A DNA stretch of 63,704 nt, filler included, from Octopus bimaculoides (Eukaryota), in NCBI RefSeq assembly GCF_001194135.2. It is 3 parts of 3 records of this genome, joined end to end, with 100 filler letters (N's around TTAATTAATTAA, not from the genome) between each part and the next. Parts side by side here need not be neighbours in the genome. Positions count along the whole stretch, not along the records: positions 1 to 31,391 come from NC_068988.1; 2 more parts are not named here. One strand, written 5' to 3'. A program made the position numbers and the translations under genes. Below are positions 1 through 63,704 of the stretch, one piece after another. Each line of letters starts with the position of its first letter. Within the stretch, counting starts at the first letter, position 1. Under the pieces are notes generated by a model, which was given only the letters and a program-made list of their open reading frames with translations, searched no databases and was not told where the DNA came from.

Positions 1-160
1 TATATATATGTATGTATGTATATATATATGTATGTATGTATATATATATGTATGTATATATATATATATGTATGTATATATGTATGTATGTATATATATA
101 TATGTATGTATGTATATATGTATGTATGTATGTATGTATATATATATATATATATGTATG

Positions 161-216
<56 letters not shown>

Positions 217-228
217 TATGTATGTATC
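1..228. repeat. Compound (TA)n/(TATG)n microsatellite
   Basis: Direct reading; source of the spurious Y/I/M/C/V ORFs in the track. Confidence 0.97.
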
Positions 229-430
229 TAGATCAAATTTACAGAAAACAAAAGATGCAAACAGGTGAAGGAACAACAAGCAGGTGTATTAATTTGATGC
301 TTGGGAACAATGGAACAGTCTTTGACATTTTGAGTCTAGAGTCTATGCTCTTTGACAGAATGAATTGGGAGGATAAAAAAAAGAGGAGAGAGAACAAAAA
401 AAATGAATAGGGATTAACGGTTCAACATGA
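229..430 (-). mobile_element. PLE-type terminal repeat (family PLE-c) with CpG-decayed hammerhead-like motif
   Basis: Alignable with 53259-53470 (caaatttacagaaaacaaaa...ggaacaacaagcaggtgtatta). Minus strand 320-358 reads ctgtcaa-a-gagc-atag-actc(tagactc)-aaaa-tg-tc-aaag. Confidence 0.55.
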
Positions 431-434
431 AGAA

Positions 435-465
<31 letters not shown>

Positions 466-1110
466 TTATTTATAGAAGGTTGATTGTTATGGCCAGTCAG
501 GAAACGACCATTAGTTTTGTTCCTATAAAACACTTAGCTGTATAGGGGACTTGTCAGACAACTGACGGTATGTGTGTATGTGTGTGTGCGTATGTATACA
601 AAGAGAGAGAGATATACAAAATGTTAAAGACCTTTCCCATTCTTTCCTGAGTTTTAAACTAATACAACCTGTTTGTTGTTCTTACACCCATCTTAAATTT
701 TTCTATATTTCATATAAGTTATGAGAATGAATTCAAAGCAAATGGTGATATTTTGAAATCTTTTAACACATACATTTCAGGTTTGTGTAATACACAATAG
801 GAATGCATCCATAAAGTTAGACTTTCTTCAGTTAAACCAAATCAAAATATGGTTTAAATGATTTCAAAATATCATATCACTATTTGGCTTGTCTTTATTA
901 TTACAACTTAATGCCAATATAAGTTAACCAGTCCAGATACCACTTATGTGGACAACAGTTTGGAGTAATTTGTTACATTTCACTTAAATCAAAACTTTCA
1001 GTACTGTGTATCTCTTCTTAGTGTTACATGGAATTTATATATATACGATGACATGCAAGGCTTAAACAATATAAAAAAATATATACATACATATATCAAA
1101 TTCAATTACA

Positions 1111-1225
1111 GAGCCTGGAGCTATAGTAGGAACACTTAAACGCCTCTCTGAAGTATCATGCAATAGGATTGAAACCAAAACCTTGTGGTTGGAAAACGAA
1201 CATCTTAACCATACAACTAAGCCTA
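1111..1225 (-). mobile_element. Degenerate SINE family A head/core
   Basis: gctatagtaggaacactt...ccttgtggttggaaaacgaacatcttaaccatacaac is the diverged reverse complement of the family A head. Confidence 0.55.
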
Positions 1226-1809
1226 TAATAGCTGGCAATTAGTATCATTTGGAAGTGTGTCTAGTTTGATATATTTTCATTTTCCTTAATAAAAAGATAA
1301 TAGTTCTTAAATTAATATCAGATATTTTCTAAGTAGACTTGTCAATAATTAAAATTCATCAGCTACTGAAACTATTTTAAAGTATTCATATTTTTATACA
1401 CCCAGTAATGTTCTTATATACGATTCTGCTCATCTTCAAAAAACATAACCTCTCGGGACAGGTTAACTGGCAATGTTTCATGTACTAATTTGTGACTCAA
1501 GATCACAGATCTGGGTGATATAAACTGTTGACTGCATTGATCTAATACTGGACATGTAATTATCTCATTGACCCTGGAGGAATAAAAAGCATTTTAGCAG
1601 GATTCAAACTGAACTGAATGTCTCTTAAACTTAATATAATGGCAATAGCTATAATGGAAGATTCTCATAACAAATAAGTAATCTAAGGATCACAACCAAA
1701 TGTTGGCAATGGATTTAATATAAGCACCATAAATTGGGTGTCTAATATATATATGCTTCAATATATACATAAAAATATACATGCATATAAATATATATGC
1801 ACATACACA

Positions 1810-1857
<48 letters not shown>

Positions 1858-3245
1858 TAAAAGATATATATATTTAATATATTGAATTAGACCATAATCA
1901 CTGTAAAAATATATATCCACTGAATTTAAGAGCTCGATTGTCGAACATGTTAAACTCCACTATAATTTCTTCTACAACCCAATATTCATAGAAGGAATGA
2001 GTTTGCATAGCAACAAATTGGCTAAAATGAGAAGAAAATATTTAGGAGAATAAAAAGGTTTCAATGATATTTCAAAATGTCATTATTAATCTCTACAGCT
2101 GTTTTCATAGTTAACATACAAATGTTTCTGTCCATATAATCATTACATGATTTATATAAAAAAAAAAAAGGCATAATTCATTCATTTGAATGAGAAGAAT
2201 CAGCCATTTCATCAGGGATTAAAAATCAAAATATGAAAATCAAAACACTGCTGCTGTTTGGAAGAAATAAACGAGAGAAGATATGTAAAGTTTGCGAAGT
2301 AAGCAAAAAAGAAAAACTACGTTATAAAATGAAATAGATGTCAAAAAAGTATTTTGGTAAGACAGATGGCTGACACACCAAATCAGTACTCTTGGGTATA
2401 GTGTGTATAAAAGAGAACTGAAATGATAAAGAAAGACAGCTATGATAAAGGTGAGAGGTAAAATAACAAGAAGAGAAAAAGACAATGAAATTAGAGACTG
2501 AATATAATTAAAAATATCTAACTAGGTGTCAGGGATCTGTAAAGTGGTGTAGAAGTGGAAGGGTTAGAGTAAAAATTCATTCAAAATACAATTAAAGCAG
2601 AAGTAGGTAGCAAGGTAATGCTATAGTAGGGAGGTATGTCGTAGGTATACATTAATGTTAAGTTAAGAATATGAGTTAGATCTCTGAAAAAACGAAAACA
2701 GATTAACAAGCCCAAAATTTATGCAGTTAAAATATGTAAACCAGAGATAGAAGTGCATTATAAATGATTAATCTCTTCCATGTCAAAAATACCATTTTTT
2801 ATTATTATTATTTATTTTGAATCTGTATATAAGGAAGAATGAAGTACATAAATTATTTTGGATTTATTTTTGGAGTTATGATTTATTATGAAGTTACTGA
2901 TAGAAATGATTGTTACTGAGAGTTAATGATAGAAAATGGGAATAACATCATGTACGAAGTATTTTGGGTTAGAAATAAGTGACAGATACCCCAGAGTACA
3001 GTGAACATATATTTTCATTCAAAAATATATTTAATAGACATCTCTGAAGAAAAATATACAGGATAATATGTTAAGACGTTAAGTAATGCTAGTATAAAAT
3101 GAGAGATCAATAGATCTGTTAATAGGAGTCAAAAGAAAACAAGTAAAACATAACTTAGAAAGTTCAGAGTATTAGCGTTAGAGTATTCAATAGATTAGGT
3201 CAAGCAGAGTAACAACAAACAATATCTCAGTCAAAAAGATTAGAA

Positions 3246-3662
3246 GGCACAGGTGTGCTGTGTGGGAAGAAACTTGCTTCCCAACCACATGGTTCCAGGT
3301 TCAGTCCCACTGCATAGTACCTAGGACAAGTGTCTTCTACTATAGCTTCAGGCTGACCAAAAATCTTGTGAGTGGATTCGGCTGATGGTCACTGAAAGAT
3401 GTCCATTGTATATGTATGTGTGTTTGTGTTTGTGTGTGTGTGTTAGTGTGTGTGTGTCTTTGTTTGTCCCCCACCACTTGATGACTGGTATTGGTGTGTT
3501 TATGTTCCTATAACTTGGTGGTTTGGCAAAAAGAGACTGAACAAATAAGCACCAGGCTTAACTAGATACAAATAAGTACTGGAGCCAATTCATTTGACAA
3601 AAGCTCTTCAAGGAGATGCCCCAGCATGGCCGCAGTCTAATGACTGAAACAAGTAAAAGATA
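3246..3662 (+). mobile_element. tRNA-derived SINE family A (CORE-like central domain, internal microsatellite), full length, CpG-decayed
   Basis: Colinear with 42040-42462 and 63555-63704: head ggttc(c/a)ggttcagtcccactgc, core (g)gcaagtgtcttctactatagc, internal (TG)n, tail ccagcatggccgcagtc..tgactgaaacaagtaaaaga. Confidence 0.9.
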
Positions 3663-3848
3663 TAGAAATGATTGAAGTGTTAAACACAATTATGGAATAT
3701 GGTTATAAAGTATTGAGTTGATAACGAGTGAAAAAAATCTCATTCACATTAAATAAAGATCTTATGAAAATTACATTGTACTTAAGTAAATGTTTTTTGG
3801 TGGAAGTCTGTGTGAAAGTCAGTGGATGAATATTATTCTAATCTTCAA

Positions 3849-4234
3849 AGGTGGTGAGTTGGCAGAAACGTTAGCACACTGGGTGAAATGTTTAGCAGTA
3901 TTTCGTCTGCCGCTACGTTCTCAGTTCAAATTCCGCCAAGGTTGACTTTGCCTTTCATCCTTTTGGGGTCGATTAAATAAGTACCAGTTATGCACTGGCT
4001 CGATGTAATCGACTTAATCTGTTTGTCTCCTCTGTGTGTAGCCCCTTGTGGGCAGTAAAGAAATAAGAAACATTAGCCTGCCAGGCAAAATGCTTAGCAG
4101 TATTTCCGCAAAGGTTGACTTTGCCTTTCATCCTTTCTGGGTCGATAAAATAAGTACCAGTTGTGTACTGGGGTTGATATAATTGACTGGTTGCCTGCCC
4201 AAAAATTTCGAGCCTTGTGCCGAGAGTAGAAAAG
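3849..4234 (+). mobile_element. Dimeric tRNA-derived SINE family B
   Basis: Two tandem cores (gactttgcctttcatcctt..gggtcgat.aaataagtaccagtt) joined at aaagaaataagaaac(a)ttagc. 17-bp TSD attatt(c/t)taatcttcaa at 3832-3848 and 4235-4251. Confidence 0.88.
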
Positions 4235-6395
4235 ATTATTTTAATCTTCAAGATAAAGTCAGGAGTGTGTAGTAGAAGTAGGATTTTGAGACTGTGCTTA
4301 TGCAAAGAAATCTTATATTTGTCTCCCTCAGGTGATCCTTTCTCTTGATTTCACTATATAAGGTTCAAGCTACAACATCATGCCCCACAGGCATGTTGTA
4401 CAATGTGGACATTTTCAAACTGCTACATATGATATGGGTGACATCTTCAATGTTAATTGCAGAGTCTGAGTTAGTTGTCACATCTAAGTAGTTTACTGAC
4501 ATCCCTGTCCTTTTTGAGCATCAAGTATTTTCTTATTACCATAAAAACCCATGTAAACTACGCACCTGTGTAATTTATGCAGGTGATTTTCAGGATAAAA
4601 TTTGTTAAAAAATGCTTCTACTCGTGTAAAATTCACACCCAAAAGTTTTCAGAATTGCCTATGTAACCAGGGAGAAAGGGCTTTAAATTTAGTTGTATTT
4701 AGCATAATTTCACTTACTTATGATTAAATTTTATTAAATTTTCATTAAATAAGAATAGTTTCTGTTTAACAGGTATCACATTGAAAGCTATTAAATTACA
4801 AAGTGTTTCTGTTGTTTATGATAAGCTTTATTTTACATTTCTTGCCCACAAGAGATTATGTCTGATCTTTCGCATACTGCTGTAAGTCTTCTAAAATCAC
4901 GATCATAGGAAAAGTTGTTGATGAGAATTACCAACAAAAACAAAGCTGATAAATATGCACAGGTACTGCAAATTAAGTTTAATTGCCAATAAACATCAGC
5001 TTGGATGACGCTTTACTCAACCAACAGAGGAAGGTGACCGATCAAACTGATTATGTAAACAGAGTTCTTTTCCACTTATTCTTGTCAGAACCTTTGATAT
5101 GGAGTACTGAAATTTTAATCCCTTTCACTTATAAAATGTCAAGCAAACTTAAAAATTTGTCATTACCATTATTGTCAGTATGGGCAGAACTTATGAATCA
5201 TTTGCTGTGAAGTAGAAATTAAATATGTTGAATATGCATTTGAATGTGGCAATAGTGCCAGTGTTAAAAATTAGCTTAAACAGTACGACAAACTTAAAAC
5301 TGTGCCCAGTAATAAACAGACAGAAATAAAAACATACAGTCAAGATTATCCATATCAAGACATTTTTTCCAGTCAGGAATATCCATTTTATTATATATGT
5401 CAATGGTGCTCCATTGTGATAGGTAGAAACTCCAAGCAATGTAAAATACAGCCCTGCATGTTTACCAGCATGAACGTCACATTTCAAAAAGTAGTTAACC
5501 ATTTAATTGTTTTAGTAAATTTATACAGAAAATTTAAGCATTATACCAGCCAGCATAAATAAAAGTCAACTTCGTATTTAAGCCATTATTTTTTCTGTAA
5601 AAACCTATTTTGACATTAAATGAGTCAACCTCTGGTACGAATGTTTGTTTTGTATGTCTTAAAGCAACAAATAAATTTCAAAAAACAATTCTGGAAATGA
5701 TCTACTCATGTAAATTATGCATCCACTAAAATTTATTTTTATTTTTGCAAAAAAAGTACGTAAATTACGTGGGTTTTTACGGAATTTTCTGCTTCTATTT
5801 TGAAAAAGCATATCCTTCAAAGTGAGAGCTAATATCTCAATTGTTAGTCCAAGATGAACTACTCTTGTTGTCAATGTGTGTACGTAAATCTATCTATCTA
5901 TCTATTAATATATATCATATGTAAAGCTCTTATATATATANNNNNNNNNNNNNNNNNNNNNNNNNNNNNNNNNNNNNNNNNNNNNNNNNNNNNNNNNNNN
6001 NNNNNNNNNNNNNNNNNNNNNNNNNNNNNNNNNNNNNNNNNNNNNNNNNNNNNNNNNNNNNNNNNNNNNNNNNNNNNNNNNNNNNNNNNNNNNNNNNNNN
6101 NNNNNNNNNNNNNNNNNNNNAGGCTAAATGTCTTAATATATTATGTTTGGTGCATCAATTTTTTGAGTTCAAAAGCTGCCAGGATGAACATAGTCTTTCA
6201 TCTCTCTGGGGGAAGGTCAATGAAATAAGTGCCTCTAATATACTGCTTTTAATTCATTTCAATATAAGTCCTCCTTCAAAACATCACTTCTTATTAGTTA
6301 AAAGAAAATATTAATTTAAAGTGCTTCCATTGCAATAAAATACGAGCTGGTTGTTAGAAAAGTGACAAGGCATTTTTGTATGTGTTTAGTTAGGC

Positions 6396-6399
<4 letters not shown>

Positions 6400-6434
<35 letters not shown>

Positions 6435-6673
6435 GTGTATTGTCTCATTCATTTATTCATTCATTTGTTCGCATCCCTTCAGGAAATTTATGTGGAGACT
6501 TTTTAGAGTGTTTTTCAGATTTTCAACAGAACCTTGATTGGATCTGACAAACAATAGAGTGCTGGGCATCTGCAGAACACACACATATATATATATATAT
6601 ACACATACATATACATGCATACACACACATATATATATATACATATATATACACATACATACATATATACGTG

Positions 6674-6731
<58 letters not shown>

Positions 6732-6790
6732 CACACATACATATATTTATGCATACACATGCATACACACATACACATATATGTATGTAT
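6400..6790. repeat. Compound (TG)/(CA)/(TA) microsatellite tracts
   Basis: Direct reading. Confidence 0.9.
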
Positions 6791-7171
6791 ATATGCATGT
6801 TATGTGTATGTGGTCTTTTTTTTCAATATTCTCACAATCTATTCAATATTTATTTCCGCTGGCTTAAGTCTATAAATGTATTTATCTGGAGCCACCGAAT
6901 AAGACAAAAGAAGTTAAATTGTTAAGAAGAATGAACCTAAAACTTGAGATTTTCAGGGTAGGGCAAATAAGAAGTCATTGCATTGTTGGCCTTTCCTTAG
7001 GTCAGAAGTAATGAAAGCAAATCCAAATAGACCTAACTGGGAATCTCTGTCTGGTATTGCTGAGAGATAAATAATCAACATAATCTGTCAAAAGTGATTC
7101 ACATACTGGAAGATTAATAGCAGCTATAGTTTTGCATCATTGCTCACCACAATGTATTTGATAAACAACAA

Positions 7172-7202
7172 AAACAGCAGCAGCACTAGTAGTAGTAGTA
7201 GT

Positions 7203-7234
<32 letters not shown>

Positions 7235-7300
7235 TAGTCGTAGTCGTCGTAGTAGTAGTAGTAGCAGCAGTGGCAGTAGTAATAGTCATGTAGTGGTAGT
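7172..7300. repeat. (AGT)n/(AGC)n trinucleotide repeat
   Basis: Direct reading. Confidence 0.93.
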
Positions 7301-7665
7301 TGGGTTTTTCTGTATTTTTGGTAGGCTGGGGATCCCGTTAAATTTCTAGCAACCACTCGAATTATTCCAAATTTTCTCCACATAATTTTCCAACAAATTT
7401 TGTTTTGCATGCTAAAGACAATTGGCTAAAATTATGTAACTTTAAATGCTTGTAACATATTTCTTTATTGAAAAGAGGCAAAATGAATGCAATTTTCACC
7501 ATCAGCATGTAAAACTACATAAAAACTACAATTTTTTGAAAATAATGTGATGAAAATTTAAAATACTTTAAGTGGCTGGAAGAAATTTTACAGGATCATT
7601 TTTCTTTTCGTTCCCTTATAAAATTTTGTTGTATCTTCAAATGGTAATCTAATATCAAAGACATA

Positions 7666-7876
7666 AGAAGGCAGTGAGCTGGCAGAAATATTAGCACACT
7701 GGGCGAAATGCTTACCAGTATTTCATCTGTCTTTACATTCTGAGTTCAAATTCTGCCCAGGTTGGCTTTGCCTTTCATCCATTCGGGGGCAATAAATTAA
7801 GTACCAGTTGCATACTGGGGTTGATCTAATCAACTGGCCTCCTCTCCCAAAATTTCAGTCTAGGGAAGAAAAGAAA
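7666..7876 (+). mobile_element. SINE family B monomer
   Basis: A-box-like tggcagaaatattagc, B-box gagttcaaattc, shared core. 12-bp TSD atcaaagacata at 7654-7665 and 7877-7888. Confidence 0.9.
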
Positions 7877-7934
7877 ATCAAAGACATAGGAACTGACTTT
7901 TTTTAACTCCTTTTTATTATTATTGGTCAACTAA

Positions 7935-8151
7935 AGGCAGCAAGCTAGCAGAATTGTTAGCACACTGGGAAAAATGGTCAGAGGCATTTTTTTTGCCATT
8001 ATGTTTTGAGTTCAAATTCTGCCAAGGTCAACGTTGTCTTTCATCCTTTCGAGGTCGATAAAACAAGTACCCATTAAGCACTAGGGTGGGGCGATGTAAT
8101 CGACTTACCTCTTCCTACAAAATTTCGGGCCTTGTACCTATAGTAGAAAAG
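7935..8151 (+). mobile_element. SINE family B monomer
   Basis: Same head and core, tail aaatttcgggccttgtacctatagtagaaaag. Flanked by attattattggtcaactaa at 7916-7934 and 8152-8170. Confidence 0.9.
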
Positions 8152-8855
8152 ATTATTATTGGTCAACTAAATAACTAATTAACCAATTAAGCAATTAACT
8201 GATTGCCAGATGAATCATTCAAATACTCTGTCAGACACTCTATCTGGTTTGTTGGAGTCATTTCATCACCATTTTGGAACTCATATGACCCTCATTTCAC
8301 ATCAAGAATCTTACAAAATGACATGCAATAAGGTTCTTCATCAAGTAGAGCTCACTGAATGCTGAATGTCAAGAAGTCAGTAGCTGCTGTCTAATCAAGT
8401 TTTAGGGCTGGGCTGTTTCAATGTTCAGACATGTCTATGATCACCATTGCACTGTTTTCCTGAGGGTTGCAAATAACTCTAGTTTCTTCAAACGGCTATA
8501 CATAGAAGTGCCTTGGTATTCTATTTCACAGATAAATACTTAGATATATGAAACTGAATAAAAAGATGACACTAATAGCATGCATAAATTTGCAAAAAGC
8601 TTCCCATCCTGTATGCATTTGGTCGGTAAAAAGAAAAATAATTAAAATTCATTACTTAGAGTAAATCAAATGAAGTTATGAAAAGCTTTGCATGTTTTGT
8701 TTGAATCACTAGCACATTAAATTTTCAGTGTATAAATAAACAAATATAGACACATTGTACCTTTGGACTGTGGATTCCCCTTGTAGTTTAAGTATCACCA
8801 ACTTGTGTTAAAATTTTATGTGCATGTGTGTGGAATATTTATGCATATTTTACAT

Positions 8856-9045
8856 GACGTCCGTTTTCCATGCTGACATGGGTTGGATGGTTTGACTGGA
8901 GCTCATAAGGCCAGGGGCTGCACCAGGTTCTACTGTCTGTTCTGTCATGGTTTCTACAATTGGTTGTCCTTCCTAATGCCAACCACTCCACAGAGTGTAA
9001 TGAGTGATTTTTATGTGGTGCCAGTACCAGTACTTTTAATGTGAC
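8856..9045 (-). mobile_element. 3' end fragment of the RTE LINE family
   Basis: gacgtccgttttccatgctgacatgggttgg...tcctaatgccaaccactcc is the reverse complement of the 3' end at 20585-20728. Confidence 0.85.
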
Positions 9046-10540
9046 ACACATACACATACATACATTATAACTGATAGACTAAACTGCCAAAACTATGAAT
9101 TTGACATTTTCGCTCTTTTGGCTGGTATCCTGAACATGCTTACTTTGAATTATCTGATGTTTAAATATGTTTGGAAATATTATATGAATGCTATTGAGAA
9201 AATGCTTATCATCATGTATTTTAGCACATTTGTGCAAGTAAAGCATGTAAAAATTCATACTTTCATTTCATTTCTGTCTCTTGAGACATACTTTCACTTC
9301 ATTTCTGTCTCTTTAAAACTTATCATTGCATAAGGTTTTTAAATCTGAAACAAAGGACATCACATTCAGAACTCTTTTCTTAATGAAATTGCCTTGTTGT
9401 TTCAGCAAAAAACTATTTTTTTCAAAACACTTCTAAGCCAGTAGTTTATCTACAAACCAGACTGAAAACTTACAAAAAATACTTAATTCCATGCATACAA
9501 GCTGACAAAAGAAGGTTTTCTTTTGTTCAAACAGTTACTTCTTCAAAACAAAAATCTTGAATTTTTACTCCAACAAAGTTTACACTATGTTGTTAATTTG
9601 AAGTTGCCATTCTTGATGGGCTATGCCTTATCTACAATCTATCAAGTAATTTTGAATTTGTGAGCATTTCCTTCATCTAACAACCATATAAATTTCAGTA
9701 AAACCATAGAACATATATAAGGTCTGACAAATGAATGTTTCAATTTATAAAATCTATTTTTTAATGTCATTTAAGTTATTCCAGTGTGTATATTAAGTTC
9801 ATTTTTGCTGTTTATTTCTACTCTAGTACTGTATACTCTTGATTTTGCCTAACAGTTACCTCCTAGTGAGGAATAATCACAAATTCTGCTGTTGCACAAT
9901 TGGCATTAGCTGGCTGTTTGCCTCTCTATGTCATTTGACATTGCAGCATTGCAATCTCTGACATAACAAATGAAATCTTTATTAGCTAGATAACTAACCT
10001 TAACACAGTCAACATCTTACTATACTTATGCCCCAGGGAAAATGGTAATGTATTATATAGAGAATTTCCCAGTTATATTTGTTCTTATTTCTAGACTAAA
10101 ATATGGGTTCTACCATAAACTATTCCTTTACCAATCTCAATTTATATGCTGTGCTCTCTTAGTGATTTTTACAGCTTTAATTTTATTGGAGAACTCACTA
10201 TTTCTAAGTGATTCACTATAATAACCAACAGTCCTTCATCAGAAAATATTGAGAACATCTGTTTATTTATATTGTTGACTAACTTCCCCAAGATATTAAG
10301 TGGGTGATTAAATTTCCAATGTATGTACACCGTTTTCTCAATCAGCTAGTGTTAGGTTTTGAAGCTATTATTATCATCTAGTTTCATTTACATATTAATT
10401 TCAGTCATTTATAATTTGTCTCTTCTTGATGAATTAATAGAAATTAGCATGTTTGTGTGTATAGCTAGATTGATAGACAGATAAATGGATGGACAAACAG
10501 GCAGGCAGACAAACAAATACAAATATATATATATATATAT

Positions 10541-10625
10541 ATCATCATCATCATCATCATCATCGTTTAACGTCCGCTTTCCATGCTAGCATGGGTTGGA
10601 CGATTTGACTGAGGACTGGTGAAAC
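10541..10625 (-). mobile_element. RTE 3' terminus with (ATG)n tail, truncated by gap
   Basis: (atc)n-gtttaacgtccgctttccatgctagcatgggttggacg matches the RTE 3' end. Confidence 0.85.
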
Positions 10626-12544
10626 NNNNNNNNNNNNNNNNNNNNNNNNNNNNNNNNNNNNNNNNNNNNNNNNNNNNNNNNNNNNNNNNNNNNNNNNNNN
10701 NNNNNNNNNNNNNNNNNNNNNNNNNNNNNNNNNNNNNNNNNNNNNNNNNNNNNNNNNNNAGAGAGAGAGAGAGAGATAGAGATAGATAGATGGGCAATAC
10801 ATACACACATTTGATTGCTCCATCCCAGCTGTCAATGGAATTTCTGACTTTCCATCCATGACCTCCCAGTCCTGTTGCATGGTTTGAAAATAAGAATAGT
10901 AATTTACTGGGTGCTTCCAACTGGTTATATTTGAATAGGTCAACAAGCTTCCATCACCATAAGACCTTCAAGAGATGATATGACAATGAAGTCATCCTAA
11001 AAGGACATCAGTACATTATTGGATAGTAATGATAAATGTTTATACAACACGAGTACCATTATCTGAGTCTCTCTGATGAGTACCTAGTTACATACATACA
11101 TATATACATACATACATGCATGCATACATACATACATACATACATGCATGCATGCAAGCAAACAAATTGACAGACAACAAACAAACAAAACAAACAAATA
11201 TGCACATGTGATAGGTACCTGATCTACAGTATGTAAAAATTAACTGTTCTTTTTAGAGACACAAATAATTACTTGCATGAGATTTGAAATCATAGACTTC
11301 TACTAAAGCCTACCCAAGAGACAATAATAGCTATATGAGCTGCTATAACCATTTACACACTAGAAAAAAAAGCGATGGGAAACACACAAAAACATACAAA
11401 AAAATAGCAAACAAAAAATATCACAACTTTAACAAACTATTGCAACAGTGACAACAAAACCTTTAAACATTTTCCTCCAAATATAAATGCAACAAAAACT
11501 ATCTTTTAAGCCAAAAAATATAACAAATATAGAACCACAGTGAATATTTACAGCAACCTGCACTGTTACATGATGCAAAGATATCCCTTAATCATATTAG
11601 TGTGGTCTACTGTTTAAAGCACTTGGGAGAAACTATTTCAACAACAACCATTGTGAAAATCTAGCACAAACATTTTTTGGACAAGAAATCTAACTGGAAT
11701 TCTAAAGAAGCTGTTTGCAGTGCACATAAATATTCTGTAATTCCTACAGATGCAGCCCATAGAGTTTCTTCAATTTGGGATAAAAGTGATAAAACTCATC
11801 TTGTTTGTTAATTTGTGAAAGAAATCAACTGCAAATAGTTTTTGCCAAGATAGACATTTTTATTCAAAAGACATAGTTTGCTAAATCGTGCATATTAACG
11901 TAAGCTTCTGCAATTTCTTCTCTTCAAGTCTGTAGAGATTTGTCCAACTTTGGAAGATTATAGAATTCTGGTTTCTAATTCCAGAATACTATAGGCCTCC
12001 TAAATCTAGTTGTTGCTTTGGCCATAACTAAAAACACTACCTGCTATATTTATATTCTTAGTCAAACTGTAGATAGCTTTGTCTACTTAATGTATTAAAT
12101 ATTTGCTAAATGAAGAAACATTAATACACATTCTACTTAATCATATACCTATAGGTTATCTTCTTTAACTTTCTACACTTAATTTAATCCAAGCTAATCT
12201 CTTGCTATTTTCTCTTTATTAATGAGGAAGCTGTAATTAATTACACAAGCTTATCCACATCACTAACTCTGTTAATGCCAATTTGCGCCTGCATCTTTCA
12301 ACAGTAAATGTTTTTCAGTTATTGTTTGAAATTATCATGCCTACCAGCTTAAATTTACTCTTTTCTAACTGTAATATTTGACAGTCATTTTAAGGGGTTT
12401 AATAAAACTCACTCTTGTCTGAAGCTGTTCTTTTGTATACCCACATTTGATATTTCACGATTTAAGACATCAGGGTTACTTCCCCACATTTTTAGACTAG
12501 AATTAAATCATTAACTGAATGTATTTTTCTCCCAACTACGAGTG

Positions 12545-12997
12545 TAATTACCCTGTACGCATAAGCAAAGGCAAGGTATTGTAATTACTCGTTTTTGTCT
12601 GTTTGTCAGTGTGTCTTCAAAATTACTGGAAAATGGGTGAATGGATTTTCACTCATTGGGTGACTGGCTTGAAGTGTTTGTCTTCAAACATACATAAATA
12701 CATACATAAATATGCGTCTATGTGTGTGTGTGTTCGTGCATGCGTGTGTGCAGGGATGGATTGGAGGGTTTAATTTATTTACGAGTTGGTTTCTTAATTT
12801 CACCGGGGTATAATTACCAATAATGGTGAAACACTTCTCAAATTCTATGCAATATTTTCTATAAGAATTTCATTTTGTACACTTCCTTTTTTTATATGAA
12901 TCGACCCTCGTCTGCCTGTATATAGACCATGGTGTACCTATGCACGAAGACACGTGTGGGTACATACGTATACAAAAATACATACATGGATATTCAG

Positions 12998-13064
<67 letters not shown>

Positions 13065-13552
13065 TGTGTGTGTGTGTACAGTGATGGCTTCAAGGGTTTC
13101 ATTTATTTATGAGTTGATTTCCATATTTCACCAGAGTATAAATACCCATAATGGTGATACTTAAAAAAAAAAATCAAACTTACAAAGTTTCTGATAAGCA
13201 AATGGTCATATTATTTATATCCCATAATGAACTACAGTACGTTTGATTCACTTGCTAACATTGAAAGACGTTGAAAACACTTAAATTCTAAGCAATATTT
13301 GCTATAAGTATTTCCTTTTGTTCACTTTTTCATATGAATCGACCCTCATCCGCATGTGTATAGATCCTGGTATACCTATGCACATACAAATGTGTGGGTA
13401 CATACATACATACGTACGTGACTCTGTGTGTATGTGTGCGCGTGTGTTTGTGTACAGTGATGGATTCGAGGGTTTCGTTAAGTTATGAGTTGATTTCTCA
13501 ATTTTGCTAGGCTATAAATACCTATAATAGTGATACTTGAAAAAAAAATTGA
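12545..13552 (+). mobile_element. Modular non-autonomous element with internal degenerate tandem units and microsatellites (HINE/Helentron-like)
   Basis: Blocks cag(g/t)gatgg.tt..agggttt..gagttg.ttt recur at about 12750, 13078 and 13453; tatgaatcgaccctc at about 12895 and 13333, separated by (TG)n. 5' part attaccctgtacgc..tttgtctgtttgtc..caaaattact..ggattttca resembles invertebrate HINE-type starts (recollection, unverified). Confidence 0.5.
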
Positions 13553-13860
13553 TAGGAGTGGCTGTGTGGTAAGTAGCTTGCTTACCTTGTGAGTGGATTT
13601 GGTAGATGGAAACTGAAAGAAGCCCGTCGTATATATGTATATATATATATATATGTCTGTGTTTGTCCCCCCAACATCGCTTGGCAACCGATGCTGGTGT
13701 GTTTATGTACCCCTAACTTAGCGGTTCGGCAAAAGAGACCAATAGAATAAGTACTAGGCTTCCAAAGAATAAGTCCTGGGGTCGATTTGCTCGACTAAAG
13801 GCGGTGCTCCAGCATGGCGACAGTCAAAAGACTGAAACAAGTAAAATAGTAAAATAGTAA
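13553..13860 (+). mobile_element. SINE family A, young (CpG intact), with internal deletion
   Basis: Head jumps from gcttgcttac to cttgtgagtgg, lacking the core present in 42040-42462; tail nearly identical to 42270-42450. Confidence 0.92.
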
Positions 13861-14058
13861 TTCAGTTCAATTAAAAAGCATGGGTAAGCAATATGTTGTA
13901 AGCCACACCATGATTTGCAAAAAATTTATCTGCACGCAGGGTATTCATTTTAATTGAAATTTGTTTTACTCATTTCATTATGCATACTAGAACTGACTTT
14001 ACTTTCTGTTCATCATGCTGTAGGTGAACATGAGAAATTGCCATTAGTCTTATTTATT

Positions 14059-14896
14059 TAAAATTTATTAATAAGGGTAAAAATTGATATTAATCAATTA
14101 AAACCAGTGGTCTAGCATATTAAAAAAATCCGAAGATTAAAATTATATTACATACAAAAATAAGAGGGATGACCAGCAAAAGTGGACTCCTATATGCTAG
14201 AAATAGATGCCGAACCATCTAACCACGAAAAAATATGTTCTCAATAAAAAAATTAGCGACACAACAGACTGTAAAAGGGCAAGACAAATGAAAAAATACT
14301 AAATAAAAAAAAAACGATTAACCTACGTACCATGGTTTCACCTGTTAAAATTTACATAAGTAAATATCTGCAGGATCATCAGCATAGTCTGTCGATTTAG
14401 AAATATAATTTCCAGAATTAGACATAAGACGCCCACCCGAGAGGGAGTACGTGTAGAGTTCTACAAATTACATTCAGTGTATCCCTTGAAATGTCTTCAA
14501 TCTGGTGCACTAAGTCCGGAAATAACTCTGCAGTTAATAAATTTTTGCAGCTAATTTACCGGTTTGAGAACATCATTATTTAAAATTTATTGATAAGGGT
14601 AGAAATTGATATTAATCAATTAAAACCAGTGGTCTAGCATATTAAAAAAATCCGAAGATTAAAATTATATTACATACAAAAATAAGAGGAATGACCAGCA
14701 ACAGGTGAAACCATGGTATGTAGGTTAATCGTTTCTTTTTTAAATTTTGTATTTTTTCATTTGTCTTGCCCTTTTACAGTCTGTTGTGTCGCTAATTTTT
14801 TACTGAGAACATATTTTTTGTGGTTAGATGATTCGGCATATATTTCTAGCATATAGGAGTCCACTTTTGCTGGTCATTCCTCTTATTTTTGTATGT
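14059..14896 (-). mobile_element. Non-coding Penelope-like/retrozyme-like insertion (family PLE-a) with direct terminal redundancy and inversion
   Basis: TSD (gt)cttatttatt at 14047/49-14058 and 14895/97-14906. About 125-bp direct repeat 14054-14178 vs 14576-14700 (period 522, 3 mismatches). About 197-bp inverted repeat 14150-14346 vs 14700-14896. Hammerhead motif on the minus strand. Confidence 0.8.
14323..14387 (-). ncRNA. Minimal type I hammerhead ribozyme
   Basis: Minus strand: ctatg-CTGATGA-t-cctg(...atttac ttat gtaaat...)cagg-t-GAAA-c-catg-g-TA-cgtag. Stem I 5 bp (one G-U), stem II cctg/cagg, palindromic CCATGG stem III, cleavage triplet GUA. All core nucleotides canonical. Confidence 0.85.
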
Positions 14897-15487
14897 CTTA
14901 TTTATTCATTTAGCTTTATATTTGAAGCAATTTAGTACACAACATTTCCACACAGATATACACAGGGATACTTAGACAGACATATACAGATATAATGTTT
15001 AGGAGTTGGATTGCATAATCTCTTTAAACCTTCATCTGGTCAAGGTGGACTTATCCATCTGCCTGACTACGGTAGATATTTTTCTTACTTGACAATCGGG
15101 AAAAAAACATTATAGCATTTGCAGAAATCATCTGAAAATTGACATAACTGTCTGTCTGTCACATTTTGTGAGATTTTAAAATTACGTTAAAATTTTCAAA
15201 TTTGGTATTCTAAAATAATTTTTCATGTCAAATCCGATTTTGTTATTTATTTGTTTCAGAAAAAAAAACATTGCAGAAAAATTTACTGAGGTTTAAAGTT
15301 TAATCAGTTTTACCTAATCAGAAAATATGATCTGGAAGCTGGCAATTTCTGCATGATAGCTGGCATTTTCTGCGTGATAGCTGTATATCCCAAAATGAAA
15401 ACAAAATCATTAGGAGGAGGAATTTTAGTTAAACAAACGAAAGCAAAGCATTACGACGACCAAAGTGGTAAGAACTTCTAAACATTT

Positions 15488-15761
15488 TGTGGTGTTATGG
15501 GCTGTGATGAGCTATGTGCTGTTGGTGGAGAGGGATGGCAGATGAAGCAAACGGAAGTGAAGACCGGAAGGGCCGGCAGAAGTGGCCAGATCAGATGCGT
15601 GGACAGTGAGCACGTGTAGCCAGTTCGAGCAAAGACGGCGTGCGAAGAAGTCGTGGTTTGATCTGGAGTGATCGTTTATCCCGTTACGGTTGACAAGGTA
15701 AGGTCGCTGTATTTCTTTCTCCCTTTTGCTTCTTGTTGTCTTTTTCCTCCATCACACCACA
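15488..15761. mobile_element. 274-bp TG...CA element with 13-bp terminal inverted repeats (solo LTR or MITE)
   Basis: tgtggtgttatgg at the left, ccatcacaccaca at the right (1 mismatch). GC/CpG-rich interior in AT-rich flanks; flanks attt/gttt are an imperfect 4-bp TSD at best. Confidence 0.6.
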
Positions 15762-16157
15762 GTTTTAATGAATAAAATCATGTGAAGCGGTTAAACAGAT
15801 ATGGGTTCAGATGGAGTATATGTAATTGAACCTCCCCCCTTTTTTTGCGGAATCCCACGTTTTAGGCTATGNNNNNNNNNNNNNNNNNNNNNNNNNNNNN
15901 NNNNNNNNNNNNNNNNNNNNNNNNNNNNNNNNNNNNNNNNNNNNNNNNNNNNNNNNNNNNNNNNNNNNNNNNNNNNNNNNNNNNNNNNNNNNNNNNNNNN
16001 NNNNNNNNNNNNNNNNNNNNNNNNNNNNNNNNNNNNNNNNNNNNNNNNNNNNNNNNNNNNNNNNNNNNNNNNNNNNNNNNNNNNNNNNNNNNNNNNNNNN
16101 NNNNNNNNNNNNNNNNNNNNNNNNNNNNNNNNNNNNNNNNNNNNNNNNNNNNNNNNN

Positions 16158-16488
16158 AGCAGTGAAAACATGGTTCCTTCAACGTGTACCTGATAGAAGT
16201 GCAGCATCACTTGAAGCCGTTACAATTGAAAATGTATTACCGGGTCCTATAGTACATACGGACAAATGGGCCAGCTATAGGAATCTACAACAGCTGGGTT
16301 ACATACACAAAACAGTTAACCACTCAACGAATTTCGTCGACCCTGAAACTGGCGCTTGTACGAATCACATTGAGGCCTATTGGTCCCGAATTAAAAGACT
16401 GCTGAAGTATGTGACTAGATCATCGGGCGACATGAAATGGTCCCACGTTTTTGAATCCATTTCTCATCATATGTTACAATTCGATTGA
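16158..16488 (+). pseudogene. Merlin (IS1016/IS1595, ISXO2-like) DDE transposase C-terminal fragment
   Basis: VPDRSAASL...IVHTDKWASYRNL...YIHKTVNHSTNFVDPETGACTNHIEAYWSRIK carries the typical xxTD-W-xY, VNHS and TNxIExxW motifs; 5' part lost in a gap. Confidence 0.88.
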
Positions 16489-16524
16489 AAAGGATTCATT
16501 TTTGTGATGAGAAAGTAGCATAAT

Positions 16525-16896
16525 GCAGGCTTTTTCATTGTGTTCATGTGGAACCCACTTATCCAAGCTTTTCACTTTACCGATTTGAACTAGGTGAGTC
16601 AAAATTGTTTACTTGCCAACAACAAACAACAACGATAATTGACAGGTACTTTGAGATGGATCTGACTGGACGGTGGCTCTCAGTTTGTCATTAACCACCT
16701 TTATTTCTGATCGACTGCATTTCTCATTTGTGAGATCAAAGTTACGAGAACGAAATTTTGTAAACCAATTTGATACAGTCAACTGTGTAATAACATTAGA
16801 ATAAAATACTCCATTAATATTCCGAGCTGTATATGCTGCTGTATTTCCAAGAAAGAACTCATATTTCAAAACTGTACGAATTTCCGACTTATCCAT
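16525..16896 (-). pseudogene. Mariner transposase N-terminal (HTH) fragment
   Basis: MDKSEIRTVLKYEF..GNTAAYTARNINGVF..TVSNWFTKFRS (HTH_48-like); after a frameshift IGKVKSLDKWVPHE (WVPHEL motif) at about 16540-16580. Confidence 0.9.
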
Positions 16897-17421
16897 CTAA
16901 ACAAAAATAGCAAAAAAACGATTTATAAATATTTTATAGAGTGCAAAATAAGTTAGAATAAAGAAATAGATATGTCAGCTTTCTAACAAAAAATGAAGAT
17001 TGTCAAAATATAATAATGGTGCAAAATTCACAGCTGTCAAAGTTTACCATATCCCTTACTGCAAATTTCATACTTGACGACCTAATAAATAATTTTAAAA
17101 GGAAAAAAAAATCCTCAACGAAGTTTTTTGGCGAAAAATTGCACAAATCTGTCTTGATCAAGAGGTCTATCTATCGGGGAAGGCATGCTCTGACACAGAA
17201 TAACTTAAAATTTATATAAGACATTCTATTGTAAAGATTGCATGGCAATGACGGACTATTCAGCTAGTATACATACACACACACAAACATAAAATATGTG
17301 TTGTTCATAAAATATAAGCTGTAATTTGTTCATTTGCTATAAGTTTCACACTAAGAGCCAATGCTTGGCATTTTGTCACTTTATCTAAGATAGAGAAATA
17401 GGTACACTGTTATTGAAACAT

Positions 17422-17700
17422 CACCATCATCATCATTTAATGTCCGTTTTCCATGCTGGCATGGGTTGGATGGTTTGACAGGAGCCAGTAAGGTTCAGAG
17501 TCACACCAAGTTCCACAGTCTGCTTTGGCTTGTTTTCTACCACTTTACATGTATTGGGTTCTTTTTATGTGACACCATCACCAGTGCTTTTTAAATGGTA
17601 CAAGCACCAGTCATTATTACTCGGCACCAGAGCTATTTATTTGGCTCCAGTGCTTTCTACGTGGCTCTGGCACCAGTGCTTTCTGCATGGTACCATGAAA
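17422..17700 (-). mobile_element. RTE 3' end fragment
   Basis: (atc)n-atttaatgtccgttttccatgctggcatgggttggatgg; reverse complement of the RTE 3' UTR including decayed ggcaccagt units. Confidence 0.82.
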
Positions 17701-17771
17701 CATAACCTATAAAGAAAATTACCAATATAAACCTATATATATATGTATATATATATAATATATAAACAATT

Positions 17772-20728
17772 ATCAGTAAGGGCAAAAGAAAAGCCTGGGG
17801 AACATTACTGGAGTTCTGTGAAGCCTGTAACCTTTTAATCTGCAACACTAACTTCAGGAAGCCAGACAGCCACCTGATAACCTATCAATCAGGTGACTCT
17901 GATAGTCAGATTGATTTCATACTCACTAGACAGTAGGATGCAGGGTTGCTCTTAAATACAAAGACCCTTCCGGGTGAAGAATGTACCTCCGCCCCAGCAT
18001 AGACTAGTCATTAGTGACTTTAGGCCAGAACGATACCAAGAAGCAGACCAATCCAGAAAAGCAGGATTTGGAAGCTAAAGAACCCTTCACATGCTCAGAG
18101 ATTTAGGGACATCCTCATCAAGAAATTTGATGAGAGGGAGGAGGAGCTACAGACCTTGGACATAGAAGGTAGCTGGAAATTCCTATGGGACAGCTTACTG
18201 AGTGCCACAGACCAAGTCTGCGGATGGTACAAAGTCCCTTCCAGACCTAGAGTAATGAGGTGGTGGAATAATATGATAGACAAAGCCATCAGAGCAAAGA
18301 AACAGGCCTGGAAAGGTAGGGGTAGCAGGGAGCTATACCAGATAGCCAGAAGGGAGGCTGGGTGACAGGTATACATAGCCAAGGATGGGGCAGAAAAGAA
18401 GAAGTCTGCCAATGTCCAGCAACATGAGGACCAAAGAACTGAAGTATTTCGGATTGCAAGACAGTTTGTGAGAGGAAATTGTGATATCGGTGCACTTGCT
18501 TTTAATGATTCGGAAAAGAAAGAGGCTTGGAGAAGCCATTATGAAAGACTGCTGAATGTGGAGTATGATTGAGATGAGGAGAGCCTACCAAATGTTGACC
18601 CAGTAGATGGACCAGCTATCAGAATTGACAGCACCCTGGTAGATAAAGCAATTAAGGGTATGAAGTCAGGAAAACCCCCAGCATATTAGGAATCACTGCT
18701 GAGATGCTTAAAACATCTGGTTGTGTGGGCTATGGCCTAGTCACCCATATTATAAACCAGGTAGAGTTCATGATGGAGTCATACTCAATCACTGGCATAG
18801 CAGCACCATAGTCAGGGTGCTACAAGGGTAAAGGCAATGCTTTAGATAGAAATAACTACAGGGGTATCAAACTGCTGAATCATGTGATGAAGGTTACAGA
18901 GAGGGTTATAGCCCAACTAATTAGGGAGAGAGTCTGCTTAGATGTGATGCAGTTCGGTTTTGTGCCAGATAGAAGCACCACTGATGCTATATTCCTGGTA
19001 CAGCAACTGCAGGAGAAATACCTAGCCAAAGTACTTGGCTTTTGTGGACTTGGGCCTTTGACAGGATCCCCTGATCCCTTTTCTGGTGGGTGATGTGGAA
19101 ACTGGGGATTGACGCAAGGTTAATAAGGGCCTATATAGACCCTAGGCCCTATAAAAACAGGCCGTATGCAGAGATGCCATTAGTAAGGTTAGGGTTGGCA
19201 ATGAGTATAATGGTGAATTCCGGGTAGAAGTAGGGGGTCTACCAAGGATCAGCCTTCAGCCCTCACTTATTCATCATAGTCCTTCAGGCAATAACAGAGG
19301 AATTCAAAATTGGTTGCCACTGGGAGTTCCTCTATGCTAATGACCTGGCCCTCATAGCAGAATCCCTACCAGAACTAGAGAAGAAATTTCAGGTGTGGAA
19401 GCAAGGTTTAGAATTGAAGGGCCTTAGAGTCAATGTTGCAAAGTTCAAAGTTCTAGTAAGTAGAAAGGTGAACACATCACACATCCCTTCAAGTAGTTGG
19501 CCCTGCTCGATCTGTAGAAGAGCTGTAGGTAGGAACTCCATAAAATGTACCCAGTGTAAGCTATGGACACATAAGAGGTGCAGCAACATCAAAGGGAGAT
19601 TAACCGAGAAGATAGCTTTCATGTGCAGCAGATGCACTGGGGCAATAAACACCACAGATACTCAGAAAACAGATTCCATCACATGCCAGGGGGGAGAAAC
19701 TAGAAGTAATTGATAGATTCCGCTACCTAGGTGACCAAGTCTGTAGTAGGTTGGATGCTCAAAGAGTGTTACCACTAGAATAAGAATAGCCTGGGCAAAG
19801 TTCAGAAAGCTTCTACCCCTGCTGGTGACAAATGGCCTCTCATTCAGAGTGAAGGGTAGATTGTATGATACATGTGTATGAACTGCCAAGCTTCATAGCA
19901 GTGAAACATGGGCCATGACTGCTGAAGATATGCATTGGCTCGAAAGAAATGAAGCTAGCATGATCTGCTGAATGTGTAAAGTTAGTGTGGACACACGACA
20001 GAGTGTAAGTGCTCTGAGAGAAATGTTGGACATAAGAAGCATCGGGTGTGGCATGCAAGAGAGAAATTTGCGTTGGTATGGTCATGTACTCTGGATGGAT
20101 GAGGAGAGCTGTGTGAAGACGTGCCACTCCAAAGCAGTGGTAGGAATCCGGGGTAGAGGGAGACCCAGGAAGACATGGGATGAGGTGGTGAAGCATGACC
20201 TTCAAACATTGGGCCTCACAGAGGCAATGACAAAAGACCGAGACCTCTGGTGATATGCTGTGACTGAGAAGACCCGGCAAATAAAGTGAGTTCATAGCTG
20301 TAACCTACAACAGTGTCGCATAACCAGCCCACTCAAAAGTACCTTGGATTGTAGGGCAACATGCCATGCTTGAGGAGACCTATTGAGTCAAGTACATCAA
20401 AATCAAATGGAAATTGTAGTTATGATCTCCGTGCCGGTGACACATAAAAAGCACTGTCCGAACGTGGCCGATGCCAGCGCCACCTTGACTGGCTTCTATG
20501 CCAGTGGCACGCAAAAAGCACCAACCGACCATGGTTGTTGCCAGCACCCTCTGGAACCCTGTGCATGTGGCACGTAAAAAGCAGCCTCGGAGTGGTTGGT
20601 ATTAGGAAGGGCATCCAGTGCCAGATCAGACTGGAGCCTGGTGCAGCCTCCTGGCTTTCCAGACCCCAGTCAAGCCGTCCAGCCCATGCCAGCATGGAAA
20701 ACAGACGTGAAACGATGATGATGATGAT
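17772..20728 (+). mobile_element. 5'-truncated RTE-clade LINE (end of APE, RT, PHD insert, 3' UTR, (ATG)n tail), disrupted
   Basis: LLEFCEACNLLICNTNFRK..TYQSG..QIDFIL (APE end), NNYRGIKLL, QFGFVP..STTDAIF, YQGSAFSP, LYANDL (YADD), FRYLG, LRWYGHV...GRGRPRKTW (RTE C-terminus). Multiple stops and frameshifts. Confidence 0.95.
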
Positions 20729-20789
20729 ATATATATATAATAAATGAAAGACAGATGGAATATATCAGAATTTATTAATCATGACAGTT

Positions 20790-20960
20790 TCGACACATCT
20801 AGCATCAATCCCTCATATACAGCAGAATGCTTTTAGTTTCTGTCTCCCAGATTCTCATACACAAGACTTCAGTTGGGCAGAGGTTTATAGTAGAAGACAC
20901 CCAACCAAGGTACCACTGCGTGGGACTGAACTTAAAACCATACAGTTAAGAAATAATCTT
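20790..20960 (-). mobile_element. SINE family A head/core
   Basis: tatagtagaagacacccaaccaaggtaccactgcgtgggactgaac is the reverse complement of the family A core and head. Confidence 0.82.
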
Positions 20961-21669
20961 AAACCCACCATCATACACACACGTCTACACTTGCATAAAT
21001 ACCAATAAACACCACTGAATACACACAAATCATTTACTCAAAGCTGTCATCTAAATGAAACATTCCACCAGTTCTGGTGGTGGTGAAATCCAGCATTTGC
21101 TGAAGTATGTGGTGAAGTGTATCCACTTGAATATACACATTGCTGGATTTAACTCTTCTATATTTGTAATCTGTTTCTATATCATATAATTAAACTGACT
21201 TTTATCTAGTCACTAATGATTTGAATAAAGTGGAATTGCTGATACATTTTAAATATATGTTAGTGACTAATGGTAATATCTTATTTACTTGTTAGGGAAC
21301 TTTCTCAAATGTAACTTTTAATTAACCTAGATATTTCAATATTAAAGCAAATATAGTCTCTCACCTTCTCTTCCCATTTGAAATTGGATTATGATTAGAA
21401 TAAATAAACACACAAGCATAGCTTTGTTAAACAATGTGTGAATTAAATTTGTGGGAGAAGCATGTAAGATTTCACAATTGTTTGATGAGTGTAAGTTTTC
21501 TTTATCTTTAATCTTTTACTTGTCAAAGTCATTGGACTGTGGCCATGCTGGGGCACCAACTTGAAGTGTTTAGTTGCAGAAATAAATCTCCAGAATTTTT
21601 GTTTTATGAGCATTTTATAAGAATCTATTTTGAGAAAACCCAGCAAGCCAAATGAGATTATAGCTGTGG

Positions 21670-22130
21670 CTGATGCCAGTGTCGCATAATTGGCCCATTT
21701 AAAAATATCCCTTCAGTTGTTGGCAATATGCTGTGTTTGAGAAGACCTGTTGAGCCAAGGGAAATTGTAGACATGGTTGATACCAGTGCTGCCTGACTGG
21801 CAGCCATGCTGGTGGCACATAAAAAGTACCATTCAAGTATGTTTGATACCAGTGCTGCATGACTGGCTCCTGTGCCGGTGGCACATAAAAAGTACCATCT
21901 GAGTGTAGTCGATACCAGTGCCATCTGACTGGCTCCTATGCTGGTGGCATGTAAAAAGCACCCATTAAACTCTTGGAGTGGTTGGTGTTAGGAAGAGCAT
22001 TCAGCTGTAGAAACCTTGCCAGATCAGACTTGGGCCTGGTGCAGTCTCCTGGTTTGCCAGCCCCCAGTCAAACCATCCAACCCATGCCAGTATGGAAAGC
22101 AGACATTAAACAATAATGATTATGATGATG
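21670..22130 (+). mobile_element. RTE 3' UTR fragment with 66-bp tandem units
   Basis: gataccagtg recurs at 21779, 21845 and 21911 (period 66), followed by ggagtggttggtgttaggaag...ccatgccagtatggaaagcagacattaaa-(gat)n. Confidence 0.9.
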
Positions 22131-22139
22131 AAGCCTGAT

Positions 22140-22400
22140 ATTTATTCTTTTGATCTCTTTTTGCCCAACTGTTAAGTTACAGGGATGTAAACAAACCAAC
22201 ATCGATTGTCAAGTGACTATAGGAGACAAACACAGGGATACACACATAAGATTCTTTCAGTTTTTGCCTTCCAAAACCACTTACAAGGCTTTGGTCACAT
22301 CATAGAAGACACTTGCCCAAGTTGCCACTTAGAGGAACTGAACCCAGAACCATGTAGTTAGGAAGCAGACCTCTTACTACACAGTTAGGCTTGTACCTAT
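22140..22400 (-). mobile_element. SINE family A, CpG-decayed
   Basis: Reverse complement of family A tail, core and head (gaagacacttgcccaag...gaactgaacccagaaccatg). Confidence 0.85.
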
Positions 22401-22873
22401 GTCAATAGTTCCATTTGACCAACACAACTATCTACCCATTGTAATAAAGTGTATGTTGCTGAGTATTCTACAGTCAACTTTTTGTACCATTAAACCTTTA
22501 GTGCTCAAATTAATCTGTCAAATGTGATGCTTATTTGTTTTCATTATTTTGAATTATTCAGGTTCAAGTGGGGTGTCCATAATATTTGCTTGTAACTTTG
22601 TTAATCTTTTACAAATGGCGGTGCATCAGCCTGGCCGCAGCTCTGAGCTGAAACTACAGAAAAAAAAATACAGATTTGAAATTTTGTCAGTGGGTGCTTA
22701 TATATCATTGGTTTATAGTTATGCAATTTTAGCTGATCGTTTGATTAAATTTGACTATTATGGGCAGGTAAATTGGATTAACAAGTGTAAAAGCAATAAC
22801 ATTATGGATATACACTAAAATTGAAATACTTAATGCATCTTACTTATTTGATTTGTTACTAAAATTATCCCAG

Positions 22874-22912
22874 GTGTCATCAGCCAATAACCTTGCCACT
22901 TTTCAAGATGAG
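22874..22912 (+). other. Candidate 39-nt phase-0 micro-exon (VSSANNLATFQDE) of an unidentified host gene
   Basis: ttactaaaattatcccAG|GTG...GAG|GTacat: branch-point-like tactaa, CAG acceptor, GAG|GT donor, frame-preserving and stop-free. No homology recognised. Confidence 0.22.
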
Positions 22913-25900
22913 GTACATTAATTTGAATTAATTAAAATACAGGTATTATCAGTACAAGATTTTATTCTCTTTCTATATTTCATTCATACATTTTCATTGA
23001 AAATTAAGTACAAAATTCTTTTACAAGTTAATATACCATTGGTTACGTACTCTTATACAATTTAATGAATTCATGTACCTAACCAAATGCATTTAATAAA
23101 GAAAGATCATCAACAGGTGAGACAAAAGTGAATACATATGTGTGACATACTGAAAATTAATATGTATTTATCACTTTCACATATTATTTGTAATAAAATG
23201 AAAGGAATATATGATAGCATAACTATCAAACAACAAAATATACTTATGCCATATTTCTATCATGAAACTGTCCAAAATACCCTTTACACAATGGTACTTT
23301 GCAAAACGAACTCATATATTAAGTCTTAACCTGATGTCCTTTCACCTGGTGGGCTAATGATTCTGCTAGCTTGCCACCTTATATATACTGTATTTTAACA
23401 TGCGTAATGAAGTCCCTAATTTTGTAGGCTTAAAATTTGGAAAAAAAGGTTTTGTATCCATATTTAAAAACTCCCATATTTTTTAAACTTAATTTTTGAC
23501 AAAAAAGGGTTCCTTATATGCCTTAGAATATGGTAATTAATATATTGGTTTCAAATTTTGGCCCAAAGCCAGCAATTTAGGGGCGGGATAAATCAGATAA
23601 AATGAACCACATAGGTCTTTGAACTCAAAGTGTAAAGACAGACAGAAATGTAATTAATATATTAAGTTCCTACTCAGGTTTTACATATTAGTAACTAAGA
23701 AGATGTTTAAAATCTTCCAGGGAGATGATGTAATGATAGAGTGATAGCATTTAATATTCTACTTAACTTTTATCTGCTGAAGTGTTTATCTTCTCTCTCT
23801 CTCTCTCTCTCTCTCCTTCACTCTTTCTCTCCATATGCATACACAAACACACATGTATTTATGTGTGTACAGGTGTATACAGGTATATATATATAGATAG
23901 ATAGATAGAGAGAGAAAGTGAGATATATACGTGTGCATGTGTATATATGTATATGTGTGTATCTCTGTGCGTGTATACATGTCTGTCTGTCTTGCATCTT
24001 CTGTCTTCCTCCATTTCTCTCTCATGCTTTCTCTCTCTATATGTGTGTGTGTGCTTGTATATATACATGCATATACACACATACATACACTGTCACATGT
24101 ACACACACACATACTACACGCATACAAAAACGCTTTTACAGATATGCAAACACATTTTTGTGTGTTCCTGTATCTTTGTGATGCTTCTCCTTTTTGAACA
24201 AACCAATATTATAGTTTTGTTAAACAGAACTTGTTTACCATTTTAGCCGCAAGTTAACTGAATTAACGAGAATACTATTGCAAATAAAGAAGAATGCTTC
24301 AGGGGTGGGGAATATTGTTTTCTTTACTATCTTCATTTATGGCACACAATAATGTTTAAATTTACACACACAAATGTGTGCCTGTTTGTATGAATGTATG
24401 ATAGTATATACATGTGTGTGTGTTTGAGTAGCATATATTGTTCTTTGTATCTGCATGTGTTTATGCACTTGTGATAGAATTAGAGACCTCTTGACATTTG
24501 TTTGGCTTCAGAGAAAATGCTTTTGGCCAAATTCGGCATCAAGCAGAGTCAAGTGCTTTGTCCAGGGATATGAAACTGTGGCACGTGAGTCTTAAGTCCA
24601 GAAACAAATCAACAAGCCAGCCACACATATACATACAAATGCAGATTGAAGAGACCAAGAATTAGTGCATGGCACTATGGTAACCAAATGAAGTAAGTTT
24701 GTTGTTCTATGACTATCAAACTGATATTTTTCTTTTAGTTTTGATTGGTCATTTTACATTTATTTTTCCAATTTAGCAATTACTATTATACAACCTAATG
24801 ACTTTCCTCTCAGTAACCCTTACCTGCTTATCAAGTAAAGGATACTTTCAAAACCACACATCTTTGAAAGTGCAGGATATAAACATTCATGCAAGCACAC
24901 ACATGTTCACTCACATACATGCACACACACACACGATGGGTTTTGTACAGTTTCTATCTACCAAGTGTGCACATAAAGTAGTGGTCAGCTTAAAGATACA
25001 GCAGACGACATACACAAGGTACCATATAATGAGATTGAAACTGAAACTCACGTGAAGATGAAGTGAACGTCTCACCTCATATCACTGATGAATTGAGTGA
25101 ATGGCAAAAGCTAAACAAAGAAATGCAAGCCTTTAGGGATTTGACTGAGCAAGACCGGTTGACTGTTGCAATACTAAATTTTACTTATGGTACTTGGAGA
25201 CATCTTGAACGTGAATACCTCCCTCCTACTGAAGTTAGCAGAGATAATCAAGACATTATTAGGTGTAGAAGTGTTTCTAAATTCGGCATTGCACAAGGCA
25301 TGGAATTTAATGAACTGGATTGGTTAGTACCACTGATACAAGTACCTTATTTAGTACTTTATTTTATTGACCTTAGGAGAATAAAACTCAAAGTTGATGA
25401 CAGTGAGATTTGAACTCAGAATACAAAATGCTACAAAAAATACTTCAATATATTTTGTGTCACTCTAATGATTCTGTTCACTTACGATCCTATCAGATAC
25501 AGAAATAATTAACTTAACAATTTAAAAAATAAAATCAAATTCTTGTACAATTTAACTCTGCTGTTATCAACCTGCCTGATACCCACCATTTCTATGATAC
25601 AATCGTCTTGTATTAAAATGATCTAAATTAAAACTTTCTATCAAAATTTCATGATAAAGTTATTTTGTAAATTTTCATTATATCTAAATTAATGGAACTG
25701 AAAGCATTGTATTTTCGACAAGAAATATGGTACCAAAAATGTTAACAAGTAAATATTTAAATCATTTTAACAAGCTAATGTGTGAAGCTTGTGGAAAATT
25801 TTTTCCATGGTTTGGATAAGAAATGAGACACGGTAGTTAGAAGAAACTATTTTAGCTATAAAGAATTATTAGAGTTTTGAATTGTTTTCAGAAGGAAAAG

Positions 25901-26209
25901 TGTCAGGGGATTTTGAAAAGTTCAAAATGAAATTGTTAAATGGATGGTACAGGTGTCAGNNNNNNNNNNNNNNNNNNNNNNNNNNNNNNNNNNNNNNNNN
26001 NNNNNNNNNNNNNNNNNNNNNNNNNNNNNNNNNNNNNNNNNNNNNNNNNNNNNNNNNNNNNNNNNNNNNNNNNNNNNNNNNNNNNNNNNNNNNNNNNNNN
26101 NNNNNNNNNNNNNNNNNNNNNNNNNNNNNNNNNNNNNNNNNNNNNNNNNNNNNNNNNNNNNNNNNNNNNNNNNNNNNNNNNNNNNNNNNNNNNTTTTGCA
26201 AAAAAAAAA

Positions 26210-26252
<43 letters not shown>

Positions 26253-26291
26253 AGAGTTGTTAGTAGGCTGTTATGTAGATGTGTATATATA

Positions 26292-26323
<32 letters not shown>

Positions 26324-26419
26324 CAGATATGTAAGTAAACAGAATGATAAATAGATAGATAGGTACAAAGATAATATGGACAGACAAGCACACACATACA
26401 CAAATGAAGACTGAAATAC

Positions 26420-26800
26420 ATGCACAAGGACACATCTGATGCCTCTTATGCCCAATTTTTCTCTCAAGATGTTGCCCTCTGTCCTACATGTACATTGACA
26501 TTGCACATCCATTGAAGCATACAAGCTTCGTTTCTTTCAAGCCTTCACATATCCTCTGCAGTCACAGCCCATGTTTTACTACCATATAGCTTGGCTGTTC
26601 AAACACAGGCATCATATAATCAGCTTTTCACTCCGAGAGACAGGGCTTTGTTACTGACAAGAGTAGGAATTCTCTGAACGTTGCCCAGCCCTTTCTTATT
26701 CTAAGAGGGTGTTAAAACACCTGAAAGTCATAGACAGGCAACATTCAAATGACCTCTTGCTGAGGAGGTAAAATCACACTGAAATAACATGTCTGGTAGT
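26420..26800 (-). mobile_element. Internal RTE RT/C-terminal fragment (same family as 17772-20728)
   Basis: Minus strand gtagtaaaacatgggctgtgactgcagaggatatg..gaaagaaacgaagct aligns with 19890-19960; peptide LREKLGIRGIRC. Confidence 0.85.
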
Positions 26801-26969
26801 TTGCTGATGTTATATGTAGAATCATGTGTTTTTACATGCAAAGTCTATGAAAGGTGAATTGCTCTCTGAAACAAAATTCTGTGGTAAATTCTGCTCTCAT
26901 TCTACTGTGCAGAAGCATTAGAAACATTAATGTACATAACTTACTATGTTTGTCTGTCTGTCTGGCTGT

Positions 26970-27005
<36 letters not shown>

Positions 27006-27006
27006 A

Positions 27007-27038
<32 letters not shown>

Positions 27039-27461
27039 AATCTACTTATTTATGTATTAGTCCATCTATCTATTTAGCTATATAAATGTATGTATATATA
27101 TATATATATNNNNNNNNNNNNNNNNNNNNNNNNNNNNNNNNNNNNNNNNNNNNNNNNNNNNNNNNNNNNNNNNNNNNNNNNNNNNNNNNNNNNNNNNNNN
27201 NNNNNNNNNNNNNNNNNNNNNNNNNNNNNNNNNNNNNNNNNNNNNNNNNNNNNNNNNNNNNNNNNNNNNNNNNNNNNNNNNNNNNNNNNNNNNNNNNNNN
27301 NNNNNNNNNNNNNNNNNNNNNNNNNNNNNNNNNNNNNNNNNNNNNNNNNNNNNNNNNNNNNNNNNNNNNNNNNNNNNNNNNNNNNNNNNNNNNNNNNNNN
27401 NNNNNNNNNNNNNNNNNNNNNNNNNNNNNNNNNNNNNNNNNNNNNNNNNNNNNNNNNNNNN

Positions 27462-27609
27462 AATGTAGGGATATTGTATTTGTAAATCCATTGTTTAGGC
27501 AGAATGGTATGCATATAAGATTTTTGGATTTTACTCACAAGGTATTGGAATCTTATATGTATACCATTCTGCCTAAACAATGGATTTACAAATGCAATAT
27601 CCCTACATT
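27462..27609. repeat. Near-perfect inverted repeat, 61-bp arms with 26-nt loop
   Basis: 27462-27522 vs 27549-27609; 2 differences, both G-U wobbles in the + strand RNA. The left arm abuts a gap and may be longer. Confidence 0.95.
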
Positions 27610-27666
27610 CACTCTCTATTTCCTATCTTAACTAAACTAACTATTACTTAACTATCCTCTCACACC

Positions 27667-27714
27667 GTCTCCGATGAAGGGATATAATGAATATCCTGGA
27701 AACAGCTGTAAGAC
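27667..27714 (+). ncRNA. Minimal type I hammerhead ribozyme motif (U4C variant), PLE family PLE-b
   Basis: gtct-CCGATGA-a-gggatat-aatga-atatcct-g-GAAA-c-agct-g-TA-agac: stem I gtct/agac, 7-bp stem II, palindromic CAGCTG stem III, GUA cleavage triplet. Confidence 0.72.
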
Positions 27715-28689
27715 CTTCTATTTATAAATGTTCTATATTACACACAGCCTTCGTTTTTTATCTCATTACGAAAAGTAAATTCTTATATTCACACACTGAT
27801 ATATGACCTACGTTGGACCCCTTATTTGCATAACCACTGAACCTGGAGCTTAACTGTGGTCTATCCATAGCACTTACTCAGCATTACCTGAAACCTCTGT
27901 GTCTAATTGACACCACTATCGATATATATATATATGTATATATATTAATATCTATCTATCTGTCTATATATAAACACATACACACACACATATATGTATT
28001 AATAACTATTGCTTGCTCTTTGTGGTGCTTGCTCGTTCTTTCTGAAGCCTTTGGACTATTTGAGATAACTTTTTTTCCATGTACATCATTCACATTTAAT
28101 ATATTTTAATTACATCGGCAACATTGGTATATGACGTATAATAAAACACATGCAATTTACTTTGTTCATAAGCTCCACCGACTCTTAACAAGTCAATGGA
28201 TTCTAAAACATTTACACTAATAGCTTAGTGTTTTATTACTTACTGACTCATCCATATCTCTGCAAAAGTTATAAACTCTACCATGCTATTGATTAAAATA
28301 CTGCTTGTTTTTAATTGTTATGTCTGAGGGTCAAAGGGTATAAATATGGTTATGATATATTTTCCCAAGTGATCACCTATCCAATGAAACCTTCTTATAC
28401 TCTTGTTGACTATAGTAATGGAAAAGAGTACTCCATGATATCTATTTACAGCTTGGTGCACTGGGCAGCACTGAAACTGTAATAAAATATGTTCAGCTGA
28501 ACCGTCAGTCATTTAATTGTCTAGCATGTGTATATATATGTATATATATATAATATTGATTCAGATCTTTGGTTGTTTATTGAAGATACTATAAAACATT
28601 AAACTGTATACACACTCTAACACACACACACTCACACTTGCACATATGCATACATATATAATATAGACGTATGTGTAGAAATGTGTTTT

Positions 28690-28930
<241 letters not shown>

Positions 28931-29089
28931 CATATATGTGTGTGGTGTGTGTGTGTATGCATGTAGTCAAGAAGTACATCCTTAGTTATAGCATATAACC
29001 GATTAGAACATTACTATTGGTTTCAGATCTACTATTGCACTTGGCAATATACAGAAGACTTGTTAGAACTGCTGGTTCGAAGCATATAT

Positions 29090-29700
29090 CTATAAATCCT
29101 CTGTTTTTAACCTATTCTTTGCACTCTTCATTAAAACCTGTATGGGAAGGGTTTTCCTTAGATTAGTAGATAAGCACTTTCCACAATCCCATAGTTACAG
29201 GATATTGTTTAATAGACATAACTTAAAGGACTCATTCTTCAGTGCACCCAGTGTAAAAATATATTAGTAAACGCCCTTAAACCATGCACAGAGGCACAGT
29301 GGTTAACCCTGAGTACCTAGTCAAAGCTTGGTGCATCACTGAGGCCATGGTTTCAAAAGCAGAGAGAATGTTTAGCAATAGTAGCAGCAACAAAAGGACA
29401 TACATATGGAAATATGTTGGGGCCACTGAAGGCTCATTTAAGGTGATGCTAAATAACCACAGATCCTCTTTTGGGATCCAGGAGAGGTGCAACGTTACAC
29501 ACCATTAACCATTTTTATATTGTGATTAAAAAGGAGAGAAAGCTATACAAATTTAATTGGAAGCTACCAGAAAAACCTGCAAAATAAATGGTGCAAAGCT
29601 TTACGACATGGATACCTTCTTGAATTTAAAAAATGATGTTTGTAGCTGCTGTCTTCATGACAGAAGATTTATTTTTGAAATTTGGTCTTCCTTATGCTCA
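29090..29700 (+). pseudogene. Decayed Penelope-like element ORF (RT-linker plus GIY-YIG endonuclease)
   Basis: KTCMGRVFLRLVDKHFPQSH..LFNRHNLK (cf. KTNIGKxFLxLIDKHFP), KYVGATEGSFKVMLNNHRSSF (YIG motif), FLNLKNDVCSCCLHDRRF (C-terminal LNxRxExxSxCxH-like). Confidence 0.75.
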
Positions 29701-29989
29701 AACAAAATGGACAAGAGCATGCCTGGCCAACTTGAATTACATTATGGGCCACTTTAATCACAAAAAAATTTTTGAAGGCCTCTTTTATACTGACAGAATT
29801 GAAAGCATTTTGCTTTCTCATGCTATTATTACAATAATGAACGAATGATCACTGATTCAATATGAAATATTATCATTGCAACAACGGTAGTATCTTTCTT
29901 TTTATTTTTCATTACAATCTTTAATTTTTGATAAAATTTTGAAAATATTTGTTTAAATAAACCTATTTGTAGAAAGTATCAAGTGGGCC

Positions 29990-30047
29990 ACAAGATAAAA
30001 GTCTGTGGGCCGCATGCGGCCCTCTGGCCTCAGCATGCCCATCCCAG
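29990..30047. mobile_element. hAT-type terminal/subterminal sequence
   Basis: gtgggccgcatgcggccctctggcc..gcccatcccag resembles gggccgcatgcggccc..gcccacccctg ends of hAT non-autonomous elements; partner end not found. Confidence 0.4.
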
Positions 30048-30415
30048 AACTAAAGAATGGAAATAGCATATTCAGGCACAGCTGACCAACTTCGGCCACA
30101 ACAGGAATCATATAGGGGAGGCAACTCTTTTATTTACTTTTCAGAATGGTTTTGTTTTCATTTTGGCTTGTGCACTACCAAACTAACCAAGTCTGTATAT
30201 TTACCACCATCAGTAAAGAGGCTGACTGTCTTTCTGACCAACAAATCTGATGAGTGTAATAGTAGATGAGAAGAGAGCGTAAATTTCTGACCTGTTTTAA
30301 CCAGGGATGTAATACTCATCTATATAAAAGTATAACTGCTCAAAACTTTCTTTCAGAGTGTGCTTTGTTTTCTCACATCTGGACAATTGACCAACACACA
30401 CACACACACATAGAA

Positions 30416-30448
<33 letters not shown>

Positions 30449-31062
30449 CACACATATATAGTGCTCCAGCATGACTGCAGTCACATGGTTGCAACAGATA
30501 AAGGAATTAAGGAATATATAAATATATATGTGTGTGTATATACATATGTGCGTATATATGTGTGTGTGTGCATGTGTATGCGTATATATATATATATATA
30601 TATATATATACCAATACATATACATTCATATATGCACTCACATACACAACACAGCAATGCATCCACACCACACACACACAAGCACATACATATATGTATA
30701 TATGCTCTATTTCCAATGTCTACATACAGGTATACATTAGGTAGGTATGTATGTATGTATGTCGCTCCAAACTTATTAGAGTATTTGCTGCAGTTATTAT
30801 CATTTCATTATGGAATGCAAGGAAATTGTCTGTTGACCGCCCTGTGGCAACACCAATATTAAGGAGAGCAAGATAAAGAGATGGAGAGGAAGAAAAGCAT
30901 GGAAGAAAACAAAAAAAAAGAAAAGAAACGATTACAAAAACAATGGTGTAGACAATAGAAGGTTGCAAAGTAGAGATAGAGGAAATGATTAGGCTAAAGT
31001 AAATGAAGGAGGAAAGAGAATGCAAGATGAAGATGATAATAATAACAACAACAACAACAATA

Positions 31063-31112
<50 letters not shown>

Positions 31113-31391
31113 AATAAGGATAAAGATAATAATTCAAGCTAATGAAGATGAAGATGTCTCATATATATATATATATATATACATATACAAATACATATGT
31201 ATATACATACATATATATATATATACATATACAAATACATATGTATATACATACATATATAGATATACAGATACATAGATATATATATGTATATGCATAT
31301 ATATATATACATATTTATATATATATATATGATGATGATCTATCTATCTATCTATATATATATATATATATATATATACATACATTCTTTC

Positions 31392-31491
31392 NNNNNNNNN
31401 NNNNNNNNNNNNNNNNNNNNNNNNNNNNNNNNNNNTTAATTAATTAANNNNNNNNNNNNNNNNNNNNNNNNNNNNNNNNNNNNNNNNNNNN
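31392..31491. other. Artificial 100-bp scaffold linker (44N-TTAATTAATTAA-44N)
   Basis: Exact symmetric size, six-frame stop 12-mer, identical copy at 57577-57676. Confidence 0.97.
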
Positions 31492-32231
31492 CTTTTGATC
31501 CAAATTATCCCCCCCCCCCAAGAAAAGCTCTACTTTGTAATTTGTCCATTTTCTGTATTTAGCCCTGTGAGGCTATAATAAAAGGATATCTATCTATCTA
31601 TCTATCTATCTATTCATCCATCCAATCATCCATCCATCTGTTTTATTTGAATATGTACAGACATTATTCTTTATAACATAAAACAATAAAGTGCTCTCTG
31701 AAGAACCGTCAAGCATCCCAATGGCCTTGGAACATCCAATGCATGGTTTCAAGCGATTATAATAGTGAAACGTCGTAGGAACTCATAATATAAACTTGTG
31801 TTTATTGTAATTTCTACATTTGCTCTATATTCATAACTTATGATACTACTAATTGTTTAACAGTGGAAGCAAACTTGACTTTGCTAATCAATGTGGTGTT
31901 AGAAGCTTAAATACAGCAGTTGTACATATATTTGTACACACAGTATAAGTATAAATAAAATAAATATATATATTTATTTTATTTATACTTATACTGTGTG
32001 TACAAATATATGTACNNNNNNNNNNNNNNNNNNNNNNNNNNNNNNNNNNNNNNNNNNNNNNNNNNNNNNNNNNNNNNNNNNNNNNNNNNNNNNNNNNNNN
32101 NNNNNNNNNNNNNNNNNNNNNNNNNNNNNNNNNNNNNNNNTATATATATGTATATATATATCTATATAAATGCAGCGTGGAAGGTGTTTATAAGCCATTT
32201 AAGAAACACAAAAACCGTTAGAAAATGGACC

Positions 32232-32303
32232 CCACCCGGCAGGGAATCGAACCCCGATCTCCCACGTGACAGGCGGGGATACATACCACTATACCAGTAT
32301 GGT
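32232..32303 (-). pseudogene. tRNA-Asp(GTC)-like sequence with disrupted acceptor stem
   Basis: Minus strand ACCATACTGGTATAGTGGTATGTATCCCCGCCTGTCACGTGGGAGATCGGGGTTCGATTCCCTGCCGGGTGG. D, anticodon (GTC) and T arms match metazoan tRNA-Asp; acceptor 5' ACCATAC cannot pair with CCGGGTG. Confidence 0.85.
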
Positions 32304-32464
32304 ATTTTATTGCAGCTGAAAAATCTCAATGTCAGTTGATCGGTCACGGGAAACTCTGAGTAACAGTTCGTGAAATCTTTTCAATTACAATAAAATGCTA
32401 TTTAATTCTATTTTTGGTAATCGAGTACAATTTTTTTCCGTCTTGTTCGCTCATATTCTCTCTC

Positions 32465-32492
32465 ATATATATTTTCTGTTTTCTATTGCAGG
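32465..32492 (+). promoter_or_regulatory. Putative 3' splice acceptor of the GPCR coding exon (5'-UTR intron)
   Basis: attttctgttttctattgcAG|g, with AG at 32490-32491, about 300 nt upstream of the ATG. Confidence 0.6.
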
Positions 32493-32495
32493 TCT

Positions 32496-32585
32496 ATGTC
32501 GTTAATGATCGAGGGAACATTACTTCATATTACTCAGCAGTGGACAAACAACAAGCAAAATATCTTTATCCAAAATAATTTTTGA
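32496..32585 (+). other. Putative 29-aa upstream ORF in the GPCR leader
   Basis: ATG 32496 (second in-frame ATG 32505) to TGA 32583-32585: MSLMIEGTLLHITQQWTNNKQNIFIQNNF. Confidence 0.4.
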
Positions 32586-32793
32586 ATATACTCACCATCA
32601 TCACCAACATCATCATTCGAAAGGCTTATCTCCAACAGAACTTCCTTGCGAAGTCTTAATGTGTGATCTTGTCATGACGATGTTTTGTGTGCCACACTAG
32701 ACATTGTATATCATCCTCTCAAAGAATTTGCATCCTGGCAAACATCATTACCAGAACATTTTAAAGACGCGTATCTTCCAACCGAAATAAACA

Positions 32794-33888
32794 ATGGATT
32801 TCAATTGTAGCGAGCGATGTATTCTTGAAATCAAAAATACGGAAAAATTTGAACTTTATCTTCCCGTAATAGTGTTCATGGGTTTATTATTTCTAATGGG
32901 CACTATTGGTAATATTATCGTTTTAATGGTGTACAGCCAGAAAAAACGCAAGACTTCTTCTCATTTCTTTATCCTTACTTTATCGATTTTAGATCTCTTC
33001 GGTTGCTTTTTTGGCATCCCGACAGAAATTGCAGATCTGTGTAACCCGTATCTGTTCGACGCTCCTTTCGCATGTCGTCTGCTTCGTTTCACATTGAGTG
33101 TGACGACAATCAGTTCCGCCATTGTATTACTAGAAGTGGCTTTTGATCGATACTATCGAATATGTAAGGTCGGCTTGCAGTACAGCCTTCGCAAAACGAA
33201 ATTGCTTTGTGTTGTTGCACTCTTCATTGGAATACTTTTATCCTGGCCTTCTTTTGTCATATTCGGTAAAAAACGGGTAGAAGTCGTACCCGGTATATAC
33301 GGCTCAGATTGCTCCACTGACGACAGCGTTGACAAAAAATATCCGACGACTTATTACGGTTTCTTGTTCCTCTTGTTCATCATTTGCACTGCTCTCATCT
33401 TTGGCTTGTACGTCCGCCTGTCCTTGGAAGTGCGCAAGCGCAAAGATCTGCAGATTCACACGAAATCTACCCAGCAACCCATTTGTCCTTCCCAACGCGA
33501 TTCCGAAGAGCCTAGCGTTGTCGACTTATCAGACGAAACCCCCGAAAACAACAAGCAGAGGAAATATTCGGCAGCCGTGATCAAAGTTCCACGACAAGGA
33601 CAACAAATACGCGTCGGACGAACAACCGTGATTTTATTTGCAGTGTCCGTCATTTTCGTCGTCAGTTACCTACCGTTTCTGATTGCGATGGTCGTTCGGA
33701 ATGTTTGGAAAGATTTTGAATCGAGTCTAAACCCTACCGCTGAGTTAATCTATAAATTTTGTTTGAAATCTTATTTTCTCAATAATGCCATCAATCCAAT
33801 TGTGTACAGCTTCCTGAATGTGAACTTCCGGCAAGAGATCCCCCGCGCAGCAGCCAATTGCTTTTGTAAAGGATGTTGTAAAAGCTAG
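32794..33888 (+). CDS. Class A (rhodopsin-like) 7TM orphan GPCR, peptide-receptor-like, 364 aa, single coding exon
   Basis: Intact ORF with 7 hydrophobic segments: TM1 GN, TM2 LSILD, TM3 C (ACRLL) and DRY, TM4 WP, ECL2 Cys, TM6 SYLP, TM7 NPIVY; N-glycosylation site NCS; Cys-rich C-tail. Confidence 0.96.
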   Translation: MDFNCSERCILEIKNTEKFELYLPVIVFMGLLFLMGTIGNIIVLMVYSQKKRKTSSHFFILTLSILDLFGCFFGIPTEIADLCNPYLFDAPFACRLLRFTLSVTTISSAIVLLEVAFDRYYRICKVGLQYSLRKTKLLCVVALFIGILLSWPSFVIFGKKRVEVVPGIYGSDCSTDDSVDKKYPTTYYGFLFLLFIICTALIFGLYVRLSLEVRKRKDLQIHTKSTQQPICPSQRDSEEPSVVDLSDETPENNKQRKYSAAVIKVPRQGQQIRVGRTTVILFAVSVIFVVSYLPFLIAMVVRNVWKDFESSLNPTAELIYKFCLKSYFLNNAINPIVYSFLNVNFRQEIPRAAANCFCKGCCKS

Positions 33889-33954
33889 AGGAACGGGAGT
33901 ATTTAAATGTGTGACAACACGATTCAAACGAAGAAACATATCCATAATCAAGGA

Positions 33955-34047
33955 AATAAAATGAACGAAAACTTCTTTTTATTTGTGAAAATACGTGATG
34001 TGTGTCGTCTTAGGATGAGAACGAAGTGAATGACACTGAACAATAAA
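33955..34047 (+). promoter_or_regulatory. Candidate polyadenylation signals of the GPCR mRNA
   Basis: AATAAA at 33955-33960 and 34042-34047 downstream of the stop; chance occurrence is plausible in AT-rich DNA. Confidence 0.35.
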
Positions 34048-34273
34048 ACACGAGTTATTTATATGAAGCATGGGATATATCTGACCAAAATGGTGGCTGC
34101 ATATTACAAATGTATATGTGAGCATAGATTGCATGTATATGTAAGCGTGATTCAGTGCATACATGTTAACTATGCGTAAATGTATGCATGAATGGCTGGA
34201 AGTGAGTTTTACAGAAATTTTATATGAATCTCAGTCTCCCTGTGTATTGTACATGTAATGTAAATACACATCA

Positions 34274-34313
<40 letters not shown>

Positions 34314-37054
34314 CATACATGTATGTATATATATATATNNNNNNNNNNNNNNNNNNNNNNNNNNNNNNNNNNNNNNNNNNNNNNNNNNNNNNNNNNNNNN
34401 NNNNNNNNNNNNNNNNNNNNNNNNNNNNNNNNNNNNNNNNNNNNNNNNNNNNNNNNNNNNNNNNNNNNNNNNNNNNNNNNNNNNNNNNNNNNNNNNNNNN
34501 NNNNNNNNNNNNNNNNNNNNNNNNNNNNNNNNNNNNNNNNNNNNNNNNNNNNNNNNNNNNNNNNNNNNNNNNNNNNNNNNNNNNNNNNNNNNNNNNNNNN
34601 NNNNNNNNNNNNNNNNNNNNNNNNNNNNNNNNNNNNNNNNNNNNNNNNNNNNNNNNNNNNNNNNNNNNNNNNNNNNNNNNNNNNNNNNNNNNNNNNNNNN
34701 NNNNNNNNNNNNNNNNNNNNNNNNNNNNNNNNNNNNNNNNNNNNNNNNNNNNNNNNNNNNNNNNNNNNNNNNNNNNNNNNNNNNTATTTAGTCCCTCGAA
34801 GCGTGAGGCATTACTACACAGTTAATGCCCTTTATATAAATTATATATATTTATGGAAAAAAATGATGAATTTTTTTTCATTGTGAGGTTTTTTTCACGC
34901 TGACTACTTGATAAATTCTTATAAAGATTTTATCCTATATTATATTATATATATATATATATATATCTTGAAATTCCCTATTTTTATGTCACTCTGATTG
35001 TGCAACGCTGAACATTCTGTTCGTTGCAATCTTTCAAAACATACTTCGTCTCCACTCATACTATGCAATCTAGCAAATGGCATTTTACTTTTTGTATTAT
35101 GTTACTATCATTCTATCATAACTTTGCAGAAAAAAAAGGAACAGAAAAGGTCTACATTCAATAGCTCTTAAGTGTTTACGACTGTTGCACAAGGAAGAAG
35201 AATAACAAAGGAAAAATATAAATAAATACGGTAATAGAAAACTTCTAACTCAAAATATGAGAAGCACAGTCTTTTAATCCGAGCCACCATCTTGTTTATT
35301 TGAAAAAGCTCAAAATATTTACCAATGACCTAACATTCCTGCTACTTTAAATGATGTCGACCATCAAATCAACATCTGACACAAGTTTTGAATCATTATG
35401 GAGTATCTTGTCAATCTCTACTTATCAAATATTGCTCATCATACATCATAATCAAATCAATTTTGATCGGAAATTAAGATTTATAACGTATATTTTCTGA
35501 ACCTACATCTTACTGAAATATGTTTTAATCATATATATAATCATGGAGGAACAATCTTTTTTTATCTGGGAAAATTTTTCTACACTGCATATTGAAGTAA
35601 AGAATTGAAGTTTTAACGGGAGTTTATATTTTGTATTTACGATATAAACTGTCTCAACCAAATCACTTTTCATTTATATTTGATATCGTCACCAAACCCA
35701 TATCACTGGGAGTGAATATCAATATTGTATATATACATCGTATTAATCAAGCAACGCTTAGAGAAGGTTTCACTTAAACGTATATATATATATACACACA
35801 CACATAAATATTGTATTAAAATCACGTCTATCGGAGAATTGCTTTCATAACGTTCACTGTTATAATCAACTCACATAAATCTACAACTAGCATGCATAAT
35901 ATATACGGAATTCACTATGAAACATTTATCGGAGATTTTCTAACATTATTTATATTGTGTTTACCAACTCAATTCACTTTCAACAGACGTTTCAGTTTAT
36001 GATATCAATCCTTATCACCAAGTTGTATTTACTGAGGATAACATCCATAATGTACATCGCCTTCACTAAGTCACATTTACAGAAGATTTAAATGTTTGAT
36101 GTATATCTTTATAATGATTAAGTCACATTTATCAGGATAACATCCATGATATATATTGCCTTAACCTGTGCATCTTTTACTGGTTATTTGCTTACGTTGT
36201 TTATATTGTCGCAAACAAGACCTTTTTTTTAACTATTAATTTGAATTTGTAATTAAAATCTTTGTAGCAAAGTCATAGTTAACGGGGAATATAACATTAA
36301 TAACTTATATTTTTTTTTTTTGTGCCTAAATCAAGCATCTGCAATGCATATCGTTTTAACCAAACCATTTCATTAAAAAGAAAAAAAGAATCTACTTTTA
36401 GTGTCGTCTTAACGTTTAGTGTACAATTCGCAAAAGGCTCTGCTACTTTATACTTGTTATGATTTTATATTTCACTTCTTAAACATACATAAAAATTGAT
36501 ATTTCGTATTCATTCGAAATTTTTCCACGATCGAGATATCTCCACATCCTTTTTTTAAAAACATAAATACATTGTCTTTTTTCTTACTAGTCATGTGAAA
36601 TTCATTTATATATATTTGAAACCACCCGGCTAGAGTCATATATTTACGAATTTCTAGGATGGCCACCTCTTCCTCTCAGTGTCTCTGCTATTCCGGTGAT
36701 TTGATGCAGTATTTTTCGCACTAAATTCACCGTTATTTATCATTGGAGAATATATAAAAAAAGACGAAAATTTTGTTTTATAACTGCAAAAGTATGGTAA
36801 AGCCAGTTAATGTTTGTAGTTGGATAGGTCCATATTTGACTGAATTTTATTATAGTTTATTACTTAAGAAACCTTATTGCAACGAGCTTATGTAAGTATA
36901 AATATATATATAATCGAAATACTTTCAGCTCTTTGTCTCATCATCTCTCTCACCCTCATTAAGTAAACACATCGCTTCTTACTTACGCTAACCATCTCTC
37001 TGAAATAACGAAATGAAAGTGACTCTTACACTTTTTGGAAGGAATGAAATCGAA

Positions 37055-37061
37055 CGAATAA

Positions 37062-37133
<72 letters not shown>
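37055..37133. repeat. (GA)n microsatellite
   Basis: Direct reading. Confidence 0.97.
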
Positions 37134-37136
<3 letters not shown>

Positions 37137-37856
37137 GTTGAATGGTAGACAAAAGCATCAACAGGTCTGCCTACTTTCTTGCTGCCTAATTATATTTTTC
37201 ACTATATAAGGTGACGATAATGTACGTTGGCTGGTCTCAGTGTTTGAGAAAGGAACTTTTACATGGTTGCTCAATTTGCTTAAAATAGCAGTCAAATATG
37301 TCCCTCAAGTAACACCTTACCACTTAAAAGAAAGAACAAGTGGATAATGTAGTTCTCAAAATACAAACAAGACGTGATAGTCATTGTTGCAAGATCTTAT
37401 ATAGATTTTATTAATCAAAGTTGATCTGCGTCTAACAAGCGACAACAGTGACCAAGTTTGCTTACAAGTCAATTAAAAGAAGCTCACGTGTTGTTGATAG
37501 ATTTGCTAGGAGTAGTAGTAAAATTTCCTTCAAACCCTACCTTAACATCTTAAATTAAGAAAGAACACATTGGTTTGATACCTAGGTAAGCATTTAGCCT
37601 ATCAAGAGATGGGACTCTAAGCTGTAGTGAAGTAAACTAACTCAGGAGATGGAAAACTCTAACAGAACACTTGTGTGCATTCAGTTCGTTGCAAATGTTT
37701 GCTATCAGCAAAATGTATGGATGGTTCTAGACAGGCCTTCACAACTGAAGACACATTGTCTGTGTGAGTAATCTAACAATTATGATAATGGTTGCGAGAT
37801 CATTCTACATCGAATCCGACTGCAGAATCCTCTATATTTTCGTAATAAATAAATGA

Positions 37857-38055
37857 TGGCGGTGGGCTGATAGAATCGTTAGCACACCGGGCAAAATGCT
37901 TAGCGTCATTTCGTCCGTCATTACGTTCTGAGTTGAAACTCCGTTGAGGTCGACTTTGTCTTTCTCAGAGTCGATAAAATAAGTACCAGTTGAGCACTGG
38001 GGTGGATATAATCGACTTACCGTATCCCTCTTACAACTGCTGGCCTTATAAGAAA
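37857..38055 (+). mobile_element. SINE family B monomer
   Basis: ggcggtgggctgatagaatcgttagc...gaggtcgactttg...gtcgataaaataagtaccagttg. Confidence 0.87.
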
Positions 38056-40899
38056 TCCATACAAACATTAATTTCGTAAAACAATTGTTTGAATTTCATT
38101 CGACCCTCTATTCACCATTTTGTTTTTAATTATTCTAAATTCATCTTCGTGAATATTCCCACTGAATTCAATCTTCATCTTGAAATGTATTTTCTGAAAA
38201 ATTATTTTCTGACAACGTATTTTGCTTCATTACTTCCTTCAGTAGTTCAGCCAAACATCATTTATGAAATGTCTGTTCTATGTTAAAAGGTGTGAGGAAC
38301 TAACTAGTCACATTCACGAATGACTGTTCAGCTAGACACAGCTTAAAAACGACCATCACCTAATGGCCGATTGTATGTCGGGTCAAACCTGAAGACTTCC
38401 AGTTGCATTTTCTACCTGTCTCCATCACTTCTCAACCTGTCATCACTAGACTTACGAAAAAGGTGTAATGATATTGGGCCAGGAGTCTTGGTTTGCTGAA
38501 CAACTTGCACAATGTACATCATTATTGCGGGCATGATTTGTGCAGAGTAAACCATGTCCTTCAAACATTTATTGCTCTCGTGCAACAAGTGCCACAAGCA
38601 CAGTTGTTATCAAAATGCAGGATTTGCATGGAGTTATCTTATCTTATATAAGAAGCTACAGCGCCTTATCTGCCTTGGGCCCGTTGAGGGAGTTTGTAAG
38701 CGACTTTTTCCAATGACATGCTAATTAACTCATAGCGAAGACCCTGACAGGTGCCACAATTCCGGATCAGAGGAGACCTAGAAACAATAGTGGCTAAGAG
38801 GTGGTTTCACTTTCATCAAAACCCTGGAGCTCCCGAACCAGGGTCCCACTACCGGATACAGTTTGAAGTCTTACATACATTATATACTATAAGAATATCG
38901 CTTTATTCACTAGACCGGCAAGGACATCATTCAGAGCATCCAAGTTCACATAGGACCTGCTACGATAGCTCTACATCTACTGTCTCAGAAATAGCAGCAA
39001 AAGGGACACTTTACTGCTTATAAATGAAAGATTACATTTGACAATCTAGTTCTAGATATTGAAACAGTTTGTATATCTTATGACTAAAATATTTTTGACC
39101 GTAGTTCTGATTTGAAAAGGGTTGATCAGGATCAACCCTTTCTACATCAACATTGCTGCAAATGAGTTTGTTTTTTTCAAATGTATATAAAATAAAATAG
39201 TGCTGATATAAAAATTATAACAAACAAACGATGCCTGGAAACATTAAAAAAAATATTTATAAAGAATTTACTTTTTATGTATGGAAATATTTTTGTCAAA
39301 AATACTAATTGTTATTTTATTATCTAACATCATGTACCATTACTAATGATACTATAGTAGAAAATGTATTTATTTTTAAAGTATCATGACCGAAAATAAG
39401 CATAGAACCAATTATCCCCCTCCGTTACTTGCTCTGTCAATTGTTTTCTATCTCCATACAGTAGGAAATGGTAGGACCCAGTATTTTTTAAGGTATGACT
39501 CCGGTAATTAATAGGGTACTATCGAAATGTATGCGGAATTCGACCGCTTAAATTAACATCGATTTAAAGCAAGGTGAGCCATCGAATGAACCTCAGCGTG
39601 CTCGTCTGATCTGCTTGAAAGTTCCTTTCCTATTGCACTTTGCTTCTTAAGAAATAAAGTACATTATTGATTAAGGTGGTACCAGGCATGCTGTATGAAT
39701 GAAAAAGAAACAAATGGCGGAAAGAGCAGAACAGGACTTCCTTTGATCCTATTTGTGTTCGATCAGAATTAACTTGGGGCTAAAGAACAACATCTTTAAA
39801 ATGTGGAATTACTGGGACCACATCACACAGCTGTTAAACACTTCATCCACAATTATTTTGTTTAATACATACATCTTTATACAGCAAACAACAAAAGTCC
39901 CTGCATAAACATATCTAATATTAAAATGTATATATATTTTATGGAGGTCGACACGTATCAGTCGCTATTTTTTGTATTCTACCAAAATATGTTATTTTTT
40001 TTTTACCTCACGATTAACTGTGAAGACATGGAAAGAAACTAATTTATGGACCTTACAACCATGAATGTGGTATTAACGAATTCAAATATCGACATACCTA
40101 CACAAGTGTATTCCTACCTGACATTCTTTTCTCATAGCTTTCAGAAAAATGGACACCCTTTTTGAAATTTTCTACAAATGCCCTCAAGAATGGCGCTAAT
40201 TCTGATTTTATAGGAATTTGTTGTGAAAATTTTTTTCGGAGGTTGTGGAGAAGATTTCTGATAATTCTTAGGGTTTCTGATAATTCATATGATTCATATT
40301 TGTTTCCTCATAAATTTCAGAAAAGCGAGAATTTTTTTTATTGAAATTTTCTACAAATATCTTTAAGATTATGTTGATTACGATAATACCGGAATTTAAT
40401 ATATATATAAATTAAAAAAATAGTCGGCGCGCCAGGATATAATAAAGTCAGCGTAGGCACACTCGTGTAAGTATGCCCAAATATCTAATGTTCGGTGCTA
40501 ATAAAAACAAATCGTTTTATTAAACATTTTCATACAATGCATGTACCTTAAATGAGATCGCAAAACAGATGAGACAAAAATCAAAACAAATATTTGTATA
40601 AGCTTTTCCATATATTCATTGACAGAGTCTGAGATCGTATTTTTCTTTATTTATTTTGTTTTTGTCATGTTTTTTTTTATAAGTAATTGTGAAGACTGAC
40701 GTTATCTAAAAAAAAAGAAAAAAACAAATATCAAGGTACATTGACGTGCTTTATGTAAATGATGTTTTAAAAGAAAATGAAATCATAAACCAAAACAACG
40801 ATGACTTCTTTGTTATTTCTTCTAGTAATGTTTTGTTTATGAACAAGGCAATTATTATTATTATTATTTGTTATTGTTATTATTATTATTATTATTATT

Positions 40900-41316
40900 A
40901 TTGTTCTTATGCAGAAATTTTATTTTTATAACGTGCTTTCACTTCCCTACCGAGCACAGGTCTGTGTGCCTTGAGTATGTGCTGTGATGCTCTTATGGTT
41001 ACTGTATTGAAAGTGTTTTGCGTAGGATGTGTGCAGTGCCCAGTAGTGCAATTTTCTGTATGTTATATATATTTGCAAGTCCTGGTGTTTTTGTTATGTA
41101 TTTGTCTGAATATTTTTTTATTATACCTAAGGCACCTACTACGATAGGAATTGTTTCTGTTTTTAGATTCCACATTCGAGTTACCTCTATTTCCAGGTCT
41201 TTGTATTTTGAAAGTTTCTCCATTTCTTTTAGGGAAACGTTATCATCTGCTGGTATTGATACGTCAATTAGAAAGCATTTTTTTCCTTCATGATCTTTGA
41301 CAACTATATCAACTTT
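40900..41316 (-). mobile_element. 5'-truncated R4/Dong-clade non-LTR retrotransposon (restriction-like endonuclease C-terminus plus 3' UTR)
   Basis: DIVV....KKCFLIDVSIP.D.N..KEMEKLSKYKDL.IE..RMW...IPIVVGALG...IQKIALLGTAHILRK, stop at 40999; (TAA)n tracts on both sides. Confidence 0.9.
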
Positions 41317-42039
41317 ATTATTATTATTATTATTATNNNNNNNNNNNNNNNNNNNNNNNNNNNNNNNNNNNNNNNNNNNNNNNNNNNNNNNNNNNNNNNN
41401 NNNNNNNNNNNNNNNNNNNNNNNNNNNNNNNNNNNNNNNNNNNNNNNNNNNNNNNNNNNNNNNNNNNNNNNNNNNNNNNNNNNNNNNNNNNNNNNNNNNN
41501 NNNNNNNNNNNNNNNNNNNNNNNNNNNNNNNNNNNNNNNNNNNNNNNNNNNNNNNNNNNNNNNNNNNNNNNNNNNNNNNNNNNNNNNNNNNNNNNNNNNN
41601 NNNNNNNNNNNNNNNNNNNNNNNNNNNNNNNNNNNNNNNNNNNNNNNNNNNNNNNNNNNNNNNNNNNNNNNNNNNNNNNNNNNNNNNNNNNNNNNNNNNN
41701 NNNNNNNNNNNNNNNNNNNNNNNNNNNNNNNNNNNNNNNNNNNNNNNNNNNNNNNNNNNNNNNNNNNNNNNNNNNNNNNNNNNNNNNNNNNNNNNNNNNN
41801 NNNNNNNNNNNNNNNNNNNNNNNNNNNNNNNNNNNNNNNNNNNNNNNNNNNNNNNNNNNNNNNNNNNNNNNNNNNNNNNNNNNNNNNNNNNNNNNNNNNN
41901 NNNNNNNNNNNNNNNNNNNNNNNNNNNNNNNNNNNNNNNNNNNNNNNNNNNNNNNNNNNNNNNNNNNNNNNNNNNNNNNNNNNNNNNNNNNNNNNNNNNN
42001 NNNNNNNNNNNNNNNNNNNNNNNNNNNNNNNNNNNNNGT

Positions 42040-42194
42040 CATATAGGCGTAGGAGTGGCTGTGTGGTAAGTAGTTTACGTTCCGGGTTCAGTCCCACTGC
42101 GTGGCACCTTGGGCAAGTGTCTTCAACTATAGCCTCGAGCCGACCAAGGCCTTGTGAGTGGATTTGGTAGACGGAAACTGAAAGAAGCCCGTCG

Positions 42195-42248
<54 letters not shown>

Positions 42249-42462
42249 TTTGTGTGTCTGTGTTTGTACCCCCACCATCGCTTGACAACAGACGTTGGTG
42301 TTTTCACGTCCCCGTAAATTAGCGGTTCGGCAAAAAGAGATCGATTGAATAAGTACTAGGCTTACAAAGAATAAGTCCTGGGGTCGATTTGTTCGACTAA
42401 AGGTGGTGCTCCAGCATGGCCGCAGTCAAATGACTGTAACAAATAAAAGAATAAAAGAATAC
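42040..42462 (+). mobile_element. SINE family A, near full length, CpG intact
   Basis: Head ggcgtaggagtggctgtgtggtaag, core, internal (TA)(TG)n, tail ...aaataaaagaataaaaga. Confidence 0.93.
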
Positions 42463-43219
42463 CCTTGTTACAGCTCTTCTGATTGCTCCCTCCGCCGCCA
42501 TCTCATCAACTTCCCTTTTTGAACTCCTGATGTTGGTTTTTCACCTAAGATGCGCGCAGATGGGCGCTGATATGCACTTGTTGCTGACTAGTCTTCATAC
42601 CACAAAACAGCCACATATTGCTCTCTCCTCTTCCTATTACAAACATCCCGCTTCCTTCTTTTACCAGCACTCTTAAGATCTTGCTTTTCTTGTACCTAGT
42701 TTACCTAACCACATCTTCCTGTTTGTATATACAAGGACTCCCTCCCCCGAGTGTGTATGTGTGTGTACGACTATGTCTACTTAATACATATACTAGTGTG
42801 TCAAAGTCGCCTTTGTACTAATAATTATTGCTATTCCCTTAAGTTATACCCTCCTCCTCTTATATGTGTGTGTGTGTGTGTGTTTATACATGTTTGTAAA
42901 TATGTACACACAGCTGTTGTTTAGCTCCGGGTGGTTACTCCTGACCGAGTAAACTCATAAATCGTCATGATGATAGTTTATTTAATTAGTTTATCGATAA
43001 TGATATTGTCCGAGATACCCTTCTTTTAAGTCAATAGTATATGAATTAAGAGAGACTTAGCTGCTATTTTAAGCAGATCGAGCAAGCCTCCCTATAGATT
43101 CTAAACATACTTATGCATCTGTTCGAAGCGTTACACTCACCCCTTCTCTTGTTACACACGAATGTTTTCCACCAGTTTTTATTACCAACCTGAATATATT
43201 ATAGTAGGATGTATAATAA

Positions 43220-43434
43220 TTTCTACTATAGGCACAAGGCCTGAAATTCGTGCGGAGGGGGTAAGTCGATTTCATGGACCTCAGTGTTTCACCGGTACTT
43301 AATTTATCGACCCCGAAAGGATGGAAGTCAAAGTCGACCTCGGCGGAATTTGAACTCAGAGCGTAGTGACAGGCGAAATACCGCTAAGCATTTCGTCCGG
43401 TGCGCTAACGATTCTGCCAGCTCGCCGCCTTATG
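43220..43434 (-). mobile_element. SINE family B monomer
   Basis: Complete head-core-tail; 16-bp TSD gtaggat(g/a)tataataa at 43204-43219 and 43435-43450. Confidence 0.92.
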
Positions 43435-45454
43435 GTAGGATATATAATAAAATAAAATATCGATGCATTGTAAAGCAGAGTAATTTCTGTAACAGCGAAA
43501 GCATAAGGATCGAACCCGGTGTACTGCTTTTTAAAAGTTATTACAATCGTAAATAAAACGGGGTGTTTCCAACAAGAAACCGAAACTGTTGTAGGCTTAG
43601 GTCTGAGGTTTCCCAGACATGAACACAATTAAGGGTTTTCACTACTTTTCGGTACTGCAAACTAGTTTTTTTTTTCAAGTCTGGATATTTTCTAGTTTAT
43701 TAGTTTGGGAGTTCTGTGGAAATTACAATTCGATAGTTTTTAATTAAAAAATGATATTACAAGTTGTGCAAACACGTAGAGGCTCCCAGTTATTATAAAA
43801 AGGACCAAGACTTATTCGAAGTAATTGCTTAGTTATCTAAAAGAAATCTGGACAGTCCTTGATTATACGGTACCATTTACAGTTTGCATGGTAACTAAAC
43901 TTCATACCTTATATTTAAAGATCACCAAATATGAACAAACTAAGTATTTTTGTTACAAATATATCTCGACTATTCCAGAGCAAGGCTCCTTTTTACAGTG
44001 AACAAAAGCGTGAAATAAGATAGCAATTAGGTTTTATGAAAAATATGCAATGTTGAAATACGAACTTACGAAACCAATTTAACTAAGCATCAAAACAATT
44101 TCTTTTCTGAAGCAAAATTGCAAAATTAGTTCTTTTCAAGGATTTCTTTTGTTGTCGGTTTTACTAAAATTCGTAGCCTGGATCGGTTAGGAGAATTTAT
44201 AAATAAATGACTTCCTTTATCAACTGTTGCAGCTGATTTTGAATCTCATGAACAAAGTGGACGGCACTTATAAAAAATTTCATGTGCCATCATTACTGAA
44301 AGAACAAATTGAAGATTTTCTTTTTATTCCTAATGAATAGGATACATAGAGGGGACAAACAAGGACAAACAAAAACATATATGTGGTCTTCAACCTTTTA
44401 CGAGTGTTCTATCGAATGGGTGTTATGAAAGAACAAATTGAAGACATCAGTAATAGTCAGTTCTCGTTGGACGGGTCAACTTAAATAGAAATAATTCATT
44501 TTGAGTGCGAGTATTCCAACGTTCTAACAAACTTTTATGAAGATGAATTTCGTAGTATCAAAGACAACTCTACAAAAAATTTTCGAGACTGTCGTGCAAA
44601 AAATCATTGTACTGTGTACTTAGAAATATTAAAACCCTACGAAAGGTTTTTCTAAACGTTTGTCATACTTCTTAATCATTTGCAGTGCACTTTTTTTCAA
44701 AATTTGTTTCTTTAATTTGAGATTGTATAAACTGAGAATCAGTGACGCAGACTGCTAAGTTTTTGAGTGCAAAAGCATAGTTGGCGAAGTTTCCATTGAT
44801 GGAAGGAGGATTTTGGTTCAAAGCAGCAACACTTAAAAATATAATTGGTGAACCTGGAATTCTTTGATTGTTTACAGTAGGGTCCCTAAGCAATCCCAAG
44901 GTTCAAAGTAACCAATGAAACGCGAGTTAATGACTTGTAGTCTTTGAGGCGATGTCATCCCTTTTAAGACCAGACGTAGAAATTTGAAGAACAAAACATT
45001 CGCTTCTACGATTTACTCCTTGTGAAGCCATACTGAAGTACGACTTAAACAGTTACAAGAATGATAGAAAAATAGGCAAAGAAGAGAATGAAATTTTTGG
45101 AAGCATTTAAATTACAAGTTTTAAAAGAGAATACTTCTGAATATCATACTAAATTATCCACTAAATTAGGACCGACTTGCACGTAATCTTTTATTATTTA
45201 ATAACAATTTAACTCCGCTCCATGCAGTTCAATGTTTCATATGTTCGTCTGTAAATATTTATCCTGTCTCTGAGTTTTAAAATACCGTCCAGTCGCTTTC
45301 AAAATGTTTACTAATGTAATCTCGAATTGATGGATGTCTTGTGGATGGGATTTGGGTACTCTGTGGAGGCTCATCCCATATCTTTCTCTCTCTCTCTCTC
45401 TCTCTCACTCTCTCTTTCCCTAGCTAGCTAGTTAAAGGCTTGTAGTTTTAGGGA

Positions 45455-46017
45455 GGGGGCATAGTCTATTGCATTAATCTCATTACGCGTCTAGTACTTA
45501 CTTTATCGACCCCTGGAGGATGAAAGAGAAAGTCGATCTCGGTGGAATTTTATATGCTCAAATATTGATTTCAAATTTTTTGGCACAAAGTCAAATTTCG
45601 AGGGAGAAAATAAGTCGATTACGTCGACCCCCAGTATGCAACTAGTACTTATTTTATCGACCTCGAAGGATGGACTCAGCAGAATTTGAACTCAGAACAC
45701 GAAGATTGACGAAATGCTACTAAGCATTTTCCCCGGCATGCTAACGATTCTGCCAACTTATACAAATATTCTTTTCTACTCTAGGCTCAAGGCCCGAAAT
45801 ATTGCGGGAGGTGGACAGTCGATTAGATCGACCCCCAGTATGCAACTGGTACTTAATTTATCGACCCCGAAAGGATGAAAGGTAAAGTCGACCTTGGTGG
45901 AATTTGATCTCAGAACGTAAAGACAGACGAAATACCGCTAAGCGTTTCGCCCGGCGTTCTAAAGTTTCGGACCGACCAAAGTGGTTCAGGTAGACGGAAA
46001 CTGAAAGAAGCCCGTCG

Positions 46018-46058
<41 letters not shown>
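45455..46058 (-). mobile_element. Cluster of three partial family B SINEs followed by a family A fragment in opposite orientation
   Basis: Cores at about 45480-45550, 45600-45760 and 45770-45965; the last is cut at ctaaagtttc and joined to gaccgaccaaag..gtagacggaaactgaaagaagcccgtcgtata(TG)n. Confidence 0.85.
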
Positions 46059-47162
46059 NNNNNNNNNNNNNNNNNNNNNNNNNNNNNNNNNNNNNNNNNN
46101 NNNNNNNNNNNNNNNNNNNNNNNNNNNNNNNNNNNNNNNNNNNNNNNNNNNNNNNNNNNNNNNNNNNNNNNNNNNNNNNNNNNNNNNNNNNNNNNNNNNN
46201 NNNNNNNNNNNNNNNNNNNNNNNNNNNNNNNNNNNNNNNNNNNNNNNNNNNNNNNNNNNNNNNNNNNNNNNNNNNNNNNNNNNNNNNNNNNNNNNNNNNN
46301 NNNNNNNNNNNNNNNNNNNNNNNNNNNNNNNNNNNNNNNNNNNNNNNNNNNNNNNNNNNNNNNNNNNNNNNNNNNNNNNNNNNNNNNNNNNNNNNNNNNN
46401 NNNNNNNNNNNNNNNNNNNNNNNNNNNNNNNNNNNNNNNNNNNNNNNNNNNNNNNNNNNNNNNNNNNNNNNNNNNNNNNNNNNNNNNNNNNNNNNNNNNN
46501 NNNNNNNNNNNNNNNNNNNNNNNNNNNNNNNNNNNNNNNNNNNNNNNNNNNNNNNNNNNNNNNNNNNNNNNNNNNNNNNNNNNNNNNNNNNNNNNNNNNN
46601 NNNNNNNNNNNNNNNNNNNNNNNNNNNNNNNNNNNNNNNNNNNNNNNNNNNNNNNNNNNNNNNNNNNNNNNNNNNNNNNNNNNNNNNNNNNNNNNNNNNN
46701 NNNATATATATATATATATATATATATACATTACAATTTCGAGTTTGTCGCCCATAACCTTCTAGACTGGAATTGGTTTAAATACTGATTGTTCTCATTA
46801 TTAAAGCCTTGATTTTGCAAATTTCTCGCTTTACTGTGCTGGCACCGAATATTTTTTTCTTTTATTAAATCTGAATTTTCATTTTCTATTTATTACGTGT
46901 GTGTATGGCTTTATGAGTGTATTAAGTACAATATTAATAAAAGATAAACATTAACTAATTAATCATTCGGCACATTCCAGTAGATTATAAATTTATTCCG
47001 AGCAAAAATAATTGACTGTAACTTCGAAGTTTCTCCATAAATTTTCTAAGAGTCAATATACATACAGACTAACGTGTGTGTGTATATGTATGTTTATATA
47101 TAAGTGTGTGTATGTATGTTTGTGTATGTGAGTGTTTGTGTATATGTATGTATGTTTGTATG

Positions 47163-47203
<41 letters not shown>

Positions 47204-48659
47204 ATCAAGAATTATTTTCACTCATGATCAGGTACAAACGATATTTTCTTTCTGCGTGCGGTAACTTCGATGAGTTCAATAAACATTTGTGATGTGGTTA
47301 TGAAGAGAAATTTATTTATAGAATTTATTTATATGTATAGACAAGCAATATACATTCACGTAAACGCTACACTCAGTCACTCTGTCTGTCTGTCTCTATA
47401 TACACACATGCACAGGAACATATACAGTAAACACAACAAAAATAAAACTTTCCTACCGAGCACCGGCGAGGGCATTCGGTGGTTAGGTGACGTGATGGTG
47501 AAGTGACAAATGCAACGAACTGATAGTTCGATATGGTTCACAGAAATGAAATAAGAATATTTTTTTCTTATGTCAGGGAGTGTACGGAAGTGAAACGCTA
47601 ACGAAAGGTCAGGTAAGGAAGAAAGTTAGATCAGTGGTTATGGCAAATGTACCTAATTAGGGAACTCTGTGAGTATTATGGTAATGAATACAAATATTTG
47701 TTTTTCTCACGCACTACTGTAGTACATAACATTTTGGTGTCTTGACCTTTTCTGTCTGATCAGAAATATCCTGCAATGGGTGATCATATATGTTGACTTT
47801 ATGGACGAATGATTGAAAGTGGGTTGGTGAAGTGAAGTTACACACACCCGCACACACATACAGTTGTTTAGAGATGTGGGTTCGTGTCCCATAAGCAGCC
47901 TTCAACTTTTTCAGTCCAAAAGATTTTTAACCCAATATATAAACGGTTTTATTTATAGTTTTATCTCCTCAGTTCCACCAACCTAAACGAATAACTCACA
48001 CACTCAAACGCGCGCACTCATTTCTAATCGAACAACTAAAGTAACTCAAATAGCTGTAGCTAGGATTTGAACGTAGTATGCGGACTATATTCATCGGGAT
48101 TTATTTCTATCTACGCAGTATGTTTCGTTAATTCATTGCTTTTAAGGCTTTGACTTGGCCGAACCGATACTGTGCCGAATACGCTGCTGATGCTTAATCA
48201 GATGAAGGGTCGCTGACTTGGATCCATTACAACTTGGCACCTTCGTCGTCTAGGGTTGCTGTCAGAACGCAAATTGCCGGAAGAGATATCGCTAGACATC
48301 CTCACACTTCGATCTAACAATTCCTTTAAATCTACTACTCTGGATTGGACCATTTTTTTTCAACGACCTCAAACTATGACAAAATTGACTTCGGTGGGAT
48401 TTGAACTCGGCGGACAGAGATTCGGGACAAGTATCGCAAAGCAATCTACACAGTACTCTAACGACTCTCTTAATTCACCGCCTTATGGAAAAGGAAACGG
48501 TTAAGAAGCCAACAGATTATATCTTAATTCATGTTAATCATTTGTAAATGATGAAACGCTTCAACAGAATATTTACAAATGATTGAAGGTTATTCTGATG
48601 CTGCGACAAAGATTCTCCTGTGAAAGAAAAACACTGAAATAAATTATCCTGCATAGTAT

Positions 48660-49092
48660 ATTCTTTTCTAATCTAGGCACGAGGCCCGAAATTTGGGGGG
48701 CGAGAGCCAGTCGATTAGATCGACTTCAGTACACAACTGGTTCTTAATTTATCGGCCCGGAAAGGATGAAAGGCAAAGTCGACCTCGGCGAAATTTGAAC
48801 TCAAAATGTAAAGACAGACGAAATACCGCTATGAATTTCGCCTGGCGTGCTAACGTTTCTTATTTCTTTATTGCTCACAAGAGGCTAAACGCAGAGGGGA
48901 CAAACAAGGACAGACAAAGGGTTTAAGTCGATTACATGGACTCCAGTGCATAACTGGTACTTAATTTATCGACCCCGAAAGGATGAAAGGCAAAGTCGAT
49001 CTCGGCGGAATTTGAACTCAGAACGTAACGGCAGAAGAAATACTGCTAAGCATTTCGCCCGGCGTACTAACGTTTCTGCCAGCTCGTCGCTT
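48660..49092 (-). mobile_element. Dimeric SINE family B (same junction as 3849-4234)
   Basis: Minus strand: head-core-tail1-aaagaaataagaaacgttagc-core-tail2. Confidence 0.9.
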
Positions 49093-49139
49093 TATCCTGC
49101 ATACTATATTAGATATGAAAGAATTATCATCTGTCTGTT

Positions 49140-49515
49140 TAATTTTCCATGATCTTTACTTGTTTCTGTCATTAGACTACAGCCATACTGAGACCCAACC
49201 TTGAAGGGTTTAGTCGAACAATTCAAACCCAGTACTTTTTAAGTCGGATAATCATTCTATCGTTCTCTTTTGCCAAACCGCTTGCTTACGGGGATGTAAA
49301 GGAAAGAATACTGGTTGTCAAGTAGCAGGGGATAAAAAACACCCCTTTCCCCCCTCCCTCTCTCTCATACATATACAATTGTTTCCACACAGTTTCCGTC
49401 TTTCAAATTTACTCTTACAATGCATTGGTCAGCGCGGGATGACATTAAAAAGCACTTGATCGAAATACAGCACAATAAGATTGAACCCGAAACCACGTGG
49501 TTGCTAAGCGAATTT
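49140..49515 (-). mobile_element. SINE family A tail and head segments
   Basis: tttacttgtttctgtcattagact.cagcc (tail) and cagtttccgtc...aaccacgtggttgctaagcg (head) in reverse complement. Confidence 0.8.
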
Positions 49516-49809
49516 CTCGACACACACACACAAACACACACACGTGTGTGTGAGAGAAAGAGGTTAAGTTGGTTCTTCTTTGGTTGTTTGTTTTCTTTAC
49601 TCGGGAAGAAATATCTTGTAAGGAATCTATTCAAATTTTTTCCTCGTTAATAAATTAAATAAAGTGCATCATGTAATCTTTATATACTTAATTTGATGTC
49701 TTTTTTTTTACATTTCAACTATAAAACAATCTCGTATCTAAGTACGTGTATAGATATGTATTTTTATGCTGAGTTAAACCAATATAATATGTGTGTGTGT
49801 ATGTGTATG

Positions 49810-49842
<33 letters not shown>

Positions 49843-50107
49843 GCATGTATTTGATTTCCATCAATATACTTTACTGTTAATCTATCTCAATCCATCCAGC
49901 TGGCTATCCCAACCTACCCATCCCTCTTATTTCGCCCACTCTATTTTTCCAATTTCTCAACTCTTACAAAATGGATCATATCCGATAACAAAGTGTCTAT
50001 ATTTTCTCCCCAAATGGTATATTTTTTTAACAGGGATGTCCTCAACATACCAGCATGCATTCACTTTAATATCACCCCTATCTTCACCTCTACATCCACT
50101 GTTTTCT

Positions 50108-50144
<37 letters not shown>

Positions 50145-50483
50145 CTCTTTCACTCTCTTCGTCCATATATAGCTACACTCCCACCTCGCCCACACCACTT
50201 CCTCTCAAACTTTCCCTGTCGTGTTTAGTTCATGTTTTTATCTTAACTTCTGTTTACACTTTTTTAAAAAACCTTGTTAGTCTTGTAATATCCGGGTAGC
50301 ATTGAGTGCATATTAGGTGATCACTGGCAAGTGGAACATCTCCCCCCCCCCCTCTCTCTCTCTCTCTCACACACACACATCTATATGTATACATACATAT
50401 ATATATGTATGTTTGCACATACATCACATCTATTCGCTTATAATCCATTCTTCGTACATACACTACACCAAATTATCTATCGG

Positions 50484-50548
<65 letters not shown>

Positions 50549-50666
50549 AAATTTAAATAATAAGGGTGAAAAATTGAGTATTAATTTAATTAATATTAAT
50601 TTAAAACCAGTGGCCTAGCATATTGAAAAATCTGAAGATTCAGAAAAATTATATTACATATGTAAC
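50549..50666 (-). mobile_element. Terminal fragment of family PLE-a
   Basis: aataagggtgaaaaattga..attaat..aaaaccagtggcctagcatattgaaaaatctgaagatt..aaattatattacata aligns with 14068-14153; starts at the edge of a (TATC)n tract and runs into a gap. Confidence 0.8.
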
Positions 50667-51429
50667 NNNNNNNNNNNNNNNNNNNNNNNNNNNNNNNNNN
50701 NNNNNNNNNNNNNNNNNNNNNNNNNNNNNNNNNNNNNNNNNNNNNNNNNNNNNNNNNNNNNNNNNNNNNNNNNNNNNNNNNNNNNNNNNNNNNNNNNNNN
50801 NNNNNNNNNNNNNNNNNNNNNNNNNNNNNNNNNNNNNNNNNNNNNNNNNNNNNNNNNNNNNNNNNNNNNNNNNNNNNNNNNNNNNNNNNNNNNNNNNNNN
50901 NNNNNNNNNNNNNNNNNNNNNNNNNNNNNNNNNNNNNNNNNNNNNNNNNNNNNNNNNNNTATATATATATATATATATGCAAAGTGTATGTGAATACATA
51001 TGTCTATATACGCTTAATCAGCTGCTAACAGAGTACAATCCCACAAGTATAGACAAATACATACATATGTACTACATATAGATAAACATGACTCTCTCTG
51101 TGCAAGCTGTTCCGGTGTTGATTTACATAAGTAAAACCTGTGAACATTATCTCTGCCTGCCTGAGTGACTGTCTGCCTTTTTTGTTTTCTTTCTTTCTTC
51201 GGGAGGCATGTGAAGTGTTATTTAAAAGTTCACTTCGAAACTCCATGGTTTCAGGTTTGTCTCCATTTCGTAGCATTTTGAACACCCTTTAAAGTAGCCT
51301 CGGATAGTCTACTGAGTTAAATTTAGTTGTCGGAAACTTTATGGAAGCCCATCAGAAGGACCTTTTTTTCTCCATTGACCGGTTTAAAAACACCACCTAA
51401 TGCTTTGATGATTTTAGTACAATCTGTAC

Positions 51430-51655
51430 CGTTGGAAGCATTCGAGTTAGGTCTTCTGTTTCAAGTCTTCTGTTTCAACCGGCTGATTGACAACCGGTGT
51501 TGGTTTTCTTTTATTAGATCCCCGAAACCCAGCGGTTCGGTAAAAACAGACCGATCTAAAGCAGTACTGAAGTTGATTTGTTCGGCTAAACCATTCAAGC
51601 AGTGCTCCAACACGGCTGCATTCCAATCACTAAAACAAGTAAAAGATAAAAGCAA
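51430..51655 (+). mobile_element. SINE family A 3' half
   Basis: ttgacaaccggtgttgg..cagcggttcggtaaaaacagaccgat..gtgctccaacacggctgca..aaacaagtaaaagataaaag. Confidence 0.8.
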
Positions 51656-51776
51656 GGTGGACTTCAGCAAAGAATATGTTCCTCTTTACGCACCTCCAAA
51701 CCACCAGCATTCCAGGAATGACTTACATTTCTTGTCCTTGCAACATCTCTGACCCCTTCGTAGGTTCTACTATATT

Positions 51777-51851
51777 AGGTATTGGTGCAAGAGTGAGCCT
51801 ACCATATCTATATATAACAGATATGGTAGGCTCACTCTTGCACCAATACCT
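51777..51851. repeat. Perfect 33-bp inverted repeat with 9-nt loop (pre-miRNA-sized hairpin)
   Basis: aggtattggtgcaagagtgagcctaccatatct (51777-51809) / agatatggtaggctcactcttgcaccaatacct (51819-51851), loop atatataac. Confidence 0.96.
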
Positions 51852-52729
51852 GAGATATATATATATCTGAATAATAACAATAAATGGAGCAAAACGCATA
51901 TAAATAAAAGTTCCTTCAATTCCTACACATGTTTCAAAATTTATGTGTACTCTACTCCAAAGAAGTAAGAACTGCTGGAATTCCACATATATTCATCGTC
52001 ATATTAGCCTCATTTTTGATATTTTCAATGTCATTAATCACAATACATTTATCATAACTATAATAATACTTTTATCATAACTTTAAAATATTTTGCTAAA
52101 AATGAACGAGTATTGTACGTGTTTTTTTTTTTTTTTTTTCAGAACTGTATATCTGCTATTGCATCACCCTGTANNNNNNNNNNNNNNNNNNNNNNNNNNN
52201 NNNNNNNNNNNNNNNNNNNNNNNNNNNNNNNNNNNNNNNNNNNNNNNNNNNNNNNNNNNNNNNNNNNNNNNNNNNNNNNNNNNNNNNNNNNNNNNNNNNN
52301 NNNNNNNNNNNNNNNNNNNNNNNNNNNNNNNTGTGTGTGTGTGTGTGTGTAGAACCACTTTGTTATGGAGCGCCATTACAGATACACAGCATATGTTTTT
52401 TTAATAAGTTATGCAGCTATCAAAACACTAACAGTTGTCATAGCATCGCTAGGAGAAGCGTCTGTATTTACATCTCATAATGTGTTACTGCTTTGTTATA
52501 TATATACACGCACACGCACATTATATCAATATAAAGATAATGAATGCAAATATATCTTTATGTATGTAGATTAAAAGTTGTGGGCAACAGTTTTGCACCA
52601 AAATAGATGAAATTTTGTACATCAGCTTATCTTTTACACGACCAGGTCACAGAATGATGTGTGATGTTTTTGCGATACATTCTCTAAAGATGGGAAAGAC
52701 CGAGTCCAAGGATATATATATAGTGTATG

Positions 52730-52985
52730 CGGCAAGTGTCTTCCACAATAGGCCCAGTACGACAAAAGCCTTTTGAGTGGGTTAGGTTGAAGGAAACTGA
52801 AAGTGTGTGTATGTATGTCTTTTCCTCTACCACCGCTTGAAAACTGGTGTTGGTTTGCTTACGTCCTCATAATCTAGCGTTTCGATAGATTAAAGGAATA
52901 ATTATTGAGATTGATTTGAGCTACTAAACCCTTAATGGTGATGCCCCAGCTTGGCCGCAGTTTACTGACAGAAACAAGTAAGAGA
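52730..52985 (+). mobile_element. Diverged SINE family A
   Basis: ggcaagtgtcttccacaatag...ggaaactgaaag(TG)...gccccagcttggccgcag..gaaacaagtaag. Confidence 0.8.
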
Positions 52986-53214
52986 TATATTTAGTATATG
53001 CATATGCATAATGTATACATATACACACGCGTACGTATACACTCGTATATGTACATATATATAAGGGTGTATATTTGTGCATGATTAAAACTTTTATCTT
53101 TTATTTGTCTCAGTCACTAGACTGCGACCATGCTGGGGTACCACGTTGAAGTATTTCAGTCGAACGAATCGGCCCAGTACATATGTTTTTGCAAGCACGG
53201 TATTTATTCTATCG

Positions 53215-53258
<44 letters not shown>

Positions 53259-53260
<2 letters not shown>

Positions 53261-53500
53261 CCCAAATTTACAGAAAACAAAAAACGAGGACGGGTGTAGG
53301 AACAACAAGCAGGTGTATTAGTTTAGTGCTCAAGAAAAATGGAAAAGTCTTTTGTTTCGAACCTACGCTCTTCGACAGAAAGTATCAAGAGGGTAAAAAT
53401 GGAGAGAGAATGAAAAAAACGGAGAAAGAAAAACTGCAGAGTTCAACGGTCCAACATCGTGAGATGACTAGAGAAAAAAGGTTGAATGAAAGGGAGATAA
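53259..53500 (-). mobile_element. PLE-type terminal repeat (family PLE-c) with hammerhead-like motif
   Basis: Minus strand 53382-53349: cttt-CTGTCGA-a-gagc-gtag-gttc-GAAA-c-aaaag; homologous to 229-430; preceded in element sense by a pyrimidine-rich tract. Confidence 0.6.
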
Positions 53501-53554
53501 TAATAAAATCGGTAATGGTGACCCCAACGACCTAAGGTGCGCAAGTGTGTGTGC

Positions 53555-53588
<34 letters not shown>

Positions 53589-53812
53589 GAGAGAATAGTG
53601 TGTGTTAGTGTGTATGTGTGAATTGGGACGAGTAAGTCTAATGTGTGTGTATTGTGAAAAGCAGTTGATGTGTGCACATGTATATGTGTGTCTGTGACCA
53701 AATAGTATACATGTATATAGTGTATGGTTGTAGGCGAAAATTATCTTTGTCTATGCGTGTTATGTGTGTATATATTGTCTGTGTTCAGGTTTTATGTGCT
53801 TGTTTTATATAT

Positions 53813-53860
<48 letters not shown>

Positions 53861-54106
53861 NNNNNNNNNNNNNNNNNNNNNNNNNNNNNNNNNNNNNNNN
53901 NNNNNNNNNNNNNNNNNNNNNNNNNNNNNNNNNNNNNNNNNNNNNNNNNNNNNNNNNNNNNNNNNNNNNNNNNNNNNNNNNNNNNNNNNNNNNNNNNNNN
54001 NNNNNNNNNNNNNNNNNNNNNNNNNNNNNNNNNNNNNNNNNNNNNNNNNNNNNNNNNNNNNNNNNNNNNNNNNNNNNNNNNNNNNNNNNNNNNNNNNNNN
54101 NNNNNN

Positions 54107-54168
<62 letters not shown>

Positions 54169-54499
54169 GTAATTAGCAATAACGTAAACACTTAAAATTT
54201 TTATGAAGAAATTACGCTCATATATACACTTATATATAATTTATCATAAGTTGGTAATTAAATAGCTGCTGATGTATCTGCAATTCTTATGAGAGATAAA
54301 ACGAAGCTCCTTAAGCATATCCAGTAAAAATTGATAGTCATTTTGAAAGTCAAATAACGGCGGTCAGATTCCACCTGGTGGACTCAGAATCATAATTATG
54401 CAGCAAAAAATACAAATTTGATCCACGAATTAATGGAAACAATGACACATTCCTTTAGGTGTTCCACCTCAAAATTTGCGGCCATGTTAGAGCACCACC

Positions 54500-55250
54500 A
54501 TTATCATCACCTTTACAATGCCCGTTGGCTTTTGATGAATGAGAGTGTGTTCTGCCGCAATATAGGCTTATCTGGTGTCTTGGACAGCAGAAGGTCAAGT
54601 GCTTCGTGAAAACATCTATTCTCGCTCCATATAGATACCTCAGATATTTTTGGCAAGATATTAAACATTCGTGGGGCCTTGAATCCCAAGCTATTGCAAA
54701 ATCTGGTCTTTACTCGAGGTAGGGAGTAGGAACTTTGGGCATTTTGTAGTGACATCTTGTTTGGAGATTGATATACCCCCCCTTGACAAAGTTTAGTATT
54801 AGCTCCTCCAGAATCTTCCCAATGTAATCTTTCTAGCCTTCGCTCCAAGGAATAAAGTCATAATTCTTTCAGCCTCTCTCTATTTGATCAATCTTCTTGC
54901 TAAAGCACCATTGAATTGTTTCATATCACACTATTAGACACTATGGGGTGACAGTACTTGAGAGTCGTATTCTAGACGGCTGAGGGCAAACTTCCTCCAT
55001 AGGACCAGCATAATTTCCTAGTCTTTTGCTTTTAAAGTTCTTAAAATCCATCTCGCCATTCACCTACACACTGACGCCATCATGGGGATATACGCATGGA
55101 AAGAAGTAAAGCTGTCCAGAAACTGAGATTGACTCTGAGATTTCTGTTCATTCTGGTCTGAAAAATCTTGACTGCAGAGTGTTCGGACAAGCTTGCCGAT
55201 TGCAGATGATTTGGCATTTTCCTACATTAAATTAGATGTTGTTTCCTTCA
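54500..55250 (-). pseudogene. CR1-group LINE RT C-terminal fragment
   Basis: FNVGKCQ, WILRTLKAKD.EIMLVLW..LSRLEY.SQVLSPH, ERRLER, FCNSLGFKAPRMFNILP..LDLLLSKTPDKP match the CR1-type C-terminal pattern. Confidence 0.85.
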
Positions 55251-55608
55251 TCCTATATATATATATATATATNNNNNNNNNNNNNNNNNNNNNNNNNNNN
55301 NNNNNNNNNNNNNNNNNNNNNNNNNNNNNNNNNNNNNNNNNNNNNNNNNNNNNNNNNNNNNNNNNNNNNNNNNNNNNNNNNNNNNNNNNNNNNNNNNNNN
55401 NNNNNNNNNNNNNNNNNNNNNNNNNNNNNNNNNNNNNNNNNNNNNNNNNNNNNNNNNNNNNNNNNNNNNNNNNNNNNNNNNNNNNNNNNNNNNNNNNNNN
55501 NNNNNNNNNNNNNNNNNNNNNNNNNNNNNNNNNNNNNNNNNNNNNNNNNNNNNNNNNNNNNNNNNNNNNNNNNNNNNNNNNNNNNNNNNNNNNNNNNNNN
55601 NNNNNNNC

Positions 55609-55878
55609 CCTTAACGTAGTCCTCGGGGATATTCAGCGTGACACAGTGTGACAAGGCTGGCCCTTTGAATTACAAGCACAACAGAAACAGGAACTAAGAG
55701 TGAGAGAAAGTTGTGGTGAAAGAGTACAGCACGGTTCGCCACCATCCCCTGCTGGAGCCTCGTGGAGCTTTAGGTGTTTTCGCTCAATAAACACTCACAA
55801 CGCCTGGTCTGGGAATCGAAACCACGATCCTATGATCGCGAGTCCGCTGCCTTAACCGCTGGGCCATTGCGCCTCCAC
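55609..55878 (-). mobile_element. tRNA-derived SINE family C
   Basis: Minus strand GGAGGCGCAATGGCCCAGCGGTTAAGGCAGCGGACTCGCGATC..GGTTTCGATTCCC (A and B boxes) followed by a non-tRNA body ttgagcgaaaacacctaaagctcc. Confidence 0.85.
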
Positions 55879-56661
55879 CAAGACATATACAAGTCTCTAT
55901 AAGAATACATAATATAAAGAGATATAAAGATATATATAGATACCATTAATTTTCGGAGAAAGACAATGCGTTGTTTGTCACATTTTTTAATAAATAAATG
56001 GAAGGACTGTGCCTATGAGCCGTCCGTCCTTTCTTCTTTTCTTTTAATATATATCTTCGTTCTAAGATTGGCTGGAGGTAGGAAAGATGTTACCAGCCGA
56101 CTGGAGACCTTGACAGAAGACTTGCAATTGAAGAGACTCAGTGAAAAACATTCTGAGTGTAGATTGTGGTAGTGGTGGTGGTGTTAAACCGGTGCGCAAG
56201 ATTAAGTTTTCTCAATAAGTTGGTGTGTAATAAATATATTTTGACACTACGGTACCAGAACTGTCACATCGTGAAGCTTGCAGATAGATTGATAGATAGA
56301 TTGATAGATAGATTGATAGATAAATATTAGAGTGTGTATAGAAACAGAGAGAAAGATACAGGCGGAAAGAAAGCAGAAGAGATGGATATGGAAAATGGAT
56401 TGTTTTAATCCAATCGTTTGCCGGAACTCTATCAAAATTAACATATTTTTGTGACGTTTTTATATTAAATATTTAATATGAAAGTCTTTTTTTTTCGGAA
56501 GGACGTGTTCTGGGTACGATTGATTAAATTATGAAGATGCTTAGAGTTATGAAGGGCTCTAGAGCGTGGTTTATTTAATAAATCCATTTCACACACAGAA
56601 ATACACCTAAATAGTGATATAGACACATTTCTCTCCCTCTATCCCAATTGCGTTCTCTCCT

Positions 56662-56719
<58 letters not shown>

Positions 56720-56748
56720 CACATACACACATATATATATATTTGTGC

Positions 56749-56784
<36 letters not shown>

Positions 56785-57576
56785 GAGTACATATATAAAT
56801 GTGTGAATGTGTCTATATATGAATGTGGGTGTATATGTGAATGTATGTGTATGAATGTGTGAATATATATATATATATATATATATGGAAATGAGTATGT
56901 ATGAATGAGTTCAGGTATGTGTGTGAATGTGTGCATTTATATGTGTGTGTGTGAATGTGTGTAAATATGTGTGTATGTGTTCATGCATATACATATACGC
57001 TTTTGTATGTATGTGATAGATAGAGAGATAGAGAGAACACATATGAGTGTATGTGTATAAACACACCTTCGTGTGTTTGGGCACAGCTACATTAAATGTT
57101 TCAATATACAAAAAAAAAACAAAAAAAAAAAANNNNNNNNNNAAAAAAAAAAAAAAAAAAAAAAACGAGTAATATTTCAGCTGTTAAAGACCTTCCGGAA
57201 AAATAACTGCATCAATGAAAGATAAATTGGTGATTAACTTATTAAATCTCTCTTTATCCGGTTCTTTATGGTGATTTTTCACTGAATTTCTAGAATGCCT
57301 GAGTGTGTGTATTTATGAGAGTGATTGATTAGGTATTTTATAATTAATACACACATACACCTATTAGACACACGCACACGTACATGCACCCCCCCTCTCA
57401 TATATCTGTTCATGCATTGACACATACATACACACACACACACACATACATACATACATACATACATACATACATAATCGTAAATCTGCACGCAAATACA
57501 TACATATACATACATTAATGGAAATATGTATAGATCGATACATATATGCACACACGCTCGCAGATCGATATATATA

Positions 57577-57676
57577 NNNNNNNNNNNNNNNNNNNNNNNN
57601 NNNNNNNNNNNNNNNNNNNNTTAATTAATTAANNNNNNNNNNNNNNNNNNNNNNNNNNNNNNNNNNNNNNNNNNNN
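57577..57676. other. Artificial 100-bp scaffold linker
   Basis: 44N-TTAATTAATTAA-44N. Confidence 0.97.
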
Positions 57677-57725
<49 letters not shown>

Positions 57726-57817
57726 GTATGTATGTATATATACGTGTGTGTGTGTACATACATACATACATACATACATACATAAATTCATCACCAGGTA
57801 TGTGCGTGTACGTCGTG

Positions 57818-57855
<38 letters not shown>

Positions 57856-58089
57856 TGTATGTATATAATTTTATTAAAAATTGTGACAGTTACAAAAGAA
57901 TGCAATATCAGCGGTTTATTTAGCTTACACGTGTTTCGAATAATTTAGCACCATATAACAGTTTGCATATTTAATTGAACCTTGATTTTATCGATTAATT
58001 AACCAGAACTACAAACCTTCTAACTGCCAACTATTAATATGCTGTATATATTGTTGTTAACATCCTTTTGTCTCGGCAGACAATGCAGT

Positions 58090-58420
58090 TGTGCATAAAC
58101 TAACCCAGTCTGGTTTTTACATTTCATGTCATCTCCAGTTTTGCGCAGGCCTGGGCTACATGTAAGAAAATCCAAGGTAGCCCAATCGTCAGGATTCCTC
58201 TCTCGACCTTGCTGACGTAGTCCAAAGGAGTGTAGAGCATTACGTTTGGCACCAGCTTGGTTGCAGGAGCTGCCGGAAGAGTGTCGAGTCAAACACTAAA
58301 CTGCCTACGGGGCTCCACTCCGGATTTCTTTGAAGGTTGTCTCCTTTCCGTAACCCTGGATAGGAGCCCGTACCGGGTACTGTCAGCCGGAGCCAGCAAC
58401 AACAACAACAACAACAATAT
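58090..58420 (-). mobile_element. Possible 5' region of an RTE-like LINE
   Basis: GC-rich island; acgtttggcaccagcttggttgcaggagctgccggaag..ggggctccactccggattt recalls RTE 5' ends in reverse orientation (recollection only). Confidence 0.3.
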
Positions 58421-59573
58421 ATATTTATTTATTTATATATATATACTTGCCAACACACATACATAAATATATGTCTGTACGAATACACATACACACACAC
58501 ACGTATTTTATTTTCCGGTTATCTTCGGACTTTAAATTATTCGTTAATTTTTGACCAATGACATTTCTTGAGACCAACAACACTTCGCCATGTTTAACCG
58601 TTTTCCGTTTTGCGGGGACATCACCAAAAAAAAAAAAAAAAAAAAAAAAAAAANNNNNNNNNNNNNNNNNNNNNNNNNNNNNNNNNNNNNNNNNNNNNNN
58701 NNNNNNNNNNNNNNNNNNNNNNNNNNNNNNNNNNNNNNNNNNNNNNNNNNNNNNNNNNNNNNNNNNNNNNNNNNNNNNNNNNNNNNNNNNNNNNNNNNNN
58801 NNNNNNNNNNNNNNNNNNNNNNNNNNNNNNNNNNNNNNNNNNNNNNNNNNNNNNNNNNNNNNNNNNNNNNNNNNNNNNNNNNNNNNNNNNNNNNNNNNNN
58901 NNNNNNNNNNNNNNNNNNNNNNNNNNNNNNNNNNNNNNNNNNNNNNNNNNNNNNNNNNNNNNNNNNNNNNNNNNNNNNNNNNNNNNNNNNNNNNNNNNNN
59001 NNNNNNNNNNNNNNNNNNNNNNNNNNNNNNNNNNNNNNNNNNNNNNNNNNNNNNNNNNNNNNNNNNNNNNNNNNNNNNNNNNNNNNNNNNNNNNNNNNNN
59101 NNNNNNNNNNNNNNNNNNNNNNNNNNNNNNNNNNNNNNNNNNNNNNNNNNNNNNNNNNNNNNNNNNNNNNNNNNNNNNNNNNNNNNNNNNNNNNNNNNNN
59201 NNNNNNNNNNNNNNNNNNNNNNNNNNNNNNNNNNNNNNNNNNNNNNNNNNNNNNNNNNNNNNNNNNNNNNNNNNNNNNNNNNNNNNNNNNNNNNNNNNNN
59301 NNNNNNNNNNNNNNNNNNNNNNNNNNNNNNNNNNNNNNNNNNNNNNNNNNNNNNNNNNNNNNNNNNNNNNNNNNNNNNNNNNNNNNNNNNNNNNNNNNNN
59401 NNNNNNNNNNNNNNNNNNNNNNNNNNNNNNNNNNNNNNNNNNNNNNNNNNNNNNNNNNNNNNNNNNNNNNNNNNNNNNNNNNNNNNNNNNNNNNNNNNNN
59501 NNNNNNNNNNNNNNNNNNNNNNNNNNNNNNNNNNNNNNNNNNNNNNNNNNNNNNNNNNNNNNNNNNNNNNNNN

Positions 59574-59650
59574 NTCTTCTTCTTCTTCTTCTTCTTCTTC
59601 TTCTTCTTCTTCTTCTTCTTCTTCTTCTTCTTCTGCTTCTTCTTCTTTTT
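59574..59650. repeat. (TTC)n/(GAA)n repeat
   Basis: Direct reading. Confidence 0.96.
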
Positions 59651-60494
59651 CAAAGGCTTTCAAACAGTATTACGTTTGGGGATTTCTCCCACCTGAATTG
59701 CACAGTTGCCACTTTTGTTTCAGTCAACCACTAATTGATCAGACGACGCTTATTGTCAACAAAATACAATATAAAATTTTAAACTCTATAATATTAGCGT
59801 TAAAAATAACTTGCTAAAGGGAGACAACTGCAGAGCCTATATTCAAATTATTTCCCTTGGTTTAACTTCAGTTCGATACTGTTTACTCGCTCGTCAATGT
59901 CGTCGCCTCTGTGTTGGTATCCGAGAATTTTGCTTTTTCTTTGTTGAACACTTCCTTTATGGTGATGCCACCAATGACTGTAGACCAATTCTTGCATAGA
60001 AAAGTTGATGGCATTGACTGCATGGCAATGTTGGTGGAGAACGAGATAGATTTTGTCGAACTTTTCTCTCCTATCGTTCGATTTCTTCCTTTTCTCTTCG
60101 GGGGGATTCGAAGTTTTTAGTTCCGATGGTGATGGAACACCGCCGCTTGGTATAGTCACAGGCTTGTGTTTCAAACGATTTAGGCTCAATTCCAGCGGCT
60201 TTCAGTATTGCTTTGCTCTTTTCCCTGATGTGAGCTCGCTGAATAACACTTGTGGAAACCTTGACGCTTCTAATGGACTTCATGGTATTCACAAGTAAAC
60301 AAACTTGCGGTCAAAACGAAAGCTACTGCCAAATGTTTATGCTATCTTATTTGTATTTTTATCCATTTTTACTTACCCATGTGCCATGCTGCGCGACACC
60401 AAAGACCTAATCTAGTTTTCTGTGCCTTAAGCGGTTCGGATAATCTTCCAATTAAAAACAAAACAAAATCACCCAGTACCAATAACATGTATAT

Positions 60495-60698
60495 AATATT
60501 TTCTATATAAATACGATGTCTTAGATTTTGCGGGAAGGAGATTACATCGACCCCATTACTCGACTGGTACTTATTTTATTGAATCTAGAAAGATGAAAGG
60601 CAAAGTCGACCTCGGCGGAACTCGAATTCAGAACGTAAAGCCAGGAAAAATGCCGCCAAGCAGTTTGTCCGGCATGCTAACGATTCCGACAGCTCATT
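60495..60698 (-). mobile_element. SINE family B monomer
   Basis: ctggtacttattttattga..gatgaaaggcaaagtcgacctcggcggaa..catgctaacgattcc. Confidence 0.87.
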
Positions 60699-60759
60699 GT
60701 CTATGTGTTATGCGTATAATAGGAACAGAAGCCGTCAGTCATCTAATGTTCCAAGTTGT

Positions 60760-61140
60760 CTGCAAAGTGGTGTGGTGTGGGGTATGGTGGTGTTGGGGTG
60801 TAGGGGAGACGAGAGTGGGGGAAGTAAGGGTGAGGTCTAAAGGATGGGGTTGGGTTAGGATGGGATGTATAGGGATGGTGGGGTTGGAATGTGTAGGATG
60901 GGGGTAGCGAGGGAAGGGTGACGATGAAGGCAGAGGGTGAAAAGCAGAAGGTGGGTAGGAGTGAATAGAGGAAGTAGGTGCCAGAGCAAGAGAGGAGAGG
61001 TGGGTGTGAGGAAGTAGGTGTGATAGGAAGAGAGGAGGGTTAGATGAAGAGCGGAGGAGAGTTGAGCCCATGTGGCGTAAAGGAGCGAAGAGAGAAGATT
61101 AATCTCTGCTCACGGCGAAGACGGAAGTCCTGATGGCCCC
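60760..61140 (-). mobile_element. PLE remnant: GIY-YIG C-terminus plus pyrimidine-rich 3' region
   Basis: Minus frame 61138-61040 GHQDFRLRREQRLIFSLRSFTPHGLNSPPLFI* resembles the R..RE..LI..L.T..P.GLN end of PLE endonucleases; followed by a C/T-rich tract. Confidence 0.6.
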
Positions 61141-61816
61141 GAAAATATACATATGTACGTACGTCTAAATGCTCTTACTCATCTACACTTATACAAAATA
61201 AACTCTCGCACACATGTAGATACACGAAGCTATGTATATATNNNNNNNNNNNNNNNNNNNNNNNNNNNNNNNNNNNNNNNNNNNNNNNNNNNNNNNNNNN
61301 NNNNNNNNNNNNNNNNNNNNNNNNNNNNNNNNNNNNNNNNNNNNNNNNNNNNNNNNNNNNNNNNNNNNNNNNNNNNNNNNNNNNNNNNNNNNNNNNNNNN
61401 NNNNNNNNNNNNNNNNNNNNNNNNNNNNNNNNNNNNNNNNNNNNNNNNNNNNNNNNNNNNNNNNNNNNNNNNNNNNNNNNNNNNNNNNNNNNNNNNNNNN
61501 NNNNNNNNNNNNNNNNNNNNNNNNNNNNNNNNNNNNNNNNNNNNNNNNNNNNNNNNNNNNNNNNNNNNNNNNNNNNNNNNNNNNNNNNNNNNNNNNNNNN
61601 NNNNNNNNNNNNNNNNNNNNNNNNNNNNNNNNNNNNNNNNNNNNNNNNNNNNNNNNNNNNNNNNNNNNNNNNNNNNNNNNNNNNNNNNNNNNNNNNNNNN
61701 NNNNNNNNNNNNNNNNNNNNNNNNNNNNNNNNNNNNNNNNNNNNNNNNNNNNNNNNNNNNNNNNNNNNNNNNNNNNNNNNNNNNNNNNNNNNNNNNNNNN
61801 NNNNNNNNNNNNNNNN

Positions 61817-61862
<46 letters not shown>

Positions 61863-62559
61863 ACAATATTCGTTGGTTGTTAGTAATGTGTGGTTATATA
61901 CGTATAGAGAAAGACACTTCAATTACCCGACAGTCAAAAGATCTATCTACAATGGTTTCAGTGTATTTCGTAATTGCAGAATATCTAAACTGGATTTGGC
62001 AGTCAAACTTCAATCGTCCCTTAACCATACTGGTTGATAAAATATCTCCATGTTGTCTCGGTGTGAATAAACAAGAGATAATCCACATAAATCCAACGCT
62101 GATCTCTACTGAAACTTCCTAGATAATAGATAAAAGGCAATGAGGAGTGCCTTTTGCTAAGCATAAACGACTATTGTTACATCACAAGAGAAACATTGCA
62201 AAATAGTAAACCCTCTTACATTTCATCGTTTATGCAAATCATATAATCTCTATGTAAATGATAAACCAGTATTTCTGATTGAAAAGCAATGAACGAAAAT
62301 TTCCATAATGTTGGAAAACGAGATTTTTGTTATAAACAAAGAATAAAATATATGTGACGAATAAAGCTATAATACATACTGTTATATGGACTGTTAGATA
62401 TGTAATTCGTCTGACGTTCCGNNNNNNNNNNNNNNNNNNNNNNNNNNNNNNNNNNNNNNNNNNNNNNNNNNNNNNNNNNNNNNNNNNNNNNNNNNNNNNN
62501 NNNNNNNNNNNNNNNNNNNNNCGGATCATCTGGAACCCTTGACGTCGTAAGCGACGGAG

Positions 62560-62905
62560 TGCCAACAACAATGGGTTGAACGGTCTGGGCGGCCATGTGT
62601 GGGTGTGCATTGTCATGCAGCAACAAAGCTTTCTTAGGTAACAGGTATCGGCGTTTGGTTTGTTGGTCAGCAAAGCACTGTATCTTGTATTGTTGATCGT
62701 ACACCCCTTTTCCGGGTAGTCTTTCAGTATAGCCCCTTTTGAGTCCCAGATATAGGTTAGCATCACATTTCCCCCAGAAGACTGAGTCTTGAATTTCTTC
62801 GTCGCTGGCGAGCCAGGATGATTCCACTTCCATACTTTGTCTTATAGATTCTGCCACGTAATGATGGACCCACGTTTCATCGTCTGTGACTATTCTACTC
62901 AAAAA
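62560..62905 (-). pseudogene. Mariner transposase catalytic-domain fragment (frameshifted)
   Basis: FLSRIVTDDETWVHHY, MLTYIWDSKGAILKDY.EKG.TIN, LLLHDNAHPH (first two catalytic Asp motifs). Confidence 0.92.
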
Positions 62906-63554
62906 TTTATATAATATTTGAGTGAGTGTATATGTGTTGTGTGTGTATTTAGAAAAATACACAGAAAATAGAATTACAGACACACGTGCATTTACACATA
63001 CATATGTATATAAAACAGACACACTTAAAAAGGAAGGAAGCGGGCTTTGACATAGAAAACCGCATTCGATACAGACTATAAATGTATAAATGTATACACA
63101 CACACACCGAGTTGAAGAACTGTTTGATTTTTTTCAACTTTTTGTACCCTTTTTATATATAGAATACTACAATTAGCCGTCATTTTTGTCGGCATGGGAA
63201 CCAGCTAGTCAATAATAAAATTTCTATGAAACGTGATAGAAAAATAAATATTTATATAAGAAATCAATGAACGTGTCTTAATTTAACGAAGACACAATTC
63301 CGTCGATTACCTCAGTTATCTCCCTTGCACTGAAAATATTGGAAACTTAGCTATACTTGCTATTATAATTCCTTCAGTTTTAGAATGCGTTATATCACTG
63401 GTTCTCAGTTAGGATCCATACGGCCCCTGATTTTTGGGGTCCACACAACAAAATAGTAAACCAGGGATCCACAATAGTATTTTAAGGACCCCTGAAAAAA
63501 TTTTGCTTTTGACATATGTTTTGCAAGAAACATTTAGATTTCTTTCTGCTTACC

Positions 63555-63704
63555 AACCAGATGGTTCCGGGTTCAGTCCCATTGCGTGGCACCTTGGGCA
63601 AGTGTCTTCTACTATAGCCTCGGGCCGACCAAAGCCTTGTGAGTGGATTTGGTAGACGGAAACTGAAAGAAGCCCGTCGTATATATGTATATATATATAT
63701 ATAT
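63555..63704 (+). mobile_element. SINE family A 5' half, CpG intact, running off the window
   Basis: gttccgggttcagtccc..gcgtggcaccttgggcaagtgtcttctactatagcctcgggccgacc..gaagcccgtcgtatat. Confidence 0.92.

What the first reader, a model, noticed from the sequence alone, without database searches (positions are those of the whole stretch)
14059..14896. Complete ORF-less, hammerhead-bearing insertion of about 1.25 units: candidate cephalopod retrozyme / circular-RNA retroelement
Seen: an 838-bp insert bounded by a 10-12 bp TSD, a fully canonical minimal type I hammerhead (14323-14387, minus), a 522-bp period with about 125 bp of terminal redundancy, no ORF, few internal mismatches (young), and a second dispersed copy of the same terminus at 50549-50666. 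Established: PLE pseudo-LTRs carry minimal type I hammerheads with palindromic stem III, and animal retrozymes are non-autonomous hammerhead-containing repeats that yield small circular RNAs. Inference: a self-cleaved RNA of about 522 nt was reverse-transcribed past one unit length (circular or tandem template) by a PLE RT in trans.
Basis: partly seen in the sequence, partly recalled or inferred. Interest (0 to 1): 0.85.

Follow-up and report, generated by a model that had tools for sequence, protein, structure and literature searches.

The report
Octopus hammerhead-bearing non-coding Penelope-type retroelement insertion
An 836-bp non-coding mobile-element insertion in an octopus genome carries a hammerhead-ribozyme-like motif and has the layout left by Penelope-like retrotransposon machinery; it is a likely new example of a known kind of element, not a new kind.

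Summary
The insertion is real. Bases 14059-14894 are flanked by a perfect 12-bp target-site duplication (GTCTTATTTATT), which arises by chance in about 0.1% of trials. The 522-bp period with about 126-129 bp of redundancy is real, and nothing in the insert codes for protein.

Read on the minus strand, the insert is an inverted 5'-truncated piece, then a 5'-truncated partial unit, then a full unit. This head-to-head layout, with a partial tandem, an AT-rich target and a short duplication, is the published signature of Penelope-like element (PLE) integration.

A hammerhead motif sits at 14387-14323 (minus). It was the only descriptor hit in 31 kb, against 0.007 expected. It is not "fully canonical": it has a U·U pair at 10.1/11.1 and no Rfam match. 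An active axolotl retrozyme hammerhead has the same U·U mismatch.

Both cDNA arms read through the cleavage site, so prior self-cleavage or a circular template is not shown. An uncleaved multimeric RNA fits equally well.

No other copy could be retrieved, so family size, tandem arrays, circular RNAs and the autonomous partner remain untested. Verdict: new member of a known kind, moderate interest.

The parts
14047..14058 (.). Left copy of the 12-bp target-site duplication GTCTTATTTATT. Its last 5 nt (TTATT) are also found at the internal unit junction 14576-14580, giving microhomology between the target primer and the template.
14895..14906 (.). Right copy of the 12-bp target-site duplication. 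Its first 2 nt (GT) overlap the homology of the inverted arm.
14059..14894 (-). Whole insertion, 836 bp, about 32% GC, non-coding. The element sense strand (the one carrying the hammerhead) is the window's minus strand.
14054..14575 (-). One full 522-bp repeat unit. It is the 3'-most unit in element sense, and its 3' end lies at the left edge of the insert.
14576..14701 (-). 5'-truncated upstream partial unit, equal to the 3'-terminal ~126-129 nt of the unit. It forms a pseudo-LTR-like direct repeat with 14054-14179, with 3 substitutions.
14700..14896 (+). Inverted arm: the reverse complement of 14150-14346 (94.5% identity, 8 substitutions and 4 indel columns). It joins the direct copy head-to-head. 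Its outer end corresponds to a unit position 91-96 nt short of the other arm's end.
14700..14704 (.). Inversion junction: 2 nt (AA) of strict microhomology between the direct and inverted homologies, or 5 nt (AACAG) with one mismatch.
   Evidence: and direct reading
14672..14704 (.). 33-nt stretch of the partial unit that is repeated in inverted orientation at 14864-14896 (97%). The two cDNA arms overlap by about 28-33 nt in unit coordinates.
   Evidence: (I4)
14323..14387 (-). Type I hammerhead-like motif.
- Helix I: CUAUG/CGUAG, 5 bp.
- Core: CUGAUGA.
- Helix II: U.U, then CCUG/CAGG, extended by AUUUAC/GUAAAU.
- Core: GAAA.
- Helix III: 2 bp plus the palindromic loop CAUG (ACCAUGGU is self-complementary).
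- Cleavage triplet: GUA.
14327..14328 (-). Predicted self-cleavage site, 3' of A17 (14328) and 5' of C1.1 (14327).
   Evidence: direct reading
14702..14724 (+). 3' half of a hammerhead in the inverted arm (CAGGUGAAACCAUGGUA|UGUAGG, with C1.1 changed to U at a CpG). It lacks the CUGAUGA half, so it is not a ribozyme by itself.

Best explanation
This is a retrotransposed copy of a non-coding, roughly 522-nt repeat unit that carries a dimer-type type I hammerhead. It is a non-autonomous, retrozyme-like derivative or passenger of Penelope-like elements (PLEs). PLE-type RT and GIY-YIG endonuclease machinery, supplied in trans, inserted it into AT-rich octopus DNA.

Inferred sequence of events:
1. 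An RNA of hammerhead polarity (window minus strand), longer than one unit, served as template. It was either an unprocessed multimeric transcript of a tandem array or a circle.
2. The endonuclease made nicks staggered by 12 bp in GTCTTATTTATT. The plus-strand nick falls after ...ATT.
3. Both 3'-OH ends primed reverse transcription at internal sites of the RNA. The plus-strand primer used 5 nt of microhomology and copied 643 nt (1.23 units, 14059-14701). The minus-strand primer used 2 nt of microhomology, started 91-96 nt further upstream in unit coordinates, and copied about 195 nt (14894-14700).
4. The two cDNAs were joined head-to-head at 14700-14701 through 2-5 nt of microhomology. Gap repair then produced the 12-bp TSD.

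Shown: the TSD, the three-part architecture, the microhomologies, the motif and the lack of coding capacity.
Inferred: the enzyme family, the RNA template and the order of steps.
Not shown: ribozyme activity, RNA circles, family copy number, and the identity of the autonomous partner.

The locus itself has one complete hammerhead. It is therefore most likely a dead-end copy rather than a source of unit-length RNA.
For: - The TSD is a perfect 12 bp at independently defined boundaries, with chance about 0.00125.
- The direct repeat with a 522-bp period and the inverted repeat are the two most similar repeat pairs in the whole window.
- The layout of inverted 5'-truncated copy, partial tandem and full unit, head-to-head, with the inverted piece overlapping the direct one by about 30 bp, matches published PLE insertions. 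[quoted passage not shown] The general PLE description agrees (PMC8557442).
- Purified PLE protein cleaves AT-rich DNA at ATT on both strands, extends both, and starts reverse transcription internally. Hammerhead cleavage is not needed for insertion (PMC11167929).
- With target-primed synthesis at both ends, the template polarity deduced from the geometry is the strand that bears the hammerhead.
- The hammerhead descriptor gives exactly one hit in 31 kb on both strands, inside the insert, against 0.007 per dinucleotide shuffle.
- Two copies are predicted to cofold with an 8-bp intermolecular helix III. The canonical double-hammerhead register scores -36.6 kcal/mol, against -35.2 for two monomers and -40.0 for the dimer MFE.
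- A U.U at the base of helix II occurs in the active, dimer-preferring axolotl retrozyme ribozyme HHR_Amex2 (PMC7229834).
- There are no ORFs or Pfam domains, and GC is 32%.
- The host is an Octopus, and O. vulgaris has 30 recently active Penelope families (PMC13282606).
Against: - Only this one copy could be examined. Repetitiveness, tandem arrays, conservation or covariation of the hammerhead, and homology to an octopus PLE pLTR are all untested.
- No Rfam hammerhead model matches at any threshold.
- The 10.1/11.1 pair is U.U, whereas G-C is 'highly conserved' in PLE minimal hammerheads (PMC4209133).
- The monomer MFE fold is not the hammerhead fold, and its stability is unremarkable (z = -1.5).
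- The dimer MFE uses a helix I register shifted by about one nucleotide, which absorbs C3.
- The unit (522 nt) is larger than the 170-400 nt of the retrozymes first described.
- The two outer ends differ by 91-96 nt, more than the 30-40 nt PLE 'tail'.
- The minus-strand nick is not at an ATT.
- Repeats that should have been identical at insertion differ by 2.4-5.5%.
- No PLE RT or GIY-YIG remnant was seen in the window.
Confidence: 0.65

Rival explanations
1. This is a one-off deletion derivative of an autonomous octopus PLE, essentially pLTR/UTR sequence left after loss of the ORF. It would not be a member of a distinct, propagating non-coding (retrozyme-like) family.
For: - The architecture is that of PLE insertions.
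- PLE hammerheads with short palindromic helix III lie in pLTRs next to the ORF start.
- An ATG sits in the helix III loop (ACCAUGG) and opens only a 26-47 aa frame. This could be a relic of an ORF start.
- Solo-pLTR constructs that carry non-coding DNA are known.
Against: - The 522-bp period is written into the cDNA (1.23 units). The template RNA therefore already lacked an ORF before insertion.
- No RT or endonuclease remnant is detectable in the unit.
- The distinction from the best explanation is one of copy number, which cannot be measured here.
Confidence: 0.15
2. The hammerhead-like motif is a chance or decayed, non-functional match. The insert would be an ordinary non-autonomous retroposon, or a rearranged repeat mobilised by other machinery such as a LINE with twin priming.
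For: - No Rfam hammerhead hit.
- U.U at 10.1/11.1.
- No second copy is available to test covariation.
- LINEs are abundant around the locus, and twin priming gives 5' inversions for L1. The L1 point rests on established knowledge, not on a test here.
- At 0.007 chance hits per 31 kb, a genome of 2-3 Gb would hold hundreds of chance motifs.
Against: - The chance that a given 836-bp insert holds such a motif is about 2e-4.
- The motif lies on the strand that the insertion geometry identifies as the template.
- There is no poly(A), A-rich or microsatellite 3' tail at either end.
- More-than-unit-length tandem copying is typical of PLEs and retrozymes, not of LINE- or SINE-type insertions.
- There is no tRNA, 5S or other Rfam-detectable head.
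Confidence: 0.1
3. This is a cut-and-paste DNA transposon or foldback element with ~200-bp terminal inverted repeats (MULE-like), with the repeats at 14150-14346 and 14700-14896.
For: - Long inverted repeats of about 197 bp.
- A TSD of 9-12 bp would be near the Mutator range. This rests on established knowledge, not on a test here.
Against: - The left inverted-repeat arm starts 91-96 bp inside the TSD-defined left end, so the repeats are not terminal.
- The sequences next to 14150 and 14896 show no duplication.
- The extra left-hand 96 bp is repeated directly inside the element with a 522-bp period. A terminal-inverted-repeat model does not explain this.
- The inner ends of the arms are not symmetric.
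Confidence: 0.03
4. This is an assembly artefact: a mis-joined or collapsed repeat in a gap-rich short-read scaffold.
For: - The window has many N gaps.
- PLE tandem and inverted structures are known to confuse shotgun assemblies.
Against: - There are no Ns within 14000-15000.
- The perfect TSD and the microhomology junction are what biology predicts, not what mis-assembly predicts.
- The repeats are diverged (94-97%) rather than identical.
Confidence: 0.03

Closest known systems
Penelope-like element insertions (Penelope/Poseidon/Neptune-type), e.g. Adineta vaga Pen2a_Av and pLTR-only trans-mobilised constructs (PMC3846280); general description in PMC8557442; biochemistry in PMC11167929
   Same: - Partial tandem giving pseudo-LTR-like direct repeats.
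- An adjacent head-to-head inverted 5'-truncated copy that overlaps the direct one (15 bp in Pen2a, about 30 bp here).
- A short TSD (8-10 bp there, 12 bp here).
- An AT-rich target with a nick after ATT.
- Unequal outer ends ('tail').
- A hammerhead with short palindromic helix III on the sense strand.
- cDNA reading through the uncleaved ribozyme site.
   Different: - No RT/GIY-YIG ORF, and the unit is only 522 bp.
- The hammerhead lies outside the part that happens to be duplicated in this copy.
- The offset between the outer ends is 91-96 nt rather than 30-40 nt.
- 10.1/11.1 is U.U rather than G-C, and there is no bulged base between A9 and 10.1.
- Homology to any PLE pLTR is untested.
Metazoan non-LTR retrozymes (Cervera & de la Pena 2020, PMC7229834; Li et al. 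2026 preprint, 10.64898/2026.07.22.740005)
   Same: - Non-coding, low-GC repeat unit with a type I hammerhead.
- A TSD longer than 4 bp.
- More-than-unit-length copy.
- Co-occurrence with PLEs in the host clade.
- Helix III of 2 bp plus a palindromic tetraloop, and a U.U at the base of helix II, as in axolotl HHR_Amex2, which works best as a dimer.
- A unit length within the 51-972 bp range reported in 2026.
   Different: - Only 1.23 direct units and one complete ribozyme at this locus, whereas retrozyme loci are dimers to multimers.
- The unit is larger than the 170-400 nt first described.
- An inverted arm is present.
- Circular RNA and self-cleavage are untested.
- Loop 1 / loop 2 tertiary contacts are not recognisable.
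- No cephalopod example was found in the searchable literature.
L1 'twin priming' 5'-inverted insertions
   Same: - Two cDNAs primed from both nicked target strands.
- The cDNAs are joined at an internal junction by microhomology, with a small duplication at the inversion point.
- The insert is flanked by a TSD.
   Different: - No poly(A) priming.
- The template is longer than one unit of a short repeat.
- For PLEs, extension of both strands is an intrinsic property of the enzyme.

Membership tests
Hammerhead ribozyme (type I, dimer-type/minimal helix III) | Conserved core CUGANGA ... GAAA ... U-H cleavage triplet in the right order | tested here: met
   The motif reads CUGAUGA / GAAA / GUA^C at 14382-14376, 14339-14336 and 14330-14328 (minus strand). 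It is the only descriptor hit in 31 kb.
Hammerhead ribozyme (type I, dimer-type/minimal helix III) | Three helices around the core: helix I of at least 4-5 bp (open), helix II of at least 4 bp (closed), and a short helix III with a palindromic loop | tested here: met
   - Helix I is 5 bp.
- Helix II is 4 bp plus 2 plus 6 bp.
- Helix III is 2 bp plus the loop CAUG, and ACCAUGGU is self-complementary.
- Cofolding gives an 8-bp intermolecular helix III.
Hammerhead ribozyme (type I, dimer-type/minimal helix III) | G10.1-C11.1 pair closing helix II (highly conserved) | tested here: not met
   The pair here is U10.1. U11.1. The active axolotl HHR_Amex2 has the same mismatch, so this does not exclude activity.
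Hammerhead ribozyme (type I, dimer-type/minimal helix III) | Match to a curated covariance model (Rfam Hammerhead families) | tested here: not met
   No hammerhead hit at gathering score, nor at E<=10 on 1151-nt and 101-nt slices. Minimal PLE-type variants are known to escape standard descriptors.
Hammerhead ribozyme (type I, dimer-type/minimal helix III) | Covariation or conservation across family members, and self-cleavage | not testable with these tools
   No second complete copy is available, and there is no wet-lab assay.
Metazoan non-LTR retrozyme | Tandem array of two or more units, so that a monomer is flanked by two hammerheads | tested here: not met
   The locus has 1.23 direct units, one complete hammerhead, and one 3' half in inverted orientation.
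Metazoan non-LTR retrozyme | Non-coding, low GC (<45-50%), no LTR/PBS/PPT, TSD >4 bp when present | tested here: met
   - No ORF over 64 aa and no Pfam hit.
- GC is 31.8%.
- The TSD is 12 bp.
Metazoan non-LTR retrozyme | Unit size about 170-400 nt (2020 definition); 51-972 bp in the 2026 survey | tested here: inconclusive
   At 522 bp the unit is outside the first range and inside the second.
Metazoan non-LTR retrozyme | Expression as unit-length linear and circular RNA | not testable with these tools
   No transcriptome access. The circular-unit fold is only moderately more stable than shuffles, on both strands (z = -2.9 and -3.8).
PLE-mediated insertion (GIY-YIG endonuclease plus RT integration signature) | Partial tandem (pseudo-LTR) plus head-to-head inverted 5'-truncated copy at the 5' side, bounded by one TSD | tested here: met
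   compared.
PLE-mediated insertion (GIY-YIG endonuclease plus RT integration signature) | AT-rich target with cleavage at ATT, and internal initiation of reverse transcription with differing outer ends | tested here: inconclusive
   - The target GTCTTATTTATT is AT-rich, and the plus-strand nick follows ATT.
- The minus-strand nick does not follow ATT.
- The outer ends differ by 91-96 nt, against 30-40 nt for the canonical tail.
Autonomous Penelope-like element | Single ORF with telomerase-like RT and a GIY-YIG endonuclease | tested here: not met
   No such ORF or domain in the insert. It is therefore non-autonomous at best.
PLE-derived non-autonomous element | Sequence homology of the unit to the pLTR/UTR of a PLE from the same genome | not testable with these tools
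No PLE remnant was seen in the window.

The most novel reading that the evidence does not exclude
The insert is a fossil of an active cephalopod retrozyme family whose 522-nt unit is released by a dimer-type hammerhead, circularised, and copied by rolling-circle reverse transcription by an octopus PLE. That would extend ribozyme-derived circular RNAs to cephalopods, with an unusually large unit. It would also give a natural record of dual-strand priming on a circular template.
Probability: 0.2. Interest if true: 0.55.

Novelty: new member of a known kind. Interest (0 to 1): 0.35.

Why it matters
If genome-wide data confirm it, this would add cephalopods to the animals that hold hammerhead-bearing, non-coding passengers of Penelope-like elements. 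It would also supply candidate loci for small ribozyme-derived circular RNAs in octopus tissues.

The single locus is a clean natural example of what purified PLE protein does in vitro. Both target strands are nicked and extended, reverse transcription starts internally, and synthesis reads through an uncleaved ribozyme. This supports the view that animal retrozymes ride on PLE machinery.

It does not reveal a new mechanism or a new class of element.

Tried and rejected
1. Rfam at gathering score on the whole piece, and at E<=10 on two smaller slices, gave no hammerhead or any credible family.

2. Looked for other copies. blastn (word 9) and nhmmer of the unit against the rest of the window found none.

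3. Tried to reach octopus DNA through exact-protein look-ups of element and flank ORFs and of an O. bimaculoides hit. All four were 'not on record'.

4. Searched a concatenation of all open frames of the element against the 5.8-billion-protein collection, hoping for spurious gene calls on other copies. There were no hits.

5. Ran exact-pattern scans.
- The family-specific 22-mer AGGTGAAACCATGGTAYGTAGG found nothing in metagenome or viral contigs.
- The general pattern CTGATGA-N20-45-GTGAAACCATGGTA returned 120 loci. All were chance matches in conserved bacterial genes (14 distinct sequences), and none had helices I or II.

6. The monomer fold of the ribozyme region does not give the hammerhead fold and is not unusually stable. 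This is expected for a dimer-type motif, so it is uninformative.

7. The tRNA scan for a SINE head found none.

8. The terminal-inverted-repeat DNA transposon reading was rejected, because the left arm is 91-96 bp inside the TSD-defined end.

9. A full six-frame Pfam scan of the window for PLE remnants was prepared but not run. Visual inspection and the ten ORFs tested showed only ISXO2-like, mariner and LINE remnants.
Full report
**Observation**

The sequence at 13800-15200 holds a discrete insertion.
- A perfect 12-bp direct repeat, GTCTTATTTATT, lies at 14047-14058 and 14895-14906. It brackets 14059-14894 (836 bp).
- I took 4000 random pairs of positions 837 bp apart in this same window and allowed +/-8 nt of slop at each boundary. 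Only 0.125% gave a match of 12 bp or more.
- The boundaries are defined independently by the internal repeats, so the target-site duplication (TSD) is real.
- The 522-bp period is also real. 14054-14182 equals 14576-14704 at 96.9%, and strict homology runs 14054-14179 / 14576-14701 with three substitutions.

- The remaining right-hand part of the insert is not unexplained unit sequence. 14700-14896 is the reverse complement of 14150-14346, at 94.5% over 199 columns with 8 substitutions and 4 indel columns.
- The direct and inverted homologies meet at 14700-14701. The microhomology there is 2 nt (AA), or 5 nt (AACAG) if one mismatch is allowed.
- The 33 nt at 14672-14704 are repeated in inverted orientation at 14864-14896 (I4).
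- On the minus strand, which carries the hammerhead, the insert reads 5'-[inverted piece, 195-197 nt]-[5'-truncated partial unit, 126-129 nt]-[full unit, 522 nt]-3'.
- The two orientations meet head-to-head and overlap by about 30 nt in unit coordinates.
- '1.25 units' therefore describes only 14059-14701 (643 bp, 1.23 units).

**The hammerhead**

- The minus strand 14387-14323 reads CUAUG-CUGAUGA-U-CCUG...CAGG-U-GAAA-CCAUGG-UA^C-GUAG.
- I ran a relaxed minimal-hammerhead descriptor on both strands of the 31-kb piece. It required the CUGANGA and GAAA cores, helix I and helix II of at least 4 bp, a palindromic segment between A15.1 and U16.1, and UH. It tolerated a bulge or one mismatch at the base of helix II. 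It hit exactly once, here. In 300 dinucleotide shuffles the mean was 0.007 hits, and 0 for a stricter version.
- The chance that a given 836-bp insert carries such a motif is therefore about 2e-4.
- The motif is not 'fully canonical'. Positions 10.1/11.1 are U.U rather than the G-C pair that Cervera & de la Pena list as highly conserved in PLE minimal hammerheads (PMC4209133).
- No Rfam hammerhead model matches, at gathering score or at E<=10, even on a 101-nt slice.
- The monomer's minimum-energy fold keeps helix II but pairs the helix I 5' strand with the helix III sequence. Its stability is ordinary (z = -1.5).
- Two copies cofold at -40.0 kcal/mol, against -35.2 for two monomers. The dimer has an 8-bp intermolecular helix III (ACCAUGGU), both helix II hairpins, and helix I strands paired in trans, although the register is shifted by about one nucleotide and absorbs C3. 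The exact double-hammerhead register evaluates to -36.6 kcal/mol.
- This is the behaviour expected of dimer-type animal hammerheads.
- The axolotl retrozyme ribozyme HHR_Amex2 (about 60,000 copies) has the same features: a 2-bp helix III with a tetraloop and a U.U mismatch at the base of helix II. It cleaves weakly as a monomer and efficiently as a dimer (PMC7229834).
- The inverted arm carries only the 3' half of the motif (14702-14724), with C1.1 changed to U at a CpG.

**Coding capacity, composition, context**

- The longest stop-to-stop frame in the insert is 64 aa. The four longest frames have no Pfam match.
- GC is 31.8%.
- There is no tRNA-like head, and no poly(A) or simple-repeat tail at either end.
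- The circularised unit folds somewhat better than shuffles on both strands (z = -2.9 and -3.8). This is weak evidence and does not single out one strand.
- The surrounding window is repeat-rich animal DNA with many assembly gaps.
- An ISXO2-like transposase fragment 1 kb downstream is 82% identical to three Octopus bimaculoides proteins, so the host is an octopus.
- No other copy of the unit exists in the piece.
- The element's internal repeats are the most similar repeat pairs in the window.

**Mechanism**

The layout matches what is published for Penelope-like elements (PLEs).
- In Adineta vaga Pen2a the inverted pLTR overlaps the direct one by 15 bp and the whole insert is flanked by a 9-bp TSD. 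pLTRs alone suffice to move unrelated, even non-coding, DNA in trans (PMC3846280).
- Frangieh et al. showed that a purified PLE protein cuts AT-rich DNA at ATT on both strands, extends both strands, and starts reverse transcription at internal sites of the RNA. It does not need hammerhead cleavage, 'unprocessed RNA' being the dominant substrate (PMC11167929).

Applied to this locus:
- Nicks staggered by 12 bp were made in GTCTTATTTATT, the plus-strand nick after ...ATT.
- The plus-strand 3' end annealed through TTATT/AAUAA and copied 643 nt.
- The minus-strand 3' end (...GAC) annealed through 2 nt, 91-96 nt further upstream in unit coordinates, and copied about 195 nt.
- The two cDNAs were joined at 14700-14701.

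Three consequences follow.
- With target-primed synthesis at both ends, the template polarity is fixed by the geometry. It is the strand that carries the hammerhead.
- The template had a 522-nt period before insertion, so it already lacked an ORF.
- Both arms cross the predicted cleavage site (14328/14327 and 14718/14719), and no end or junction coincides with it. The template was therefore either uncleaved multimeric RNA or a religated circle, and this locus cannot distinguish them.

The snap-back alternative has the first cDNA fold back onto itself at CTGTT, 14342-14346. It gives the same product and is not excluded.

The repeats differ by 2.4% (direct) and about 4-5.5% (inverted), including CpG transitions. 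With the calibration used for O. vulgaris repeats (JC 0.065 is about 18 My), and assuming the repeats were identical at insertion, this suggests an age of a few million years. This is inference.

**Comparison and membership**

- As a hammerhead, the motif meets the core and helix criteria. It fails the G10.1-C11.1 and covariance-model criteria. Activity and covariation are untestable here.
- As a retrozyme locus, it meets the non-coding, low-GC and long-TSD criteria. It fails the tandem criterion, with one complete ribozyme in 1.23 units. Its unit size lies outside the 170-400 nt of the 2020 definition and inside the 51-972 bp of the 2026 survey.
- As a PLE-mediated insertion, it meets the architectural signature but has no RT/GIY-YIG ORF.
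- The most accurate label is a non-autonomous, retrozyme-like passenger or derivative of PLEs.
- A 2026 preprint argues that animal retrozymes are exactly that (10.64898/2026.07.22.740005).
- Octopus vulgaris is reported to have 30 recently active Penelope families (PMC13282606), so partners exist.
- I found no paper linking retrozymes to cephalopods.

**What failed**

Every route to further copies failed.
- Exact-protein look-ups found nothing on record.
- A protein search with all open frames of the element gave no hits.
- A family-specific 22-mer found nothing in metagenome or viral contigs.
- A general hammerhead pattern returned only chance matches in bacterial genes.

Family size, tandem arrays, permutation, ribozyme conservation, circular RNA and the autonomous partner therefore remain open.

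**Verdict**

The insert, the TSD, the period, the motif and the absence of an ORF are real. The inverted arm was missed, and the ribozyme is a non-canonical, dimer-type variant.

PLE-type mobilisation of a non-coding hammerhead-bearing unit is the best explanation, at about 0.65. The self-cleaved circular template is not shown.

This is a new member of a known kind. I score interest at about 0.35. The locus is a tidy natural illustration of dual-strand priming by PLE machinery and a lead to cephalopod retrozymes, but it is not a new mechanism.

Noticed in passing
window 14330-14335 (minus) and 14713-14856 (plus): The palindromic helix III loop is ACCAUGG, an ATG in a Kozak-like context. It opens a 26-aa frame in the full unit and a 47-aa frame in the inverted arm. 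In PLEs the ORF start lies next to the hammerhead, so this could be a relic of a PLE start codon.
   Followed up: partly
window 15826-16488 (+): ISXO2-like (IS1595-family DDE) transposase fragment interrupted by an N gap. Pfam PF12762 matches at E = 8e-16, and it is 82% identical to three Octopus bimaculoides UniRef proteins. This identifies the host genus.
   Followed up: yes
window 16609-16896 (-): Mos1/mariner-type HTH_48 domain fragment (Pfam E = 3e-12), a decayed Tc1-mariner copy.
   Followed up: partly
window ~17700-20300 (+), with a related inverted piece at 26431-26703: Decayed non-LTR (LINE) reverse transcriptase, with a PHD/C1-like zinc finger near its C-terminus (19393-19713) and a typical LINE C-terminal tail (19972-20253). 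It is not a PLE.
   Followed up: partly
window 21773-21962 and 20265-20728 / 21631-22126: A 66-bp tandem repeat (2.9 copies, 81%) sits inside a ~500-bp dispersed repeat that occurs twice at 69% identity. Related ~90-160-bp pieces lie at 8857-9013, 10532-10619 and 17442-17540, so it is probably a SINE-like family.
   Followed up: no
window 3848-4240 and 7668-8157: Several tandem or dispersed copies of a ~160-bp repeat at 74-87% identity, an unidentified short interspersed repeat.
   Followed up: no
window 27462-27609: A 148-bp stretch that matches its own reverse complement at 83% (a palindrome), directly next to an N gap. It could be a foldback repeat or an assembly edge effect.
   Followed up: no
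window 12829-13172 vs 13275-13548: Two diverged copies (67%) of a ~300-bp repeat on either side of a (TG)n microsatellite, just upstream of the insertion.
   Followed up: no
window ~5950-6200, ~10640-10780, ~15870-16160, ~25960-26200, ~27110-27460: Runs of N (assembly gaps) every few kb. The piece comes from a gap-rich scaffold, so larger repeat structures nearby may be incomplete.
   Followed up: no
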